Positions 1 to 64,000 of a stretch of DNA of 64,000 bases are shown here, piece by piece. This stretch comes from Candidatus Doudnabacteria bacterium (GTDB lineage Bacteria; Patescibacteriota; Doudnabacteria; UBA920), in NCBI GenBank assembly GCA_031291995.1, contig JARLHZ010000022.1:11330-75329 (forward strand), in the 5' to 3' direction. The translations under genes and the position numbers were made by a program. The notes beneath the pieces are model-generated. The model did not search any database. It was not told the origin of the DNA and saw only the letters and a program-made list of their open reading frames with translations. The first letter of the stretch is position 1; each line of letters opens with the position of its first letter.

Positions 1-1
1 G

Positions 2-715
2 GTTTCCGGCAACAAGACCTATGATATCAAATTGGATCTAGGTACTGTCGGCACAGGAACGGGCACCGCGGGTAGCGACGTACGGGTAACCTTGGTATCT
101 TATACTGCCAATGGTTCTAACGGTACGCCGCACACGGGACCCTCCACTGGCTTTACCATCAACGGTTCCACTTCTGGTACAGCTCCTGGAAACCACATTT
201 ATGTTTACAACGCCGTCCCGTCCGTCACTTCTGCCGGCGGCAGCGGCACTTTGAGCACTGGTCAGCAGACTTTGTACACCTTCACAATTGGTGGCACCAA
301 TGTAACCTGGGATAAGATTGGCTTTAACGTCAATGTCGCCGGGTCTGGTGTATCAGTATCTACTACCACTTTGGGCGTGTATAACAGCTCTAACCAGTTA
401 GTTGCAAATGCCTGTTCTACGTACGATGGCAGCGGAAATACGTTCTGCACAGCCACCACCGAACAACCGACCGGCACCTTTACCTTAAAGGGTACTGTTG
501 CCGCCACCGGCGCTTTGACTGGTGCGTCTGTCAGCACTTACATTCCGATGTCCTCCAGCAGCCAGTCCAACGCGACTGCTTCTGCGCAGACCGGTTCATT
601 TGTCTGGTCAGATAACTCGGCTTCGGCCCATGATTTGACCACTTCCACCGACTGGTTCACGGACTACTTAGTCCAGAGCCTGCCGTTGACTTCTTACAGC
701 CTGACCCACAACTAA
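2..715 (+). CDS. C-terminal fragment of Thr/Ser/Gly-rich secreted/surface protein (5' end outside window)
   Basis: Frame 2 is open from position 2 with no stop before 713-715. Composition is T/S/G-rich and low complexity. A Cys pair (CSTYDGSGNTFC) sits near the C-terminus. An intrinsic terminator follows. Confidence 0.5.
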   Translation, partial: VSGNKTYDIKLDLGTVGTGTGTAGSDVRVTLVSYTANGSNGTPHTGPSTGFTINGSTSGTAPGNHIYVYNAVPSVTSAGGSGTLSTGQQTLYTFTIGGTNVTWDKIGFNVNVAGSGVSVSTTTLGVYNSSNQLVANACSTYDGSGNTFCTATTEQPTGTFTLKGTVAATGALTGASVSTYIPMSSSSQSNATASAQTGSFVWSDNSASAHDLTTSTDWFTDYLVQSLPLTSYSLTHN

Positions 716-771
716 GGGTTTAGCTTTAGTGAATAAACTGCCTTAAGCCAGTTGGAAAAAGCTTAAGCAAA

Positions 772-806
772 AACCCCCGCTTCGCAAGAAGCGGGGGTTT
801 TGTTTG
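772..806 (+). terminator. Rho-independent terminator (stem CCCCCGC / GCGGGGG, loop TTCGCAAGAA, T-run)
   Basis: GC-rich 7-bp stem followed by TTTTGTTTG, directly after the stop of the upstream CDS. Confidence 0.6.
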
Positions 807-820
807 CGGGTTAAGGCAAA

Positions 821-865
821 GTGTCAAAGGTGCTCTTTGCCAGTGGCAAAGAGCACCTTTGACAC
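821..865. repeat. REP doublet (REPIN-like): two inverted copies of 23-nt palindromic unit GTGTCAAAGGTGCTCTTTGCCAC
   Basis: GTGTCAAAGGTGCTCTTTGCCA-GTGGCAAAGAGCACCTTTGACAC. The same unit recurs at 3771, 7951, 8621 and 34481. Confidence 0.75.
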
Positions 866-888
866 TGGGAGCTGAATTGCGGCTGTGG

Positions 889-917
889 TTGATAAATAGG
901 GCCGCTGTTGGTATAAT
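889..917 (+). promoter_or_regulatory. Sigma70-like promoter TTGATA-17-TATAAT upstream of adhesin gene
   Basis: Near-consensus -35 and -10 hexamers with a 17-nt spacer, about 95 nt upstream of the ATG at 1012. Confidence 0.45.
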
Positions 918-1011
918 TAGTATGTCAGATGAGGGCAAATTTACACCATATTTACCATTTCATCCGTATAAATATTACGGAATTAGAAACCAAAAAATTA
1001 ATTAAGCATTT

Positions 1012-3585
1012 ATGAACATCAAACAAAAGATTCCGCTTTTTTTGGCAGCGGTTATTGTATTTTTAATGGCTTTGGGCAATGTTCCGGCCGCCCGGGCGGC
1101 TACACCGGTTTTGTCGCTGGCCTTAAACAGCAATGGCAATACTGTCCAGGTTACTGTTAACGGAGATCCTAACGCCAGCGTGATTTTTTATTACACTAAG
1201 ACAAACGTTGGCGCTCAAACGGCTTATTTGGGTTTGACTAATGCTAGCGGCGTTTTTTCCACCAACATTGACACCTCCTCTTACGTAATTGTCGCAAACA
1301 GTACGGCTTATGTTACGGTCGGCGGAATAAACGGGCTAAAATCAAACACCGTAACCTGGCCAAACGTTTCGGCTTCGGGGAATTTTTATGTGAGCCCGAC
1401 CAGCGTCGCGTTGTCATCCGGACAAACGTCAAGCATTACGGCGTACAATCTCGGGTCCTCGTCAGTTTACATGTCCAATAATTCCAATCCGCCAATTGCC
1501 AACGTAAACATTAACGGCAGCCAGATTACGGTTACCGCCCTGGGTTACGGATCTACCGTAATTAACCTGTGTATTCAGGGCAATACCGCAAATTGCGCCA
1601 GCGTATATGTGACGGTGCAAAACGGCAATGTTCAGGCGCTGACTTTTAGCATCAGTAATGTTACCGTGTCTCCGGGGCAGAGCGTGCCGGTAACCATAAC
1701 CGGCGGTACCGGAGTTTATTCCGTGCAGAATAATTCCAACTCTTCAGTTATTCAGGCCAGCATAAGCGGCAACATTATTACCCTAACTACCACCGCCACT
1801 TCGGGTAGCGGGGCGATTACCGTTTGTTCCTCGGATATGGGTTCCTGCGGCATTATTAATGTTACGGCAAGCAGTGTCAGCTCCACGCCGCTGGTATTTA
1901 GCCCGTTAAACCCTGTGCTTTCCATCGGGCAGGTGATGACCGTCGCGTTATCCAACGGTTCAACCGGCACTTATTTTGTTTCCGCCAATTCAAATTCCAC
2001 GGCCGTAACTGCAAGCGTTAGCGGCAGCAGTTTGTTGTTGACGGGTCTAGCTAACGGTTCATCTAATATTACCGTCTGTTCTTCGGCCGGTTCATGCGGC
2101 ACGCTTCCCGTTACGGTTAGTTATACTTCCAACGGCGGCGTACTTCAGCTTAGCCAATCAACCGTATCGCTTTTGGTGGGACAGGTTTTGAGCATTACGG
2201 TTTCCGGCGGCACCACGCCTTATAATTTATATCCGGCCACCCAGGGCTCCATATTCCAAGCCAGTTTAAGCGGCAACATAGTTACTTTGTCCGGCATTAG
2301 CGCCGGCTCGGCAACGGTTAACGTCTGTACGGCCGGGGGGGCATGCCAACTTTTATCCGTAATTGTAAACAGCTCGGGTGCCGGTACTCCGGTAACATTC
2401 AGCCAGAATAATTTGTCTATAAATGTGGGAGCCGTAACGGCCGTTGCCCTTTCCGGCGGCGGCGGGTATTACGTTTCCAACAGCTCCAACTCCAACGTGG
2501 CTTCGGTGCAGATTTCCGGAAGCGTGGCCGCGGTAACCGGCCTGGCAGCGGGAAGTACCAATATTTCCGTGTGCCAAAGCGGCGGGCAGTGCGCGATTTT
2601 GTTTGTTACCGTAACAAGCGGTTCTACGAGCGCTTTAATTCCCTCATTCAGCGCGGCTAATCCGACCATAGCGGTCGGGCAAACTTCCAGCGTAACGGTT
2701 TCCGGCGGTGCCGGGTCGAATTATTACATTTCGGCAAATTCCAATCCGAACGTTGCCAGTCTGAGCGTTTCGGGAAACGCTTTGCTGATTACCGGTTTGG
2801 CCCAGGGTTCCTCTTCGGTCGCGGTCTGCGCCACCGCAAACAGCTGCGGCGTATTGACGGTTACGGTCAGCGGAACCGCCCCGGCTTCAACTCCAATCAG
2901 TTTTGCCTCAGCCGCTTTGTCGGCGGCAACTACGGGACAGGCTTATAATTACCAGTTGCAGGCATCGGGCGGAAGCGGCAGTTTGGTTTATTCGGTTACC
3001 TCTGGAAATTTACCGGCGGGTCTGGTACTTTCCACCAGCGGGCTAATTTCCGGGACGACTAACGCCACGGGCATTAGCAATTTTACCGTAAAAGTTACCG
3101 ACGGTTCGGGGCAAACGGCTTCGGCTAGTTTTAATATTACGGGTGCTTTACCCTCCGCTCCTTCCGGGGTGGTTGTTCCCACGTCAACGCCTGTTAGTGC
3201 GGGAAATTTTTCCAGCGGGGAATTAATAAATGAAGGCGGAACTATTTATATTGTTTATCAAAACACCAAAGTCGGATTTGCGAACGCACCGGCATTTTTG
3301 GGGCTGGGTTTTAGTTTTGATAACGTGACGAATACGGACAATTCCGGGTTGGCCCTTTCCGATAAGGTTGTTGTTACAGCCGATGGCGCGCATCCCCGGG
3401 GCACATGGGTAATTAGCGGCCAGACCGTTTATTTTCTAACTCCGGCCGGACTGATACCGGTTTCGGACTGGAATACGTTTTTGGGCAACGGCGGCCAGGC
3501 CAGTTATATTGTTAAAGCCAACAGTTATGATATGGCGTTTAAACAGCTTCCGCTAATGACAGCCAATGACAGCCGGGTAAAATAG
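1012..3585 (+). CDS. Large secreted surface protein (adhesin-like) with signal peptide, six tandem ~85-aa Ig-like (Big-type) repeats each carrying a Cys-x4-6-Cys loop, plus a cadherin-like/putative-Ig domain
   Basis: N-terminal signal peptide (LFLAAVIVFLMALGNVPAARAA). Repeated motifs are VCSSxxGSCG, VCTAGGACQ, VCQSGGQCA and VCATANSCG at about 255-nt periodicity. The C-terminal motif 'LPAGL...SGLISGT...FTVKVTDG' is typical of dystroglycan/cadherin-like Ig domains. Confidence 0.8.
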   Translation: MNIKQKIPLFLAAVIVFLMALGNVPAARAATPVLSLALNSNGNTVQVTVNGDPNASVIFYYTKTNVGAQTAYLGLTNASGVFSTNIDTSSYVIVANSTAYVTVGGINGLKSNTVTWPNVSASGNFYVSPTSVALSSGQTSSITAYNLGSSSVYMSNNSNPPIANVNINGSQITVTALGYGSTVINLCIQGNTANCASVYVTVQNGNVQALTFSISNVTVSPGQSVPVTITGGTGVYSVQNNSNSSVIQASISGNIITLTTTATSGSGAITVCSSDMGSCGIINVTASSVSSTPLVFSPLNPVLSIGQVMTVALSNGSTGTYFVSANSNSTAVTASVSGSSLLLTGLANGSSNITVCSSAGSCGTLPVTVSYTSNGGVLQLSQSTVSLLVGQVLSITVSGGTTPYNLYPATQGSIFQASLSGNIVTLSGISAGSATVNVCTAGGACQLLSVIVNSSGAGTPVTFSQNNLSINVGAVTAVALSGGGGYYVSNSSNSNVASVQISGSVAAVTGLAAGSTNISVCQSGGQCAILFVTVTSGSTSALIPSFSAANPTIAVGQTSSVTVSGGAGSNYYISANSNPNVASLSVSGNALLITGLAQGSSSVAVCATANSCGVLTVTVSGTAPASTPISFASAALSAATTGQAYNYQLQASGGSGSLVYSVTSGNLPAGLVLSTSGLISGTTNATGISNFTVKVTDGSGQTASASFNITGALPSAPSGVVVPTSTPVSAGNFSSGELINEGGTIYIVYQNTKVGFANAPAFLGLGFSFDNVTNTDNSGLALSDKVVVTADGAHPRGTWVISGQTVYFLTPAGLIPVSDWNTFLGNGGQASYIVKANSYDMAFKQLPLMTANDSRVK

Positions 3586-3659
3586 GTAATAAATTGCCAA
3601 TACTGTCTTAAGCCTTTCGACTTCGCTCAAGACGAGCGACAGTTGCAAAAACTTAAGCC

Positions 3660-3718
3660 GCCTGCCGGATGGCAGGCCAGCCTGCCTGGAAGGCAGGCCC
3701 GCCTGCCGATGAGGCAGG
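3660..3718. repeat. Array of three consecutive ~19-nt hairpin units (GCCTGCC-N4/5-GGCAGGC) in 3' UTR
   Basis: gcctgccGGATggcaggc / gcctgccTGGAAggcaggc / gcctgccGATGAggcagg, each self-complementary. A further hairpin, tcgctcAAGAcgagcga, lies at about 3623-3640. Confidence 0.6.
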
Positions 3719-3760
3719 AAAACGCCCCGCCCCTTCGCAAGAATGGGCGGGGTTGTTTTA
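3719..3760 (+). terminator. Rho-independent terminator sharing the TTCGCAAGAA loop with the terminator at 772-806
   Basis: CGCCCCGCCCC-TTCGCAAGAATG-GGCGGGG followed by TTGTTTT. Confidence 0.6.
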
Positions 3761-3770
3761 TAGAAGCAGA

Positions 3771-3793
3771 GTGGCAAAGGTGCTCTTTGCCAC
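3771..3793. repeat. REP unit (GTGGCAAAGGTGCTCTTTGCCAC, perfect-stem variant)
   Basis: Sequence match to the REP family seen at 821, 7951, 8621 and 34481. It lies about 10 nt after the terminator, as at 821. Confidence 0.7.
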
Positions 3794-3808
3794 GCTTTAA
3801 ATCCGTTG

Positions 3809-3838
3809 TTTGACTTAAGGGTAATTAATGGCTAAAAT
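3809..3838 (+). promoter_or_regulatory. Promoter TTGACT-18-TAAAAT for hicBA, positioned for a leaderless transcript
   Basis: The -10 element ends 7 nt before the ATG at 3845. No Shine-Dalgarno sequence is present. Confidence 0.4.
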
Positions 3839-3844
3839 TAGATT

Positions 3845-4105
3845 ATGAAAACTTTCCGATACAATTTAGTTTTTCAATCCGAACCGGAAGGCGGGTTTAC
3901 AGTAATTGTTCCGGCCCTGCCGGGGTGCGTTAGCTATGGAAAAAATTTAAAGCAGGCCAAAGCCATGGCTCAGGACGCCATTACCGGCTATCTGCAAAGT
4001 TTGCGTAAACACGGCAAAAATATTCCAAACGATAACGACAGTTTTATAACAGTTACGGAAGTCAGTTTGGAGGAGAATAAATTTAAAAAAATCTCTTATG
4101 CCTAA
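3845..4105 (+). CDS. hicB: HicB-family antitoxin (UPF0150)
   Basis: 86 aa. The motif 'FTVIVPALPGCVSYGKNLKQAKAMAQDAITGYL' is typical of HicB N-terminal domains. It overlaps the downstream hicA by 8 nt. Confidence 0.7.
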   Translation: MKTFRYNLVFQSEPEGGFTVIVPALPGCVSYGKNLKQAKAMAQDAITGYLQSLRKHGKNIPNDNDSFITVTEVSLEENKFKKISYA

Positions 4106-4313
4106 GCTCCCGGTTTTGACGGCAAGGAGAATTATCAAACTTCTTAAACGCAACGGTTTTATTCTTGATCACGCAACTGGCGCCCACTATATTTTTTATA
4201 ACGCTGCCCGTGACCGCCATGTGACGGTTCCTTATCATGCCAAGGATTTGCCAAAAGGGACACTGCTTTCCATCCTTGACCAAGCCGGGTTGGACAGAAA
4301 AGACATAATATAA
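4098..4313 (+). CDS. hicA: HicA-family mRNA interferase toxin
   Basis: 71 aa. 'LTARRIIKLLKRNGFILDHATGAHYIF...HVTVPYHAKDLPKGTLLSILDQAGL' matches the YcfA/HicA family. It is translationally coupled to hicB. Confidence 0.75.
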   Translation: MPKLPVLTARRIIKLLKRNGFILDHATGAHYIFYNAARDRHVTVPYHAKDLPKGTLLSILDQAGLDRKDII

Positions 4314-4630
4314 GCCAAAAGAGCAGAGTTATACTGCAATGGCCATTATTTTATTTTTTAGTCCAAAGTTACCACAAAATCCCTGTCACTTTAGAAGCTC
4401 TCCTGGCAAAAATGAAGGCCGAGGATAAGCAGAAAACCGTTTCTGTAGAACGCTTTGAGATGCTGGAAAAATGGGCTGTGTTGGTCGGTAAAAAATTGGC
4501 ATTGAGCTGGAATTGTAAAATTTAAAGAAAATCTGTGTAAAACTTTTGTAAATATGGGGAATTTATATATTTTTCCTTTATTTACAGAAGTTTTTTATTT
4601 AATTACTATAACCCTATGAGTAATTTAATT

Positions 4631-4656
4631 GCCGCCCCCTCCGGGCGGTTTTTGTT
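4631..4656 (+). terminator. Orphan intrinsic terminator (CCGCCC-CCTCC-GGGCGG + TTTTT) in a 410-bp gene-free region
   Basis: GC stem plus T-run with no annotated upstream gene. It may terminate a small RNA or peptide transcribed from 4320-4630. Confidence 0.4.
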
Positions 4657-4726
4657 CGGTAATACGTAAAAATATAAATTATGTATACTTTAAGAAGGTG
4701 TAAAAATTAATCCCAAAGGGAAAAAC

Positions 4727-5047
4727 ATGACAAAAACACAAAAGGTTTGGTTAGGGCTTTTTATAGCAATAGTATTAGTTCCGGAAATTTTTTTGCAAAG
4801 TACGACACGCCTAATTCACGGAGTTTTTACACTCCAAGATATTGCCTTAGGCCACAAATATACAATAGTTCTTGTCCAAGCCGTCGCCTCGTTAATTTCC
4901 GCGGGTTTGCTATTTAGTTTAAGAAAGAACTTTCAACGTAAATGGCTGTGCTATTTATTGGTCGGTTTTTTTATACTATGGGCAATTGTGGGTTACTTGT
5001 CATATGATACGGCACTACACGCTGTCGTTGAATTTAGGGGTTTTTAA
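4727..5047 (+). CDS. Small hypothetical membrane protein (3 predicted TM helices)
   Basis: 106 aa with hydrophobic segments. No recognisable family. Confidence 0.4.
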   Translation: MTKTQKVWLGLFIAIVLVPEIFLQSTTRLIHGVFTLQDIALGHKYTIVLVQAVASLISAGLLFSLRKNFQRKWLCYLLVGFFILWAIVGYLSYDTALHAVVEFRGF

Positions 5048-5064
5048 AATATAACTGCTTGCTT

Positions 5065-7938
5065 ATGAAAAAAATATTATTTTGGTTGATTGTAATAATG
5101 CTTGTAACACCCGTATTTTCTTTTGCTGACTCAGGCGATGGCGGCGGTGGTAATCCACCGCAACCTTTTGAAGGGAACTGCGGATTTAATTATTGGTTAA
5201 GCAATGACGATAATATTTTTCAGGATTTCCATAGTCAGGAATATGTTAACGGACTATTAGAAATACATTTAATGTTCAACAGTACTACCGAAGGCTACAA
5301 TAATATTAACCACTATTTGGTTTTATATGACTCCGATTGCAATAAATATTTTTATTATGCGGATTTCGCGCAAGACCCGTCGTTAAATATTCCACCAAAT
5401 ACCAGCGGGGTTAGTTTGCGTTTTACGAGCCCAACACATTTTCAAGTTTGGGATGACGATCTTAATCAGCGCTTAGATTGCGACCAATGCGATGTTGATT
5501 TAAGTTCTTATGGTTTCCCTTCCGGCCTCCGCGCGTCTTTCCATCTTCAATTAAACGATTATGATAATAATAAGTACGATTGGGACTTTTCCGAAGGATT
5601 TCCGGTTCAGGAGCCGGTAACTGATCAAAAAACTCCGGTTTTAATAGTTCCCGGAATTTTAGGGACGAAAATAGTCAAACAAAGCGAGGTTTTGTGGCCG
5701 GATGTCGTGCGGATGGCGGCACCTTTAGGGGATGACAGTTTTATGGATCCTTTAATTTTAAACCCGGACGGTTCACCGTTGGATACAAGCGTTGCCATGC
5801 CGGACATTTTAAGGGAACCTTATCCAGGTGAGCATTTTTATGACGGGATAATTCAGTCGTTTATAGACCAGGGTTACGTAGAAAATAAAGATCTGTTTGT
5901 ATTTCCTTATGACTGGCGACAGGATATTTTCAAGACGGCTTATAATGAAGAGGAACAGGGTTTATCGTTAGACAAAAGAACCGACCTTGCGGGCAAAATA
6001 GATCAAATTTTGTCGAATACCGGAGCTGATAAAGTGGATATTATCGCTCATAGTCAGGGAGGTCTTGTTACTAAGCGCTTACTATTTGAGAAACCCTCAT
6101 ATCAGGATAAAATCCGCAAATTAGTTTTAGTAGGGGTTCCAAACTTTGGATCACCTCAAACCGCAAAGACTTTATTATATGGTGATAATATGGGAATAAT
6201 TTTCAAAAAGAACGGTATAAACCTAGGCCAACTAAACCCCGAAGAGTTAAAAAAAATGGGCCTGAATATGCCCTCGGCGTACGAATTATTGCCCAGTCCT
6301 TCTTATTTTCTCCATGAACCGCTTGGCTATATTTACGATTATTATCAATTTTACTTAAATACTTATCAGAAAAGCGCAAATTATTTAAAACAAAATAATT
6401 TAAACGGCCTTCTTATTGATAACGCCACAATTTTCCACGATTATAATTATGATAATTTTGATTTTAGTAAAACAGGAATTGAAACTTTTAACATAGTAGG
6501 TTGTGAGCAGGGGACGCTTGGCACATTGGTAACCAAAGCCAATGCAGATCAGCCGGGCTTATGGTTTACAGCCGGAGACGGTACGGTTCCTTTTAATTCC
6601 GCAAATCAGGCTAAAGGAGCAACAAGTTATTATATTCGGGGGGCAGTAGAGCATTCAAAAATGTTGAGTGATGCAAGTATTATGCCTTTAGCAACCGACT
6701 TGATAACAGGAGTTATTTTGCCGGCACCAGCTAATGTTGTCACAGATTCGTCCCAATGCCATTTCGATGGGACTGAAGTTTCCGTTCATAGCCCAGTCGA
6801 CTTAGATATTTATGATGAACATAACAATCATGTAGGTGTATCTAATAATGACAATAGTCCCTTTGTGGATTTGGGAGTTCCGGGGGCGCAATATGAAGAA
6901 ATAGGCCACAACAAGTTTGCTTTTTTACCGGCGGGACATACTTATAAGGTTCAGCTTAACGCGACCGGTGCGGGAAGTTTTAGTTTAGATTCTTCACAAA
7001 TTCAAAACGGGGGAGTGGTAGGAACCACACATTATGATTCAGTAAATATTACCGCCAGTTCAAAAGCGGAAGTAGATTTAACTTCGGGAAATAACCAGCC
7101 AATTAAACTTGATCTTAACGGCGACGGAACCGTTGACCAGACCATTCAGCCATCGTCCGTTCTTAATGCTGACCAGTCGCAGGATTTAGTCCCGCCGGTT
7201 TCTACTTCCACCATTGCGGGGATTATGGGGCAGGAGGGGTTTTATCGGAGTAATGCTACGGTTACATTGGTGGCCATTGACCCGCTTTTAGCCGGGCAGG
7301 AGAGCCAGACATCGGGAATTTTAAATATCCGCTATAGCCTGGACAACAGCGCGACCACAACTTACCAGAGTCCTGTAATTGTAACTGCCGAAGGGCCGCA
7401 TAGCATCAGTTTTTTTGCCACGGACAAAGCCGGGAATAACGAACCGGCGCAAACCGTCAGCTTTACCGTGGACAAGACCGCGCCGGAGGCAGTCATCCAG
7501 TTCAGCCCCAGCCTTAAAGACATCCAGTTTACCGGCAGCGACAATATTTCCACCACTTCCAAGGTCGCCGTACTGGACAAGGTTAACGATATTTTGTTAA
7601 CCGACCAGGCCGGCAACGTTACGGAAATAAAATTAAAAGAAAAAAACCGCAAAGCCAGTATGCAGTCCACCATCCAGTCGTTAAGCTACAACGGCACGGC
7701 TCAGGATGTCAGCAAGAACACCCTGGCGTTTGTTTGGCAATATGACAAAAAGAATAACCTAACCAAACTTACCCAAAACGTGGCCGCCAAAAAAACCTAT
7801 TATATTTTGGCCGTTTACAACGGCAAAAAAACCACCCTGGCCGGCCTCGACAAATCCGGCATAATTCTAAAATCTATTCCCGGTCTATCCCTGCTAAAAG
7901 TCACCACCAACAAAGGCGACTTGGGCTGGTCAATTTAA
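5065..7938 (+). CDS. Secreted alpha/beta-hydrolase lipase/esterase (PGAP1/LCAT-like, GxSxG = AHSQGG) with Cys-rich N-terminal region and C-terminal Ig-like (DKTAP-type) domains
   Basis: The ORF track starts at a TTG (5059). The first ATG is at 5065 (MKKILFWLIVIMLVTPVFSFA signal peptide). The motif 'PVLIVPGILGTK...DIIAHSQGGLVTKRL...LVGVPNFGSP' is typical of lipase class 2/PGAP1-like enzymes. Confidence 0.7.
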   Translation: MKKILFWLIVIMLVTPVFSFADSGDGGGGNPPQPFEGNCGFNYWLSNDDNIFQDFHSQEYVNGLLEIHLMFNSTTEGYNNINHYLVLYDSDCNKYFYYADFAQDPSLNIPPNTSGVSLRFTSPTHFQVWDDDLNQRLDCDQCDVDLSSYGFPSGLRASFHLQLNDYDNNKYDWDFSEGFPVQEPVTDQKTPVLIVPGILGTKIVKQSEVLWPDVVRMAAPLGDDSFMDPLILNPDGSPLDTSVAMPDILREPYPGEHFYDGIIQSFIDQGYVENKDLFVFPYDWRQDIFKTAYNEEEQGLSLDKRTDLAGKIDQILSNTGADKVDIIAHSQGGLVTKRLLFEKPSYQDKIRKLVLVGVPNFGSPQTAKTLLYGDNMGIIFKKNGINLGQLNPEELKKMGLNMPSAYELLPSPSYFLHEPLGYIYDYYQFYLNTYQKSANYLKQNNLNGLLIDNATIFHDYNYDNFDFSKTGIETFNIVGCEQGTLGTLVTKANADQPGLWFTAGDGTVPFNSANQAKGATSYYIRGAVEHSKMLSDASIMPLATDLITGVILPAPANVVTDSSQCHFDGTEVSVHSPVDLDIYDEHNNHVGVSNNDNSPFVDLGVPGAQYEEIGHNKFAFLPAGHTYKVQLNATGAGSFSLDSSQIQNGGVVGTTHYDSVNITASSKAEVDLTSGNNQPIKLDLNGDGTVDQTIQPSSVLNADQSQDLVPPVSTSTIAGIMGQEGFYRSNATVTLVAIDPLLAGQESQTSGILNIRYSLDNSATTTYQSPVIVTAEGPHSISFFATDKAGNNEPAQTVSFTVDKTAPEAVIQFSPSLKDIQFTGSDNISTTSKVAVLDKVNDILLTDQAGNVTEIKLKEKNRKASMQSTIQSLSYNGTAQDVSKNTLAFVWQYDKKNNLTKLTQNVAAKKTYYILAVYNGKKTTLAGLDKSGIILKSIPGLSLLKVTTNKGDLGWSI

Positions 7939-7950
7939 TCCAATTCGGCA

Positions 7951-7973
7951 GTGCCAAAGGTGCTCTTTGCCAC
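7951..7973. repeat. REP unit (GTGCCAAAGGTGCTCTTTGCCAC) flanking the 5' side of RAYT
   Basis: Family member lying 24 nt upstream of the RAYT start. Confidence 0.7.
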
Positions 7974-7996
7974 TATACTAAATAAGCGGATAGTTA

Positions 7997-8614
7997 ATGA
8001 ACTCAAGGGATTATAAAATCCTCCGGCCCGGAAATTATTATCATATTTTTAATCGGGGGAATAATAAAGAAAAAGTTTTCCTTGATAGCCAGGATTACGG
8101 GGTCTTTTTGATACGTTTAAAAATGGCTTTGGGCTTGTTGCAACTTAGCTTTAACAAGAATAGCCGTGTTCGCATTAGGCCATTGCCCCAAGGATCTTTT
8201 ACCATAATTTGTTACTGTTTAATGCCCAATCATTATCATTTTTTGATAAGGCAAAATTCCGGTATTGGAATAGACAAGCTAATTGCGAAAGTCTGTACCA
8301 GCTATGCAAAATATTTTAATTTAAAGTACGGACATATTGGTAATGTCTTTCAAGATCGTTTTAAATCAAAATTAGTAGATAGTGACTCTTATCTTACCTA
8401 CCTATCCGCCTACATTCACAACAATCCGGATCAACCGCTGGATTGGGAATATTCCAGCTTTCGCGACTATCTTGGCTTAAGACAAGGTCAGATTTGCGAT
8501 AAAACCTTTTTGCTGGGAATGTTTAATAATCGTCCCGACGATTATAGAAAATTTGTGTTGGATTTTTCCGAAGAAGGAGCAGCTAAGATTAAAGATTTGC
8601 TATTTGAAGAATAA
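7997..8614 (+). CDS. REP-associated tyrosine transposase (RAYT; IS200/IS605-like HUH transposase family, COG1943)
   Basis: 205 aa. The N-terminal 'YHIFNRGNNKEKVF' compares with 'GRYHVxNRGNxRQxIF' in E. coli RayT. The HuH motif is 'LMPNHYHFLI'. Downstream Tyr candidates lie in 'TSYAKYF'. REP copies flank the gene on both sides. Confidence 0.8.
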   Translation: MNSRDYKILRPGNYYHIFNRGNNKEKVFLDSQDYGVFLIRLKMALGLLQLSFNKNSRVRIRPLPQGSFTIICYCLMPNHYHFLIRQNSGIGIDKLIAKVCTSYAKYFNLKYGHIGNVFQDRFKSKLVDSDSYLTYLSAYIHNNPDQPLDWEYSSFRDYLGLRQGQICDKTFLLGMFNNRPDDYRKFVLDFSEEGAAKIKDLLFEE

Positions 8615-8620
8615 TTGGAA

Positions 8621-8670
8621 GTGTCAAAGGTGCTCTTTGCCACAGCTGTGGCAAAGAGCACCTTTGACAC
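8621..8670. repeat. REP doublet (inverted pair separated by AGCT) flanking the 3' side of RAYT
   Basis: GTGTCAAAGGTGCTCTTTGCCAC-AGCT-GTGGCAAAGAGCACCTTTGACAC, 6 nt after the RAYT stop. Confidence 0.75.
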
Positions 8671-8711
8671 TATCATGCATCTGTTGACGGGATGCGCGGT
8701 TTAAAATATAC

Positions 8712-8742
8712 TTTAGTTGAACAGTTGAACTGTTCAACTAAA
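8712..8742. promoter_or_regulatory. 31-nt near-perfect palindrome (TTTAGTTGAACAG-TTGAA-CTGTTCAACTAAA), likely TA operator
   Basis: 13-bp inverted arms with GTTGAAC triplets lie 20 nt upstream of the AbrB-type antitoxin. Autoregulated TA promoters typically carry such operators. Confidence 0.45.
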
Positions 8743-8762
8743 TATTAAATAGTCGTTTATTT

Positions 8763-9056
8763 ATGCCTATTGTTACCGTAAAAAATAAATATCAGGTGGT
8801 TATACCGCAGACTCTGCGGCAGCAGATTGGAGTTAATATTGGGGACTTAATGGAGGCCAAAGTGGAAAAGGGGAAAATTACTTTTACCCCAAAGACTCTT
8901 GTTGACAGCCTGGAAAGCCGGATTGCCGAGAGCATGGCAGACTATAAAGCCGGACGGTCTTACGGACCGTTTGAGACCGCGGATGAACTTATCGCGTCTT
9001 TAAAGGGTATGCTAAAAAAGCGCGCAGCTTTTAAAAAGAAACATAAGATTTTATAA
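8763..9056 (+). CDS. AbrB/MazE/SpoVT-family antitoxin
   Basis: 97 aa. 'PIVTVKNKYQVVIPQTLRQQIGVNIGDLME' forms a swapped-hairpin AbrB-type DNA-binding domain. Its stop overlaps the downstream toxin start (TAAATG). Confidence 0.6.
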   Translation: MPIVTVKNKYQVVIPQTLRQQIGVNIGDLMEAKVEKGKITFTPKTLVDSLESRIAESMADYKAGRSYGPFETADELIASLKGMLKKRAAFKKKHKIL

Positions 9057-9302
9057 ATGCGAGCCCGTTATTCAAAAGGATTTTTTGATGCGTTAGAAAT
9101 TGCTCCTGATGCAATAAAAAAAGCTTTTTTCAAACAAGTTCGTTTTTTGGTTGCCAATTTGCGACACCCATCTTTGCATGCCAAAAAATATGACGAAAGC
9201 GGCGATCTCTGGCAGGCCCGCGTAAATGACGATTGGAGATTGTACTTTACCATACAAGGAGACGAATACCGCCTGCACGACATAAAACCCCATCCAAAAT
9301 AG
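9057..9302 (+). CDS. RelE/YafQ-like mRNA interferase toxin
   Basis: 81 aa. The C-terminal 'HPSLHAKKY..G.LWQARVNDDWRLYFTIQGDEYRLHDIKPH' matches the YafQ/RelE pattern (hP..ykdh..G.w...R..hv.pDwlLiY....d.l.l.rtGtH). Confidence 0.55.
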   Translation: MRARYSKGFFDALEIAPDAIKKAFFKQVRFLVANLRHPSLHAKKYDESGDLWQARVNDDWRLYFTIQGDEYRLHDIKPHPK

Positions 9303-9410
9303 GCCAACTTGGCCTATTTTTATATTGTTGAAAGGAATATACAGCAAAACGTGCCGTTTTGCCGAAGTTTTGCTATAATAGCAATTACTATCCTTTAACA
9401 TGTATTTATT

Positions 9411-11693
9411 ATGGCGAAAACCGTTTATCAGTCGGGCACCACTAAAGTCGTTGGCGTTATTTTTTTTATTTTAGTCAGCTTGAGCCTGCTTGCGCCCCTG
9501 TGGGTGTTTCGGGATCTGTTGTTTCCCTACGTGACCAGTAAGGCGTTTTTTTTCAGGATTTGCCTGGAGCTGGCTTTGCCGTTTTATGTTTATTTGTTGA
9601 TTGTCCGTCCCGAACTGCGTCCCAAATGGCGGCGGCAGTATTTGAACTGGTTGATGATTGTGTTTTTAATTTTGAATCTGGTTTCCGCCCTTTGGGGTGA
9701 TGTCCCGACCAGAAGCCTCTGGGGAAATTTTGAACGCATGGGCGGCGTTTATTACATTGCCCATTTAACATTGTTATATTTTTACGCGATTGCCCTGGCC
9801 CAAATGGGCGGGTCTTATTTTAAACGTTTTTTGCAGGTATTTTTAGCCGGCGCCATGGTGGTAACCATAAACGGAATTTTCGGCAAGCTTGGCCTGCCGA
9901 CTCTGGTAATGGATCCGTCCCTGCCGGTCCGCGTGTCCAGCACTTTAGGGAACCCGATATATGTAGGCAGCTTTTTAATTGTCCCGATGTTTTTGGCCAT
10001 GTTTTTTGGCGGCCAGGCGGAAGAGGCCTGGCAGAAGTACGGTTACTATTTTTCCGCTTTCTTATTTTTTGTGGGCATAGTGCTAAGCGGCACCAGAGGA
10101 GCCATGGTCGGCCTGATTGCCGGGGTATTTTTAGCCGCCGTTGCTTATGTGATTTTTAACCCCAGCCGCAAATTGAGGCTTTACGGCGCGGGTGCAATCG
10201 GTATATTTGTCTTGCTTTGCGCTTTATTGTTCGCATTTAACAGCAAGCTGCCGCAGGGTGATTTTCAGCGTCTGTTCCACTTAAAAGACAGCAACACCTC
10301 CGCCCGCCTGGTGCAGTGGGGCGTGGCTCTAAAGGGCTATAAAGAGCATCCCTGGTTCGGGGTCGGACCGGAAAATTATTACATTATTTCCAACAAATAT
10401 TACAATCCGGCTATTTTTGTGTTTGACCGCAGCTGGTTCGATAAGCCTCACAATTACTGGATAGAGGTTTTGGTGACCGATGGCGTGTTTGCCTTTATCA
10501 CATATTTGGGGATTTTGTTGTTGCTTGCCTGGGCGCTTTATAAAGGATACCGCGGAGGGTTTTTAACCCTGACGGAATTCTCCCTGCTTTTGGCGGCTTT
10601 GCTGGCCTATCAAATCCAAAACCTAACCGTATTTGACACCGTGCCGGCCAGCATCGCCTTTTACTGCCTAATGGGTTTGGCCGGATTTATTTGGGACGCT
10701 CAATTATCATCGAACGGCGGAAACGGCAAGGCCGCTCCGACGCCAAAGTTTAAACCTGCCGACCCTATTCTGCCCGCGGCCGCTTTTGGCGCGGCTCTGG
10801 TAGTTGCCGCTTATTTGGTTTACTCCACCAATATCGTACCGATGGAAATTGCCAAAGCCGTTAACTATGGATACGCCTACAGCAGCGTAGATCCGGCAAA
10901 GGCCGATGAATATTTCCAGCGCGCGGTAACTTTGCCGTTTAATTTTGACAAAACCCAGGTCGCCCAAAAATACGCGGAATTTTCCATAAACCTGGAACGT
11001 TCAGCAACTACTGCGACCCAAGCTACGGCTTCTAAGGTTAGCGATGAATCCATAGCATTTTTAAACGAGGCCTTGGCAACGGAACCGCAATACCCGATTT
11101 TATGGCAGGAATTGGCCGAGGTCTATTTGTTCAAGAATATTCAAAACGGACGGCTGTCCAGTGTGGATCCCCATGCCGAGATTGATATTCAAAAGGCTAT
11201 TGCCCTGGCGCCCGGGCGGGAAGAGCCATTAATAACCGAGGCGCAAATTCAGGCTTCGGAAGGGAACCTGACGGGTTCGGAAAATATTTTGAAAAATTTG
11301 GAAGCGGAGTTTCCAACCGATAACACCATTCCGGCGCAACTGGCTACCATTAACCGCTTGGGCGGGAAAGCGGACGAGGCGGCGGCGAGCATGCAAAAAG
11401 CTTTGGACGCCGGTTACGCCGTAACTTCGGCCAGCGAAGCGCAGTGGCTGGTGGATTATTATGGAAGTAAAAAACAGTACCCGCAGGCCCTGGAGCTGGA
11501 GCTGAAAATCCAGGCCATAGATCCGAATAATCCGGACGTCTTGCTCGGCCTGGCTCAGCTGTACGCGCAAAACGGGCAAAATACCGAGGCTATTGCCGCG
11601 GCTCGCGCGGCGGAACAGAGCGACCCGACCAAACAAAAAGAAATAGAAGCGTTTATTACTTCCTTGGGCGGCGCGGCTACTACAACTAAATAA
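9411..11693 (+). CDS. O-antigen ligase/polymerase-like (Wzy_C) membrane protein fused to C-terminal TPR repeats
   Basis: 760 aa with about 10 TM helices. It carries a Wzy_C-like loop and a C-terminal 250 aa rich in TPR-like helices (ALAPGREEPL..., AIDPNNPDVLLGLAQLYAQNGQNTEAI). Confidence 0.7.
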   Translation: MAKTVYQSGTTKVVGVIFFILVSLSLLAPLWVFRDLLFPYVTSKAFFFRICLELALPFYVYLLIVRPELRPKWRRQYLNWLMIVFLILNLVSALWGDVPTRSLWGNFERMGGVYYIAHLTLLYFYAIALAQMGGSYFKRFLQVFLAGAMVVTINGIFGKLGLPTLVMDPSLPVRVSSTLGNPIYVGSFLIVPMFLAMFFGGQAEEAWQKYGYYFSAFLFFVGIVLSGTRGAMVGLIAGVFLAAVAYVIFNPSRKLRLYGAGAIGIFVLLCALLFAFNSKLPQGDFQRLFHLKDSNTSARLVQWGVALKGYKEHPWFGVGPENYYIISNKYYNPAIFVFDRSWFDKPHNYWIEVLVTDGVFAFITYLGILLLLAWALYKGYRGGFLTLTEFSLLLAALLAYQIQNLTVFDTVPASIAFYCLMGLAGFIWDAQLSSNGGNGKAAPTPKFKPADPILPAAAFGAALVVAAYLVYSTNIVPMEIAKAVNYGYAYSSVDPAKADEYFQRAVTLPFNFDKTQVAQKYAEFSINLERSATTATQATASKVSDESIAFLNEALATEPQYPILWQELAEVYLFKNIQNGRLSSVDPHAEIDIQKAIALAPGREEPLITEAQIQASEGNLTGSENILKNLEAEFPTDNTIPAQLATINRLGGKADEAAASMQKALDAGYAVTSASEAQWLVDYYGSKKQYPQALELELKIQAIDPNNPDVLLGLAQLYAQNGQNTEAIAAARAAEQSDPTKQKEIEAFITSLGGAATTTK

Positions 11694-11695
11694 GC

Positions 11696-11728
11696 AAAAG
11701 CGCCCCACTTAACGGGGCGCTTTTAAAA
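11696..11728. terminator. Bidirectional intrinsic terminator between convergent genes
   Basis: AAAAGCGCCCC-ACTTAAC-GGGGCGCTTTTAAAA has A-runs and T-runs on both sides. It overlaps the stop of the minus-strand GT4 gene. Confidence 0.6.
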
Positions 11729-12848
11729 TATGTTGATAAATTTTTTCGGTATCTTCCAGCATTTTTTGTTCATCGAATAGATTCGACCGCTCAAGCGAAT
11801 TTTGGGAAAGCTCCCGCATTTTTTCGGGATTATTAATCAGGAAACTAATGCCGCCGGCTAAAGCCCCGGGGTCTTCGGACTTTACCAGCATGCCGGCACC
11901 CCCCAAGGCTTCCGGGACACCACCGACATTTGTGGCTATAATCGGCAATCCGGCCTGTATGGCTTCCAAAATGGCATATGGAAAGCCTTCTTTTCGGGAA
12001 GGAAGGACAAAGATATCAAAAGCCTTTAAATACTTTGAGGCATCGCGGATCTCCCCTAAAAGCTTAATGTATTTTTCCAGACCATAATTCCTAATTCCTA
12101 ATTCCAAATTCTTTCTCTCCGCGCCATCACCCAATATTACTATCTGAAGTTTTGATATTATTTGTTCATCGATTTTTGCCGCGGCTTCCACCAAAACATC
12201 CAGCCCCTTGGTCTTATAAAAATTAGCCACGGTGCCAATAATAATTTTATCATCCGCGATTTTTAAACTCCGGCGCGCTTCCTGTTTATTCAGGAATTGA
12301 ATTTGTCCGATGCCGTTATGAATGGTGCTGATTTTATCCGGAGAAATTAATTTATTAGCCAGAGCCGATTGTTTGTCCGCCTCCGACACCGTAATAATAT
12401 AGTCGCGGTAATTGGAGGCCATTTTTTCCAGGGCCAGAAAAAAATTCCTTTTTGCCGCGCCCATTGGCTCGTTAAAAATAAAGCCGTGGGCGGTAAACAC
12501 CACTTTCGTTTTGCCGCCGAAAGCGGATCCTCTACTGGCGGAAAGCCCCACCGCGGCAAAGCTGCCAAGGACTCCGGCTTTGCTGGAATTTAAATGCACT
12601 ATATCCGGTTTTTCGCGTTCAATGAGCCGCCGGATTTCCCAGGCGGCCAAAAAATCGTTTAGCGGGCTAAGCGCGCGTTTTAAATGAGGTAAGTTGTATG
12701 TTGTAATTTGTAAGTTTCGGGCATCATCAAACAGCTGTCCGGCTTCGCTCCCGGCCGCAATACTGCCGCCAAAATGCCTGGCCAACCCCAAAACATACTT
12801 TTGCGCCCCCCCGCCATCGGCCTGGGTAATAATGTAAAGAATTTTCAT
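11709..12848 (-). CDS. Glycosyltransferase family 4 (GT-B, retaining)
   Basis: 379 aa. The N-terminal motif is 'MKILYIITQADGGGAQKY'. The C-terminal EX7E motif is 'RKEGFPYAILEAIQAGLPIIATNVGGVPE'. Confidence 0.75.
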   Translation of the reverse strand: MKILYIITQADGGGAQKYVLGLARHFGGSIAAGSEAGQLFDDARNLQITTYNLPHLKRALSPLNDFLAAWEIRRLIEREKPDIVHLNSSKAGVLGSFAAVGLSASRGSAFGGKTKVVFTAHGFIFNEPMGAAKRNFFLALEKMASNYRDYIITVSEADKQSALANKLISPDKISTIHNGIGQIQFLNKQEARRSLKIADDKIIIGTVANFYKTKGLDVLVEAAAKIDEQIISKLQIVILGDGAERKNLELGIRNYGLEKYIKLLGEIRDASKYLKAFDIFVLPSRKEGFPYAILEAIQAGLPIIATNVGGVPEALGGAGMLVKSEDPGALAGGISFLINNPEKMRELSQNSLERSNLFDEQKMLEDTEKIYQHILKAPR

Positions 12849-12873
12849 TACGCTAATTGTAGCGGAAAACCGA

Positions 12874-12902
12874 TTGATTTAAAAGGGGAATTATGATAAA
12901 TT
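12874..12902 (+). promoter_or_regulatory. Candidate promoter TTGATT-17-TAAATT upstream of gmd (would give a leaderless mRNA starting at the second ATG, 12909)
   Basis: Hexamers with 17-nt spacing in the divergent intergenic region. The -10 element ends 0 nt before the first ATG and 6 nt before the second. Confidence 0.3.
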
Positions 12903-13925
12903 ATGTTTATGATTACACCACAAAAGACCGCGCTAATTACTGGCATCACCGGACAGGACGGCTCCTATTTGGCCGAATTTTTGTTGGCCAAGGGCTACTC
13001 GGTCCACGGGATTATGCGCCGGGCATCAACATTCAATACCGGGAGAATTGAACAAATTTATCAGGACCCGCATATGTCTCATCGCCGTTTATTTTTGCAT
13101 TACGGCGATTTATCCGACGCGTCAAATTTAAACCAACTTATAAAAACCATAAAGCCCATTGAAATTTATAACCTGGGGGCGCAAAGCCATGTCAAGGTCA
13201 GCTTTGAAATACCTGAGTTTACGTCCAATGTGGATGCCTTGGGGACTTTGAGGCTTTTGGACGCGGTGCGAGACAGTGGAGTCAAAACAAAAATTTATCA
13301 GGCCGGAAGCAGCGAAATGTTCGGGGAGGCGCTGGAAAAGCCGCAGACCGAGAAAACTCCTTTTAACCCAGTTAGCCCTTACGCGGCGGCCAAAGTTTTT
13401 GCCCATCAAATGTGCAAAATTTATCGGGACAGCTACGGGATGTTTATTTGCAACGGCATATTGTTTAATCACGAAAGCGAGCGACGGGGGAAAACTTTTG
13501 TCACGCGAAAAATTACCGCGGGGATAGCCGCGATTTTAGCCGGTAAACAGGACAAAATTTTTTTGGGGAATTTGGACGCCAAACGGGATTGGGGATATGC
13601 TCCCGAGTATGTTAAAGCCATGTGGCTGATGTTACAAAAAAGCAAACCGGACGATTATGTAATCGCCACGGGGGAAACCCACAGCATAAGGGAATTTTTG
13701 GATGTGGCTTTTGGCCTGGTGGGCAAAAAAAACTGGAAGCCATTTGTTAGTATTGACCCGGCGTATTACCGTCCGAGCGAAGTTGACTATTTGCTGGGTA
13801 ATGCAGGCAAGGCCAAAAAACAGCTCGGCTGGAGGCCAAAGGTCAAATTTAAGGAACTGGTCCGGATAATGATGGAAGCCGATTTACGGGATGCGGGCTT
13901 AAATCCGGCACAGTATTTAATATGA
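12903..13925 (+). CDS. gmd: GDP-mannose 4,6-dehydratase
   Basis: 340 aa. '[46 protein letters not shown]' is the canonical Gmd N-terminus. The SDR catalytic region and the C-terminal region are conserved. Confidence 0.85.
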
Positions 13926-14701
13926 AGCTGTTAACGTTGAATGTTTGGGGCGCAACGCGGGGCCAGGTGCTTTTTGATTATATCAGGGAGGAAGCCGAGG
14001 ATACCGATATTTTTTGTTTCCAGGAAATATTTTCCGCTTTGCCGGGCGCCCCTGAAATCAGCTCGGGCGGCAGGATGTTTTTATTTCAGGAGTTGTCCCG
14101 GATGTTGCCGGAATTTGCCGGATTTTACGACCCCCGCAGCAGCGAAGCGGATTTTAACGGCCCAATCGCGCAGCCAATCAGCCATGGGACAGCGATGTTT
14201 GTGCGCAAAAATTTGGAAATTTTAAATTATAGCGCGGAAATTATTGAGCAAACGCATAACGCTAATGATGCCGCGGAAGGCTGGACCAAAGCGCAAGTCT
14301 TAAAATTGGAACACTTGGGCGGGGCTTTTTTTGTTATAAATTTTCACGGCGTGGCACAGCCGGGCAACAAGCTGGATACTCCCCAAAGGCTGGCGCACGC
14401 GAAAAGGCTGAGGCTGATTTGGGACAGTTTGGATGGCGGGAAAATTTTGTGCGGGGACTTTAATATGTATCCGGAAATTGAGAGCATTAAACTTTTGGAG
14501 GAGCGGAGCCGAAACCTAATAAAGGAATTTAATGTTCAGAACACCCGTAATAATTTGTCCTGGGCCAAATATCCGGGCGGCAGGCAAACCTTCGCCGATT
14601 TCACTTTTGTCAGTTCGGAAATAAAAGTTAAAAATTTTGAGGTTCCGTATAATGAAGTTTCCGACCATTTGCCCATGATTTTGGAGTTTGATTTCCACTG
14701 A
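13922..14701 (+). CDS. Endonuclease/exonuclease/phosphatase (EEP) family protein
   Basis: 259 aa. It carries the 'LLTLNVWG' N-terminal EEP motif and a C-terminal 'SDHLPM' His motif. It is translationally coupled to gmd (ATGA overlap). Confidence 0.6.
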
Positions 14702-14774
14702 TTACCAATAAACACAAATACTACCGGTTATCATTTTACGCCCATTTGAAAATTTGTGATTTGTCGTGAAGTAT

Positions 14775-15833
14775 ATGAAAATTCTCTTTTGCGGACTAAA
14801 GTATGAATATGGCAAGCCCTCGGCCGGTTTGTCTTTTGAATATCAAAATTTTTATCAGGTTTTAAATTCCATGCCGGGCATAGACTGCTCTCTGTTTGCC
14901 GTGGATGAAAAAATGTTGGAAGGCGGGCGGGAAGCAATGAACGCGCTGCTGATTAAAGAGGTTGAACTTACTAGTCCCGACTTATTGTTTTGCTTTCTTT
15001 TTACCGATGAAATCAAACAGAAAACTATCGAGCATATAACTAATCGTACCAAAACCAAGACTTTTAACTGGTTTGCGGACGACCATTGGCGACTGCCCAT
15101 TTATTCGCGATATTGGGCGCCATTGTTTACCATGGTCGGAACCACCGACTCCCGGGCACCGGCAAGGTACGCCGCATATGGCATAAAAAATGTGGTTAAA
15201 ACGCAATGGGCGGCCAATGTATCATTGTTCCGTCATGTCGGGGAATTGGAAAATCGGGGAATTGGAAGTTGCGATATTACATTTGTGGGAAAAAATTATG
15301 GGAAACGGGGAAAATATATTTCGGGGCTTAAATCGACCGGCCTTCCGGCCCGAGGTTTTGGCAAAGGCTGGGATGGCGGAATTGTCAGCCAACAAACTAT
15401 GTTGGAAATTTTTTCCCAGTCCAAAATCAACCTGAATTTTACCGAGAGTTATTTTACCTGGACCAACCAGTTGGCAAAGTTGCTTTTTAAAAAAAATCGC
15501 GGACGCTGGGCGTTAAGCTTCCATCCGCTTGACCAATTGCGTTCCTTGGCTGGCGCCAGGCGCCGGCAAATAAAAGGCCGCACCTTTGAAATTCCGGCCT
15601 GTGGCGGCTTTTTATTGAGCGGCGATGCGGACGACATCGGCAATTACTATGTGGACGGTAAAGAGGCAGTTATTTTTAAAAACGAGGCGGAGTTATTTGA
15701 AAAATGCCGTTATTACCTGTCTCATGATGCGGAACGCCAAGCTATCGCCCGAGCCGGACATGAGCGCACTTTGAGGGATAATACTTACGAAAAAAGATTT
15801 ACGGAAATTTTTAGGGCTTTGGGCTTAATGTGA
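14775..15833 (+). CDS. CgeB-like glycosyltransferase (DUF3880 + Glyco_trans_1_2)
   Basis: The ORF track starts at a GTG (14766). The first ATG is at 14775. The C-terminal 'CGGFLLSGDADDIGNYYVDGKEAVIFKNEAELFEKCRYYLSHDAERQAIARAG' is typical of the CgeB/GT1-like family. Confidence 0.5.
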   Translation: MKILFCGLKYEYGKPSAGLSFEYQNFYQVLNSMPGIDCSLFAVDEKMLEGGREAMNALLIKEVELTSPDLLFCFLFTDEIKQKTIEHITNRTKTKTFNWFADDHWRLPIYSRYWAPLFTMVGTTDSRAPARYAAYGIKNVVKTQWAANVSLFRHVGELENRGIGSCDITFVGKNYGKRGKYISGLKSTGLPARGFGKGWDGGIVSQQTMLEIFSQSKINLNFTESYFTWTNQLAKLLFKKNRGRWALSFHPLDQLRSLAGARRRQIKGRTFEIPACGGFLLSGDADDIGNYYVDGKEAVIFKNEAELFEKCRYYLSHDAERQAIARAGHERTLRDNTYEKRFTEIFRALGLM

Positions 15834-15846
15834 TATTATAACTATA

Positions 15847-16788
15847 ATGGATTTAAAACGAGCAAAAATTTTATTGACCGGCGGCCACGGATTTTTGGGA
15901 GAAAAGGTCTACAGCGAGCTTTTAAAAGCGGGCGTTTTGGCTGGCAATGTAAGCCGACCCCGGAGTAAAGAGCTTGATTTTAGGCTGGCCTCAGCTTGCG
16001 ATAAAGCCGTTAGTGGGCGGGATTTGGTTATTCATTTGGCGGCCAGCGTCGGCGGCATCGGGTTTAACCAAAATCATCCGGGTCAATTATTTTATGATAA
16101 TGCCATAATGGGCATTAATTTAATCGAGGCTTCGCGCAAAGCCGGGGTTAAAAAGTTTGTACAAGTGGGGACTGTATGTGCTTACCCAAAAGTTCCGGAG
16201 CATATTCCGTTTCGTGAAGACGATTTATGGAAAGGTTATCCTGAAGAAACCAATGCCCCGTACGGTTTAGCCAAACTGATGCTTTTGGAAATGCTTCAGG
16301 CTTATCGGCGCGAATATGGCTTTAATGGAATTTATTTATTACCGGTAAATTTATACGGCCCCGGTGATAATTTTAAGCCGGAATCGTCCCATGTTATTCC
16401 GGCTTTGATAAAAAAATTTGTCGAGGCCGCCAAAAATCATAATTCGGAAGTTGTGGTTTGGGGTTCAGGTAAAGCGTCGCGTGAATTTTTATATGTTGAC
16501 GATGCCGCACGGGCCATTGTTTTAGCTGCGCGAAAATACGACAAGCCCTACCCTGTCAACATCGGATCCAGCAATGAATTAAAAATCAAGGAGCTTGTAG
16601 CGCTTATCGCAAAAATCACCGGGTTTAAAGGCGAGATTGTTTGGGACGCAGCCAAGCCCGATGGCCAACCCCGCCGTAAGCTCGACGTAAGTCGGGCCAA
16701 AAAGGAGTTTGATTTTATATCTAAAGTTGAGTTTAAATATGGTTTGGGGAAAACAATTGCATGGTATAAGCAAAATTACCATAAATAA
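15847..16788 (+). CDS. fcl: GDP-L-fucose synthase (GDP-4-keto-6-deoxy-D-mannose 3,5-epimerase/4-reductase). A ColC-type GDP-colitose synthase cannot be excluded.
   Basis: 313 aa SDR. 'KPDGQPRRKLDVSRAKK.FDF' compares with Fcl 'KPDGTPRKLLDVSRL'. The N-terminal NAD-binding motif is 'ILLTGGHGFLG'. It is adjacent to gmd. Confidence 0.7.
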   Translation: MDLKRAKILLTGGHGFLGEKVYSELLKAGVLAGNVSRPRSKELDFRLASACDKAVSGRDLVIHLAASVGGIGFNQNHPGQLFYDNAIMGINLIEASRKAGVKKFVQVGTVCAYPKVPEHIPFREDDLWKGYPEETNAPYGLAKLMLLEMLQAYRREYGFNGIYLLPVNLYGPGDNFKPESSHVIPALIKKFVEAAKNHNSEVVVWGSGKASREFLYVDDAARAIVLAARKYDKPYPVNIGSSNELKIKELVALIAKITGFKGEIVWDAAKPDGQPRRKLDVSRAKKEFDFISKVEFKYGLGKTIAWYKQNYHK

Positions 16789-16825
16789 GCGGATTTACTA
16801 AAATTTTTGATACCTATTGACACCT

Positions 16826-16863
16826 AAATACACCTCTTGATACAATTGAGGTGTATTTTTTTT
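16826..16863 (+). terminator. Intrinsic terminator (AATACACCTC-loop-GAGGTGTATT + T8)
   Basis: 10-bp stem followed by TTTTTTTT after the fcl stop. Confidence 0.5.
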
Positions 16864-16871
16864 GTATAATT

Positions 16872-17117
16872 ATGCCTGAAATAAAACCAAATGAAGTTTA
16901 TACTACGGAAGAAAGTCGAGTATTATTGAAGATTAGCAATAGCACCATTAAACGGATGCTGAAGAGTGGATTATTGCGTGCCAATAAAGTAGGAAAACAA
17001 TACCGGATTTTGGGACACGAACTCCTGAGATTGGTTTCGCCGGAAATTGAAGAAAAAGCAGTTGATGTTTACCAAAAAATTAAGACAACCGCCAGAGAAA
17101 AAACCAAAAATTGGTAA
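16872..17117 (+). CDS. Helix-turn-helix DNA-binding protein (excisionase/MerR-like HTH_17)
   Basis: The first ATG is at 16872 (MPEIKPNEVYTTEESRVLLKISNSTIKRMLKSGLLRANKVGKQYRI). This is an excisionase-family HTH signature. The ORF-track start at 16851 overlaps the terminator. Confidence 0.45.
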   Translation: MPEIKPNEVYTTEESRVLLKISNSTIKRMLKSGLLRANKVGKQYRILGHELLRLVSPEIEEKAVDVYQKIKTTAREKTKNW

Positions 17118-17195
17118 AAAATAATTGACAAAATTTTAAGACAGCAATTTTTGTCAGTTATATCAATTTTTTAAATTTTGTCATTGTAACTATTT

Positions 17196-18662
17196 ATGGA
17201 TCATAACGAACAGGCAGGTAAGAATTTTGCTTGGCTATCAGCCGCCCAGCTCGGAACCCGCATTCTTGGGGCGGCGTTTTTTATTTTTCTTTCGCGAAAA
17301 TTATTGGAAACCGGAGTCGGGGAGTACAGCTTTGTTTCTTCTTTTGTGCCCTTTTGGTTTATTTTAGTGGATTTCGGCGGCGCCGCGTATTTATTCCGCG
17401 AGTGGACCCATGGCAAAAAAACCGCGGCGGAAATTAAAGACGACTTCCACCAGTTGTTCACGCTCAGGTTGTTGATTGTACTGGCAATTGGTATACCGTT
17501 TTTAACGGTAAATTATTTTATAAACCGCCAGGTTTTGGGCTCCTTGGTTTTGTTTTACATTTCCATGTATTTAGCCATGTTCACAAACCTTTTGGATTTG
17601 TATTTTCAATCGCAAAACCAGTATCGGTATCTGGCAGTCAGACAAGTAATTGAGAAAACCACCGCCGTAGCGGCAGGCGTGGTTTTGCTCCTGATTCATC
17701 CTTCGGTCATAATGGTATTTGTTGCAATTTTAATAAGCCAATTGGCGAGCATTGCCTATTATTATTTGGCAACTTCGCCCTTTGGCATAAAATTAGTTTT
17801 GCGTAAAGAGTATGCCAAAAAGTTATTCATTAAAGGAATGCCTTTTTTATTTATTGGAATTTTTGCATCCCTTTATGCCAAAATTGATGTGACCATGCTC
17901 AGGTATATGGACAATTTTCAGACCGTCGGTTACTATGGCGCGGCCTACAAGTTTATGGATTTTACGGCGCTTTTTTCATCATTGTTCATTTCAGCCATTT
18001 TTCCCGTGCTATCGCCACTTTGGCAGGGCGGCAAGGATAGTCTGGCTTTTAACGATTTTTTTCAGAAATGTTTTCGGATTTTATTTTCCGCCGGCTTGCT
18101 GGTCGCCTTGTTTTTAATTGTGGCCGCGCCTTTGCTTATAAAAATATTTTTTCCCGCTTCTTTCGGCCCCTCCGTACTGGCCCTGAGGATTTTGGCAATT
18201 GGGCAGACGTTGGCGTTTTTAAGCGCGATTTTCAGTACGATGCTGATTATTGAAGGGCGCGAAAAAATCGGTTTGGCTATAATTATTTTTGGAGCGGTAT
18301 TCAATATTGTTCTCAATTTTATTTTAATTCCCCGCTTTTCCCTGTATGGCTCGGCGTGGGCTACCGTCATTGCCGAAATGGGAAATCTGTATCTCCTTCA
18401 GCATTTTGTCTCATGGAAAAAACCGGTCAACTTGCTGTTTAAGATTGTCAGCGTCGCTGGCGTAAACACCGTAATTTTTGTGTTTTTAAAGTTTACCGGA
18501 CTGACAAACAGCCTGCTGGCCGGGACCGTTATTCTATTGACGAACGCCGTAATCTTATTTACAGTTAAACTATTGGAAAAACAGGATGTCGCTCTCTTTG
18601 TTAACCCGTTTTTAGGCAAAGTTAAAACTTTATTTGGCCCTTTAATAAGTAACATTTTTTAA
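17196..18662 (+). CDS. wzx: Oligosaccharide/polysaccharide flippase (Wzx, MOP superfamily)
   Basis: 488 aa with about 12-14 TM helices, typical PF01943/PF13440 topology. It sits within the glycan locus. Confidence 0.7.
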   Translation: MDHNEQAGKNFAWLSAAQLGTRILGAAFFIFLSRKLLETGVGEYSFVSSFVPFWFILVDFGGAAYLFREWTHGKKTAAEIKDDFHQLFTLRLLIVLAIGIPFLTVNYFINRQVLGSLVLFYISMYLAMFTNLLDLYFQSQNQYRYLAVRQVIEKTTAVAAGVVLLLIHPSVIMVFVAILISQLASIAYYYLATSPFGIKLVLRKEYAKKLFIKGMPFLFIGIFASLYAKIDVTMLRYMDNFQTVGYYGAAYKFMDFTALFSSLFISAIFPVLSPLWQGGKDSLAFNDFFQKCFRILFSAGLLVALFLIVAAPLLIKIFFPASFGPSVLALRILAIGQTLAFLSAIFSTMLIIEGREKIGLAIIIFGAVFNIVLNFILIPRFSLYGSAWATVIAEMGNLYLLQHFVSWKKPVNLLFKIVSVAGVNTVIFVFLKFTGLTNSLLAGTVILLTNAVILFTVKLLEKQDVALFVNPFLGKVKTLFGPLISNIF

Positions 18663-18663
18663 T

Positions 18664-19476
18664 ATGAAAGTCGTCATTTTGTGCGGCGGGGAAGGTACCC
18701 GCATGAAGGAAGAAACCGAATTTAAACCCAAGCCGCTTGTCTTAGTCGGTGGCAAGCCGATTTTGTGGCATATTATGAAAATGTATGCCCATTATGGTTA
18801 TAATGAGTTTATTTTGACCCTGGGTTATAAAGGCGAAATGATAAAGGATTATTTTTTGAACCAGAATCGATATCTTAACGATTTTACCTTGGACACAAAA
18901 TCAGGCAAAGTCGATTATCATAACAACGAGTGCGATGATTTTCAGATCACCTTCGTTGAAACCGGTCTAAAGAGTTTGACCGGAGAACGGGTCAGGCGCG
19001 CTAAAAAATTTATCGAAGGGGAGGATTTTATGGTCACATACGGCGACGGCCTGGCCAATATTGATATTGCCAAGTTGGCGGAGTTTCATAAATCGCAGGG
19101 GACATTAGGGACAATCAGCGGTGTCCATCCCATTACCAGATTCGGCGTGCTGTCCATAAACGAGGACAACAAGAAAGTGGAAAAATTCCGACAGTACGGG
19201 GTCATTGACGAAGATATGAGCCCCAAGCAGATACACGAAGCCCGTAAAAGTTATATGAATGATTTTATTAACGGCGGCTTTATGGTGTTTAAAAACAGTG
19301 TCCTTAATTACGTCCACGAAAACAGCATGATTGAGGAGGCTTTTCCTCTTTTGGCCAAAGAAGGCAAATTGTCAGTCTACGAGCATACCGGTTTATGGAA
19401 AGCCATGGACACTTACAAGGACGTGGAGGAAATGAATATACTGTGGCAAAAAGATCCGTTTTGGAAAGTCTGGTAA
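18664..19476 (+). CDS. rfbF: Glucose-1-phosphate cytidylyltransferase
   Basis: 270 aa, alignable end to end with Salmonella RfbF. '[41 protein letters not shown]' matches '[41 protein letters not shown]'. The C-terminal 'DPFWKVW' matches 'APWKTWE'. Confidence 0.85.
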   Translation: [270 protein letters not shown]

Positions 19477-19553
19477 GCCGCGGATTGGACGCGGATAGCT
19501 GCGCGGATTAAGCGCGGAATCTGAATTCGATTATAACTGCGGGCTTGGCATAA

Positions 19554-20540
19554 ATGAAAAACTTAAATTTTATGAGCGAGTCATGGTCGGGAAAAAACGT
19601 GCTGGTGACCGGCGGTACCGGTTTGGTCGGGTCGCATTTGACGGAAAGGCTTTTGGAGCTCGGAGCTAAGGTTTTTGTATTGGATATTGTTTTGGAAGCG
19701 AATTCTTATTTTGCTTCCAAAAAGCTGGCTGATAAAGCCGGACTTTTTATGGTTGATTTGCGGAATTTTGAGGGAGTGAAAAAAGTCATTGCGGAAAATC
19801 AGATCAACTACATTTTCCATTTGGGCGCGCAGGCGCTGGTGCCGGTGGCATTAGAACAGCCGATGGAAACTCTGGACGCCAATGTTATGGGTACGGTTCA
19901 TGTGCTGGAAGCGGCGCGGCAGCTGGGAACGGTGAGCGGCATAGTGGTTGCTTCATCGGACAAGGCTTACGGCAAGGATTGCATTAACGTCAAAGAAGAC
20001 CAAAAACTGGCCGGCGACCACCCTTATGATGTGTCCAAGACCTGTGCCGATTTAATTTCTACAACCTATTTTAAAACGTATAATTTGCCGGTGGCCGTAG
20101 CCCGCTTTGGCAATATTTTCGGGCCGGGCGATTTACATTTTGACCGGATTGTGCCGGGAGTTATGGAATCGCTGATAAAAAATCAGGAATTGCAAATCCG
20201 CAGCAATGGGAAATTTCGTCGGGATTATTTATACGTTAAGGACGTGGCGGAAGGCTATATCAAGATGGCTCAAAAAGCCGAAGAAATTAAAGGCGAGGCC
20301 TTTAATTTTAGCACCAACTGGAATTTTTCCGTCACTGAACTGGTGGAAAAAATCGGCCAGATTCTGGGACGGCAGGTTCATTACAAAATCTTGGACACCC
20401 AAAAAAACGAAATTCCCGAACAGAGTCTGAACTGGGATAAGGCCAAAAAAGTTTTGGGCTGGGAACCGGAATGTTCTTTTGAGAAGGGAATAGAGGAAAC
20501 CGTTAACTGGTATAATAACTATTTTTCCGGAAAGGATTAG
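19554..20540 (+). CDS. rfbG: CDP-glucose 4,6-dehydratase-like SDR
   Basis: 328 aa. 'PMETLDANVMGTVHVLEAARQLG...ASSDKAYG' compares with RfbG 'PIETYSTNVMGTVHLLE...TSDKCY'. The motif is 'VLVTGGTGLVGSHL'. Confidence 0.65.
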   Translation: MKNLNFMSESWSGKNVLVTGGTGLVGSHLTERLLELGAKVFVLDIVLEANSYFASKKLADKAGLFMVDLRNFEGVKKVIAENQINYIFHLGAQALVPVALEQPMETLDANVMGTVHVLEAARQLGTVSGIVVASSDKAYGKDCINVKEDQKLAGDHPYDVSKTCADLISTTYFKTYNLPVAVARFGNIFGPGDLHFDRIVPGVMESLIKNQELQIRSNGKFRRDYLYVKDVAEGYIKMAQKAEEIKGEAFNFSTNWNFSVTELVEKIGQILGRQVHYKILDTQKNEIPEQSLNWDKAKKVLGWEPECSFEKGIEETVNWYNNYFSGKD

Positions 20541-20543
20541 TCT

Positions 20544-21422
20544 ATGAAGCTTCTTCTAACGGGGGCGGGAGGGTTTATCGGAAAAAATTTGATCCAATCC
20601 GATTTGGCGAAAAAACATCAGATAATTGCCCCTTCTAGATTGCAACTGGATTTAATGGACGAAAAGGCGCTTAAAGAATTTTTTTTCCGAAACCAAGTTG
20701 ACTGCGTAATACACGCGGCCGGCAAGCCCGGGCACAGGAACGCTAAAGATCCGAGCAACATTTTTTACAGCGATACGCGGATGTTCCTGAATCTTTTACA
20801 AAATTCTGATCGCTACAAAAAAATGATTGTGTTAAGTTCCGGAGCAGTTTACGACCAGAGGTTTGCGATTGATAAGGTCAAGGAGTCGGACTATAAGTTG
20901 CGTCTGCCAGCTGATGAACACGCTTTATTTCGTAGGGTCTCGGCCGATTATATAGGGCGATCGGACAAAATCGTGGAGCTTAGGATTTTTGGCATCTTCG
21001 GTCCTTATGAAGATTATGCTATCCGCTTTATTTCCAACGCCATCTGCAAATGCCTGTTTAATTTACCCATTACCATCAAACAAAACCGGATGTTTGATTA
21101 TATTTATGTTAAAGATTTGCCCGGTATTTTAGAAAATATTTTACAAACTAGCGATATGAGCGGCGCTTATAATTTAACTCCCGATGAGCCCATTGAGCTA
21201 TTGCAGTTGGCGGAAATGGTAAAAAATTTATCCGACAAAAATGTGCCGATTATCGTCCAAAAATCCGGCATGGGGCCGGAATACAGCGGCAATAACGAAA
21301 AAATTAAACGGGACATTAATTACAATTTACGTCCCTTGCCGGAGGCAGTGGAAGAATTATATAAATGGTACAAAGAGAATTTTTCAACCCTAGATCAAAC
21401 AAAACTTTTAACCGATAAATAA
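20544..21422 (+). CDS. NAD-dependent epimerase/dehydratase family protein (candidate sugar 4-reductase/epimerase)
   Basis: 292 aa with a 'LLLTGAGGFIGKNL' Rossmann motif. It lies between rfbG and the NeuB-like gene. Confidence 0.55.
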   Translation: MKLLLTGAGGFIGKNLIQSDLAKKHQIIAPSRLQLDLMDEKALKEFFFRNQVDCVIHAAGKPGHRNAKDPSNIFYSDTRMFLNLLQNSDRYKKMIVLSSGAVYDQRFAIDKVKESDYKLRLPADEHALFRRVSADYIGRSDKIVELRIFGIFGPYEDYAIRFISNAICKCLFNLPITIKQNRMFDYIYVKDLPGILENILQTSDMSGAYNLTPDEPIELLQLAEMVKNLSDKNVPIIVQKSGMGPEYSGNNEKIKRDINYNLRPLPEAVEELYKWYKENFSTLDQTKLLTDK

Positions 21423-21434
21423 TTAATACTATAT

Positions 21435-22523
21435 ATGCAAAGAGATATATTTGAAGATCTGTTCGTTCTGGAAATGGCCAGTAATCACTTGGGAAGCCTG
21501 GACAGGGCGCTAAAGATTGTGGAGCAGCACTCTAAAATAGTTAGGTTCAACAACGTACGCGCGGCTATAAAGCTGCAATTCCGCGACGTTGATAATTTTG
21601 TACACAAGAATTTTACTGACCGCAAGGAAATTCGCTACATCCGCAGGACCCTGGAAACAAAAATGTCCAAAGAAGATTACGGGGTATTGGTGGAAGCCAT
21701 TAAAAAGAGCGGTTGCATCCCCATGGCAACGCCTTTTGACGAGAAGTCTGTGGATTTGTGCGTGGAATTTAACATGCCGATTATTAAGGTTGCCAGCGCG
21801 GACAGTAATGACTGGATGCTCTTGGAAAAAATCGCTTCGACCAAAAAACCTGTTATTGTATCCGTAGGCGGATTGTCCCTAAAAGATATGGATGATATGG
21901 TGACTTTTTTTGAGCACCGCAATACGACCCTGGCCATTAACCACTGTGTTGCCGCATATCCCCACGAAGACTCGGAATGCGAGTTGGACCAGATAGATTT
22001 CCTCAAAAACCGCTTCCCTGACCACACTATCGGCCTATCCACACACGAATATCACGATTGGTATTCTTCGCTGCTTATCGCTTATGGCAAAGGCGCCCGC
22101 ACTTTTGAGCGGCACATAGATATTGACGAAGGCGGGGCGGAAGTGGCAAAATATTCTTCCCTTCCGGAACAAATAGATGTTTGGTTTAGAGCTTACAACA
22201 AGGCCAGGGAAATGTGCGGAACTGCCAAAACTGAACGCAGGGTGCCGTTGGAACGGGAGTCAAAATATTTGGACGGTTATATTCGAGGGGTCTATGCCAA
22301 GCATGACCTTAAGAAAGGGGATATTTTGATGGAAGAGGATATTTATATGGCCATTCCCCTCCAGAAAGGCCAGATTTCCAGCCGGGAATTAATGCTCGGA
22401 AAGTATGGGCATAAAATGATTGCCGACTGTAAAGCCGACGAGCCAATTAAAATTGATATAATAGACACTCCTTACGCCCATAATGAAGAATTGAAAAAAA
22501 CAATTTATGGCAGGGGTCTCTAA
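21435..22523 (+). CDS. NeuB-family (N-acylneuraminate/nonulosonate synthase-like) protein with C-terminal SAF domain
   Basis: 362 aa. 'MATPFDEKSVDLCVEFNMPIIKVASADSNDWMLLEKIASTKKPVIVSVGGLS...INHCVAAYPHEDSECELDQIDFL...IGLSTHE' follows the NeuB TIM-barrel pattern. The C-terminal SAF is 'LKKGDILMEEDIYMAIP'. Confidence 0.7.
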   Translation: MQRDIFEDLFVLEMASNHLGSLDRALKIVEQHSKIVRFNNVRAAIKLQFRDVDNFVHKNFTDRKEIRYIRRTLETKMSKEDYGVLVEAIKKSGCIPMATPFDEKSVDLCVEFNMPIIKVASADSNDWMLLEKIASTKKPVIVSVGGLSLKDMDDMVTFFEHRNTTLAINHCVAAYPHEDSECELDQIDFLKNRFPDHTIGLSTHEYHDWYSSLLIAYGKGARTFERHIDIDEGGAEVAKYSSLPEQIDVWFRAYNKAREMCGTAKTERRVPLERESKYLDGYIRGVYAKHDLKKGDILMEEDIYMAIPLQKGQISSRELMLGKYGHKMIADCKADEPIKIDIIDTPYAHNEELKKTIYGRGL

Positions 22524-22529
22524 AAACAG

Positions 22530-24338
22530 ATGATTAAAGTTTCCGATTATATTTTCCATCGATTGCATAAAGTCCACGGTGTGGATCAGGTGTTTATGAT
22601 TACAGGAGGTGGCGCCATGCATTTAAACGATGCCATTGGCCGTTGTGAAGGCTTAAAATTTATCTGCAACCACCATGAACAAGCCTGCGCCATTGCCGCG
22701 GAGGGTTATGCGCGCACCACAGGAAAGTTGGCGGCGGTAAATGTCACCAGCGGTCCCGGAGGTACGAACACCTTGACGGGCGTGCTTGGGCAATGGACCG
22801 ATTCCGTACCTGTAATTTATATTTCCGGCCAGGTCAAGTTTGAAACTACAATTTCGTCCTGTCCCGATTTGGGTTTGCGCCAGCTTGGCGATCAGGAATT
22901 TAATATAATTGACGTTGTCCGGCCATTCACTAAATTCGCCGCAATGGTCACGGATAAAAACGATATTAAAAAATTTCTTGACCAGGCTGTCCATTTAGCC
23001 ACGCATGGACGTCCCGGGCCGGTATGGCTGGATATCCCCATGGACGTGCAGGGGGCTCTGGTGGATGAAAAAAAATTAGGTGAATTCGCTATGACGGAAA
23101 GTTCCGCGGACGCAGTTCCACTTGAGTCGGAAGTTGGCAAAGTCATCGAATTGCTTGGGCAAGTCAAGCGGCCGGTGCTGGTTTTGGGGCGGGGCGTGCG
23201 AATTGCCGGAGCGCGGGATTTAGCCTTGGCATTGGCCAAGAGGATAGGCCTGCCTTTGCTCGGTACTTTTAACGCTTATGATTTGATTCCGGCCAGCCAT
23301 CCCAATTATGCGGGAAGGATTGGGACTTTAGGCGATCGCGCCGGAAATTTCGCCCTGCAAAATTCCGACTTGTATATTTCCGTGGGCAGTCGTAATAATT
23401 TGCGGCAGGTCAGCTACAACTGGCAGTCATACGCACGGGTCGCAAAAAAAATTGTCGTGGATATAGACCCTGCCGAACTTGCTAAACCTACCTTGATTCC
23501 CGATATCCCAATTTTGGCCGATGCTAAAGTTTTTTTGGAATTGCTCGGCGGGAAATTAAAATCCGCTACCTTGCCGGATTGGTCGGAGTGGAATGCCTGG
23601 TGTCAAAAACGCAGGAAAAGTTATCCCGTGGTCTTGCCCGAATATAGTGATGATAGCATGGGGGTCCATCCTTACTATTTTATGCAACGCCTGACCCAGG
23701 CCTTGGAGCCGGGAGCGGTGGCGGTGGCCGGGGATGGGACTGCCTGCGTCGCTTTGTTCCAGGCCGGGGAAGTCAAGGAAGGCCAGACGATTTTTTGGAA
23801 TTCCGGCTGCGCGGCTATGGGTTATGATTTACCGGCTGCCATCGGCGCGTGTATTGCAAATAAAAAGAGCACCGTATGCATAGCGGGGGACGGCAGCCTG
23901 CAGTTAAATATCCAGGAACTGGAAACAGTGGCTTTTAATAAACTTCCGTTAAAAATATTTTATTTGAATAACGGCGGCTACCAGTCCATTAAGCAGACCC
24001 AGGCCAATTATTTTCCGGATAATTTTATAGGTTGCAGCCCGGATAGCGGGATTGGCTTTCCCGATATTGTCAAAGTGGCTCGGGCTTACGGTCTAAAAAC
24101 CGAAATAATCGATAATCATAAAAATTTGGATAAAATTGTCCGGGCGGTACTAGAGGCTGAGGTTCCGGTGGTTTGTGAGGTAAGGTTAAGGGCTGATTAT
24201 GTTTTTTCCCCTAAATTATCTTCAAAAAAATTATCTGACGGAAGGATGATTTCCAAGCCCTTGGAAGATATGTATCCGTTTTTAAGCCGCGAAGAATTTA
24301 AATCTAATATGATAATTGAGCCTTTAGCGGAGGAATAA
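22530..24338 (+). CDS. Thiamine-diphosphate-dependent acetolactate-synthase-like enzyme (YerE-like candidate sugar C-branching enzyme)
   Basis: 602 aa with the three-domain ALS/IlvB architecture. The TPP motif is 'IAGDGSLQLNIQELET...NNGGYQSI'. The N-terminal 'ITGGGAMHLNDAI' carries the PYR-domain glutamate region. It sits inside a CDP-deoxysugar gene set. Confidence 0.75.
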   Translation: MIKVSDYIFHRLHKVHGVDQVFMITGGGAMHLNDAIGRCEGLKFICNHHEQACAIAAEGYARTTGKLAAVNVTSGPGGTNTLTGVLGQWTDSVPVIYISGQVKFETTISSCPDLGLRQLGDQEFNIIDVVRPFTKFAAMVTDKNDIKKFLDQAVHLATHGRPGPVWLDIPMDVQGALVDEKKLGEFAMTESSADAVPLESEVGKVIELLGQVKRPVLVLGRGVRIAGARDLALALAKRIGLPLLGTFNAYDLIPASHPNYAGRIGTLGDRAGNFALQNSDLYISVGSRNNLRQVSYNWQSYARVAKKIVVDIDPAELAKPTLIPDIPILADAKVFLELLGGKLKSATLPDWSEWNAWCQKRRKSYPVVLPEYSDDSMGVHPYYFMQRLTQALEPGAVAVAGDGTACVALFQAGEVKEGQTIFWNSGCAAMGYDLPAAIGACIANKKSTVCIAGDGSLQLNIQELETVAFNKLPLKIFYLNNGGYQSIKQTQANYFPDNFIGCSPDSGIGFPDIVKVARAYGLKTEIIDNHKNLDKIVRAVLEAEVPVVCEVRLRADYVFSPKLSSKKLSDGRMISKPLEDMYPFLSREEFKSNMIIEPLAEE

Positions 24339-24340
24339 CC

Positions 24341-25015
24341 ATGAAAACTTTATTTATTACCGGAGGCCATGGGGGCATTGGACAGGCTATTGTTCAGGAA
24401 TTTCAGGCGCGGAACTATAAAATTATCTCGCCAAGCAGTCGGGAGTTGGATTTATCCCAGGTCGAGTCTATTAAATCCTATTTTTCAGCTTCGGTTCCGG
24501 ATATTGATGTGTTAGTTCATAGCGCGGGCATAAATTTTCCCAAACCCCTGGAGGAAATTAATGGTGAGGAATTTGAGAAGACTCTTGCCGTAAATGCAAC
24601 CAGTTTGTTTTATTTGGCGCAGATTTTTTTGCCCCGCCTTAAAGCAAAAAATGGCGGACATATTTTGGCCGTAAATTCAATCTGGGGAATTATTTCTAAA
24701 CCAGGGCGGCTGTCTTACGCCATGTCAAAACAGGCCTTGAACGGTTTGGTAAAAACATTGGCCTTGGAGCTGGCTCCCCATAATATTAAAGTCAACTCCG
24801 TCGCTCCCGGCTTTGTCGATACAAAACTTACTAGGCAAAACAATACCGAGGAGCAGATTAAATCGATTGTAAAACAGGTACCACTTGGCCGCTTGGCTAA
24901 GCCCGAAGAGATCGCAAGGGCCGTTTATTATTTATGCTCAGATGATAACAATTATATCACTGGACAAAATTTGGTAATTGACGGCGGTTTTACCGCTGGG
25001 ATTTTTGGAAATTAG
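24341..25015 (+). CDS. Short-chain dehydrogenase/reductase (SDR, classical)
   Basis: 224 aa. The motifs are 'LFITGGHGGIGQAI', 'YAMSKQALNGLVKTLALELA' (YxxxK) and a C-terminal 'VIDGGF'. A strong GGAGG Shine-Dalgarno sequence lies upstream. Confidence 0.75.
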   Translation: MKTLFITGGHGGIGQAIVQEFQARNYKIISPSSRELDLSQVESIKSYFSASVPDIDVLVHSAGINFPKPLEEINGEEFEKTLAVNATSLFYLAQIFLPRLKAKNGGHILAVNSIWGIISKPGRLSYAMSKQALNGLVKTLALELAPHNIKVNSVAPGFVDTKLTRQNNTEEQIKSIVKQVPLGRLAKPEEIARAVYYLCSDDNNYITGQNLVIDGGFTAGIFGN

Positions 25016-25019
25016 TTTT

Positions 25020-26159
25020 ATGGGACAATTTGATTTTAAAATCCAGGATGAAAGTTTTACCCTGCCGGATAAATATTCGGAGTTGTCTGATTTTAAAGTG
25101 GATTCAGTTCCGCGCCCTTATAAAGTCGCCTGGTGGGACGAGGATCCGGCGCAAATCATTAACAGGGAAATGGCTGACGCAGCCGGGAATGTTTTGGTCA
25201 TTGACGAAAAATTGCGGCAATTATTTTCCGCCGCATTTGGTTTTTCACCGGAGAGAATTTTTTCTTTGGTTGCGGACGAGGAGCATAAAATTTTAGATAC
25301 AGCCGCCGCTTTGTTTGATTTTTTGCAGGCTCGGGGCTTTTCTAAAAGCGATAGGCTGATAGTGGTTGGAGGCGGAGTAACACAGGACGTTGGCGGGTTT
25401 GTCGGTGGCATTTATAAGCGCGGCCTAAACTGGGTATTTTACCCGACAACTCTTTTATCAATGTGCGACAGTTGTATAGGCGCCAAAGCGGGATTAAATT
25501 TTAAGGGCGTCAAAAATCAGCTGGCAATTTTTTCCGCTCCAAGGGAAGTGGTAGTAAACCCTCAATTCCTCAAGACTTTAAATGAGCGGGAATTCCATTC
25601 CGGTTTGGGGGAAATCCTAAAGTTGCATGTTACCGGAGGCGGGGGATTGCTGGAAAACTACCAAAAAATAGTGGCTGACGGCATAGTTAAGGATTTTACC
25701 GGATATAAGTCCCTCATCTTCGGATCGCTTTTTGTAAAAAAAGCCGTCATAGAGAAAGATGAATTTGAACAGGGTTTAAGGAAAAGTCTAAACTACGGCC
25801 ACACCTTTGGCCACGCTATTGAGACGCTGACCGGTTATAACATTCCTCATGGCCAAGCAGTCGCGGCCGGCATGATTATTGTTAACCAACTCGCACATGA
25901 GCGCGGGTTGCTGCGTGCGGATAAAAATCTTTTGATGCAAAATTTATGCCTTAAGCTTCTGGATGCGCCAACCAGGCGCAAAATTAAATGTTTATCCGGA
26001 GATAATTTTCTTGAATTATTGAGGCAGGACAAGAAAGCTTCGTCCGGCCGGATTAACCTGGTGTTTTTAAAAGACTTAGGAGAAACAATTTTTGTAAATT
26101 ATGAAATTAATAAAGACCTGTCCAAATCGGTGGATAAGGTAATTACGAGTATCTTTTGA
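25020..26159 (+). CDS. 3-dehydroquinate synthase-like (sugar phosphate cyclase superfamily) enzyme
   Basis: Start set at the ATG at 25020 (MGQFDF...) to avoid overlap with the SDR. 'VVGGGVTQDVGGFVGGIYKRGLNWVFYPTTLLSMCDSCIGAKAGLNF' compares with AroB '[46 protein letters not shown]'. The motif 'EFHSGLGEILKLHV' compares with 'ELASGLAEVIKYGI'. Confidence 0.7.
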   Translation: MGQFDFKIQDESFTLPDKYSELSDFKVDSVPRPYKVAWWDEDPAQIINREMADAAGNVLVIDEKLRQLFSAAFGFSPERIFSLVADEEHKILDTAAALFDFLQARGFSKSDRLIVVGGGVTQDVGGFVGGIYKRGLNWVFYPTTLLSMCDSCIGAKAGLNFKGVKNQLAIFSAPREVVVNPQFLKTLNEREFHSGLGEILKLHVTGGGGLLENYQKIVADGIVKDFTGYKSLIFGSLFVKKAVIEKDEFEQGLRKSLNYGHTFGHAIETLTGYNIPHGQAVAAGMIIVNQLAHERGLLRADKNLLMQNLCLKLLDAPTRRKIKCLSGDNFLELLRQDKKASSGRINLVFLKDLGETIFVNYEINKDLSKSVDKVITSIF

Positions 26160-26248
26160 CGATTAATGGTGTCTGCGACAGGCGCGATTTTGCTTAAACC
26201 CGTTTTTTTACTATAATTATGTAGGTGTTTATAATTATTTACGAAACA

Positions 26249-27472
26249 ATGCCGACAAAAATACAGTCGAATATGAGAGTCCCTTACGGCCTGTCCGTAC
26301 ATGGGCAGGAAGAAATAGACGCTGTTGTTGAAGTTTTAAAAGGCAATACCGCCCTGGGCGACAAGGTGAAGGAGTTTGAAAATAAGGTTGCCAAAATGTT
26401 CGGGAAAAAGTATGGGGTAATGGTTAACTCCGGCTCCAGTGCCAACCTTTTGGCTCTTGAACTTCTTAATTTACCCCGCGGCAGCGAAGTCATAACTCCC
26501 GTTTTAACTTTTTCCACCACTGTCGCGCCGATTGTCCAAAAGGGCTTGGTTCCGGTGTATGTCGATATCAACCCGCAAACATATATTGCGAACCTTAACC
26601 AGGTCGAAAAAGCCATCGGCAAAAAAACCAAAGCTTTGATGATCCCGTCGTTAATGGGGAACATTCCAAACTTAAAGCGACTGCAGGCAATAGCGAAAAA
26701 ATACAAACTTTGGCTGATTGAAGATTCCTGCGATACCTTGGGCGGCAGTTATAACGGGCGGCCGAGCGGGACATATTCGGATATTTCCACAACAAGTTTT
26801 TACGGATCTCATGTTATTAACGGCGCGGGAGGGGGAGGCATGATTTGCGTTAATAATCCGGAGTGGGTGGATCGTTTGGTGGTACTTCGGGGTTGGGGCA
26901 GGCAGTCTTCTTTGTTTGGCGAAAAATCCAATTCCGAATTGCTCGCCAATCGTTTTCAAGGAAAAATTGACGGTACCCCTTACGATAATAAATTTATTTT
27001 CAGTGAAATCGGCTATAATTTTTTACCTCTGGAAATTTCGGCCGCCTTCGCGCTGGTCCAGCTAAAGAAGTATCCAAAATTTTTGGCTCTCCGCCAAAAA
27101 TATTTTGCGGAAATGTACAAATTTATAGAAAAAAAACATCAAAAATATTTTCTCCTGCCCAAACAAACGCCCAATACCAAAACCGCCTGGCTGGCTTTCC
27201 CCCTTATTATCAAACCCGGCGCGCCGTTTACCCGCCTGGACATAGTGACGTTTTTGGAAAATAATAATGTCCAGACCAGACCGGTGTTTACCGGAAGCAT
27301 TTTAAAGCAGCCCGGCTTTAAAAATATCAGGCATCGCAATGCCGTCAATAATTTTCCCCATTCGGAAGACGTCATGAAGAACGCTTTTGTCGTAGCCTGC
27401 CATCATGGCTTGTCGGATCGGCAAATTAAATATTTGCAGGAATGCTTTAATGAATTTTTAGCAGCTTTTTAA
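26249..27472 (+). CDS. RfbH/ColD-type PLP/PMP-dependent sugar 3-dehydrase (DegT family), lacking the E1 [2Fe-2S] cysteine motif
   Basis: The first ATG is at 26249 (the ORF track starts at a GTG, 26225). 'NSGSSANLLALELL', 'WLIEDSCDTLG', 'TTSFYGSHVING' (His where aminotransferases carry the Schiff-base Lys) and 'QTRPVFTGSILKQPGF' parallel RfbH/DdhC. The region matching the RfbH Cys cluster (CYCAPGCDNTCGKRF) reads 'WGRQSSLFGEKSNSELLANRF'. Confidence 0.7.
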   Translation: MPTKIQSNMRVPYGLSVHGQEEIDAVVEVLKGNTALGDKVKEFENKVAKMFGKKYGVMVNSGSSANLLALELLNLPRGSEVITPVLTFSTTVAPIVQKGLVPVYVDINPQTYIANLNQVEKAIGKKTKALMIPSLMGNIPNLKRLQAIAKKYKLWLIEDSCDTLGGSYNGRPSGTYSDISTTSFYGSHVINGAGGGGMICVNNPEWVDRLVVLRGWGRQSSLFGEKSNSELLANRFQGKIDGTPYDNKFIFSEIGYNFLPLEISAAFALVQLKKYPKFLALRQKYFAEMYKFIEKKHQKYFLLPKQTPNTKTAWLAFPLIIKPGAPFTRLDIVTFLENNNVQTRPVFTGSILKQPGFKNIRHRNAVNNFPHSEDVMKNAFVVACHHGLSDRQIKYLQECFNEFLAAF

Positions 27473-27473
27473 A

Positions 27474-28424
27474 ATGACAAATCCGAGTACTCCTCCCATA
27501 TTAAGTATTTGCATACCGACTTTTTCCCGCTCTCATTTTCTGCGGGAATGCCTGGACAGTATTACCGCGCAGTTTTCGGACGAGGCTATCCGTTCGGTTG
27601 TGGAAATCGCGGTTTCCGACAACGCGAGTACGGACGATACCGAAGCGGTGGTAAAGAGTTACCAAAAAAAATATCCCAACATCCGTTACAGCCGTAATGC
27701 CGAAAATTTGGGTTTTGACCGCAACGTGGCTGCGGCGCTTGCGCTTGGTGGTGGCAGGTTTTTATGGCTGATGAGCGATGATGAAATGCTGGCGCCGGAG
27801 GCTTTAAAATTTATTTTGCCTTTGCTGCTGGGGCATCCGCAAGTGGCTTATTTTTGCGTCAACCACGGCGGCCTGCCGCGGGACACGGAATTTGAGGTCT
27901 TTTCGGATGGCAGCGCCTGGCTGGATAGTTTGGGTTTGACCGGCGGTTTAATTTCGCAGAATATTTACAACCGGGATTTTTTGCCGGCAGATATCTCCCG
28001 GTATTACGGCAATTACTGGATACATTATTCGCTGGCGTTTGAAGTTATGGCCGCGCATCCGGCCATGCTGGTAAAAAAATTATTTTTGGATCCGCCACAA
28101 GAGCGTGAGTGCGGCTGGGCGGAAGGCGGGCACGCCCTGACTGTTTATAACAGTTTAAATGCCATCTTAAAAGGTTTGCCGGCTTTAGGTTACCGGCCAT
28201 CGGCCGTGCGCCGCCGGCTGCGGGATATGGCCAAAGGGCTGGCGAGGCAGGTTGCTTCCTCTAAAATACACAATTTAAAAATTTCCGCGGCTGTTTTTAA
28301 AAAACTTTGCCGCGATTATGGGGCATATCCCTGGTGGCTGCTGCCGGCGCTGGCGGTTTATTTATGCCCCAACGCCTGGCTGCGGCCGTTGCGGGGTGCC
28401 GTAAAAGCCGCCGGGGTAATTTGA
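27474..28424 (+). CDS. Glycosyltransferase family 2
   Basis: 316 aa. 'LSICIPTFSRSHFLRECLDSITAQ...SDNASTDDT' is the GT-A DXD-type N-terminus. Confidence 0.7.
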   Translation: MTNPSTPPILSICIPTFSRSHFLRECLDSITAQFSDEAIRSVVEIAVSDNASTDDTEAVVKSYQKKYPNIRYSRNAENLGFDRNVAAALALGGGRFLWLMSDDEMLAPEALKFILPLLLGHPQVAYFCVNHGGLPRDTEFEVFSDGSAWLDSLGLTGGLISQNIYNRDFLPADISRYYGNYWIHYSLAFEVMAAHPAMLVKKLFLDPPQERECGWAEGGHALTVYNSLNAILKGLPALGYRPSAVRRRLRDMAKGLARQVASSKIHNLKISAAVFKKLCRDYGAYPWWLLPALAVYLCPNAWLRPLRGAVKAAGVI

Positions 28425-28443
28425 TCATTATACAGTTTGCTAT

Positions 28444-29493
28444 ATGGTGCCAAAAAAATTAGTAGTCTTGGATTTTGACGAGCCGCGCCTGCTGGAGAAT
28501 AAGATTTTCAATCCGGCGGAAGCCATAAAAGTCAGCCATACTATTTTGCCGACTTGTTATTTGCAGCGCCAAGCCGCGTTGCTGGGCATTGCTATGGTGA
28601 CCCCCGACGTCTACCTGCGCGGCCGTCCGCTTCCGGCTTTAATGCTGTCCCACCTGCATACCTCCTGGACCAAACGGCTGATTGGCGCCGGCGCCCGCCC
28701 GATAATTTTGACCTGCCAGGAGTCGCCGTTCATTGCCACGCGGTTTTACGCTAACTTAAAAAATTACAGCGGACTATATAAACATTCCTTTGTGTTCGCG
28801 GGAATGAGAAAAAGGTTGTCGTCGAAAACCCAGTATCGCCAGATGTTTTTCCCCCAGGCCTATAACCCGGCGGTTATTGCGGAAGTGCCGTTCGGACAAA
28901 GAAAATTTTTGACAATGATCAGCGGCAATAAGCGGATGGGCAATTGGAAAAAAACTTTGCTGATAAAATTCATGTATGGCTGGGGTATAAAAGAAATTTA
29001 CTCATTGCGCCAGCGCGTAATTAATTTGATGGCCACCCGCGGGGGTTTTGACCTGTATGGCGTTGGCTGGGACAGGGGCGGCTTAAATCCGGGCGACACG
29101 TCCAATATAAAAAAAGTTTATCGGGGTAAAGTGGACGACAAAACCGAAACACTGCGGCAATACAAGTTCGCTTTTTGTTTTGAAAACAGCGTTTTTCCCG
29201 GCTACGTCACGGAAAAAATTTTTGACGTGATGTTCGCCGGCTGCGTGCCGGTGTATAACGGCGCGCCGGACATTAAAAATTTTGTGCCGGCCGGCGCCTT
29301 TATTGACGTCCGCGATTTTTCCGGCCTGGACCGGCTGGCGGAGTTTTTGGAAAATATGGACGAATCCGTTTATAATAGATATATGGCAAACATAAAAAAA
29401 TATTTGGCTTCGCCGGAGTTTTTAAAATTTTCCCAGGAAAATTTTGCTGAAAATATTTTGGGGATTTTGGAACAGGAGTTCAATAATGAGTAA
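28444..29493 (+). CDS. GT10-like alpha-1,3-fucosyltransferase family glycosyltransferase
   Basis: 349 aa. 'YKFAFCFENSVFPGYVTEKIFDVMFAGCVPVY' matches the FucT signature (FxxxFENS...GYxTEK). The locus also carries a GDP-fucose supply (gmd and fcl). Confidence 0.6.
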   Translation: MVPKKLVVLDFDEPRLLENKIFNPAEAIKVSHTILPTCYLQRQAALLGIAMVTPDVYLRGRPLPALMLSHLHTSWTKRLIGAGARPIILTCQESPFIATRFYANLKNYSGLYKHSFVFAGMRKRLSSKTQYRQMFFPQAYNPAVIAEVPFGQRKFLTMISGNKRMGNWKKTLLIKFMYGWGIKEIYSLRQRVINLMATRGGFDLYGVGWDRGGLNPGDTSNIKKVYRGKVDDKTETLRQYKFAFCFENSVFPGYVTEKIFDVMFAGCVPVYNGAPDIKNFVPAGAFIDVRDFSGLDRLAEFLENMDESVYNRYMANIKKYLASPEFLKFSQENFAENILGILEQEFNNE

Positions 29494-30412
29494 AGTCACC
29501 ATTGCCGTCCCGACATACAACCGGCCGGAATTTCTGGCGGAAAGCCTTAGGAGTATTCTCAATCAGGCATTCCAGGATTTTGAAATAATTATTTTTGATA
29601 ACCACAGCGATTACGACGTACGGGCCGCCCTGAAAGCGAAGGCGCTGGACGACCCGCGCATCAGCCTGATCCAAACTCCGGTTAACCTGGGCGGCCCGGA
29701 AAATTTCCACCGAATTTTTCGCCAACGGTACGCTTCCGAATATGTCATGGTCTTCCACGACGATGACACCATGCACCCCGAACTGCTCTCGCGCCAGCTG
29801 AAAGTTATGGAGTCGCGCGCGGACGCGATTTGGGCCGGCACGGATTTGCGTTTTGTCCATCGCGGCGCGCGGATGGGAATTTTTGCGGAGGCGGGGCCGG
29901 AGATAAAATTTGGCGTTTATGATAAAGTCGGAATCGTGCGTCTGCTGCTGACTAATTTTAACCTGGCATTTGACACTGTGTTATATCGCAGCAGGTACCT
30001 GGAAGATATTGAGCCTTTCAACCGTGACTTTTCCAAGTGGGGGGACAGGCCGTACCTGGTTCGTTTGGCGGAAAAAGGCTCCGTAGTTGTACTTAAGGAG
30101 AGGCTGGTAAATTACCGGATGCATCCCGGCCAGGATTCCAAGCTGGCGCCGGTTGGCCAAGCAGATTTTATTTTTAAGCTTTATGGATTTTATCGCGACA
30201 ATCTTCCGCAGCCTTTACTGCCGGTGGACGAAAAATTATTCAGATCCTGGGCGGCAAACAACAGCGTACTGCCGGCGGCGGCCTTCGTAAAAAATTTTCA
30301 TGATTACCGAAAATTACTGTGGCAATTTAAAGACAAGGGTTTTTTTGATTACCGATACATTAATGCCCGGGGAATTTGGTATTTTTTAAAAGCGATTAAA
30401 AAATTCATCTGA
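29486..30412 (+). CDS. Glycosyltransferase family 2
   Basis: Start at the ATG at 29486 (MSKVTIAVPTYNRPEFLAESLRSILNQAFQDFEIIIFDNHSDYD). The ORF-track start at 29444 overlaps the upstream gene. Confidence 0.7.
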   Translation: MSKVTIAVPTYNRPEFLAESLRSILNQAFQDFEIIIFDNHSDYDVRAALKAKALDDPRISLIQTPVNLGGPENFHRIFRQRYASEYVMVFHDDDTMHPELLSRQLKVMESRADAIWAGTDLRFVHRGARMGIFAEAGPEIKFGVYDKVGIVRLLLTNFNLAFDTVLYRSRYLEDIEPFNRDFSKWGDRPYLVRLAEKGSVVVLKERLVNYRMHPGQDSKLAPVGQADFIFKLYGFYRDNLPQPLLPVDEKLFRSWAANNSVLPAAAFVKNFHDYRKLLWQFKDKGFFDYRYINARGIWYFLKAIKKFI

Positions 30413-30420
30413 AATAAACT

Positions 30421-31356
30421 ATGCTGCCTCCGACAAAAGTGTTATTAAAGGGTCTGGCCACGTTTATCCCCGGCGCTTACGCGCTGTTTTCTAAAGGCAC
30501 GGGCGGCACGGGCTCGGCGCGGTATTGTTACAGTGTCTGGCTGAGGCATTTGGTGCTGGCAAAAAAATCCGGGCGTTTAAACCGGTTCCCGTCAGTCATA
30601 GCCGAATTAGGGCCGGGCGATTCTTTGGGTATCGGTTTGGCGGCGCTGTTGTCTGGCGCCGATAAATATTATGGCTTGGACGTGGTGAGGCATACCGACA
30701 CCCGAACCAATTTAAAAATTTTTGAACAATTAATTGAATTGTTCAAGCGGCAAGCCCCAATTCCCGACAGCCGGGAATTTCCCAACATTTATCCTTTATT
30801 GGATAATTATGAATTCCCGTCGGATATTTTAACCGTCGAGCTGCTGCAAAAAACGCTCGCGGCGGAGCGTTTGTGGCAGTTGCGGAAGGATATAGAAGCG
30901 TCAAGCGAAAAATTTATTGCTTATTTTGTGCCTTGGGATGACGCCAAAGTCATCAAACCTAATTCCGTGGATTTTATTTATTCCCAATTCGTCCTGGAGC
31001 ACGTCAATAGCCTGGAACTGACCTACGGGTCTTTAAACCGGTGGCTCAAGCCCGGCGGCTTAATGTCCCATATGGTGGATTTTCGCTGTCACGGCACGGC
31101 CACAAAGTGGAACGGGCAGTGGGCGTACTCCGATTTTATGTGGAAATTAATTAAGGGTGGCCGGCCGTTTTTATTAAACCGGCAACCGGCATCGGCGCAC
31201 ATTCAATTGTTGGAAAAATTCGGGTTTAACATCATCAACAGCTTAAAGTTTACGTCCAATGACGGGATAGCGCGCGCTAATCTGTCCGCGGCTTTCAAAA
31301 ATTTGGCAGACGACGATTTAAAGACCTGGGGGTTGTTTGTCCAAGCCACAAAGTAA
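30421..31356 (+). CDS. Class I SAM-dependent methyltransferase-like protein
   Basis: 311 aa. 'VIAELGPGDSLGIGLAALLSGADKYYGLDV' is a motif-I-like glycine-rich loop with an acidic residue at the end of beta2. Confidence 0.45.
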   Translation: MLPPTKVLLKGLATFIPGAYALFSKGTGGTGSARYCYSVWLRHLVLAKKSGRLNRFPSVIAELGPGDSLGIGLAALLSGADKYYGLDVVRHTDTRTNLKIFEQLIELFKRQAPIPDSREFPNIYPLLDNYEFPSDILTVELLQKTLAAERLWQLRKDIEASSEKFIAYFVPWDDAKVIKPNSVDFIYSQFVLEHVNSLELTYGSLNRWLKPGGLMSHMVDFRCHGTATKWNGQWAYSDFMWKLIKGGRPFLLNRQPASAHIQLLEKFGFNIINSLKFTSNDGIARANLSAAFKNLADDDLKTWGLFVQATK

Positions 31357-31359
31357 TTT

Positions 31360-32385
31360 ATGATTAATATCATTTCCAAAAGTTATTGCAGCCGGCTGGT
31401 TTCTGGGCCGAAGAAGGTTGTGGATAATTTAATTAAGGGCCTGGATTTAATCGGCTACCCGTATGTCGTCAATCGCCGACTGGATGCTTGCCGGAGATTA
31501 TGGATCCACGATGACGCCGCGGCCCTGAAAAAAATCAATAAACTGCCCGGCAATATTAAAGTTGTCCTTGGGCCGAATTTATTTGTTTTGCCCCGCCAGA
31601 TCCCGCCGGACATTAACCTGTCAGCTGCGGTGTACCTGCAGCCTTCAGACTGGGTCAGGAATTTTTGGAAAGAGTTTGGCTTTAATAAGTGCCCGATCGC
31701 GGTTTGGCCTGCCGGCATAGATACCGCGGAGTTTTCGCCGGTGCCGGCTCATAAGCGGCAAGTCATTCTTTATTATAAGCAGCGCCAGGCCGGGGAATTA
31801 GCTCAAGTAAAACGGGCTTTGAGCAGTAAAAATATCGGCTACCATGTGTTATACTATGGTAAATACTCGGAGAAAGATTATAAGAGACATTTGGCCTCCG
31901 CGCGCTATATGGTCTGGCTGGGCAGGCAGGAAAGCCAGGGTATAGCCCTGGAAGAGGCCTTGTCGGCGGATGTTCCTGTTATAGTATGCGACGTGAAAAA
32001 TTTGGGACACTGGTCGGCCAGCCAAAAAGAGATGGCGGTATTTAATCAGGGTGAAAACGCTTATGCGGGCGTCACCAGCTGTCCTTACTTTGACGCTTCC
32101 TGTGGCGTACAAATTAAAGATTTGGACGGCCTTGACCAGGCTTTGGAAGATATGGAAGCGGGGTGGAAAAATTTTCAGCCGCGGCGGTATGTATTAAACA
32201 ATCTAAGCTTGGAAAAACAGGCCAGGGATTTTGTCGGGATTTTCGGCAAATATTTTGGGTTGAGCTATGAAGATGGGCTTAAAGAAAGGTTGTTAAAAAA
32301 AGGGGATTGGGTTAATTCTTATCCGCTGGCCCGGGTTAAATTTTTTGTTAAAGATTTTACAAAGGGCTTCAATAATTTTAAATAA
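31360..32385 (+). CDS. Putative GT-B fold glycosyltransferase (divergent GT1/GT4-like)
   Basis: 341 aa. 'IAVWPAGIDTAEFSP' and 'ESQGIALEEALSADVPVIVCD' resemble the GT4 C-terminal EX7E region. The family assignment is weak. Confidence 0.4.
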   Translation: MINIISKSYCSRLVSGPKKVVDNLIKGLDLIGYPYVVNRRLDACRRLWIHDDAAALKKINKLPGNIKVVLGPNLFVLPRQIPPDINLSAAVYLQPSDWVRNFWKEFGFNKCPIAVWPAGIDTAEFSPVPAHKRQVILYYKQRQAGELAQVKRALSSKNIGYHVLYYGKYSEKDYKRHLASARYMVWLGRQESQGIALEEALSADVPVIVCDVKNLGHWSASQKEMAVFNQGENAYAGVTSCPYFDASCGVQIKDLDGLDQALEDMEAGWKNFQPRRYVLNNLSLEKQARDFVGIFGKYFGLSYEDGLKERLLKKGDWVNSYPLARVKFFVKDFTKGFNNFK

Positions 32386-32393
32386 TCGGAACG

Positions 32394-32642
32394 ATGATGG
32401 CTCTGAAACATTACATTTCCATTGCCCGGCCTAACCATTGGTTTAAAAATATTTTTATTTTGCCCGGGGTCATTTTGGCGACACTGCTGACCCATAAGTC
32501 CTGGCAGGAGGTTATTTTTAATTTATTTGTCGGTTTTTTGGTGGCATGTTTAATCGCTTCGGCAAATTATACCATTAACGAATGGCTGGATGCGGAGTTT
32601 GACCGGTATCATCCTTTAAGAGAGTTAATATCCCAATGGTGA
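32394..32642 (+). pseudogene. N-terminal fragment of a UbiA-family prenyl/phosphoribosyltransferase (decaprenyl-phosphate phosphoribosyltransferase-like), truncated at 82 aa
   Basis: 'ARPNHWFKNIFILPGVILA...ASANYTINEWLDAEFDRYHP' carries the first Asp-rich motif (NxxxDxxxD). The gene stops after 82 aa and is overlapped by the next gene. Full-length homologues are about 290 aa. Confidence 0.4.
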
Positions 32643-33367
32643 AAAAGACCTTGAAAAAAATTTGGCGGATGGTTTTGAACGCGTTAAGCGGCGCATTTTG
32701 GTATAGCAGAGATTTAATCCGCTACCGTCGGATTTTACGGCCTGCCGGGGATGCATTTTATTTGTTTCCTCGGATTTTTGACAAAAATCCTTCCTCCCAT
32801 ACTTTTGACAAACATTACGTTTATATGGATAGGTGGGCTTTTAAACATATAATGTCGGCCAGGCCGGCGGAACATGTGGACATTGGTTCTTCCATCCGGT
32901 TTTTATCTATGGCCAGTACCGTGGTCAAGTTGAAGTTTGTAGACATCAGACCGGTTCATTTGGATTTTGACAATTTTGAATGCATAGAAGGAAGTATTTT
33001 AAAACTGCCGTTTGCCGACAATTCCGTAGCGTCTTTATCCTGTCTGCACGTGGCGGAACACATCGGTCTTGGACGCTATGGCGACCCGCTTGACGTTGAT
33101 GGAACAAAAAATGCCTGCCGGGAACTGGCGCGAGTGTTATCGCCGGGAGGAAAATTATATTTTGCTTTACCGGTTGGCAAATCGGCAATTTATTTTAACG
33201 CGCACCGCGTGCATAGTCCGCAAACAATAGTTGAGTACTTTTCGGGCCTTAAGTTATTGAGTTTTGCCGCAGTCAATGATGCCGGGCATTTTATAGCGCA
33301 AGCTAAAACCCAGGATTTTTTAAACGCCAATTACTCCTGCGGGATGTTTGAATTCACAAAAATATAG
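32636..33367 (+). CDS. SAM-dependent methyltransferase (DUF268/Methyltransf_11-like)
   Basis: 243 aa. 'VDIGSSIRFLSMAS' and 'LSPGGKLYFALPVGK' are methyltransferase-fold signatures. Confidence 0.5.
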   Translation: MVKKTLKKIWRMVLNALSGAFWYSRDLIRYRRILRPAGDAFYLFPRIFDKNPSSHTFDKHYVYMDRWAFKHIMSARPAEHVDIGSSIRFLSMASTVVKLKFVDIRPVHLDFDNFECIEGSILKLPFADNSVASLSCLHVAEHIGLGRYGDPLDVDGTKNACRELARVLSPGGKLYFALPVGKSAIYFNAHRVHSPQTIVEYFSGLKLLSFAAVNDAGHFIAQAKTQDFLNANYSCGMFEFTKI

Positions 33368-33369
33368 CA

Positions 33370-33662
33370 ATGTCCATTAAGGAAAAAATTTACCAGCACT
33401 TTCGGCGGAAGACCAATACGACCAGTTTTATTCCGCAAATTGACGGGTTGAGGTTTTTAGTCATTATAATATCTCCCATTCCTACCCCCTGGATTATTTA
33501 TGGCATACTTTAGTTTTGCTTCCGGTTATCCTGATAATTTCCGCGGCCTTTTATCTGCTGATTGAGCGGCCATGCATGGATAAAGATTGGCCAACTAAAA
33601 TGTGGCATTGGTTAAAAATTTTTTTAAAGGTGCCGGTATTGCCCCGAATCAGCCAGAATTAG
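33370..33662 (+). pseudogene. Internally deleted acyltransferase-3 (OafA/O-acetyltransferase) family gene remnant
   Basis: The 47-aa ORF (33370-33513) 'MSIKEKIYQHFRRKTNTTSFIPQIDGLRFLVIIISPIP' matches the AT3 N-terminus (IP.lDGLR.lAi). A shifted frame at 33510-33662 encodes 'LVLLPVILIISAAFYLLIERPCM...', the typical AT3 C-terminus. About 250 aa of TM core is missing between them. Confidence 0.5.
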
Positions 33663-33674
33663 TAAAATAATGGA

Positions 33675-34481
33675 ATGCTAAAAAAGTTTTTAAAATTTTT
33701 ATCCGCCCCATTTTTGGGCAACAAATACCTGCAATGGTTTTATTCGGGGTTATTTTTTGTATCCTTAAAAGGCATGAATTTTGGCGGGGGCAGCAGTTAT
33801 GATGAAAGCGGCGAATCGTGGGTATTAAAAATGATGGCGCAAAAAATCTCTGAGCCGGCTATTATTTTTGACGGCGGCGCCAACCGGGGAAATTACGCCC
33901 TGATGGCCGATAAAATTTTAGGCGGACGCGGAACCGCGCCGCAAATTTACTGTTTTGAGCCTTCGGCCGAAACTTTTTCTCTTTTGGGAAAAAATCTCGG
34001 CGAACGAAAAAATATTCGGTTGATAAATCAAGGTTTGGGCGAGCGCGCAGGTTCTTTAACCCTTTACTCCAATGCTAAAGGGTCGGGCCTGGCCAGTGTT
34101 TATAATAGGGAACTTTTAGCAAGCGGCTCGGGTCCCCATTTGACCGAACAGGTCGGCATAATCAGCGTAGATGATTTTTGTACCCGTAATAAGATCGGGC
34201 ATATTGATTTGTTAAAACTGGACACAGAAGGCCACGAGTTGGCCGCTCTGCGCGGCGCGGCGCAAATGATAGCCCGGGGCGCCGTAGCCAATATCCAATT
34301 TGAGTTCGGCGGGACAGATATAGACGCCGGAGTATATTTTCGGGATTTTTACCGGCTGCTTTCGCCACGTTACCGGATTTTTCGAATTTTAAAAAATGGA
34401 CTCAGGCCGATTAATAAATATTCCGAATGGGATGAAATATTTATAACCACAAATTACTACGCAGAATTAAAAAGAAATTAG
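33675..34481 (+). CDS. FkbM-family SAM-dependent methyltransferase
   Basis: 268 aa. 'IFDGGANRGNYALMA...CFEPSAETFSLLGKNL' and 'IDLLKLDTEGHELAAL' are the FkbM domain hallmarks. Confidence 0.7.
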   Translation: MLKKFLKFLSAPFLGNKYLQWFYSGLFFVSLKGMNFGGGSSYDESGESWVLKMMAQKISEPAIIFDGGANRGNYALMADKILGGRGTAPQIYCFEPSAETFSLLGKNLGERKNIRLINQGLGERAGSLTLYSNAKGSGLASVYNRELLASGSGPHLTEQVGIISVDDFCTRNKIGHIDLLKLDTEGHELAALRGAAQMIARGAVANIQFEFGGTDIDAGVYFRDFYRLLSPRYRIFRILKNGLRPINKYSEWDEIFITTNYYAELKRN

Positions 34482-34503
34482 TGTCAAAGAGCACCTTTGA
34501 CAC
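34481..34503. repeat. REP unit (GTGTCAAAGAGCACCTTTGACAC, perfect palindrome variant)
   Basis: Same family as 821, 3771, 7951 and 8621. It lies immediately after the stop of the FkbM gene. Confidence 0.7.
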
Positions 34504-34512
34504 TACTGATTT

Positions 34513-35253
34513 ATGCCCAAAGTTTCCGTAAATATTTTAACCAAAAACCGCGCCGAGCGCTTAAAAAAAGCTCTGGAGTCGGTTTTGGCGCAGGGCTTTA
34601 AGGATTTTGAGGTTATTGTAGTTAATGACGGTTCTACCGATACGACCGCCGAAGTCTTAAAAAATTTTGCTTCCGTTCTGGACCTAAAAATTATCAGCCA
34701 TAACCTTTCGCTTGGTATTACTCAAAGCCGGCAGGAAGCTTTGGCGCTATCAACGGGGGATTACGTGGCTATTTTGGATGACGACGACGTTTGGCTAAAC
34801 CCCAATAAGCTAAAAAAACAGGCGGAGTTTTTGGACCACAACCCGAACTGTGTTTTAACCGGGGGCGGCATGGAAATTGACGGCGATGAAAATTCTTGTA
34901 TGGGCAAGTTCCGGCCCCAAAGCGACCGGGCCATCCGCAGTTCCATGTTGTTTAAAAACAATTTTTTTACCTCCACGGCCATGTTCCGGCGCGGGGCGGC
35001 CATACAGGCCGGGGGGTTTATCAGCCGGGGCGCGGACCTGGCCGAAGACTACGACCTCTGGCTGAGGCTGGGACTGCTCGGCCAATTTTATAATTTCCAT
35101 GAGGTATTTACCTTATACGCCAAACCGAAGTATAATAAGGAAAGGTTTAAGCGGTTTTTACAAAAGCAGCTGATGTTAATAGCAAAATACAAAAATGATT
35201 ACCCGGGCTTTTATTTAGCCAGCCTTATCCTCCGCCTCCGCTTAATTTTTTAA
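34513..35253 (+). CDS. Glycosyltransferase family 2
   Basis: 246 aa. 'VSVNILTKNRAERLKKALESVLAQGFKDFEVIVVNDGSTDTT' and the 'AILDDDD' DXD motif. Confidence 0.7.
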   Translation: MPKVSVNILTKNRAERLKKALESVLAQGFKDFEVIVVNDGSTDTTAEVLKNFASVLDLKIISHNLSLGITQSRQEALALSTGDYVAILDDDDVWLNPNKLKKQAEFLDHNPNCVLTGGGMEIDGDENSCMGKFRPQSDRAIRSSMLFKNNFFTSTAMFRRGAAIQAGGFISRGADLAEDYDLWLRLGLLGQFYNFHEVFTLYAKPKYNKERFKRFLQKQLMLIAKYKNDYPGFYLASLILRLRLIF

Positions 35254-35277
35254 ATCTCCCTCCTCGCCCCTAACTTT

Positions 35278-35312
35278 TAACTTGTCACTTGTCACTTGTA
35301 ACTTGTCACTAA
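35278..35312. repeat. Short tandem heptamer repeat (ACTTGTC/ACTTGTA x4-5) upstream of the initiating transferase
   Basis: aacttgtcacttgtcacttgtaacttgtcact lies directly 5' of the ATG at 35318. The preceding 25 nt are pyrimidine-rich (ctccctcctcgcccc). Confidence 0.5.
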
Positions 35313-35317
35313 TTCCC

Positions 35318-36628
35318 ATGTCCAAACCTGCCCTCCGTTTTTGGTTAATTGTCATCCCGACCGCCGCGATTTTTTATTTGAGCCTGCAGGCGACTCTGGT
35401 TTTGCGCTATCACGGTCAGCTGGCCTACGATGCTTTGGACGCGCACTACAAAATATTCAGCATAATATTTGTCATATGGCTGCTGGTCTTTTTTATCCAC
35501 GGCCTGTTCGATGTCCGGGTGTTTCGCCGCTACTCAAGCCTATTTTTTAATTTGGTTTCGGCCATGGCGGTCAACCTGCTGCTGGCCATTATATATTTTT
35601 ATTTCCAGCCGAATTTAATTTTGACCCCCAGGCGCATTTTGTTGTTATTGGTCGGCGTCGCCTTTGTCCTTATTTTGTTATGGTATTTGCTGGTCAAGTA
35701 TATTTTTAAAAGTCGGTTGTCCGAAGGTATTTACCTGTTTTCGTTCAACAACGAACTGTCGGAATTGGAAGGGGAAATTAAGGGACATGCATTTTTGGGT
35801 TTTCGCGTGCTTGGGCATTTAAATCAGCAAAGCCTGGGGCAAATGGCGCTGGACAAAAATTCCAGCATTATTTTTCCCGATAACCTTCAGGCCAGCCCGC
35901 AAACCGCGGAACAAATGTACCAGCTGCGGACCCTGGGCGTGCGGTTTTATAACCACAAAAGTTTTTACGAGCAGCTGCTGCGCCGCATATATCTTTCCCA
36001 AATTGACGAGCTGTGGTTTTTGGAAAACATAGATTATCAGGAAAAACGGTTTTATAACCTGGCAAAACGGGCCATGGATATTATTTTGGGGGCGATAGGC
36101 CTGATTTTCTTTTTGGCAAGCCTGCCATTCTGCGCCCTGTTGATTAAGCTGGCCGACCGGAAAGGCTCAATATTTTTTGTCCAGGAGCGGGTGGGCCGCG
36201 GCGGCAAGCTGTTTAAGGTTTACAAGTACCGAACCATGAATTCCTGGGGCGTGACCAATACCTGGACTTCGGCCAACGATCCGCGCATTACCGGGGTCGG
36301 CAAATTTTTACGGAAGAGCCGTATAGACGAATGGCCGCAGTTTATAAATTTGTTGTTTGGGCACATGAGCCTGGTCGGGCCCCGTCCCGAACAGCCCCAT
36401 ATTGTGGAAGAGTTAAAAAAGCAAATCCCGTTTTACGATGAGCGTCACCTGGTTAAACCCGGTCTGACCGGCTGGGCGCAAATTAACAACATCTACGCCG
36501 CCAGCCTGGAAGAAACCAGAACCAAGCTCCAGTACGACCTCTACTATATTAAGCACCGCAGTCTGCTGTTTGATTTGGAAATAATTTTAAAAACCATCTA
36601 CTATATATTTACCTGGCAGGGGAGATAA
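35318..36628 (+). CDS. Polyprenyl-phosphate sugar phosphotransferase (WbaP/EpsB-type initiating glycosyltransferase, bacterial sugar transferase family)
   Basis: The first ATG is at 35318 (the ORF-track start at 35282 is a TTG inside the repeat). There are five N-terminal TM helices. The C-terminal 'KRAMDIILGAIGLIFFLASLPF...FVQERVGRGGKLFKVYKYRTM...DEWPQFINLLFGHMSLVGPRPE' is the canonical PF02397 domain. Confidence 0.8.
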   Translation: MSKPALRFWLIVIPTAAIFYLSLQATLVLRYHGQLAYDALDAHYKIFSIIFVIWLLVFFIHGLFDVRVFRRYSSLFFNLVSAMAVNLLLAIIYFYFQPNLILTPRRILLLLVGVAFVLILLWYLLVKYIFKSRLSEGIYLFSFNNELSELEGEIKGHAFLGFRVLGHLNQQSLGQMALDKNSSIIFPDNLQASPQTAEQMYQLRTLGVRFYNHKSFYEQLLRRIYLSQIDELWFLENIDYQEKRFYNLAKRAMDIILGAIGLIFFLASLPFCALLIKLADRKGSIFFVQERVGRGGKLFKVYKYRTMNSWGVTNTWTSANDPRITGVGKFLRKSRIDEWPQFINLLFGHMSLVGPRPEQPHIVEELKKQIPFYDERHLVKPGLTGWAQINNIYAASLEETRTKLQYDLYYIKHRSLLFDLEIILKTIYYIFTWQGR

Positions 36629-36782
36629 CGTAGTAATCGCAAAGATACGAATCTTAATTAATATACAAAACCGTCAGTTGTAGGCAAGTCGGGATAGAAA
36701 AGATAACTTACAGTGTACGGCTTCGTATATTAATATTAATTTGTATATTCGCGATTACTCGTATATTCGCGATTACTACTAT

Positions 36783-37550
36783 ATGAAACAATCTACATCC
36801 TGGGGCAAAGTCGCCGGCTGGTATAACCAGCTTTTGCAGGAAGGCGAAGATACTTATCAGGAAAAAATAATAAAACCGAATTTATTAAGAATTCTCGCGC
36901 CAAAATCCGGCGAGGAAATTTTGGACGTGGGCTGCGGGCAGGGATTTTTCGCGCGCGAGATTGGCAAAGCTGGGGCAAAAGTTTTGGGGATAGATGTGGG
37001 CGGGGAATTAATCCGGCTGGCCAAAGCTCAAGCGGGCAAAAATGAAACATATTTGGTGCTGTCGGCCGAAAAAATGGCCGGGTTGGCGGACTCCCGATTT
37101 AACGCGGCCGTTTGCGTGCTGGCCCTGCAGAATATCAAGAATATGCAGGCGGCAATTTTGGAAATTTCCCGCGTGTTAAAACCCGGCGGCCGCGCAGTTT
37201 TGGTGTTAAACCATCCGGCGTTCCGTATTCCCGGCGCATCAACCTGGGGTTACGATGAAAAAACTAATATCCAATATCGCAATATCAACAAATATCTGTC
37301 CCAAATTTCCCAGGAAGTGGATATGACCCAGGGCGTGGCCGATCCGAAACGGAAGAAATTTACCTTGTCCTTCCATCACCCTTTACAGGTTTACTTTAAA
37401 GCGTTTGCCAAAGCCGGGCTGGCTGTTTCGCGCCTGGAAGAATGGGTGTCGCACAAAACCAGCGACAAAGGCCCGCGCAAACAGGCCGAAGACGCGGCCC
37501 GAAAAGAGATTCCGTTATTTATGTGCCTGGAATTGAAAAAAATTTATTAA
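36783..37550 (+). CDS. Class I SAM-dependent methyltransferase (Methyltransf_11/UbiE-like)
   Basis: The first ATG is at 36783 (the ORF-track TTG start at 36741 lies in a tandem repeat). 'ILDVGCGQGFFAREIGKAGAKVLGIDVG' is motif I. 'LKPGGRAVLV' is the post-motif II region. Confidence 0.65.
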   Translation: MKQSTSWGKVAGWYNQLLQEGEDTYQEKIIKPNLLRILAPKSGEEILDVGCGQGFFAREIGKAGAKVLGIDVGGELIRLAKAQAGKNETYLVLSAEKMAGLADSRFNAAVCVLALQNIKNMQAAILEISRVLKPGGRAVLVLNHPAFRIPGASTWGYDEKTNIQYRNINKYLSQISQEVDMTQGVADPKRKKFTLSFHHPLQVYFKAFAKAGLAVSRLEEWVSHKTSDKGPRKQAEDAARKEIPLFMCLELKKIY

Positions 37551-37571
37551 TATTAATTTAACTCTAATCGT

Positions 37572-37925
37572 ATGGGTGAAAAAATCAAACCAAATATCGA
37601 CCGCGAATCTGAAGAGGATATCTCGTTGGGAAGCTACGGCAGATTTGAAAACATGCCGCCGCTGGCCGCTTTGTCGAATTTTCACGTTTTGCGGTATCAA
37701 GGCTGGGAATTTTTAAACAATCATCCGGATAAAGCCCAGGTTATCGCCAGAGTGGCTAACGCTACCGACCAAGAAATTTTTGCTTGGGCTCAGCTTACGT
37801 CAAAAGGAAAAGCACATGAAGATATAAATTTTTATGTCAATCTAGGAGAAGGATATAGAACAGAAGCTAATAAGATTTTAGGAGATATCACAGATATTAA
37901 AATTAAGCCGCCAACTGTTCAATAG
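37572..37925 (+). CDS. Hypothetical protein (no recognisable family)
   Basis: 117-aa ORF with an ATG start, co-oriented with its neighbours. Confidence 0.35.
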   Translation: MGEKIKPNIDRESEEDISLGSYGRFENMPPLAALSNFHVLRYQGWEFLNNHPDKAQVIARVANATDQEIFAWAQLTSKGKAHEDINFYVNLGEGYRTEANKILGDITDIKIKPPTVQ

Positions 37926-37965
37926 GTTTAATCCATTTTTTTGTCTTTACTTGTGGAAAAGTTTA

Positions 37966-37995
37966 AAAAAATGCCTCAAAATAAGGCATTTTTTA
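37966..37995. terminator. Intrinsic terminator (TGCCT-CAAAATA-AGGCA + T-run, A-run upstream)
   Basis: Hairpin flanked by A7 and T6. It looks bidirectional. Confidence 0.4.
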
Positions 37996-37998
37996 ATT

Positions 37999-38027
37999 TT
38001 GACGGGCGGTGAACGAAGGTTTACTAT
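37999..38027 (+). promoter_or_regulatory. Promoter TTGACG-17-TACTAT upstream of the secreted repeat protein gene
   Basis: Good -35 and -10 hexamers with 17-nt spacing. An AAGGAG Shine-Dalgarno sequence lies 8 nt before the ATG at 38084. Confidence 0.45.
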
Positions 38028-38083
38028 ATATTCATAATAATTAGGGGGAACGTCATAATCTTAGAACGTCAAAAGGAGAATGT

Positions 38084-38878
38084 ATGAAAAAAGTCTATTT
38101 GGCGTTGGTTGCGGCCGTTGTTGCCGGTTTTTTTGCGCCCGTAATATGTGCGGCCGCGCCGCCGGTTTACTCCGGCACGGTCACTAAAATTTACGGCAGC
38201 GGCGTGTATTTTATATCCACTAACGCCGCCACTTATTCGGCTGACTCTTCCGGCGCCCAACTTTTGCGCAAAAACGGCGCGATGATGGCACTCACTGAAA
38301 TTTTGGTCGGGGACAAGGTGCAGGTTACCGGCCAGATTTGGCATGATAACAGCATTAGCGCGGCAGTCATTAAAGATATGTCGCTTTACGCGCATACCGG
38401 GACTTTTAGCGGAAAAATTACCGGCATAAACACATCCAACAACAGTTTTACCCTCCAAACCAAGGCTTATGGGGATCAAACCATTAACACCACCAACCTG
38501 ACCGCGTATACCAAAAACGATTCCAGTGCCGGCTTGCCCGACATGCAGCTGGGAATGACGGCCAGCGTCAAAGGCCAGTGGGAGCGAAGCAATAAAAACG
38601 TAACCGCTTCTTCGGTCGCGGGCATATATAAGCCGGTCTCCATAGATCTAACCGGCAGTTTATTGTACCGGATTGGCACGTCGCTAACCGTGCTTGGCAA
38701 TGGCAATGTCCTGTACGGCGTGGATGCCGGCTCGGCTAAACTGGTCAGCAAAAATAACAAGACCATGTCTGTGGCCGAATTTAAGCAGGGCGACACCCTG
38801 CGCGTAACGGGCAAACATCTGTCCGGAATGGTCGCGGTCACGGCGACTCAGGTTAAAGATAATAGTGTGGTAAAATGA
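38084..38878 (+). CDS. Secreted protein with three ~75-aa DUF5666-like repeats
   Basis: Signal peptide (MKKVYLALVAAVVAGFFAPVICAAA). The internal repeats are 'GDKVQVTGQIWHDNS', 'GMTASVKGQWERSN' and 'GDTLRVTGKHLSGM'. Confidence 0.5.
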   Translation: MKKVYLALVAAVVAGFFAPVICAAAPPVYSGTVTKIYGSGVYFISTNAATYSADSSGAQLLRKNGAMMALTEILVGDKVQVTGQIWHDNSISAAVIKDMSLYAHTGTFSGKITGINTSNNSFTLQTKAYGDQTINTTNLTAYTKNDSSAGLPDMQLGMTASVKGQWERSNKNVTASSVAGIYKPVSIDLTGSLLYRIGTSLTVLGNGNVLYGVDAGSAKLVSKNNKTMSVAEFKQGDTLRVTGKHLSGMVAVTATQVKDNSVVK

Positions 38879-38895
38879 CAAAGCAACGAATATAG

Positions 38896-38940
38896 GTCGT
38901 ATAAGTCCTATACGACATATTTATCTTATTTTTATTAGCG
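38896..38940 (+). terminator. Terminator hairpin (GGTCGTATA-AGTCC-TATACGAC) + T-rich tail
   Basis: Inverted repeat directly after the stop, followed by ttatcttatttttatt. Confidence 0.45.
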
Positions 38941-39080
38941 ACGTAGAGCGAGTCCGGCCATTTATGGCCGCGCGAGCCGAGGAGCTAATACAGGTTCAAT
39001 ACCGCGCGGCTCGCCGCGCAATTGTAGCGATGTCTTTGCAGTAATACCCCGCTGCTTGCGGCGGGGAACCTTTATTTTTT

Positions 39081-41129
39081 ATGTCCGACCAACCCCAACC
39101 CACAAAATATAATATAGCAGAACTCCGCAAAATTCACCCCAAAATAGGGCTGAAGTGGGAACAGGAAGAAGACGAGCGGTTAAAAAAGTTGTACACCGAA
39201 AACCGAACCGCAAGAGCCGGTGATTTTGACGAGTTCGTGCTTGAGTTAACCGAGGACTTTGGCCGCGCGGCCGGCGGACTCAAGGCCCGGCTGGCCATGC
39301 ATTTTACCGACGTCCCGGGCTGGGATTACAGCCGTGACGAGTTCCGGCGCCAGGAAATGGACAAAAAGGCCGCTGCGGCCATCCCGGAAAGCCGCAATGA
39401 TTTTTTGCGCGATGAATATAAAAAATATTCGGAAAATAAGAAAGAAACTTATACCGGTTTTCTCAAACGCTTATCTCAGTCTTTGGGAGGCGTGGAAGGG
39501 ACTTTTGTGAAGCATCGTTTGGAGCAGTTGGTCGGCAAGCTGGAGAAATATCGGCGGGACGACGTGAATCCTTTTGCCAGAGCGCATAAACCGGACCCGG
39601 AGCCCGAAATTCCTAAATATTCTTTTGCCGAAAATCCCGAGGCTATGGAAACGTTAAAGATAATGGGCCGGACGGCGGAAAATTTGTTTTTAACCGGCGA
39701 GGCTGGCACGGGCAAGTCCACATTGCTGCAATATTTTCGTCTTACGACCCAAAAAAATGTCGTGGTTCTGGCTCCTACCGGCGTGGCAGCTATTAACGTG
39801 GGCGGGCAGACCATTCATTCGTTTTGCGCCTTTGGGCCGGATATTACTTTAAGCAAAGTTAAAAAGCTCGGGTCGGGCAGCGGTAAATTCCAGCTGCTGC
39901 AAAAATTGCAGATTATCATTATCGATGAAATCTCCATGGTACGGGCGGATTTATTGGACTGCGTAGATAAATTTTTGCGCATAAACGGTCCGGCCAAAGA
40001 CGAGCCGTTTGGCGGCATCCAAATGGTATTTATAGGCGACCTTTACCAGCTGCCCCCGGTGGACCGAGATTTTATTTCCGGAGACGGGCTGTTTGGTAAT
40101 TATCAATCCCCATATTTTTTTGATTCCCGGGCGTTTAAAGGCGCCAAGTTCCACCATATCCAGTTAAAGCAAATGTACCGGCAAAAGGAGCAGGTGTTTA
40201 TAGACGTGTTAAACGCGGTGCGCAATAACGCGGCCACTCAGGAACATTTGCAGGTTTTAAACCGGCGCGCGGACGTTGCCGGCGCCAAATTTACTTTTGA
40301 GAAATTCGCCATATATTTAACGCCGCACAACCATCAGGCGCGCAAAGTTAATAATTATTTTTTGGAAAGAATAGCCGCGCCGGTAAAAATTTATGAAGGG
40401 CTCGTTAGCGGTAGTTTTGAAGACCGCGAACCGCCAACGGACGTTAGCCTCCAGGTAAAAGTTGGCGCCCAGGTTATGATGCTCAACAACGACCAGCGCA
40501 AACGCTGGGTCAACGGGACAATGGGCAAAGTGGTGGGGATACGGGGGAACGAGGACAATAGCGATAACAATAACTATAACCGAGATGTAGTGCAGGCCCG
40601 TGGCCTGCCCGACGATAATTATAGTGATAATGTTGATGATATTGAGAATTCCCGCTCTCCCCTTGTGAGGGGAGATGCCCCGGAGGGGCAGAGAGGTTGG
40701 TCCTACGCTGTTGATGACGATGAGGACTCTTCTTCATCCGACTCCATCCTCATAGAACTTGAAACCGGCGAAACCGTGTATGTACAGCCCCACACCTGGG
40801 AAATGTTCCAGTTTACCCTGGACAAGCACACGCAAAAAGTGGACAGCAAGACCACCGGCACGTTTACCCAGTATCCGTTTAAGCTGGCCTGGGCGGTAAC
40901 CATCCATAAGGCTCAGGGCAAAACTTTTGACAAAGTCTATGTGGACCTGTCCACCGGCACCTTTGCCCACGGCCAGCTTTATGTTGCCCTGTCCCGCTGC
41001 CGCACGCTGGAAGGTTTGTATTTAAAGCGGCCGATTACCCAAAAAGATATTATTTTGGACAACCGCATAGTGGAATTTTTGCACGGCTTAAACCCGACAG
41101 AATCGTATTATTCGACCGTCGATGAATAA
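39081..41129 (+). CDS. PIF1/RecD2-family SF1B DNA helicase with ~190-aa N-terminal domain of unknown function and a ~75-aa acidic low-complexity insertion
   Basis: Walker A is 'LTGEAGTGKSTLL'. Walker B is 'IIIDEISMV'. 'MVFIGDLYQLPPV' is a Pif1 signature. The C-terminal motif is 'WAVTIHKAQGKTFDKVYVDL'. The insertion 'NEDNSDNNNYNRDVVQARGLPDDNYSDNVDDIENSRS...DDDEDSSSSDS' lies at about 40540-40760. Confidence 0.75.
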   Translation: MSDQPQPTKYNIAELRKIHPKIGLKWEQEEDERLKKLYTENRTARAGDFDEFVLELTEDFGRAAGGLKARLAMHFTDVPGWDYSRDEFRRQEMDKKAAAAIPESRNDFLRDEYKKYSENKKETYTGFLKRLSQSLGGVEGTFVKHRLEQLVGKLEKYRRDDVNPFARAHKPDPEPEIPKYSFAENPEAMETLKIMGRTAENLFLTGEAGTGKSTLLQYFRLTTQKNVVVLAPTGVAAINVGGQTIHSFCAFGPDITLSKVKKLGSGSGKFQLLQKLQIIIIDEISMVRADLLDCVDKFLRINGPAKDEPFGGIQMVFIGDLYQLPPVDRDFISGDGLFGNYQSPYFFDSRAFKGAKFHHIQLKQMYRQKEQVFIDVLNAVRNNAATQEHLQVLNRRADVAGAKFTFEKFAIYLTPHNHQARKVNNYFLERIAAPVKIYEGLVSGSFEDREPPTDVSLQVKVGAQVMMLNNDQRKRWVNGTMGKVVGIRGNEDNSDNNNYNRDVVQARGLPDDNYSDNVDDIENSRSPLVRGDAPEGQRGWSYAVDDDEDSSSSDSILIELETGETVYVQPHTWEMFQFTLDKHTQKVDSKTTGTFTQYPFKLAWAVTIHKAQGKTFDKVYVDLSTGTFAHGQLYVALSRCRTLEGLYLKRPITQKDIILDNRIVEFLHGLNPTESYYSTVDE

Positions 41130-41170
41130 ATATTAAGGCTGAAATAGTTATATAATACAATCAATCGAAG

Positions 41171-41200
41171 CCCGCGAGACTCATATGGTCTTGCGGGTTT
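41171..41200 (+). terminator. Intrinsic terminator (CCCGCGAGAC-TCATATG-GTCTTGCGGG + TTTT)
   Basis: 10-bp stem with one G-T wobble pair, followed by TTTTATTTT. Confidence 0.5.
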
Positions 41201-41204
41201 TATT

Positions 41205-41897
41205 TTGATTACTAATTTTAATAAAAAAATAACCTTGCCCATAAAAAATCTCCACAAAATTGAACAGCCCAGGGAAAAATTGCAAAAGTACGGCGCGGAA
41301 AGGCTTTCCGATGCCGAGCTGTTTGCCATTCTGCTGCGGACCGGGCCAAAGGGGAGCGGGGTTTTGGAACTGTCAAAAAAAATTCTTAGGCAGTTGCCGG
41401 GAGTAAGGCTTGCCAATGCCGGGTATAAGGAATTGCGGCAGATTTACGGTCTTGGCCCGGCCAAGGCCTGTGAAATTGTTGCCTGCTTTGAACTTGGCCG
41501 GAGAATGCTTAAGGACAAAAAGGCATCGCTGATTATTTCACCGCGCGAAGTCTGGGAGCAATGCCGGGACATTTGGGCCAGTAAAAAAGAGCATTTTGTG
41601 GTGTTCTTTTTGGACACGCAAAACCAGGAAATAAAACGCGAACTTATAAGCATTGGCACGCTTAACGCCAGCTTAATCCACCCCCGCGAAGTCTTTGAGC
41701 CCGCCATAAAATATCTGGCCTCGCACATCATCCTCTGCCACAACCACCCCAGCGGCAGTCTGGAACCTTCCGACGAAGACCTTGCCGTCACCAAGCGCCT
41801 CACCGACTCCGGCAAACTGTTAGGAATAGAAGTTATTGATCACGTGATTATTACTAGTAGGGGATATATGAGCTTTAAAGAGAAGAACCTTCTTTAG
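41205..41897 (+). CDS. radC: RadC-family JAB/MPN domain protein
   Basis: 230 aa. 'PREKLQKYGAERLSDAELFAILLRTG' is the RadC N-terminal HhH region. 'HNHPSGSLEPSDEDLAVTKRL' is the JAMM motif. The only in-frame start is a TTG. Confidence 0.8.
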   Translation: MITNFNKKITLPIKNLHKIEQPREKLQKYGAERLSDAELFAILLRTGPKGSGVLELSKKILRQLPGVRLANAGYKELRQIYGLGPAKACEIVACFELGRRMLKDKKASLIISPREVWEQCRDIWASKKEHFVVFFLDTQNQEIKRELISIGTLNASLIHPREVFEPAIKYLASHIILCHNHPSGSLEPSDEDLAVTKRLTDSGKLLGIEVIDHVIITSRGYMSFKEKNLL

Positions 41898-41992
41898 TGT
41901 CATTCCTGCGAAGGCAGGAATCTTGCATTTATTCACTTGACCTAATGTTCAAATGTACGCTATTATGTACATATAAATATAATCCCCAATAT

Positions 41993-42355
41993 ATGAACTC
42001 AAAAACAACGCTATCTATAACCGAGGCCAGAAAAAGGATTTTTGAAATTTGCGATGCCGTCCAGCAGCCGGACAGTTATTATACTTTAACCGAAAACGGC
42101 AAGCCCAAGGCCGTTATTCTTTCCTATGCAGAATATGAATCGATAATCGAAACTATAGACGTAATGCAGGAAATGCCGGAACTCGGCAGGGAATTAAAGG
42201 AAACCCGGGAAGCAGTTAAAAGAGGCAAGCATAAAAATTGGACCACGCTAGAAGAATTATTGGCCAAACAAGGTTACGTTTTGGCTGAGAAAGCAAAAAA
42301 ACCATATGGCTTTTCGTCTAAAACTGCATCCAAGAGCCGAAAAACAACTAAATAG
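41993..42355 (+). CDS. Phd/YefM-family antitoxin with C-terminal extension
   Basis: The first ATG is at 41993 (MNSKTTLSITEARKRIFEICDAV...KAVILSYAEYESIIETIDV), a Phd/YefM fold signature. It overlaps the downstream toxin by about 50 nt. Confidence 0.55.
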   Translation: MNSKTTLSITEARKRIFEICDAVQQPDSYYTLTENGKPKAVILSYAEYESIIETIDVMQEMPELGRELKETREAVKRGKHKNWTTLEELLAKQGYVLAEKAKKPYGFSSKTASKSRKTTK

Positions 42356-42563
42356 CACCCCCAGTCCATACAATGAAAGAATTAAAATTACCCTTACAGC
42401 TATTGCCAATAATCCTTGGATTGGAAAAAAGCTTAGGGGCGAATACAATGGGTCTTATACAGTTAGGGTTTGGCCATATAGGATTATTTACGATATTTAC
42501 AAACACGAGCTTTTAGTAACGATAATTAAAATCAAACACCGAGGCCAAGGGGTCTACTCCTAA
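42306..42563 (+). CDS. RelE/ParE-family toxin
   Basis: 85 aa. 'LKLHPRAEKQL...NNPWIGKKLRGEYNGSYTVRVWPYRIIYDIYKHELLVTIIKIKHR' is the canonical RelE/StbE pattern. Confidence 0.65.
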   Translation: MAFRLKLHPRAEKQLNSTPSPYNERIKITLTAIANNPWIGKKLRGEYNGSYTVRVWPYRIIYDIYKHELLVTIIKIKHRGQGVYS

Positions 42564-42567
42564 ATTT

Positions 42568-43215
42568 ATGGGTTTATTAGGGAAAATTTTCGGGGGTCAA
42601 AAGGACGCGCAAGGGATTGCCACAGATGTGGCTATGCTTATTGCCCAAGAGTCTTTTCATAAATTCCGTGAACCTGAGTTTAGGAAGCAGCTGAATTTTA
42701 GCAATTTGGACCAGGAAGAACAGGATAGGATTTTTAACGAGTTGGTTATTACCGGCCTGTGTCTGGTTTATTTGACTTTGGAACGCGGCGAGCTTGAAAA
42801 CGCGCACGAAAAATCTCGCGAGACTTTTAGACAAATTAAAAACCAGTTGGCTGGCGGCTACGCGCGGACGTTGGCGGAAGGGGGAGTGGAAAAGGAATTT
42901 ACAGATTTGTGGTATCAGCTCATAGCCATGCGCTGCGAGGAATATCGCCAGGATTTTAAGGAACACAGGGACTTGTTTGACGACCCTTGGGTGAATTATT
43001 GGATCCATGTTTGTGCCATCGGCGGCTCAGACCACATTTGCCGCGGAAAAGGAGAACAAGTAGAAAAATTGTTGCCGGATTTAACCAGATGGTGCGGTAA
43101 AATTTATATTGAAAGCATGCGCAGTCTCGCGGGACAGCTTCACGCTACTTTAAGCGAAGGCGGCAAGTCGGTGAAAGTCGATGTCAAAGACGACGGGAGC
43201 TTAGATGTCAAGTAA
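42568..43215 (+). CDS. Hypothetical cytoplasmic protein (215 aa, no recognisable family)
   Basis: ATG start 4 nt after the relE stop. No TM helices or known motifs were seen. Confidence 0.4.
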   Translation: MGLLGKIFGGQKDAQGIATDVAMLIAQESFHKFREPEFRKQLNFSNLDQEEQDRIFNELVITGLCLVYLTLERGELENAHEKSRETFRQIKNQLAGGYARTLAEGGVEKEFTDLWYQLIAMRCEEYRQDFKEHRDLFDDPWVNYWIHVCAIGGSDHICRGKGEQVEKLLPDLTRWCGKIYIESMRSLAGQLHATLSEGGKSVKVDVKDDGSLDVK

Positions 43216-43504
43216 AATTATTAATTTTTAACTTATGCCAGGGCAATTTTACGACGACTGCGAAATCTGCCGCGCCATGAAGGCGGCCGAGGAGCGGGGC
43301 GTGCCGCTGTCGGAAAAGGAACTGTTTGCCGCTTTTGAAGCCCAAAAGAAAACCGGCATTGGAATGTTCGGTACCGGAGAAGATTTGGAAAAAATGGAAT
43401 AGCCTCTCAACCCGCCAATTGAAACGCCCTGATTTTGCTATGGTACGCGTTTAAAAAAGGGTGTAATATAAGGCTAAGCGAGGCTTATCTTTAATATAAA
43501 ATTT

Positions 43505-43801
43505 ATGCCAACAATAGAAGAGTTTGATAGCAAGCAAACAGATGTTGAGGGAAGGGCCGATGATTTGCGTCGGCAAATTCCCAAAGAAGGCGAAATTCCA
43601 AAGGATGCCAAGCCTTTTAGTCCGGCCAAGCGTTGGGAGCTTGAAGCGGAGTTGGAAGAAATGCGCCATCCCCATCGCGAACCTGAAAGGAGAAACCCTT
43701 TTTCGCCAAAGAATGCCGAAGACGCGTCTAATTCTAAACCGGAGCCGGCGGGAGGCAAAAAGGGAATTATGACCGAAGTCCGCGGCGAAGAAAAAATATA
43801 A
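43505..43801 (+). CDS. Hypothetical highly charged (K/E/R-rich) small protein
   Basis: 98 aa with an ATG start. A purine-rich region generates ORFs in several frames. This + strand frame is the one co-oriented with its neighbours. Confidence 0.3.
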   Translation: MPTIEEFDSKQTDVEGRADDLRRQIPKEGEIPKDAKPFSPAKRWELEAELEEMRHPHREPERRNPFSPKNAEDASNSKPEPAGGKKGIMTEVRGEEKI

Positions 43802-43875
43802 TTGTAACAGATTATTAAAGTTTGTACTAAAGTAAAAAATTTTATGAGTGAAGAATCGGACATGATGGATGGGGA

Positions 43876-44151
43876 GTGGGATGCTCATGGCGAGGCGCAT
43901 TTTGGCGACATCAATCTATAGAGGCATTAACCGAACTTGATACGGAGCTTATTAAAGCCGGGCCGCATGGGAAAAATTATTCTTTAAAGCCAAAAATCGC
44001 GAGGGCAATTGCCAATATGACTGACGATAATTTAGTTACTTGGATAAATTTAATGGCGCCGGATCACAACCCAAAAGTCATTGAATTTTATACCAAAAGA
44101 GCCATGGAAATTTACAACAGCTGTTGTTCCTATGTAAAAAGCCTGGAATAA
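43876..44151 (+). CDS. Hypothetical small protein (start uncertain: GTG at 43876 or ATG about 44006)
   Basis: Open frame with a C-terminal 'MTDDNLVTWINLMAPDHNPKVIEFYTKRAMEIYNSCCSYV'. The coding call is weak. Confidence 0.25.
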   Translation: MGCSWRGAFWRHQSIEALTELDTELIKAGPHGKNYSLKPKIARAIANMTDDNLVTWINLMAPDHNPKVIEFYTKRAMEIYNSCCSYVKSLE

Positions 44152-44186
44152 ATTTAAAATATTTTATTTAACGCCGCTTTTAATTT

Positions 44187-44420
44187 ATGAACAAAGTTAC
44201 AAGTATTGAATCGGGAAAGAGGTTCCAAACTCAAGAAAATAGAATTTTGGAACTTCGCAAGCAAATCGAGGAAACCAAGCGTAGGGTTGAAGACCTGGAT
44301 ACTATTTTAGGTAATTCTACAGATGTCGGCAAGAATGAAGAAATTAATCAAGAAGAAACCGCGTTAAGGTTAAAACTTCGCATATATTTAGAGGAGCTTG
44401 AAAGCCTTGAAAAAGATTAA
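44187..44420 (+). CDS. Hypothetical coiled-coil small protein
   Basis: 77 aa, heptad-like and E/K/L-rich (RILELRKQIEETKRRVEDLDTIL...LKLRIYLEELESLEKD). Confidence 0.35.
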   Translation: MNKVTSIESGKRFQTQENRILELRKQIEETKRRVEDLDTILGNSTDVGKNEEINQEETALRLKLRIYLEELESLEKD

Positions 44421-44424
44421 TTTT

Positions 44425-44715
44425 ATGGGGTACACCGAAGATTTTATAAAAGCCCAGGAAACTCCGAGCAGTTCGCCCCACGGATACCTCCAGGGCAGTT
44501 TGCCTTTGGCGGCAAAATATAACCCCAAAGGCCTGAGAAAATTTACCCTGCTAACCTACACCCTTTTCCCCCTCGCCATAATCTCCATAGCCCTTGCCCT
44601 GGAATCCACCCAGCTCTGGCTCAAGCTCCTCTCTATCGTCGTCTTCCTCCTTTCCCTATGGGGCATTTACAAATTCAGGAAAACTAATTTCATCAAACCT
44701 CCCCAAACCCCCTAA
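44425..44715 (+). CDS. Hypothetical small membrane protein (2 TM helices)
   Basis: The first ATG is at 44425 (MGYTEDFIKAQ...). There are two hydrophobic helices (LLTYTLFPLAIISIALAL, LLSIVVFLLSLWGIY). A terminator follows. Confidence 0.35.
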   Translation: MGYTEDFIKAQETPSSSPHGYLQGSLPLAAKYNPKGLRKFTLLTYTLFPLAIISIALALESTQLWLKLLSIVVFLLSLWGIYKFRKTNFIKPPQTP

Positions 44716-44742
44716 AAGCCCCGCCCAAGCGGGGCTTTTGCT
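44716..44742 (+). terminator. Intrinsic terminator (AGCCCCGC-CCAA-GCGGGGCT + TTT)
   Basis: 8-bp GC-rich stem plus T-run after the membrane-protein ORF. Confidence 0.5.
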
Positions 44743-44861
44743 ATGGCAAAGTCTTGAAAATAAGTATAAAATATACTAAAGTAAGATTATTTAAACTTAT
44801 CCACTTTACAATAGGTGAACGATTGTATACGATTAAGACACAGAGAATTATCAGCTAATCT

Positions 44862-45842
44862 ATGAACAAAAAAATCAAAACCAATAAGAAAAAAATATCC
44901 AAATCCAAGAAAAATGTTTCTTACAATATAAAAAGCAAGGGGCACAGCCATCTTAAAGAGCAGGGAGCGTTGCTTTATACTCCAACAACAATATCTAAAC
45001 CGGTAGAAAGCAAAATTCTAACTCAAATTAAAGAGCAGCCTTATTTTAGCAAGGGTAATTTTGTTTTGTACAACGACGACTGTTTAAAAATATTGGAACA
45101 GTTACCTGAGAATTCAATTGACATGATTTTTGCTGACCCGCCATATAATCTTTCCAACGGAGGTTTTACCGTTCATGCAGGAAGGCGAGTAAGCGTAAAT
45201 AAGGGTGCGTGGGATTCCAGTAAGGGTTTTGCAGATGATTTTCAATTTCAATTAGCGTGGATAAAAGCCTGTAAAAGAGTTCTTAAGCCAAATGGAACAA
45301 TTTGGATTAGCGGCACCTATCATTCTATATATCAATGCGGCTATGCGTTACAATTAGAAGGCTATAAAATTTTAAACGATATTTCTTGGTTTAAACCCAA
45401 TGCTTCACCTAATTTAAGCGGCAGGTATTTTACGGCCAGCCACGAAACTTTAATTTGGGCGCGAAAAGACGAACAGGCCAAACACACTTTTAATTATAAG
45501 CATATGAAGCTAACAAGTTGGCCGGGTGACTTTTTTAAAAACGAGGGCAAACAAATGAGGAGCGTTTGGCATATTCCGGAAAACGAAGATGTTTGGGTAG
45601 AAGGCACCCCAAAATCCGCAGAAAAAATTTTTGGCAAACATCCAACCCAAAAACCCCTGTCATTATTAAACAGGATTGTGTTAGCCTCAACAAACCCAGG
45701 AGAAATAGTTTTAGATCCTTTTGCCGGGAGTTCAACCACAGGCATTGCCGCTGCTATAAGTGGTAGAAAATTTATTGGTATTGATATGGAAAAGGACTAT
45801 CTTGAATTATCGAAAAAAAGGTTTTTAGAATTAAATAAATAA
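44862..45842 (+). CDS. Beta-class DNA methyltransferase (DPPY motif; N6-adenine or N4-cytosine) with Lys-rich ~60-aa N-terminal extension
   Basis: 'IDMIFADPPYNL' is motif IV, which precedes 'VLDPFAGSSTTGIAA' (motif I). This permuted order defines the beta class. The N-terminus is 'MNKKIKTNKKKISKSKKNVSYNIKSK'. Confidence 0.8.
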   Translation: MNKKIKTNKKKISKSKKNVSYNIKSKGHSHLKEQGALLYTPTTISKPVESKILTQIKEQPYFSKGNFVLYNDDCLKILEQLPENSIDMIFADPPYNLSNGGFTVHAGRRVSVNKGAWDSSKGFADDFQFQLAWIKACKRVLKPNGTIWISGTYHSIYQCGYALQLEGYKILNDISWFKPNASPNLSGRYFTASHETLIWARKDEQAKHTFNYKHMKLTSWPGDFFKNEGKQMRSVWHIPENEDVWVEGTPKSAEKIFGKHPTQKPLSLLNRIVLASTNPGEIVLDPFAGSSTTGIAAAISGRKFIGIDMEKDYLELSKKRFLELNK

Positions 45843-45854
45843 TTAAACAATGCT

Positions 45855-46379
45855 ATGATAGAAAAAGGTAAGGGCGGTGCCAACACTCAAACAGGATTAA
45901 AATTTGAAAAAAAGATTGACATTTTAAGCTTGCTATCTAAGACTAAAGGTTACACAATTCGAGACAAGAGTTTAATATTGTTTAATGGAAAAGAAGTTGC
46001 CAGAAGCTATAGAAAAAATGCATTGTATAAATATTTAGAGGAGAAAGGGGTTGATTACAAAAGCATAATATCAAAAAAATGGCTCCCTGATGAAGCGCTT
46101 TATGTAATTGCAAACAACACCTTGTTTATTATTGAAATCAAATTCCAAAAAGTTGGAGGCTCGGTTGATGAAAAATTACAGACTTGTGACTTTAAAAAAA
46201 AGGTATACAAAAAACTTATGGCCCCATTAAATATCGATGTTGAATACATATATATTTTAAGCAATTGGTTTCAGCATCCAAGGTATAAGGACACTTTAGA
46301 ATATGTAATTGATATGGGTTGTCAGTATTATTTTGAATTTTTACCACTAAAAAAAATTGGTTTACCGCTTCCAGAATAA
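45855..46379 (+). CDS. Candidate cognate type II restriction endonuclease (PD-(D/E)xK-like) of the adjacent methyltransferase
   Basis: 174 aa. 'LPDEALYVIANNTLFIIEIKFQK' gives a PD...(E)IK arrangement. It lies 12 nt downstream of the MTase on the same strand. There is no detectable similarity to anything I can name. Confidence 0.4.
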   Translation: MIEKGKGGANTQTGLKFEKKIDILSLLSKTKGYTIRDKSLILFNGKEVARSYRKNALYKYLEEKGVDYKSIISKKWLPDEALYVIANNTLFIIEIKFQKVGGSVDEKLQTCDFKKKVYKKLMAPLNIDVEYIYILSNWFQHPRYKDTLEYVIDMGCQYYFEFLPLKKIGLPLPE

Positions 46380-46482
46380 AAGAAAGCCATATTTAACAAT
46401 AGTATTGTTCGTTCTTGTTATAGAGGACAGACTACAAAAATGGGTATATGCCCATTTTTTTGTTTTGTGGTATGGTAATAGT

Positions 46483-48108
46483 ATGGATTTTAATTTATTG
46501 AATTTACTTAAGGAAAAACGGCGGGAGATTGCTGGGAGGGAGGGGAGGGAGCTTTTTCGGGTGTTTCAGAATAAAACATTAGAGGCTACAGTTGAGGCTA
46601 TGCCTAAGGGTCTTAGGGATTTGGAAAACATTAAGGGTTGGGGAAAAAAGAAAATTGCGATGTATGGCCGGGAGATTTTGGAAGTTTTAAATGGCACACC
46701 GGTTAATGATAATTCCTTATTTAGTTTTAATAGTAAAAGCACAACTCCTGCCCAGACTCCGGCGGTTAAATCGGCAACTCCTAAACAGCCGGCAGGTCCG
46801 AGGGTTTTGAGCGTGCAGGAATTGCTGGCGTATTTAAATGACCGATTTGTGCAGCTGGGGACTTTGCAGGTGCGAGGAGAAATTACGGAAATTAGCAAGC
46901 GGGATAATTATTGTTTTTTTACCATCAAAGATTCCCAAAGTCAGGATCATCTGGTCAGCTGCTTTATGGGCCGCATAGCTATGAATGCCTACGACTACTT
47001 GTTGGACGAAGGAATGGAAGTGGTTATAAGCGCCGTACCGTCATTGTATAAAACCGGACGCTTTAGTTTAACCGTCAGCAAAATTGAGGCTTTTGGCGAA
47101 GGCGCGTTAAAAAAAGCTTTTGAGGCTTTAAAAAATAAACTCCAGGATAAAGGTTTTTTTGACGTGGAGCGCAAACGGCCGATGCCGGAGTACATAAACA
47201 AAATCGGACTCATTACGTCGGAAAGCGGCGCCGCGGTGCGCGACTTTTTAAAAAATTTGGGGAATTACGGTTTCCAAATCACCCTTTGCGACGTGCGGGT
47301 GGAAGGGGATTACGCCGAGGAGTCTATTATAAACGCCATTGGCAAACTTAATAAAGCCCGACCGGATTTGGACGTATTGGTCCTGCTGCGCGGCGGCGGC
47401 AGTCTGGAAAATTTTAAAGCCTTTAATTCGGAAGGCGTGGCCGAGGCCATAGTCACATCGCGCCTTCCCATCCTTACGGGAATTGGCCATGAGCGGGATA
47501 TTAGCATTGCGGATTTGGCCGCGGATCTGTCGCTTTCCACGCCCACGGCCGTGGCCGCGTATATTAAAAACCAGAGGATTGGTTTGATCGAACATGTCGG
47601 CAGAATTGCGGATGACTTAGCAGCAGCTGCCGAAAATATTTTATCGGCACAAAAAGAAAAACTGGCAGACGCGCAAATGGGGCTGAAGAACTCCTATTAC
47701 GAAATTTTACATAACCAAAAGGTTAAGTTGGGCCGGCTGGCCGCGCAAATGCAGTATGGTTTGGATAAAGTTTTTAACCGGTTCCGGGAACTGGAGAAAG
47801 CCTTTATTCACAGCTTTTATCATCAGCGCTCGCTTATTCAGGCCCACTTACACAGAACCGGCCAAATTACGCGAGAAAGTTGCATTATACTGGCAAAGAA
47901 ATTACAATTCCATAAGGGGCGGCTGGATGTGGCCGAAGCCGCGCTAATGCCGCTAAGCCCCGAGGCCGTGCTAAAAAAAGGCTACAGCATTGTTTATAAA
48001 TCGGGCAAAGTCTTAAAAAATGCCGCCGATGTTCAGCCCGGCGATATGTTAAATTTAAAATTATATAAAGGAAATATTTTAACGTCTGCTGAGGAAATAA
48101 ATAATTAA
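46483..48108 (+). CDS. xseA: Exodeoxyribonuclease VII large subunit with ~100-aa N-terminal HhH-like extension
   Basis: The first ATG is at 46483 (MDFNLLNLLKEKRREIAGREGRELFRV...LENIKGWGKKKI). The OB-fold is 'LSVQELLAYLNDRFVQLGTLQVRGEITEIS'. The catalytic core is 'IGLITSESGAAVRDFLKNL' and 'LLRGGGSLENF'. Confidence 0.8.
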   Translation: MDFNLLNLLKEKRREIAGREGRELFRVFQNKTLEATVEAMPKGLRDLENIKGWGKKKIAMYGREILEVLNGTPVNDNSLFSFNSKSTTPAQTPAVKSATPKQPAGPRVLSVQELLAYLNDRFVQLGTLQVRGEITEISKRDNYCFFTIKDSQSQDHLVSCFMGRIAMNAYDYLLDEGMEVVISAVPSLYKTGRFSLTVSKIEAFGEGALKKAFEALKNKLQDKGFFDVERKRPMPEYINKIGLITSESGAAVRDFLKNLGNYGFQITLCDVRVEGDYAEESIINAIGKLNKARPDLDVLVLLRGGGSLENFKAFNSEGVAEAIVTSRLPILTGIGHERDISIADLAADLSLSTPTAVAAYIKNQRIGLIEHVGRIADDLAAAAENILSAQKEKLADAQMGLKNSYYEILHNQKVKLGRLAAQMQYGLDKVFNRFRELEKAFIHSFYHQRSLIQAHLHRTGQITRESCIILAKKLQFHKGRLDVAEAALMPLSPEAVLKKGYSIVYKSGKVLKNAADVQPGDMLNLKLYKGNILTSAEEINN

Positions 48109-48175
48109 GCCGTAGCGTGCCCATTTATGGGCGTTCTAGAAATCGCCGATGAATCGGCACGCTACACATATAACT

Positions 48176-48406
48176 ATGCCAACCGAAAAAAATAAACTTC
48201 AAACCGCGCTTAAACAGCTTGAAACCATTGTCGACGATCTAAGCAATAAAGACGTAGACGTCGAGTCCGGGCTGGAAAAGTTCAGGAGCGGCGTGGACTT
48301 GATTAAGTACTGCCGCACGGAATTAAACAAAGCCGAAAACGAATTCCAAAAACTCAAAACGGAATTGGAAACCGAAGAAACCTTACAGGACGAAAATCCG
48401 GTGTAG
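48176..48406 (+). CDS. xseB: Exodeoxyribonuclease VII small subunit
   Basis: Start at the second ATG (MPTEKNKLQTALKQLETIVDDLSNKDVDVESGLEKFRSGVDLIKYCRTELNKAE), the classical XseB helix pattern. The upstream ATG at 48149 lies inside a palindromic element. Confidence 0.7.
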   Translation: MPTEKNKLQTALKQLETIVDDLSNKDVDVESGLEKFRSGVDLIKYCRTELNKAENEFQKLKTELETEETLQDENPV

Positions 48407-48525
48407 TTTGCCGATTTGTCAGTGTCGGTCGCGACCGAAGGGAGTTATCGTACTTCCAGCCAAACAAATATTAAAGCAAAAAACCCCGGGATAAGGTTAA
48501 GATTGGAGCTCATTTTATAAATTTT

Positions 48526-49086
48526 ATGGTTATGATAAAATCCGTATTCTTTTTTACTTCTATAGTTTTATTGGCCGCCGGTTGCGGGAAGACAAGCCCT
48601 AATCCGAGCCCAAGCCCCAGCCCCAGCCCTATTGACTGCACGCAGGAAGCTAGGCAGTGTCCGGACGGCAGTTATGTTAGCCGCAGCGGGCCAAATTGCG
48701 AGTTTGCGGCCTGTCCGTCATTTCATGCCGTGCCAACTTCATCGGCTCCATCATTACCGCCCCCAAGCCTTCCGGCAAAAACGGGTGGAATTAATGGTTA
48801 CGTGCATACCGGGCCTTCGTGCCCGGTGCAAAAAGATCCCCCCGATCCGAATTGCGCTGACAAGCCGTATGTTTATATCGAAGTCGCCGTTATCGGTCCG
48901 GACGGCAAACAAGTCCAAATCCAAACCGACTCGTATGGTAAATTTAGCCTGCCAGTGCTGGCAGGGACCTATACCGTTAAAGTAATCCAAGAAAGCATGT
49001 TGCCCCGTTGTGAAGAAAAAACAGTGGCAGTTACCGGAGGCAAGCCTTCATTAGTAGATATTTCGTGTGATACCGGAATCCGTTAA
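48526..49086 (+). CDS. Lipoprotein (signal peptide + lipobox LLAAGC, (SP)n linker, Cys-rich globular domain)
   Basis: 'SIVLLAAGCGKTSPNPSPSPSPSP', then 6 Cys residues. Coordinates are taken from the ORF track. My reading of the printed line is offset by 1 nt here. Confidence 0.45.
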   Translation: MVMIKSVFFFTSIVLLAAGCGKTSPNPSPSPSPSPIDCTQEARQCPDGSYVSRSGPNCEFAACPSFHAVPTSSAPSLPPPSLPAKTGGINGYVHTGPSCPVQKDPPDPNCADKPYVYIEVAVIGPDGKQVQIQTDSYGKFSLPVLAGTYTVKVIQESMLPRCEEKTVAVTGGKPSLVDISCDTGIR

Positions 49087-49217
49087 ATTGGCCGCAAAAA
49101 TTTGGCATCATTTTATGAACTCATATGAACGCGTCCGGAAAAGATCGTAGTTTTCAAGAGTATGCCATTAGGATATCATAATGGCTGGCCCATTAATTAT
49201 TATCTAATATTAATTTT

Positions 49218-49616
49218 ATGCGCGGATTTAATTCAAATATTGAACAGGACACTTTGGCCAATACCAATTTTCGCAAAGTATTATATACCGGCCGGCATAG
49301 TCAACTGGTATTAATGAGCCTTAAACCGAAAGAGGAAATCGGCATGGAGGTACACGCGGAAAATGACCAGTTTTTTCGTATTGAAAAGGGTCAGGGCAAG
49401 TGTATAATCGACGGGCATGAGTACGTTTTGGCTGACGGCACCGCCATTGTTGTTCCGGCCGGGGCACAGCATAACGTAATAAATACATCGGCCACCGAAG
49501 ACTTAAAGCTTTACACCCTTTACAGTCCGCCGCATCACAAAGACGGCATTGTGCGCGCCAGCAAGGCAGAGGCCGAGCGGAGCGAAGAGGAATTTGACGA
49601 CCAAACTACGGAATAA
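49218..49616 (+). CDS. Cupin-domain protein
   Basis: 132 aa. 'MEVHAENDQFFRIEKGQGKCIIDGHEYVLADGTAIVVPAGAQHNVINT' is the two-motif cupin signature. Confidence 0.6.
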   Translation: MRGFNSNIEQDTLANTNFRKVLYTGRHSQLVLMSLKPKEEIGMEVHAENDQFFRIEKGQGKCIIDGHEYVLADGTAIVVPAGAQHNVINTSATEDLKLYTLYSPPHHKDGIVRASKAEAERSEEEFDDQTTE

Positions 49617-49622
49617 AAAATT

Positions 49623-49880
49623 ATGAACAAATACGAGCGCGTGCCGGAAAAAGTAATAGATTTGCACGGATATACCACCCGGGAGGCAAAGGAGATTTTA
49701 GACGAGTTGCTCGGAGGGGCGTTTAAGCATGTGCGGATTATTACCGGAAAAGGGACTTTTAGGGAGACAGGGCCGGTAATGCGGAATTTTGTGGAAGGGT
49801 ATTTAAAACGCCTTGAAATAAAATTTGAAACCGCCAAACTTTACAACGGCGGCGATGGCGCGTTTGAAGTTTATTTTTAA
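49623..49880 (+). CDS. Smr-domain protein
   Basis: 85 aa. 'IDLHGYTTREAKEILDELL...VRIITGKG' is the Smr motif. Confidence 0.6.
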   Translation: MNKYERVPEKVIDLHGYTTREAKEILDELLGGAFKHVRIITGKGTFRETGPVMRNFVEGYLKRLEIKFETAKLYNGGDGAFEVYF

Positions 49881-49952
49881 TAGTTTCCCGGACCAAATAA
49901 TTTGCCTAAAATTTACGGCAGACTAGATGGAATTTAGTGTTATAATTCATAT

Positions 49953-50681
49953 ATGAATACACAAACACAACCAATTACGGTTCCGCATATTGTGCCGACA
50001 CACGCAAAACCCGGAACAAAGTTAAACTGGCTCCGCGCGGCGGTCCTCGGTGCGAATGACGGGATTGTTTCCACCGCGTCGCTTATTGTCGGCGTGGCCG
50101 GAGCATCCAATTCCCGCGGGTTTATTTTAACGGCGGGCGTGGCCGGTTTGGTGGCCGGGGCGTTAAGTATGGGGGTAGGGGAATATGTTTCGGTAAGCAC
50201 CCAGCGCGATACGGAAAAGGCCATGCTGGAAAAAGAGCGCGAGGAATTATTAAAAAATCCCGATTACGAACTTCAGGAACTGGCCTCCATGTACAAGCAA
50301 AAAGGACTAAGCGACCAAACCGCGCTTACGGTTGCGCGGGAGCTGACTTCCCATGACGCTTTTGCTTCGCATGTTGAAACGGAGCTGGGAATAGACCCCA
50401 ATAACCTTACCAACCCGTGGCACGCGGCCTTTGCTTCTTCCGGAGCATTTGTGTTTGGGGCCATTATTCCGATTGTAATGATCCTTATTTCCTCCGCGGA
50501 CTGGAGATTGCCCGTAACTTTTGCCGGGGTGTTAATGGCCTTAGTAGTAACGGGGGCGGCCAGCGCGCACGCGGGCGAAGCCGGCAAAGTGAAAGCCACG
50601 GTGCGCGTGGTAATTGGCGGTATGCTGGCTATGGCCGTAACTTTCGGCATCGGCAAACTGTTTGGCACCACGGGCATATAA
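49953..50681 (+). CDS. VIT1/CCC1-family membrane protein (putative Fe/Mn transporter)
   Basis: 242 aa. 'LNWLRAAVLGANDGIVSTASLIVGVAGA' and C-terminal TM helices. VIT-family signature. Confidence 0.6.
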   Translation: MNTQTQPITVPHIVPTHAKPGTKLNWLRAAVLGANDGIVSTASLIVGVAGASNSRGFILTAGVAGLVAGALSMGVGEYVSVSTQRDTEKAMLEKEREELLKNPDYELQELASMYKQKGLSDQTALTVARELTSHDAFASHVETELGIDPNNLTNPWHAAFASSGAFVFGAIIPIVMILISSADWRLPVTFAGVLMALVVTGAASAHAGEAGKVKATVRVVIGGMLAMAVTFGIGKLFGTTGI

Positions 50682-50739
50682 CGGGAGACAATTACCCGGC
50701 GCGGGCGTATAAGCTAAAGCCATTAACGAAAGGAGTTTT

Positions 50740-51183
50740 ATGTTGAATGCGGGAACTAAAGCCCCGGAGTTTACGCTATTGGACGACGGTTTGAATAAAA
50801 TAAGCTTAAGCGATTTTGCCGGAAAATATGTGGTGGTGTATTTTTATCCGGAAGACGACACCCCTGGCTGTACCAAAGAAGCCTGTGCTATTCGTGATTT
50901 CTTCGGTGAATTTGAAAAACAGGGAATTGTTGTTTTAGGAATTTCTAAGGATTCGCCGGAGTCGCATAAAAAATTTAAAGAAAAATATCATTTGCCGTTT
51001 ACCCTGCTTTCGGATCCGGAGCGGCAGGTAATTACCGGCTACGGCGCGGCCGAGGGAGCGCGGAACAAACGCGTTAGTTATGTTATTGATCCGCACGGCA
51101 TTATTGTCAAAACATACCCCAACGTGGATCCTTCCTCCCACGCGGCGGAAATTTTGAACGATTTCAAAAGCCTGCAAAATTAA
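50740..51183 (+). CDS. bcp: Peroxiredoxin Bcp (thiol peroxidase, thioredoxin-dependent)
   Basis: 147 aa. 'YVVVYFYPEDDTPGCTKEACAIRD' has the peroxidatic Cys in a PxxxTxxC context. An AAGGAG Shine-Dalgarno sequence lies upstream. Confidence 0.8.
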   Translation: MLNAGTKAPEFTLLDDGLNKISLSDFAGKYVVVYFYPEDDTPGCTKEACAIRDFFGEFEKQGIVVLGISKDSPESHKKFKEKYHLPFTLLSDPERQVITGYGAAEGARNKRVSYVIDPHGIIVKTYPNVDPSSHAAEILNDFKSLQN

Positions 51184-51198
51184 AAACCACAAAGCTTA

Positions 51199-51906
51199 AT
51201 GGCCAAATTTTACGGCAGAAACAGCCGGTACCTAATTTGGGGCGATTTAAAAAATTACATTTACGCGGTAGGGTTGGTTTTATCGGTGCTGGTTATTGTC
51301 TGGGCGTTTTTAAAATCATCCTGGGTCCTGGCCGCGCCATTTGCCGCGCTAATCGGGATTTTTATTTTGGTCCGGCTTGCCGATCCGCTATTAATGCATT
51401 TTCGGCGAAAGTCGGACAAGTATTATCGGGGGTTTGCCGGCGAAGTGGCCATAAAACAGGTGCTTAAAGAATTGTCCGACGATTATATTGTTTTTCAGGA
51501 TTTAAAATTTCCCGGGCTTCGGGGCAATATAGATTTTGTGGTGATGGGACCTACGGGAATTTTTACCCTCGAGGTTAAAAGCCATTACGGGGAAATCGGA
51601 TTTAATGGCCGGGATTTGACCTTAAACGGCCGGTTATTCCCGGAACAAAATATTTTAAAGCAGGGCTACGCCGAAGCTTTAAGGCTGAAAAATTATATCC
51701 GGGATTCTGCCGGCCGGGAAGTTTATATAATACCGGTTATAGTTTTTAGCCGCGGCTACGGTTTGCGTTTTGGTTTAAATCCCGTTGACGGCGTTTACGT
51801 AGTCGGTAAAGACTTTTTGTTGGAGCTCATTGGCCGCCACCCCAACTATAAATACCCGCTGTCCCAAGAGCAATTAATCGCCGATCTCAAGATGCTTGTC
51901 GCTTAG
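51199..51906 (+). CDS. NERD-domain protein (nuclease-related) with N-terminal TM helices
   Basis: 235 aa. 'GFAGEVAIKQVLKEL...YIVFQDLKFP...NIDFVVMGPTGIFTLEVK' is the NERD signature. Confidence 0.55.
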   Translation: MAKFYGRNSRYLIWGDLKNYIYAVGLVLSVLVIVWAFLKSSWVLAAPFAALIGIFILVRLADPLLMHFRRKSDKYYRGFAGEVAIKQVLKELSDDYIVFQDLKFPGLRGNIDFVVMGPTGIFTLEVKSHYGEIGFNGRDLTLNGRLFPEQNILKQGYAEALRLKNYIRDSAGREVYIIPVIVFSRGYGLRFGLNPVDGVYVVGKDFLLELIGRHPNYKYPLSQEQLIADLKMLVA

Positions 51907-51921
51907 TTCTACCTGCTCTAA

Positions 51922-51951
51922 TTCGCGCGAATAGGAGAATGGTGGTATAAT
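51922..51951 (+). promoter_or_regulatory. Extended -10 promoter (TGgTATAAT) placed 7 nt upstream of the arsR ATG (leaderless)
   Basis: gtggTATAATggttgtATG with a weak -35 (TTCGCG, 18-nt spacer). There is no room for a Shine-Dalgarno sequence. Confidence 0.4.
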
Positions 51952-51957
51952 GGTTGT

Positions 51958-52218
51958 ATGGAACAAACGGAACAGATATTAAAAGCCTTAGCCAACAAAC
52001 GGCGGCTGGCCATTGTCAAACTGCTGAGCAACAACGCGAAATATTCGGTGGGGCACATTGCCAAAGAAATAAAATTGTCTCTCAAGGCCACTTCCAAGCA
52101 TCTCGGCATTTTATTCAACGCGAATATTTTGGAGAAGGAACAGGTTAACTTATTAATTTATTACAGTCTGGTCCGCCCGACCTCTTCCATAGTCCGGTCA
52201 GTAGTGGGCAGGCTCTAA
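51958..52218 (+). CDS. ArsR/SmtB-family transcriptional regulator
   Basis: 86 aa. 'ILKALANKRRLAIVKLLSNNAKYSVGHIAKEIKLSLKATSKHLGIL' is a winged HTH of the ArsR type. Confidence 0.7.
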   Translation: MEQTEQILKALANKRRLAIVKLLSNNAKYSVGHIAKEIKLSLKATSKHLGILFNANILEKEQVNLLIYYSLVRPTSSIVRSVVGRL

Positions 52219-52222
52219 ATTT

Positions 52223-52702
52223 ATGGAAAAATTCAAATACAAATTAACTTCGCCTGTTATAATGTGGGGGATTATCGCCATCGGCGGGGTCATCTTGTGG
52301 TACTCGGTTCCCCGTGGCCGATTGTTTTACAGCGGAATGTTTGGGATTGCGCTGTTGGTTTTGGGAGCGGTAAATTGGATATATATTTTAGTTAAGTCCT
52401 TCAGCGTCCATGCCAAAGTCGGCGCCAGCGTTAACCGCATTGACCGGCTGATTACCGAAGGAACGTACGCGGTAGTCCGGCATCCGATTTACGCGGCCGA
52501 TATTGTTTTTGTCTGGTGCATATTTTTATATTATCCGGCCTTTGTCATGTTATTTATTGCCGTCTGGGCTACCATAGTCTTTGTTTTTTGGTCCGCTCTG
52601 GAAGAGCGCATGCTTGAAGAAAAATTTCTGGACGACTACCGCGCCTACAAACAGCAGGTACCCAGGTTCATTCCAAGGTTTAATGCGCGTCGTCCGGTTT
52701 AA
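52223..52702 (+). CDS. Isoprenylcysteine carboxyl methyltransferase (ICMT)/phospholipid methyltransferase-family membrane protein
   Basis: 159 aa and 4 TM helices. 'LITEGTYAVVRHPIYAADIVFV' and 'EERMLEEKFLDDYRAYKQQVPRFIP' are ICMT/PEMT motifs. Confidence 0.55.
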   Translation: MEKFKYKLTSPVIMWGIIAIGGVILWYSVPRGRLFYSGMFGIALLVLGAVNWIYILVKSFSVHAKVGASVNRIDRLITEGTYAVVRHPIYAADIVFVWCIFLYYPAFVMLFIAVWATIVFVFWSALEERMLEEKFLDDYRAYKQQVPRFIPRFNARRPV

Positions 52703-52716
52703 ACACAACAACCGTC

Positions 52717-53124
52717 ATGGATAACGCATATAACTGGTACAATCGGCTCATACTGCCCTCCTGGGCGCCGCCCAAGCAAGTTTTTGCCCCGGTCTGGACC
52801 GTGCTTTATATGTTAATAGCCGTATCTTTCGGTACGGTTTTTTATATGGCCTGGCAACAGCAAATCTCTCTCGTGGTCGTTTTACCTTTTGTCCTGAATT
52901 TGCTTTTTAATTTTTCATTTACCACAATCCAATTCAGGCTGAGAAACAACCTTTTTGCCGCCGCGGATATTTTGCTGGTTTTGGCCACCATTGTCTGGGC
53001 CGCGATTGCTATATTTCCTTTTAAACCTTGGATAGCATATATCCAAACCCCTTATTTTCTTTGGGTTATATTTGCTACGGCATTACAATTAACCGTCAGT
53101 TATTTAAACAGGATAAAAAAATAA
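52717..53124 (+). CDS. tspO: TspO/MBR family (tryptophan-rich sensory protein)
   Basis: 135 aa. 'WYNRLILPSWAPPKQVFAPVWTVLYMLIAVSF' is the hallmark TspO N-terminus. Confidence 0.7.
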   Translation: MDNAYNWYNRLILPSWAPPKQVFAPVWTVLYMLIAVSFGTVFYMAWQQQISLVVVLPFVLNLLFNFSFTTIQFRLRNNLFAAADILLVLATIVWAAIAIFPFKPWIAYIQTPYFLWVIFATALQLTVSYLNRIKK

Positions 53125-53128
53125 AATT

Positions 53129-53581
53129 ATGGATATGCAAAAACCGCTTAACTTTGACGAACTGAAAAAAACTTTTAAGCCGATGCGCGACGTTAATGCC
53201 GAACACCGGCAGCATCTTTCCAAGCTGGAACGGTTGGCGGTCTGGATTACCGATCATATAGGCACAATGGGATTTATCCTGATAATTTTTTGCTGGACCA
53301 TATTGTGGCTGTCCTGGAACACGCTCGCTCCCAAAGCGGAAAGGTTTGACCCGTTTCCGGCCTTCGTTTTATGGTTGTTTATTTCCAATATGATCCAAAT
53401 ATTTCTTATGCCGCTAATTATGATCGGCCAAAATTTGCAGGGCCGCCACGCGGAACTGCGCGCGCAGGCGGATTTTGAAGTTAATACCAAGGCGGAACTG
53501 GAAGTTGAGGCGATATTAAGACATTTGGAAAATCAAAATAAATTGATTTTGGAAATTTTAAGAAAATTGGAAAATAATTAG
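53129..53581 (+). CDS. DUF1003-family membrane protein
   Basis: 150 aa. 'LERLAVWITDHIGTMGFILIIF...ISNMIQIFLMPLIMIGQNLQGRHAELRAQADFEVN' follows the DUF1003 pattern. Confidence 0.5.
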   Translation: MDMQKPLNFDELKKTFKPMRDVNAEHRQHLSKLERLAVWITDHIGTMGFILIIFCWTILWLSWNTLAPKAERFDPFPAFVLWLFISNMIQIFLMPLIMIGQNLQGRHAELRAQADFEVNTKAELEVEAILRHLENQNKLILEILRKLENN

Positions 53582-53673
53582 CCACGGGCGGCACTGGAAA
53601 TGCGGCATTTTGCGGACAAACCATCCTTAAATATAAACTTTTTCCGGATTCGGCCGCCATGCCGGATCTTTTT

Positions 53674-53701
53674 TTGAATTCTTCCCCTGTTATGTTATAA
53701 T
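53674..53701 (+). promoter_or_regulatory. Promoter TTGAAT-16-TATAAT upstream of pilB
   Basis: Near-consensus hexamers about 58 nt upstream of the pilB ATG. Confidence 0.45.
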
Positions 53702-53758
53702 GATTACGACAATTTGCCTGTGGAAACAAAAAGCTAAAGCTTTGATAATAAAACAAAT

Positions 53759-55513
53759 ATGGATCGTAACGAGCTCAATACAGCTTTAATACAAAAGAAT
53801 ATCCTTACCGACGACAAGCTCAAAGTCCTGGAAAAAGAAGCCGCCCAATTAAAGGTTCCTGAAGCCTGGGATGATTTTCTTATCGGGAAAAAGGCGCTTA
53901 AGGAAGACGAACTGCTTAACGTTAAAAGCGAACTTTTGGGCGTGCCGGTCGTGGATTTAACCAGCCTGCAAATCCCCCAGGATGTGTTGAATTTGGTGCC
54001 GGAACCGATTGCTCACCGCCATCAGGTTATTAGCTTTGCCAAGACTAAGGAAGATTTGTCCCTGGCCATGACCGATCCCGACGACATCCAAACCAAAGAA
54101 TTTATTCAAAAAAAGACCGGGTTAAAAATAAAAGCTTTTGTTATCGGTAAGACCAGTTTGGATTTCGGCCTGTCCAAGTACCATTCCAGCCTGGAAAAAG
54201 AAATCAAACATTTATTTACCCCCGAAGGCAAACCGTTGAGCAGTAAGCCGGAAGGGGAGAGCGCGCTGGATGACGGGCTCAAGAAAATGGCCCAGGAAAT
54301 TCCGGTTATCCGCGTAGTGGATACTTTGCTGGAATACGCGGTATTCGAAAAAGCCAGCGATATCCATATTGAGCCGCAGGAAAACGCCGTAACCGTACGC
54401 TACCGCATTGACGGCGTACTGCATGACGTTATGACTCTGCCCAAAGTAATCCAGGCGGCTATTGCGGCACGCATAAAAGTACTGTCCAACCTTAAAATCG
54501 ACGAGCATCGCCTGCCGCAGGACGGCCGTTTTAAAATCGACAAGGACGGTTACAAATTTTCTTTGCGCGTATCCACCATCCCGATTTTTGACGGTGAAAA
54601 AGTGGTAATACGTTTATTGGATGAATCGGCCAAAGCTTCAACTTTGGAAGATTTGGGGTTTGAACAGAACTCCCTGGAGATAATCAGCCGAAACATCAAA
54701 AAGCCGCACGGTATGCTTTTGGTAACCGGGCCGACCGGTAGCGGAAAATCCACAACTTTGTACACGGTTCTGTCCATGCTCAATACCAAGAGCGTGAACA
54801 TATCAACCATAGAAGACCCGGTGGAATACCGAATTGTCGGCGCCAACCAGATGCAGGTGAACCCCAAAATCGGCTTAACCTTTGATATCGGGCTTCGGGC
54901 GCTTTTGCGGCAAGATCCGAATATTATAATGATCGGTGAAATCCGCGACCGCGAAACCGCCGAGGAAGCGGTACACGCGGCTATGACCGGGCACATTGTG
55001 TTTTCCACGTTGCACACCAACACCGCGGCCAGCGCCCTGCCCCGGCTTTTGGATATTGGCGTGGAACCTTATTTAATCGCGTCAACAATTAACGCGGTAC
55101 TGGCTCAACGGCTGGTGCGCGTTGTCTGCAAGGACTGCCAGCAGGCATATAATTTGGACGAAGCCACGGTGGAGGGACTGTCAAAACAATTTCATTTGGA
55201 AAAACTTATTCCCATCCTTGTCCGCGCCGGTCTGGCGCCAGCCAAAATTAAAAGCCTGACGGAACTGCGCTTTTACAAAGGCCAGGGCTGCGACAAGTGC
55301 AACCACAGCGGCTACAAAGGACGCGTCGGCATTCACGAGATTTTGGAAGTGACCCCCGAAGTCCAGCAAATGATTATGGAACACAAATCCGCCCAGGAAA
55401 TCCAGGACGAAGGCGAAAAAGAGGGAATGGTTTTAATGTGGGAAGACGGGTTTTTAAAGGCGCTGAAGGGAATTACCACGATTGACGAGATAGTAAGGGT
55501 GTCGAAGGAGTAA
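53759..55513 (+). CDS. pilB: Type IV pilus assembly ATPase PilB/GspE (with N-terminal T2SS_E_N domain)
   Basis: 584 aa. Walker A is 'LLVTGPTGSGKSTTLY'. The Asp box and His box are 'IMIGEIRDRETAEEAVHAAMTGHIVFSTLHTN'. The tetracysteine motif is 'CKDCQ...CDKCNHSGY'. Confidence 0.85.
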   Translation: MDRNELNTALIQKNILTDDKLKVLEKEAAQLKVPEAWDDFLIGKKALKEDELLNVKSELLGVPVVDLTSLQIPQDVLNLVPEPIAHRHQVISFAKTKEDLSLAMTDPDDIQTKEFIQKKTGLKIKAFVIGKTSLDFGLSKYHSSLEKEIKHLFTPEGKPLSSKPEGESALDDGLKKMAQEIPVIRVVDTLLEYAVFEKASDIHIEPQENAVTVRYRIDGVLHDVMTLPKVIQAAIAARIKVLSNLKIDEHRLPQDGRFKIDKDGYKFSLRVSTIPIFDGEKVVIRLLDESAKASTLEDLGFEQNSLEIISRNIKKPHGMLLVTGPTGSGKSTTLYTVLSMLNTKSVNISTIEDPVEYRIVGANQMQVNPKIGLTFDIGLRALLRQDPNIIMIGEIRDRETAEEAVHAAMTGHIVFSTLHTNTAASALPRLLDIGVEPYLIASTINAVLAQRLVRVVCKDCQQAYNLDEATVEGLSKQFHLEKLIPILVRAGLAPAKIKSLTELRFYKGQGCDKCNHSGYKGRVGIHEILEVTPEVQQMIMEHKSAQEIQDEGEKEGMVLMWEDGFLKALKGITTIDEIVRVSKE

Positions 55514-55622
55514 TTTTAAAATTACAAATATCAACTGGCAAATTTCAAATATAGTAAAACGAAACCGATATAAGATCAGCGACCAATCAGCGTAACTATC
55601 AGCGTTAATTCAGCGGAATCCA

Positions 55623-56831
55623 ATGGCCGAATTTGCATACACAGCCCTGACTAAAGACGGGCATCACGAAAGCTCCACCATCCAGGCGCCGAACGCGGCG
55701 ACCGCGGGCCATTTACTCAAGGATCAGGGTCTGTTGCCAGTGCAAATTTCGGAAAAAGGCGGCAAGGGTGGTACCGATGTCCTGCAATTCTTATCCACTG
55801 TAAGTTTTAACGAAAAAATCGGTTTCATAGAAAACCTGGGAGTTATGTTGAAAGCCGGTATTTCCATAACCCGCTGTTTGCAAATTTTAGTCAAACAAAC
55901 CACCAATCCAAAATTTAAATCCATCCTGGCCGATGTCGGTACCCAGGTTGAACAGGGCAAATCTTTGGGTGAGGCTCTGTCCAAGTACCCCGGGGTTTTC
56001 CCCGGTATCGCCGTCAGCATGGTTAAGGTCGGCGAATTGTCGGGAAATTTGGACAAAAGCCTGGAATATTTAACGGTACAGCTGCATCGCGAGGCCGATT
56101 TAAAAAGCAAAGTTCGCGGCGCCATGATATATCCTTCGGTTATTGTCGGAGCCATGCTGATTATCGGCCTGCTTTTGTCCATATTTGTGTTGCCCGGTCT
56201 GGTTAGTATTTTTAAGGAGCAGGCGGCGGATTTGCCTTTGACCACCAAAATAGTAATTGCTTTTTCGGACTTTATGAGCGGCCACGCGATATTGGTCATT
56301 GGCGCGTTAATTGCCATTATTGCCGGTCTTGTTTCCGTTTACCGGACTTACCCCGGCCAGCGCGCTTTTGATACCATGAACCTCCATATTTTCAGCATCG
56401 GCCCGGTTGTCAGAAAAGTTAATTTAGCCAGGTTTGCCAGAATTTTAAGCTCAATGCTCAAGAGCGGGATCCCGATTGTCCAGGCTTTGGACGTGGCCGC
56501 CGACTCGCTGGGCAATATCCGCTATCGCGAACTTGTCAAAGAGGCTTCCGGGGAAGTTAAGGTCGGCAAAACCCTGGCCGAATCTTTGGGCAAAAATTCC
56601 CAGCTTTTCCCCGTGTTGGTGCTGCAAATGATCCAGGTCGGCGAAGAAAGCGGTACGGTGCAGGAAATTTTGGAACAACTGGCCGGGCATTACGAGGAAG
56701 AAGTCGACAATACTTTAAAAAATTTATCTTCGATTATCGAGCCGTTGCTTTTGCTGGCCATTGGCGCGGTGGTCGGCTTGCTTGCTTTGGCGTTAATTTC
56801 CCCAATTTACAGTATTTACCAAAATCAATGA
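55623..56831 (+). CDS. pilC: Type IV pilus inner-membrane platform protein PilC/GspF
   Basis: 402 aa with two T2SF domains (LGVMLKAGISITRCLQIL ..., LSSMLKSGIPIVQALDVA ...) and 3 TM helices. Confidence 0.8.
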   Translation: MAEFAYTALTKDGHHESSTIQAPNAATAGHLLKDQGLLPVQISEKGGKGGTDVLQFLSTVSFNEKIGFIENLGVMLKAGISITRCLQILVKQTTNPKFKSILADVGTQVEQGKSLGEALSKYPGVFPGIAVSMVKVGELSGNLDKSLEYLTVQLHREADLKSKVRGAMIYPSVIVGAMLIIGLLLSIFVLPGLVSIFKEQAADLPLTTKIVIAFSDFMSGHAILVIGALIAIIAGLVSVYRTYPGQRAFDTMNLHIFSIGPVVRKVNLARFARILSSMLKSGIPIVQALDVAADSLGNIRYRELVKEASGEVKVGKTLAESLGKNSQLFPVLVLQMIQVGEESGTVQEILEQLAGHYEEEVDNTLKNLSSIIEPLLLLAIGAVVGLLALALISPIYSIYQNQ

Positions 56832-57892
56832 AATTTAAACTATTTTCCAAAACCATACCCGCGTTCGGACTGGATATTTCCGGGAGTTCTTTTAAGTTTA
56901 TGCAGTTGGACGGCCCGGCCAAAAACCTGGGCGTTAAGGCTTACGCGGACGTTGCCGTACCCAAGAGCCTGATAGCCAACGATGTTATTACGGACAATAA
57001 AACATTCCTGACGCTGCTGAAGCAAAGCTTGGATCGGCCACAGTTTGGCCGGCTCACGACCAATTACGTAGTGGCCAGCCTGCCGGAATCAAAATCTTTT
57101 GTCCGCGTCATCCAGATTCCCAAAATGAGCGAGGGCGAGGCCGATAACGCCGTACCGTTTGAAGCGGAAAATTTTATCCCCCTGCCGCTCGACCAGGTCT
57201 ATTTGGATTGGGAAAAAATCGGCGAAGAGGGCGATAAAATGGTGGTACTAATGGTCGCGGCACCCAAAGAATTTGTAGACGGCTATATGGATTTGCTGGA
57301 GAAAGCCGGCCTTAAGCCGGCCGCGCTTGAAGTGGAGTCGCAAAGCTGCCGCCGGGCCGTTCTGTTGCCGGACAGCCGGGAAACCGTTTTGCTTGTGGAT
57401 ATAGAGGCCTATCGCAGCAGCATGATAATGGTGGAAAACGGCAGCCTGCAATTTACTTCCACTATTCCCATAGCCGGAAACAGTTTTACCGAAAGCGTGG
57501 CCAAGGCCCTGGGCGTTTCCGCCGCCAAGGCCGAGGAAATTAAACGCAAGGTTGGGATTGCCAATACCGCCGAATACCCCAATATTAAAACTTCACTGTT
57601 GCCGGTATTGGGGAATTTGGAAGCCGAAATCAAGAATATTTTAAAATTCCATGGCGAACATTCCAGCCGCCAGGTCGAGCGGATAATCCTTTCCGGCGGG
57701 AGCGCCAAACTCAAAAACCTGGCCGAATATTTGGGTCCGCAAATGTCGGGTTCCGGCGTCGCGAGAGTGGAGCTGGCAAACCCGTGGTTAAACGTCGGCA
57801 GCCAAAAACAGGAGTCCTTCCAGGAAGACAGCCTGAGTTTTGTTACGGCTATCGGCCTGGCCCTGCGCGGCGGCAATTACGAGATCACTTAA
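56828..57892 (+). CDS. pilM: Type IV pilus assembly protein PilM (actin-like ATPase fold)
   Basis: 354 aa. The N-terminal motif is 'FGLDISGSSFKFMQL'. The later motif is 'ILSGGSAKLKNLAEYL'. It overlaps the pilC stop by 4 nt. Confidence 0.7.
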   Translation: MKFKLFSKTIPAFGLDISGSSFKFMQLDGPAKNLGVKAYADVAVPKSLIANDVITDNKTFLTLLKQSLDRPQFGRLTTNYVVASLPESKSFVRVIQIPKMSEGEADNAVPFEAENFIPLPLDQVYLDWEKIGEEGDKMVVLMVAAPKEFVDGYMDLLEKAGLKPAALEVESQSCRRAVLLPDSRETVLLVDIEAYRSSMIMVENGSLQFTSTIPIAGNSFTESVAKALGVSAAKAEEIKRKVGIANTAEYPNIKTSLLPVLGNLEAEIKNILKFHGEHSSRQVERIILSGGSAKLKNLAEYLGPQMSGSGVARVELANPWLNVGSQKQESFQEDSLSFVTAIGLALRGGNYEIT

Positions 57893-57901
57893 ATTTATCA
57901 T

Positions 57902-58468
57902 ATGGCTAAAGTCATTAACCTGTTGCCCAAACCAAAGCAAAGGGAACTCCATTACGATTCCATTCTGCACAGCTTATGGAAACTCGTGATTTGGTCGTGC
58001 TTTAGTTTTGCCCTGGTATTTTTCGTCCAGGTTGCCACTAAGTTTTACCTGCAATTGGAAGGCCAGGTTATCCACGACCAAATCCAGGCGCTGCAGCAGC
58101 AGGTGGGCAAGCAGCAGAACAGCGACGTTAAAGTGCAAATTACCACGGCCAACAATTTAATTAAAGATTATCACGCGCTTTCCGTGGCCAGCCCGCAATG
58201 GTCTAAAATTATTAACGCTTTTGCCCCGCTGCCCCCGTCTGGGATAAAAATAAATTCCTTCGGGGTTAATACCGACACTAAGGCGATTACCATAACCGGT
58301 TTGAGCCCGACGCGCGATTTGGTCATTAAGCTCTATAATATTATTCTGGCGGATCAAAAAGATTTTTACGGGATAGACTATCCGCTGGAGAATGTCGTGT
58401 CGCCGACGGACGATACCTTCCACTTTACTTTTTACGTCCAAAACAGCCTTTGGAAACAGGCGCCTTAA
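57902..58468 (+). CDS. pilN: PilN-like bitopic membrane protein
   Basis: 188 aa with a single N-terminal TM helix after a short cytoplasmic tail (MAKVINLLPKPKQRE), the PilN signature N-terminus. Confidence 0.5.
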   Translation: MAKVINLLPKPKQRELHYDSILHSLWKLVIWSCFSFALVFFVQVATKFYLQLEGQVIHDQIQALQQQVGKQQNSDVKVQITTANNLIKDYHALSVASPQWSKIINAFAPLPPSGIKINSFGVNTDTKAITITGLSPTRDLVIKLYNIILADQKDFYGIDYPLENVVSPTDDTFHFTFYVQNSLWKQAP

Positions 58469-58483
58469 TTCCCGCGATTTTTT

Positions 58484-59035
58484 ATGGGTAAAATGTCAGC
58501 AAAAAATAAAATAATTATTTTACTTATTGTCTGGATTATGTCCGGCGCTTTAATGCTGGGCTATTTCTTTAAGATTTTAGACGGGCAAAATCTGCAGACT
58601 TTGAATGACATGGGCCAGGAGAGACTAACCTTGGCCGTGCTTCAGGCTGAGGATCAGAGTTTTAAGGAAGCGCAGAGCGATTTGCAAAAGCTGGCCCGGG
58701 AGCCAAAGCAGCCCGCTGATTTTTTCAGCAGCGATATTACGCTGGTAAAGGAACTGGTTATTTTGGAAAACATGCAGCCAAAATATGGGGTCCAAATGAC
58801 CCTGTCCGGCGTATCCGGCACGATTAATAATTTGCCGTCCGCGCCCACAGCCAGCCCGATTGTGGTCGTCCCATACAGCATCAGCCTATCGGGTTCGCTT
58901 GGCCAGGTGGTTAATTTTCTGGAAGCTTTGGAGAACGCCCCTTTTGTTACCGATATAAACGGTTTGTCCGTTTCCGTGGGGGGGCAAAACAGCGTGAATC
59001 TTAACTTGGCAGCCAATTTTTATCTGCTTAAATAG
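58484..59035 (+). CDS. pilO: PilO-like bitopic membrane protein
   Basis: 183 aa with an N-terminal TM helix then a coiled-coil. Its position after pilN supports the call. Confidence 0.45.
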   Translation: MGKMSAKNKIIILLIVWIMSGALMLGYFFKILDGQNLQTLNDMGQERLTLAVLQAEDQSFKEAQSDLQKLAREPKQPADFFSSDITLVKELVILENMQPKYGVQMTLSGVSGTINNLPSAPTASPIVVVPYSISLSGSLGQVVNFLEALENAPFVTDINGLSVSVGGQNSVNLNLAANFYLLK

Positions 59036-59043
59036 GAATTATT

Positions 59044-59490
59044 ATGGATAAGAACCTCAATATTAATATTAGTTTCAGCAAGCAGTCCTTTGGCGCGTTG
59101 TTTAAAAATTTAATTTGGATATTTTTTTGCGTGTTTCTGTGCCTGCTGGCCTTTGAAGGACTGGAAATCCGCAATTCGGTCGGACTTATTTTACAACTTA
59201 ACGAGGCGCCGCAGCAGGCCCTGCCGGCCAGGAATTCCGTAGATCGTATTGATTTCGGCACTTACGACAAAAATTTGACAAGAGTCCAAAACGCGCAAAG
59301 TTTTGTTTCTCCCGGCGGCATTAACTATGATCCGTTTAACGATATCGGCACGCCGCCCGCCGGCGGTCCGTCCGGAGCCGTTCTTGCGCCGAGTTCCACT
59401 CCGATTACCGCGCCTCAAAGCACCGGCACGACCCCTGCTCTTCCCGGATCTTTGGTTGCCACTTCAACATCCGGAACGCTCCCGCATTAA
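59044..59490 (+). CDS. Hypothetical pilus-operon membrane-anchored protein with Pro/Thr-rich C-terminal tail
   Basis: 148 aa with a TM helix at residues 20-40, then 'PPAGGPSGAVLAPSSTPITAPQSTGTTPALPGS'. Confidence 0.35.
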   Translation: MDKNLNINISFSKQSFGALFKNLIWIFFCVFLCLLAFEGLEIRNSVGLILQLNEAPQQALPARNSVDRIDFGTYDKNLTRVQNAQSFVSPGGINYDPFNDIGTPPAGGPSGAVLAPSSTPITAPQSTGTTPALPGSLVATSTSGTLPH

Positions 59491-59498
59491 CAGGAAAA

Positions 59499-59530
59499 CA
59501 AAAAACCGCCCTGGGCGGTTTTTTGTTGTT
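59499..59530 (+). terminator. Intrinsic terminator (CCGCC-CTG-GGCGG + T6GTTGTT) ending the pilus operon
   Basis: GC stem with a long T-run. An A6 tract lies upstream. Confidence 0.6.
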
Positions 59531-59590
59531 CGGGTTAAGGGATTTTTGCTATAATGGCAATCGGGGAAGCTAAATGCCGCCAGACTCGCA

Positions 59591-59667
59591 TGGTGACCTC
59601 GGTAGGATTCGAACCTACTACCTCCTGGTTCGAAGCCAGGCGCTCTATCCAAATGAGCTACGAGGCC
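59591..59667 (-). tRNA. tRNA-Arg (anticodon TCG), CCA-encoded
   Basis: The reverse complement GGCCTCGTAGCTCATTTGGATAGAGCGCCTGGCTTCGAACCAGG...GGTTCGAATCCTACCGAGGTCACCA folds as a cloverleaf. The anticodon loop is CTTCGAA. The T-loop is GGTTCGAATCC. Confidence 0.85.
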
Positions 59668-59714
59668 GCAAGGCGAGTCGGGCGGAATAACCTTACTCAT
59701 TTGCGGTTCTGTGT

Positions 59715-59790
59715 TGGTGGGTCGGGTGGGGATCGAACCCACGACAAATAGCTTAAGAGGCTACTGCTCTACCAACTGAGCTACCGACCC
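59715..59790 (-). tRNA. tRNA-Lys (anticodon CTT), CCA-encoded
   Basis: The reverse complement is GGGTCGGTAGCTCAGTTGGTAGAGCAGTAGCCTCTTAAGCTATTTGTCGTGGGTTCGATCCCCACCCGACCCACCA. The anticodon loop is CTCTTAA. Confidence 0.85.
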
Positions 59791-59874
59791 TTGCCTGCCA
59801 AAGCTTGCCAGGCGAACCCGTTTCACTTTAACTCTCGTTATTTTACATCAAACAGCCTTTAATTTCAAGTCTTT

Positions 59875-60861
59875 ATGGTATCAATGCTGCTGGGCTCCGA
59901 CGACTTTTCCAAAAAAATGCACATCGCCGAGCTGGCCAAAAAGCACCGGGCCGAAGTGGAGTTTTTTGGCGCGGATGGAACAAGACCGGAATTGGCGGGT
60001 TTTTTTGGCCAGGATCTTTTTGCCCGGCCCAAGATTGTTATTTTGGAGAATTTACTGACCGGATACGGGTACAGCGCCGGGTTGGTTGAAAAGTTGTCCG
60101 CCAGTAAAAATATTATTATATTTCAAGACACCAAGCTGGATAAGCGCCTGTCAGGCAACAAGCAATGGCTGGCCGACAAGAATCTCGAAATCCTGACTTT
60201 CGATTTGCCTCACGGCACGGAATTGGATAATTGGATTATCAAAAGGGTTAAAGAACTCGGCGGGTTAATCGGCCCGGCAGCGGCCGGTTTGCTGGGCTTT
60301 AAATTGGGGCGTGACGACGCAAAAGAGACGAGGTTTGGCGGAAAAGTTGTTGCCGTAGAAGAGATTTACAATTTATGGCAGGCGCAAGCGGAAATCCAAA
60401 AGTTGATTTCTTATTCAAGCGGCCGGGAAATTACGGAAGCGGATGTCCAGGCGCTGGCTTCGGAAAACGGCGAAGTCGATGTGTTTAATTTAATTAGCGC
60501 TATCGCGGAAAACCGGCGGCGGGAGACCATGACCCTGTTGGGCCGGTTTTTGGCCGGCCAAAGCACCGTAGACGAAAAGGGTTCCATAATCCAGTTAAAC
60601 GCCCTGTTGTCGGAACAATTTCGCAATGTCGCCATGGTGCAGGATTTTGTGGCGCGGAAAACTACGGATAACGAAATACTTGAAATTTCGGGCTGGAAAT
60701 CCGGCCGGTTGTTTGTAATAAAAAAAATTGCGGCCCGGTTCGCTCCGGACAAAGTCAGGGATACGTTGAATAAGCTTGCGGCGCTGGATGACGAACTTAA
60801 AACCGGCAGTGTGCCGCCGAAAGTTTTATTGGATTTGATTTTAGCACAGCTGTTTGTTTGA
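59875..60861 (+). CDS. holA: DNA polymerase III delta subunit-like protein
   Basis: 328 aa with a helical C-terminal domain. The N-terminal 'LLGSDDF' resembles the delta 'YLLYGEDxFL' motif. The assignment is moderate. Confidence 0.45.
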   Translation: MVSMLLGSDDFSKKMHIAELAKKHRAEVEFFGADGTRPELAGFFGQDLFARPKIVILENLLTGYGYSAGLVEKLSASKNIIIFQDTKLDKRLSGNKQWLADKNLEILTFDLPHGTELDNWIIKRVKELGGLIGPAAAGLLGFKLGRDDAKETRFGGKVVAVEEIYNLWQAQAEIQKLISYSSGREITEADVQALASENGEVDVFNLISAIAENRRRETMTLLGRFLAGQSTVDEKGSIIQLNALLSEQFRNVAMVQDFVARKTTDNEILEISGWKSGRLFVIKKIAARFAPDKVRDTLNKLAALDDELKTGSVPPKVLLDLILAQLFV

Positions 60862-60939
60862 CACGCGGTGCCGCCCGGTGTAATATTAAATTAAGATTTA
60901 ATACATCCTTCCCATCCCGGGAGGGATTTTACATGTTTT

Positions 60940-62175
60940 ATGGTGGAAAATATAAAAAATTTTGGTAAAATAACTTTTGCGTCCCTGGCAATAAGGAATT
61001 TCCGGCTGTATTTTATCGGCCAGGCTATTTCGTTAAGCGGCACCTGGATGCAGACTATCGGCCAGAGCTGGCTGGTGTTGGTTATAACCCATTCCGGTAC
61101 CCAGTTGGGTTTGGTTACGGCCGTGCAGTTTGTGCCGATTTTATTTTTCGGGCCATGGGGCGGAGTGGTGGCTGACCGATTCGATAAGCGGAAACTCCTT
61201 TATTTTACCCAAAGTGCCGCCGCCGTGCTGGCTTTGATTTTGGGAATTTTAGTCGCAACCGCCACAGTGCAGTTGTGGATGATTTATATTTTAGCCGCGG
61301 CGTTGGGGCTTGTTAATGCCTTGGACAATCCGGCTCGACAGACTTTTATAATGGAAATGGTGGGAAAGGATAATTTGTCCAACGCCGTGTCGCTTAATTC
61401 CACGCAGGTTAATTTGGCGCGTGTGATAGGTCCGGCCATAGGAGGGGCATTTATAGCTACCCTTGGATTGGCGCCTCTGTTTATTTTTAACGCGGTTTCT
61501 TATATAGCGGTTTTGATTGTTTTAAAAATGATGTCAGCCAGAGAATTGTCTCCCGCCCCCGTCGCTCAAAAAGCCGCCGGCCAGCTCAGGGAAGGCTTTA
61601 ATTATGTAAAGTCAACTCCGGTTTTGCGCGACACCTTGCTTATGATGGCAATTATTGGTACGTTGTCATACGAATTCTCCGTTATTCTACCTTTATTGGC
61701 GCAGTTCAGTTTCCACGGCAATGCCACAACTTATGCCAGTTTGACAGTGGCTATGGGAGTCGGTTCCGTTGCAGGAGGCCTTTATACCGCCAGTCGCAGT
61801 AAGCGATCGGCATTAATGCTTATTGCCGCGGCTTTGATGTTTGGCGCTACCATGTTACTTTCATCTGCTATGCCCAACCTTGAGTTTGAGCTTGCAGCGA
61901 TGGCCTTAGTAGGGTTTTTCTCCATAAATTTTTTGGCTCTGGGCAACTCGATCCTGCAATTGGAAAGCAGTCCGCAAATGCGCGGGCGGGTTATGGCTTT
62001 ATGGGCTGTGGCTTTTTTGGGATCTACTCCCATTGGCGGACCGATTATTGGGGCAATTGGACAGTATTTTAACCCGCGCTGGGGCTTGGCGGTTGGCGGT
62101 TTGGCCGCGGTATTCGCGGCCGGCCTGGGTTATTGGCGGCTGAAGCGGGACAGCAGACCGAGTTTGGTGGTATGA
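60940..62175 (+). CDS. MFS transporter
   Basis: 411 aa with 12 TM helices. The MFS motif A-like 'GPWGGVVADRFDKRKLL' lies between TM2 and TM3. Confidence 0.75.
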   Translation: MVENIKNFGKITFASLAIRNFRLYFIGQAISLSGTWMQTIGQSWLVLVITHSGTQLGLVTAVQFVPILFFGPWGGVVADRFDKRKLLYFTQSAAAVLALILGILVATATVQLWMIYILAAALGLVNALDNPARQTFIMEMVGKDNLSNAVSLNSTQVNLARVIGPAIGGAFIATLGLAPLFIFNAVSYIAVLIVLKMMSARELSPAPVAQKAAGQLREGFNYVKSTPVLRDTLLMMAIIGTLSYEFSVILPLLAQFSFHGNATTYASLTVAMGVGSVAGGLYTASRSKRSALMLIAAALMFGATMLLSSAMPNLEFELAAMALVGFFSINFLALGNSILQLESSPQMRGRVMALWAVAFLGSTPIGGPIIGAIGQYFNPRWGLAVGGLAAVFAAGLGYWRLKRDSRPSLVV

Positions 62176-62210
62176 TAATGGCATAGTCCAGTAACCATAA
62201 ATATACTGCC

Positions 62211-62420
62211 ATGACTATAATACAGCGGTCGCAAGCATGGCTGCAAAAAATCAGGGACAGCAAATCTCCCTATAAAAAAATAGTCGGGGTGGTATTTATT
62301 ATTTTGGGTTTTTTGGCGCTGGTTACTCCGTTTACCCCGGGTTCATGGCTGATTTTCGTGGGTTTGGAATTGGTGGGTTTGCGCATCACTGCCTGGGACT
62401 GGATAAAATCTAAATTATGA
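62211..62420 (+). CDS. Small hypothetical membrane protein (2 TM helices)
   Basis: 69-aa ORF. It overlaps the engB start by 4 nt, which suggests translational coupling. Confidence 0.3.
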   Translation: MTIIQRSQAWLQKIRDSKSPYKKIVGVVFIILGFLALVTPFTPGSWLIFVGLELVGLRITAWDWIKSKL

Positions 62421-62986
62421 ACATTACATCCGCGCAATTTGTAAAAGGTCTGGTGGAAGACGACGTAATACTCAACGATGGCAAACCGCAAGTCGCGTTT
62501 GTCGGCCGTTCAAACGTCGGCAAATCCAGTTTAATCAATTCGCTTACCAAACAAAAGAATTTGGCCAAGACCAGCTCGTTTCCCGGACGCACCCAGCAGG
62601 TAAACGTGTTTTTGGTTAATAAGGATTTTTATTTTGTCGACCTGCCCGGCTACGGTTTTGCCAAAGGTTCAAAGCAGGACCAGGAACGTATTCAGGCTTT
62701 AATTTATTGGTATTTACTGGATTCGGATTATCGGCAAAAAACTGTTGTGTTAATAATGGACGCCAACATCGGACCCACGGAAAACGATATGCAAATGATC
62801 CATAGCCTAAAAGAGCGGCATAAAAACATAATTGTGGTGGCCAATAAAGTGGACAAACTAAAAAAATCCCAGGTTAAAAACCAGCTAAACAAGATTCAGG
62901 AAGTAATCGGGGACTACAAAATAATTCCGTATTCATCGGAATCCAAAATAGGGATAAGTGAGCTGACAAACGAAATATTTAAATAG
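62417..62986 (+). CDS. engB: Ribosome biogenesis GTP-binding protein YihA/EngB
   Basis: 189 aa. G1 is 'FVGRSNVGKSSLINSL'. G3 is 'VDLPGYGFA'. G4 is 'ANKVDK'. Confidence 0.8.
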   Translation: MNITSAQFVKGLVEDDVILNDGKPQVAFVGRSNVGKSSLINSLTKQKNLAKTSSFPGRTQQVNVFLVNKDFYFVDLPGYGFAKGSKQDQERIQALIYWYLLDSDYRQKTVVLIMDANIGPTENDMQMIHSLKERHKNIIVVANKVDKLKKSQVKNQLNKIQEVIGDYKIIPYSSESKIGISELTNEIFK

Positions 62987-63051
62987 ATTATTTGCCATAG
63001 CAAAACAGCGCGGGACCTGGGAGGATCTCGCGCTGCTTATTTTTTTTGTAA

Positions 63052-64000
63052 TTATTTTCTTTCCGAGCGTTTTCTTTCGGTGCCGTTTAGAATTTTTTTG
63101 CGGATTCTAATTGATTGCGGAGTGACTTCTACCAGTTCATCGCCGCCTACGTATTCCAAGGCAAAGTCGAGTTCAACGGGGTGCGGGGGAGTCAGAATAA
63201 TCGCTTCATCCGTGCCAGAGGAACGGATATTGGTGAGTTTCTTGGTTTTACAGACATTTAATTCCAGGTCGGTATCAACGCCATTTTTACCCACAACCAT
63301 ACCCTCATACACATCCACAGCGGAGCCTATGAACATCATGCCGCGCTCCTGGGCGTTGTTTAAGCCGTAAGCGTTGCTGACACCGGTTTCGCTGGAAATC
63401 AGCGAGCCGTGCTCGTTGCTGCGAATGTCTATATCGTGCACCGCTTTATAGGAATCGAATAAACTGTTCATAATTACCGTGCCGCGGGTTCGCGTTAACA
63501 GCAAATTTTTTAAACCAATTAAGCCGCGGGTCGGAATAAGATATTCGGCATGGATGTCTCCGCCGCTATGGCCGCTTTCCAGAATTTGCATTTGTCCGCC
63601 GCGTTTGCCGAGTTCTTCTATAACCACACCCTGGTGCTCGGTCGGCACGTCAATGGTTACAACTTCGTAAGGTTCCATTTTTTTGCCGTCTTGTTCATGG
63701 TAAATAACTTCCGGCTGGGAGACCTGCAACTCGAAACCTTCGCGCCGCATGGTTTCCACTAAAACAGCCAAATGAAGTTCGCCGCGACCGGAGACCAGGA
63801 AGGAATCACTGCCCTGTTCTAATCCTTCAACCTTCAAAGCAACGTTAGTTTCCAATTCTTTGATTAAGCGTTCGCGCAATTGACGGGAAGTCACAAATTT
63901 TCCTTCGCGTCCGGCAAACGGGGAAGTGTTGACGCCAAAAGTCATTTTAATGGTCGGTGGTTCAATTTCCACAGGCGGCAGGACTTTGGGATTTAACGGA
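63052..64000 (-). CDS. typA: Translational GTPase TypA/BipA, C-terminal two-thirds (5' end beyond window)
   Basis: Minus-strand ORF open to the window edge. 'PTIKMTFGVNTSPFAGREGKFVTSRQLRERL' is the BipA domain III/IV signature. The C-terminal BipA-specific domain is present. Confidence 0.8.
   Translation of the reverse strand, partial: PLNPKVLPPVEIEPPTIKMTFGVNTSPFAGREGKFVTSRQLRERLIKELETNVALKVEGLEQGSDSFLVSGRGELHLAVLVETMRREGFELQVSQPEVIYHEQDGKKMEPYEVVTIDVPTEHQGVVIEELGKRGGQMQILESGHSGGDIHAEYLIPTRGLIGLKNLLLTRTRGTVIMNSLFDSYKAVHDIDIRSNEHGSLISSETGVSNAYGLNNAQERGMMFIGSAVDVYEGMVVGKNGVDTDLELNVCKTKKLTNIRSSGTDEAIILTPPHPVELDFALEYVGGDELVEVTPQSIRIRKKILNGTERKRSERK

Follow-up and report, generated by a model that had tools for sequence, protein, structure and literature searches.

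Does a stretch of small, unannotated genes lying between a toxin–antitoxin pair and a restriction–modification (R-M) pair form one defence island, and does it hide a new anti-phage system? A preliminary description of positions 37572-46379 of our window (the 64-kb stretch of DNA that we analysed, whose mean GC content is ~0.46) proposed both. The open reading frames (ORFs) that it named are all present, on the plus strand, and the gene calls themselves are real, but the reading as a single island is not supported. We lean towards a mosaic in which a lineage backbone, a loose set of small accessory genes and a single mobile R-M pair have separate histories (Table 1). Positions 37572-42563 would be Doudnabacteria backbone (g117, the DUF5666 protein, Pif1, RadC and Phd/RelE). 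Positions 42568-44715 would be a strain-variable tail directly 3' of RelE on the same strand, whose six small genes arrived independently and whose run is closed by a terminator, and 44862-46379 would be a separate, low-GC, mobile type II unit. As a patchwork of conserved, accessory and mobile genes without a new multi-gene anti-phage system, the stretch is largely ordinary.

Table 1. Features of the region, by position in the window.
Feature	Position	Strand	Details
Class I methyltransferase upstream of g117	36741-37550		
g117, 117-aa small protein	37572-37925	+	homologues P0134, P0136, P0144; codon score +0.185
Secreted DUF5666 protein (backbone)	38084-38878	+	PF18914, 7.8e-10
Pif1-family SF1B helicase (backbone)	39081-41129	+	PF05970, 2.4e-29
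Intrinsic-terminator-like hairpin after helicase gene	41167-41201	+	15-pair stem, then T-rich tail
Full-length RadC, anchor of conserved triad	41235-41897	+	TTG start; PF04002, 4.5e-42; PF20582, 1e-22
Promoter-like site before Phd	41937-41966		10/12 positions matching
Phd/YefM antitoxin	41993-42355	+	PF02604, 1.1e-14
RelE/ParE toxin	42306-42563	+	PF05016, 3.4e-10; 50-nt overlap with Phd gene
p215, 215-aa all-alpha cytoplasmic protein	42568-43215	+	starts 4 nt past RelE stop
p55, 55-aa CxxC mini-protein	43235-43402	+	invariant D-x-C-x-I-C; homologues P0132 (78%), P0135 and others
p98, 98-aa highly charged protein	43505-43801	+	five homologues, 41-64% identical; codon score +0.157
p91, frameshifted g117 paralogue	43844-44151	+	ATG start at 43844; lacks a base near 43910, then continues in frame of 91-aa ORF
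p77, 77-aa charged protein	44187-44420	+	codon score +0.261; GC 0.36
p96, 96-aa protein, two hydrophobic helices (2-TM)	44425-44715	+	full-length homologues P0133 (52%), P0138 (45%)
Intrinsic terminator ending small-gene run	44718-44739	+	GCCCCGC-CCAA-GCGGGGC-TTTT, read from sequence
Promoter-like sites of the methyltransferase's own	44754-44833		
Beta-class N6-adenine DNA methyltransferase, DPPY motif	44862-45842	+	PF01555, 5e-58; PADLOC MTase_II, 4e-95; GC 0.37
p174, putative 174-aa PD-(D/E)xK endonuclease, restriction partner	45855-46379	+	invariant D79, E94, K96; GC 0.31
Terminator-like hairpin after p174	46436-46459		

The genes on the left (the 117-aa gene, the DUF5666 gene, Pif1, RadC and Phd/RelE) are conserved backbone rather than island cargo. 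RadC, Phd, RelE and the DUF5666 protein are syntenic and 53-86% identical in four related loci (L004, L018, L019 and L020). Orthologues of RadC are 70-85% identical, those of RelE in L004 and L018 are 78-86% identical, and those of the DUF5666 protein are 53% (L004) and 48% (L026) identical. In other Doudnabacteria the upstream class I methyltransferase, the DUF5666 protein, Pif1 and RadC are again near one another: counterparts of the methyltransferase lie near RadC in L024, L026, L099 and L109, and helicase orthologues do so in L026 (63%), L059 (55%), L106 (71%) and L025. The g117 gene sits directly behind this methyltransferase, where L021 has a p91-type gene in its place, and we think that g117 is probably tied to it.

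The domain assignments made for these genes held up. The helicase carries the Pif1 domain of PF05970 and matches solved bacterial Pif1 structures (PDB 8bns, 1.2e-132; Bacteroides Pif1, 7e-84), and its PADLOC matches are confined to the helicase core. Its N-terminal ~190 aa have no Pfam match and are kept in relatives, and its acidic insertion is Asp/Ser/Asn-rich and ~77 aa long, close to the 75 aa first given. Pfam found both UPF0758_N and JAB in RadC, and the Phd and ParE/RelE domains are present in the toxin–antitoxin pair. Of 66 CPR loci, 18 have a Phd homologue no more than 1.6 kb downstream of RadC, and on balance we favour a linkage of the Phd/RelE pair to RadC across many CPR lineages.

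An alternative reading sees in the region what is left of a prophage or integrative element, whose small genes would be anti-defence or leading-region genes. Although the helicase matches a phage Dda-like family (phrog_325, 6.6e-86), its closest match is a cellular bacterial Pif1. Leading regions of mobile elements typically contain small ORFs and RadC-like genes, but the RadC here, with its UPF0758_N domain, is a full-length RadC of the chromosomal type whose synteny is kept in relatives. Phage-associated domains (ORF6N, Bro-N and T5orf172) do occur in related loci; against this, we found no integrase, tRNA or flanking repeats bounding 37572-46379, no relatives of p215 or p55 in IMG/VR viral contigs, no match to p215 or p174 in a phage collection, no p215 homologue in a plasmid collection, and no significant PHROG match for any small protein. 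Such an origin is highly improbable.

The right part is accessory, as had been proposed, and strain-variable, and it has a true type II R-M pair beside a toxin–antitoxin pair. In relatives, the position downstream of RadC-Phd-RelE is occupied by type I systems (L024 and L030), by a Zeta toxin, T5orf172, a type I system and an OLD-type nuclease (L004), or by two methyltransferases and an HNH nuclease (L018). PADLOC methyltransferase models matched 7 of 70 ORFs downstream of the triad versus 2 of 117 upstream, small numbers obtained from crude ORF calls. Because other R-M systems lie at the same position in relatives, the term defence hotspot is supported. The site would be a recurrent landing site for R-M systems in related genomes, and this recurrence would give the region its defence-island look.

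Between the triad and the R-M pair, the preliminary description listed five small proteins without a recognisable family. Searches of Pfam, PADLOC, PHROG and NCBIfam models indeed gave nothing above noise, but the small genes number six, the 55-aa gene having been overlooked, and only the 77-aa ORF deserves the label orphan: the remaining small proteins have homologues. Codon usage favours coding for the 55-, 98- and 77-aa ORFs, as it does for g117. The p215 protein belongs to a widespread family without a curated model: it has 473 homologues, with invariant residues E51, D53, R54, N57, E58, R122, E125, Y126, H156 and R159, and none of 60 family members matched in a curated-family search. Its AF2 model (pLDDT 88) is all-alpha, and a structure check of this model gave no convincing fold match. 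The gene is present in L004 and absent from L018 and from all 80 RadC loci. The p55 family has 107 relatives in metagenomes; a p55 gene lies directly behind RelE in L018 and elsewhere in L023 and L013, occurs in L166 as a fusion with a 219-aa family, and has no neighbour family that recurs in more than 7 of 80 p55 loci. Since p215 and p55 are both present in one other genome (L013), and since here they abut RelE with no terminator between, a functional link to the toxin–antitoxin operon may exist.

The remaining small genes have varied histories. The p98 protein is probably disordered; minus-strand ORFs overlapping its gene have negative codon scores, and in L020 its homologue lies upstream of RadC, between RadC and a 65-aa ORF that looks HicA-like by eye. 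The ORF of "about 90 aa" is not an intact gene, as had been thought, but one broken by a frameshift. Its homologues P0137 and P0141 are 105 aa long and start with MSEESEMM..G.W; positions 43844-43909 encode that start in a different frame, and the frame-mended protein aligns end to end with the homologues. Three independent assemblies (L001-L003) carry exactly this break, and the gene is probably dead. A profile–profile match between g117 and the p91 family (98% probability, E 2.9e-13) shows the broken gene to be a distant paralogue of g117. The p77 protein is probably a coiled coil; it found only itself among 1.84 billion representatives and is a true orphan. For p96, three of the seven homologues seen end after the conserved N-terminal part (P0145, P0150 and a 46-aa L106 fragment), and the L022 homologue has neighbours different from those here.

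The 77-, 96- and 91-aa ORFs might in part be chance ORFs in decaying intergenic DNA rather than genes. The frameshifted 91-aa ORF, which one gene caller left out, has a weak codon score (+0.066) and the 96-aa ORF a neutral one (~0), but both align full length with homologues. The 77-aa ORF lacks homologues, but its codon score is among the best (+0.26 per codon; training mean, 0.17), and all three ORFs share an AATTT-ATG start context that is frequent among the window's long genes. We consider chance ORFs an unlikely explanation.

It is very unlikely that p215, the coiled-coil and membrane proteins and perhaps the other small genes make up one undescribed multi-gene anti-phage system. All six genes lie closely spaced on one strand between the two pairs, with a common terminator, and all six lack a curated family. 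The conserved polar residues of p215 could suggest catalysis or ligand binding, and p215 accompanies p55 in L013. However, the set is not kept in any other locus that we fetched: the three proposed members never occur together elsewhere, and each has its own distribution. One of the six genes is a pseudogene, another has no homologue, and of a third (p96) three of the seven homologues seen are cut short. The six small genes do not travel together; in the ~10 of 473 p215 neighbourhoods inspected, the neighbours vary and include PolX, NUDIX, YbaK-type tRNA_edit and amidase genes. No PADLOC model was matched by the 215-aa, coiled-coil or membrane protein. The undescribed module is not supported.

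The R-M pair stands apart, with a GC content of 0.31-0.37 and terminators and promoter-like sites of its own. PF01555 bears out the beta-class assignment of the methyltransferase, but the L103 homologue, 70% identical, does not share its Lys-rich N-terminal tail, so the start of the methyltransferase is uncertain. The candidate nuclease p174 has only a sub-threshold Pfam match (PDDEXK_11, 1.7e-4) and no PADLOC match, and its predicted fold matches those of PD-(D/E)xK nucleases, as had been proposed. Members of its family abound in CPR (3481 homologues). In L103 the same pair lies behind rpoC (70% identical for the methyltransferase and 80% for p174), and in Neisseria, Leuconostoc and L052 the family is paired with DpnIIB-like or Dam-like methyltransferases. 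The pairing of a DpnA/LlaDCHIB-type methyltransferase with a protein of PD-(D/E)xK fold recurs in unrelated genomes.

Identity among p174 proteins is 69-82% across CPR phyla and exceeds that of the partner methyltransferase. This is unusual for a restriction enzyme and is compatible both with a housekeeping role and with rampant transfer. In the former case p174 would be no classical restriction enzyme but a nuclease conserved in CPR and linked to GATC methylation, for instance one that scavenges DNA or a strand-discrimination nickase resembling MutH, and its partner would in effect be a Dam-type housekeeping methyltransferase. Conservation (~70% across CPR phyla, versus ~55-60% for RadC) and the Dam-like partners in L052 and Leuconostoc agree with this, as does a preprint proposing that R-M in CPR, which cannot make nucleotides, compensates metabolically, beyond genome protection (10.64898/2026.07.13.738296). 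Although p174 adjoins xseAB here, a terminator-like hairpin stands between them, and the adjacency is not conserved. The pair shifts as a unit between chromosomal sites and occurs on Lactobacillales plasmids, in one inspected case beside an IS30 transposase; together with its low GC content, this behaviour points to a selfish mobile R-M module. At the drg locus of N. gonorrhoeae, where GATC methylation would be lethal, the two genes carry frameshifts together (PMC4269198). A housekeeping role is improbable.

Our favoured reading is a mobile restriction–modification unit. Among annotated methyltransferases, the closest are those of DpnII-type systems, which target GATC (PMC4132740, PMC4269198, PMC6789123), and because the methyltransferase is of the DpnA/LlaDCHIB (DpnIIB) type, the target of the pair, judged from homologues only, is probably GATC. 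The methyltransferase would methylate the cell's own GATC sites, and p174 would cut unmethylated GATC in incoming DNA. GATC is modestly depleted in the window (observed/expected 0.70), less so than TCGA and CTAG. Compared with known systems, the methyltransferase shares 51.5% identity with the second methyltransferase of pSRQ700 and 52% with that at the N. gonorrhoeae drg locus.

Every gene between positions 37572 and 48406 lies on the plus strand, and from 39049 on the window is matched base for base in three independent assemblies. A hypothetical protein from a Candidatus Doudnabacteria metagenome-assembled genome has the same sequence as the 215-aa protein (p215). On the strength of the gene map and domain scans (see the table below) we regard the gene list of the preliminary description as essentially correct, apart from a 55-aa gene (p55) that it had overlooked in the tail of six small genes behind RelE.

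Genes of the segment and its downstream neighbors, with the basis of each family assignment
Feature	Position	Strand	Family assignment
g117, 117-aa protein	37572-37925	+	no curated family
DUF5666 protein	38084-38878	+	Pfam
PIF1 helicase	39081-41129	+	Pfam
RadC	41235-41897	+	UPF0758_N + JAB
Phd antitoxin	41993-42355	+	Pfam
ParE/RelE toxin	42306-42563	+	Pfam
p215, 215-aa protein	42568-43215	+	no curated family
p55, 55-aa protein	43235-43402	+	no curated family
p98, 98-aa protein	43505-43801	+	no curated family
p91, 91-aa ORF	43876-44151	+	no curated family
p77, 77-aa protein	44187-44420	+	no curated family
p96, 96-aa protein	44425-44715	+	no curated family
Beta-class methyltransferase	44862-45842	+	Pfam
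p174, 174-aa protein	45855-46379	+	sub-threshold PDDEXK_11
xseA, then xseB	from 46357	+	Pfam

We scored the small ORFs with a codon-usage model trained on 34 long genes of the window (training mean 0.169, standard deviation 0.063). Scores of +0.16 to +0.26 per codon put the 117-, 55-, 98- and 77-aa ORFs in the range of real genes; the score is weak for the 91-aa ORF and neutral for the 96-aa ORF, and minus-strand ORFs that overlap the small ORFs have negative scores. All the small ORFs have an A/T-rich start context ("AATTT-ATG"), which is common in the window's long genes. By an exhaustive phmmer search with the six small proteins, concatenated, against 1.84 billion representatives we found homologs of five of the six proteins, and none of the 77-aa ORF.

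The 215-aa, 77-aa and 96-aa proteins, among others, had been proposed to form a novel anti-phage module, because unannotated small genes beside restriction-modification (R-M) genes and toxin-antitoxin (TA) genes resembled a new defense cassette. Comparison with loci fetched from other genomes (L-numbers) does not support this proposal. The components do not co-occur repeatedly: no locus besides the source genome holds more than two of them, the tail genes are not jointly kept elsewhere, and p215 and p55 are found together again only in L013. PADLOC matches in the segment, which contains TA and R-M pairs, are limited to the methyltransferase and parts of the helicase core, and PADLOC, PHROGs and NCBIfam scans added nothing for the small proteins. 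To judge from these comparisons, the genes behind RelE do not travel together and do not look like a unit, and we find no evidence for an undescribed multi-gene system.

Individually, several of the small genes belong to wider families. p55, in which a D-x-C-x-I-C motif is invariant, has 107 relatives among metagenome contigs; scans of viral contigs gave none. Among the 80 p55 loci fetched, no neighbor family is common to more than seven and only one has p215 (L114 is the same contig as L013), so a p215-p55 pair as a general rule was rejected. In L166, p55 is fused to a different 219-aa family, whose homology to p215 we also rejected (hhalign probability 0.3%). We observed that small CPR genes of this kind recur in variable regions as a loose network, in varying combinations; it is made up of p55 and three families, one of 114-139 aa, one of 203-215 aa that starts MGLTVHY, and a Cys-rich one of 219-252 aa (L166 2302-3237; L102 16123-17827; L163 392-1554; L109 4434-5216; L013 3001-4139). 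The p98 homolog in L020 lies upstream of RadC, the p96 homolog in L022 has different neighbors, and three of the seven p96 homologs seen match in their N-terminal part only.

We interpret the 91-aa ORF, from its alignment with homologs, as a broken gene. The homologs are 105 aa long, with the N-terminus MSEESEMM..G.W...FG(D/E)MD, and an N-terminus of this type is found in a different frame at 43844-43909. One base is absent near 43910; once repaired, the protein can be aligned with the homologs from end to end. The p91 family matches g117 in a profile-profile comparison (probability 98%, E = 2.9e-13), which identifies the broken gene as a paralog of g117. In L021 a p91-type gene occupies the place of g117, directly behind the ortholog of the methyltransferase at 36741-37550.

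For p215 we found 473 homologs (E < 1e-3); the named sources are CPR bacteria, Deltaproteobacteria, Thermodesulfobacteriota and Acidoferrales. The family has strongly conserved motifs (EQDRIFNELV, W..L..R.EEY and HICRG) and an invariant residue set, E/D/R/N/E...R/E/Y...H/R. Structure prediction was a check put forward by the preliminary description; the AF2 model of p215 is confident and all-alpha (pLDDT 88, pTM 0.86), with no convincing fold match in PDB or viral models. Which genes adjoin p215 depends on the lineage: L004 has RelE and a Zeta toxin; L007 and L015 have NUDIX and PolX genes, joined in L007 by a Bro-N gene; L017 has Cdd1 plus a YbaK-type tRNA_edit gene; and L010 has an amidase. 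We did not find p215 in L018, in any of the 80 loci of a RadC scan, in phage and plasmid collections or in viral contigs. We consider it very improbable that p215 represents a novel stand-alone enzyme acting in immunity or DNA metabolism, co-transcribed in Doudnabacteria as the third component of a Phd-RelE operon. With its confident structural model, the family is a well-defined target.

Upstream of the tail, RadC, Phd and RelE form a triad. The Phd and RelE genes have the features of a type II TA pair (Phd, PF02604, 1.1e-14; RelE/ParE, PF05016, 3.4e-10), with the antitoxin gene upstream, a 50-nt overlap and a promoter-like site in front. A RadC scan of species-representative genomes gave 80 loci, of which 66 had enough sequence for downstream counts. 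Within 1.6 kb downstream of RadC, Phd is present in 18 of these 66 CPR loci and RelE in 13, and RadC-Phd-RelE is therefore a conserved CPR arrangement. Loci with Phd, or Phd and RelE, directly behind RadC include the window (41235-42563), L024, L025, L030, L033, L034, L038, L044, L049, L051, L059-L061, L066, L071, L072 and L102. Because the arrangement occurs in 18/66 loci whose RadC proteins are 54-84% identical to that of the window, it may be functional rather than accidental. A separate 68-99-aa family with the motif NFR.QIWFD..PDK.LLG directly follows RadC in four relatives (L018 1257-1499; L025 10834-11040; L026 10691-10912; L102 11139-11438); the window has no such gene, and its RadC-Phd gap is just 95 nt.

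The Pif1 helicase gene adjoins RadC, in shuffled order, in L026, L059, L106 and L025; in L026, where Pif1 is 63% identical, the 36741-37550 methyltransferase and DUF5666 genes lie alongside. The best matches of the helicase are cellular Pif1 proteins, with E-values against solved bacterial structures of up to 1.2e-132. We considered helicase-based defense systems (PDC-S68, type IV RecD, Nhi and AbiO), and rejected them because the PADLOC models cover the helicase core alone (for example, profile positions 553-745 of 1221) and PADLOC detected neither a nuclease domain nor partner genes of such systems. Since the triad recurs across CPR, Pif1 lies near RadC in relatives, and the helicase matches bacterial Pif1, the comparisons indicate that 37572-42563 is lineage backbone and not an island. 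The Pif1 ortholog of L026 (10922-12901) is split into ORFs of 548 and 109 aa exactly at the point of the acidic insertion of the window protein, a stretch of Pif1 that appears unstable.

In close relatives, only 42568-46379 is variable, and 37572-42563 is conserved. Downstream of the triad, L024 and L030 have type I systems; L004 combines a Zeta toxin and T5orf172 with a type I system and an OLD-type nuclease; L018 has two methyltransferases, an ORF with a C-terminus that is HNH-like by eye, and then NERD and Fic genes; L023 has a methyltransferase-like ORF with an SPPY motif; and L102 has a large P-loop ORF, a DUF2075-like helicase by eye only. In the 6 kb on that side, PADLOC methyltransferase models match 7 of 70 ORFs, versus 2 of 117 upstream, a crude test whose direction is consistent. 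Near the segment, Pfam scans found no match to an integrase or recombinase family, tRNA and Rfam scans found only tRNAs at 59.6 kb and none bordering it, and a search for attachment sites and repeats found no meaningful flanking repeats. Because of this lack of borders and the conservation of 37572-42563, we rejected an integrative island over the whole interval. What remains of the defense or mobile island seen by the preliminary description is a variable, R-M-bearing hotspot behind the triad; half of the interval is core. Its observation was largely right and its interpretation half right.

The R-M pair at 44862-46379, described earlier as a methyltransferase with a candidate PD-(D/E)xK nuclease, held up. 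We checked the methyltransferase for its S-adenosylmethionine-binding domain and the (D/N/S)PP(Y/F) catalytic motif, and it has both (PF01555, 5e-58; FADPPYNL in the translation; PADLOC MTase_II, 4e-95). Its closest relatives are the second methyltransferases of DpnII-type systems, from pSRQ700 (51.5% identity) and a staphylococcal plasmid (50.6%), and it is 52% identical to a frameshifted methyltransferase at the Neisseria gonorrhoeae drg/NgoAXI locus. LlaDCHI is a DpnII-related system with GmATC methylation (PMC4132740). The passages on the gonococcal GATC locus in PMC4269198 and PMC6789123 call the gene there DpnIIB-like or truncated, and mention the methyltransferase only, without a p174 homolog. 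Downstream of drg (L011 2303-3535, NZ_CP119140.1) we observed a DpnIIB-like methyltransferase and a 46%-identical p174 homolog, both frameshifted.

The adjacent p174 has a predicted nuclease fold with catalytic residues. It has 3481 homologs. The best 120 share 69-82% identity and have lengths of about 173 aa, and the named sources belong to several CPR phyla. It belongs to no recognized restriction-enzyme family model: there is no PADLOC, PHROG or NCBIfam match and no PDB sequence match, and PDDEXK_11 is under the Pfam cut-off in 33/33 family members. The family adjoins a methyltransferase in every case examined, so that the two genes keep together in unrelated genomes and move as a unit: in the window; in L103, behind rpoC with a 144-aa gene between, the two proteins of the pair being 70% and 80% identical; in N. 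gonorrhoeae; in a Leuconostoc plasmid (L012), beside a Dam-like methyltransferase; and in L052, with a Dam-like methyltransferase and an OLD-like ATPase. In L052 (3878-7214), the ATPase and a second ORF (265 and 330 aa) lie between the methyltransferase and the p174 homolog, and by reading of the sequence this inserted pair is OLD/Gabija-like.

The pair has its own promoter-like sites, with an intrinsic terminator before it (44718-44739) and a hairpin after it (46436-46459), and its GC content is 0.37 (methyltransferase) and 0.31 (p174) versus a window mean of about 0.46. GATC has an observed/expected ratio of 0.70 in the window, a result of word-avoidance analysis that is not decisive. From the recurrent pairing, separate boundaries, low GC and DpnII-type methyltransferase kin we conclude that this is a predicted mobile system of type II with GATC as its probable target. 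Across 44187-46379, GC is 0.31-0.37 in the 77-aa ORF and the R-M pair, and 0.50 in the 96-aa gene between them, which suggests at least two separate acquisitions. The downstream xseA (46357-48108) has an N-terminal HRDC domain (PF00570, 6e-16) before its OB fold; the ATG at 46483 is probably its true start, because translation from the listed TTG at 46357 would pass through the terminator-like hairpin.

The points of interest that are left are modest: a mini-nuclease family that is very common in CPR and has no curated model, the conserved RadC-Phd-RelE anchor, and the p215 family. Because the 173-aa PD-(D/E)xK family has no PADLOC match and only sub-threshold Pfam matches, tools built on such models may score its partners as orphan methyltransferases and may undercount R-M in CPR. 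The anchor, with a variable R-M-rich site behind it, can be used as a handle for mining CPR accessory genes.

RadC-like genes beside TA pairs occur in the cryptic prophages of Escherichia coli (YeeS-YeeU-YeeV, YkfG-YafW-YkfI), and as there a JAB RadC gene is directly upstream of a TA pair in a plastic region. However, the window RadC, with UPF0758_N, represents the full-length chromosomal form, the TA pair is Phd/RelE (type II) rather than CbtA/CbeA, and the CPR arrangement is vertically conserved across lineages whereas the E. coli counterpart is prophage-borne. The helicase resembles bacterial Pif1 (Bacteroides Pif1, PDB 5fhd; 8bns) throughout its core, including the 2B/SH3 domain (1e-132 to 7e-84), but it carries in addition about 190 aa at the N-terminus, which have no Pfam match and are kept in relatives, and, following the 2B domain, an acidic insertion of about 77 aa.

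The R-M pair is most like the DpnII/LlaDCHI-type (GATC) systems, including NgoAXI/drg: its methyltransferase shares 51-52% identity with the second, DpnA/DpnIIB-like beta-class enzyme of pSRQ700 and the gonococcus, the nuclease gene is immediately downstream, the pair is mobile and of low GC, and around the D...E.K region p174 shows a weak local match (E = 0.004) to the restriction enzyme of pSRQ700. It differs in having a single methyltransferase without a Dam-like DpnM partner, and a nuclease of a different family (174 aa versus 304 aa in pSRQ700) for which PADLOC gives no match and Pfam only PDDEXK_11 below the threshold; its GATC specificity is a prediction. Genomic islands with R-M systems have already been described in Patescibacteria (PMC12455944), and L025 and L102 carry 'nzgw' isolate names, as does the genome in that study. 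Common to both is a horizontally acquired R-M system in a streamlined CPR genome, with content that varies between relatives. Unlike in those islands, about half of the flagged interval here is backbone, and the landing site is defined as the position downstream of the RadC-Phd-RelE triad.
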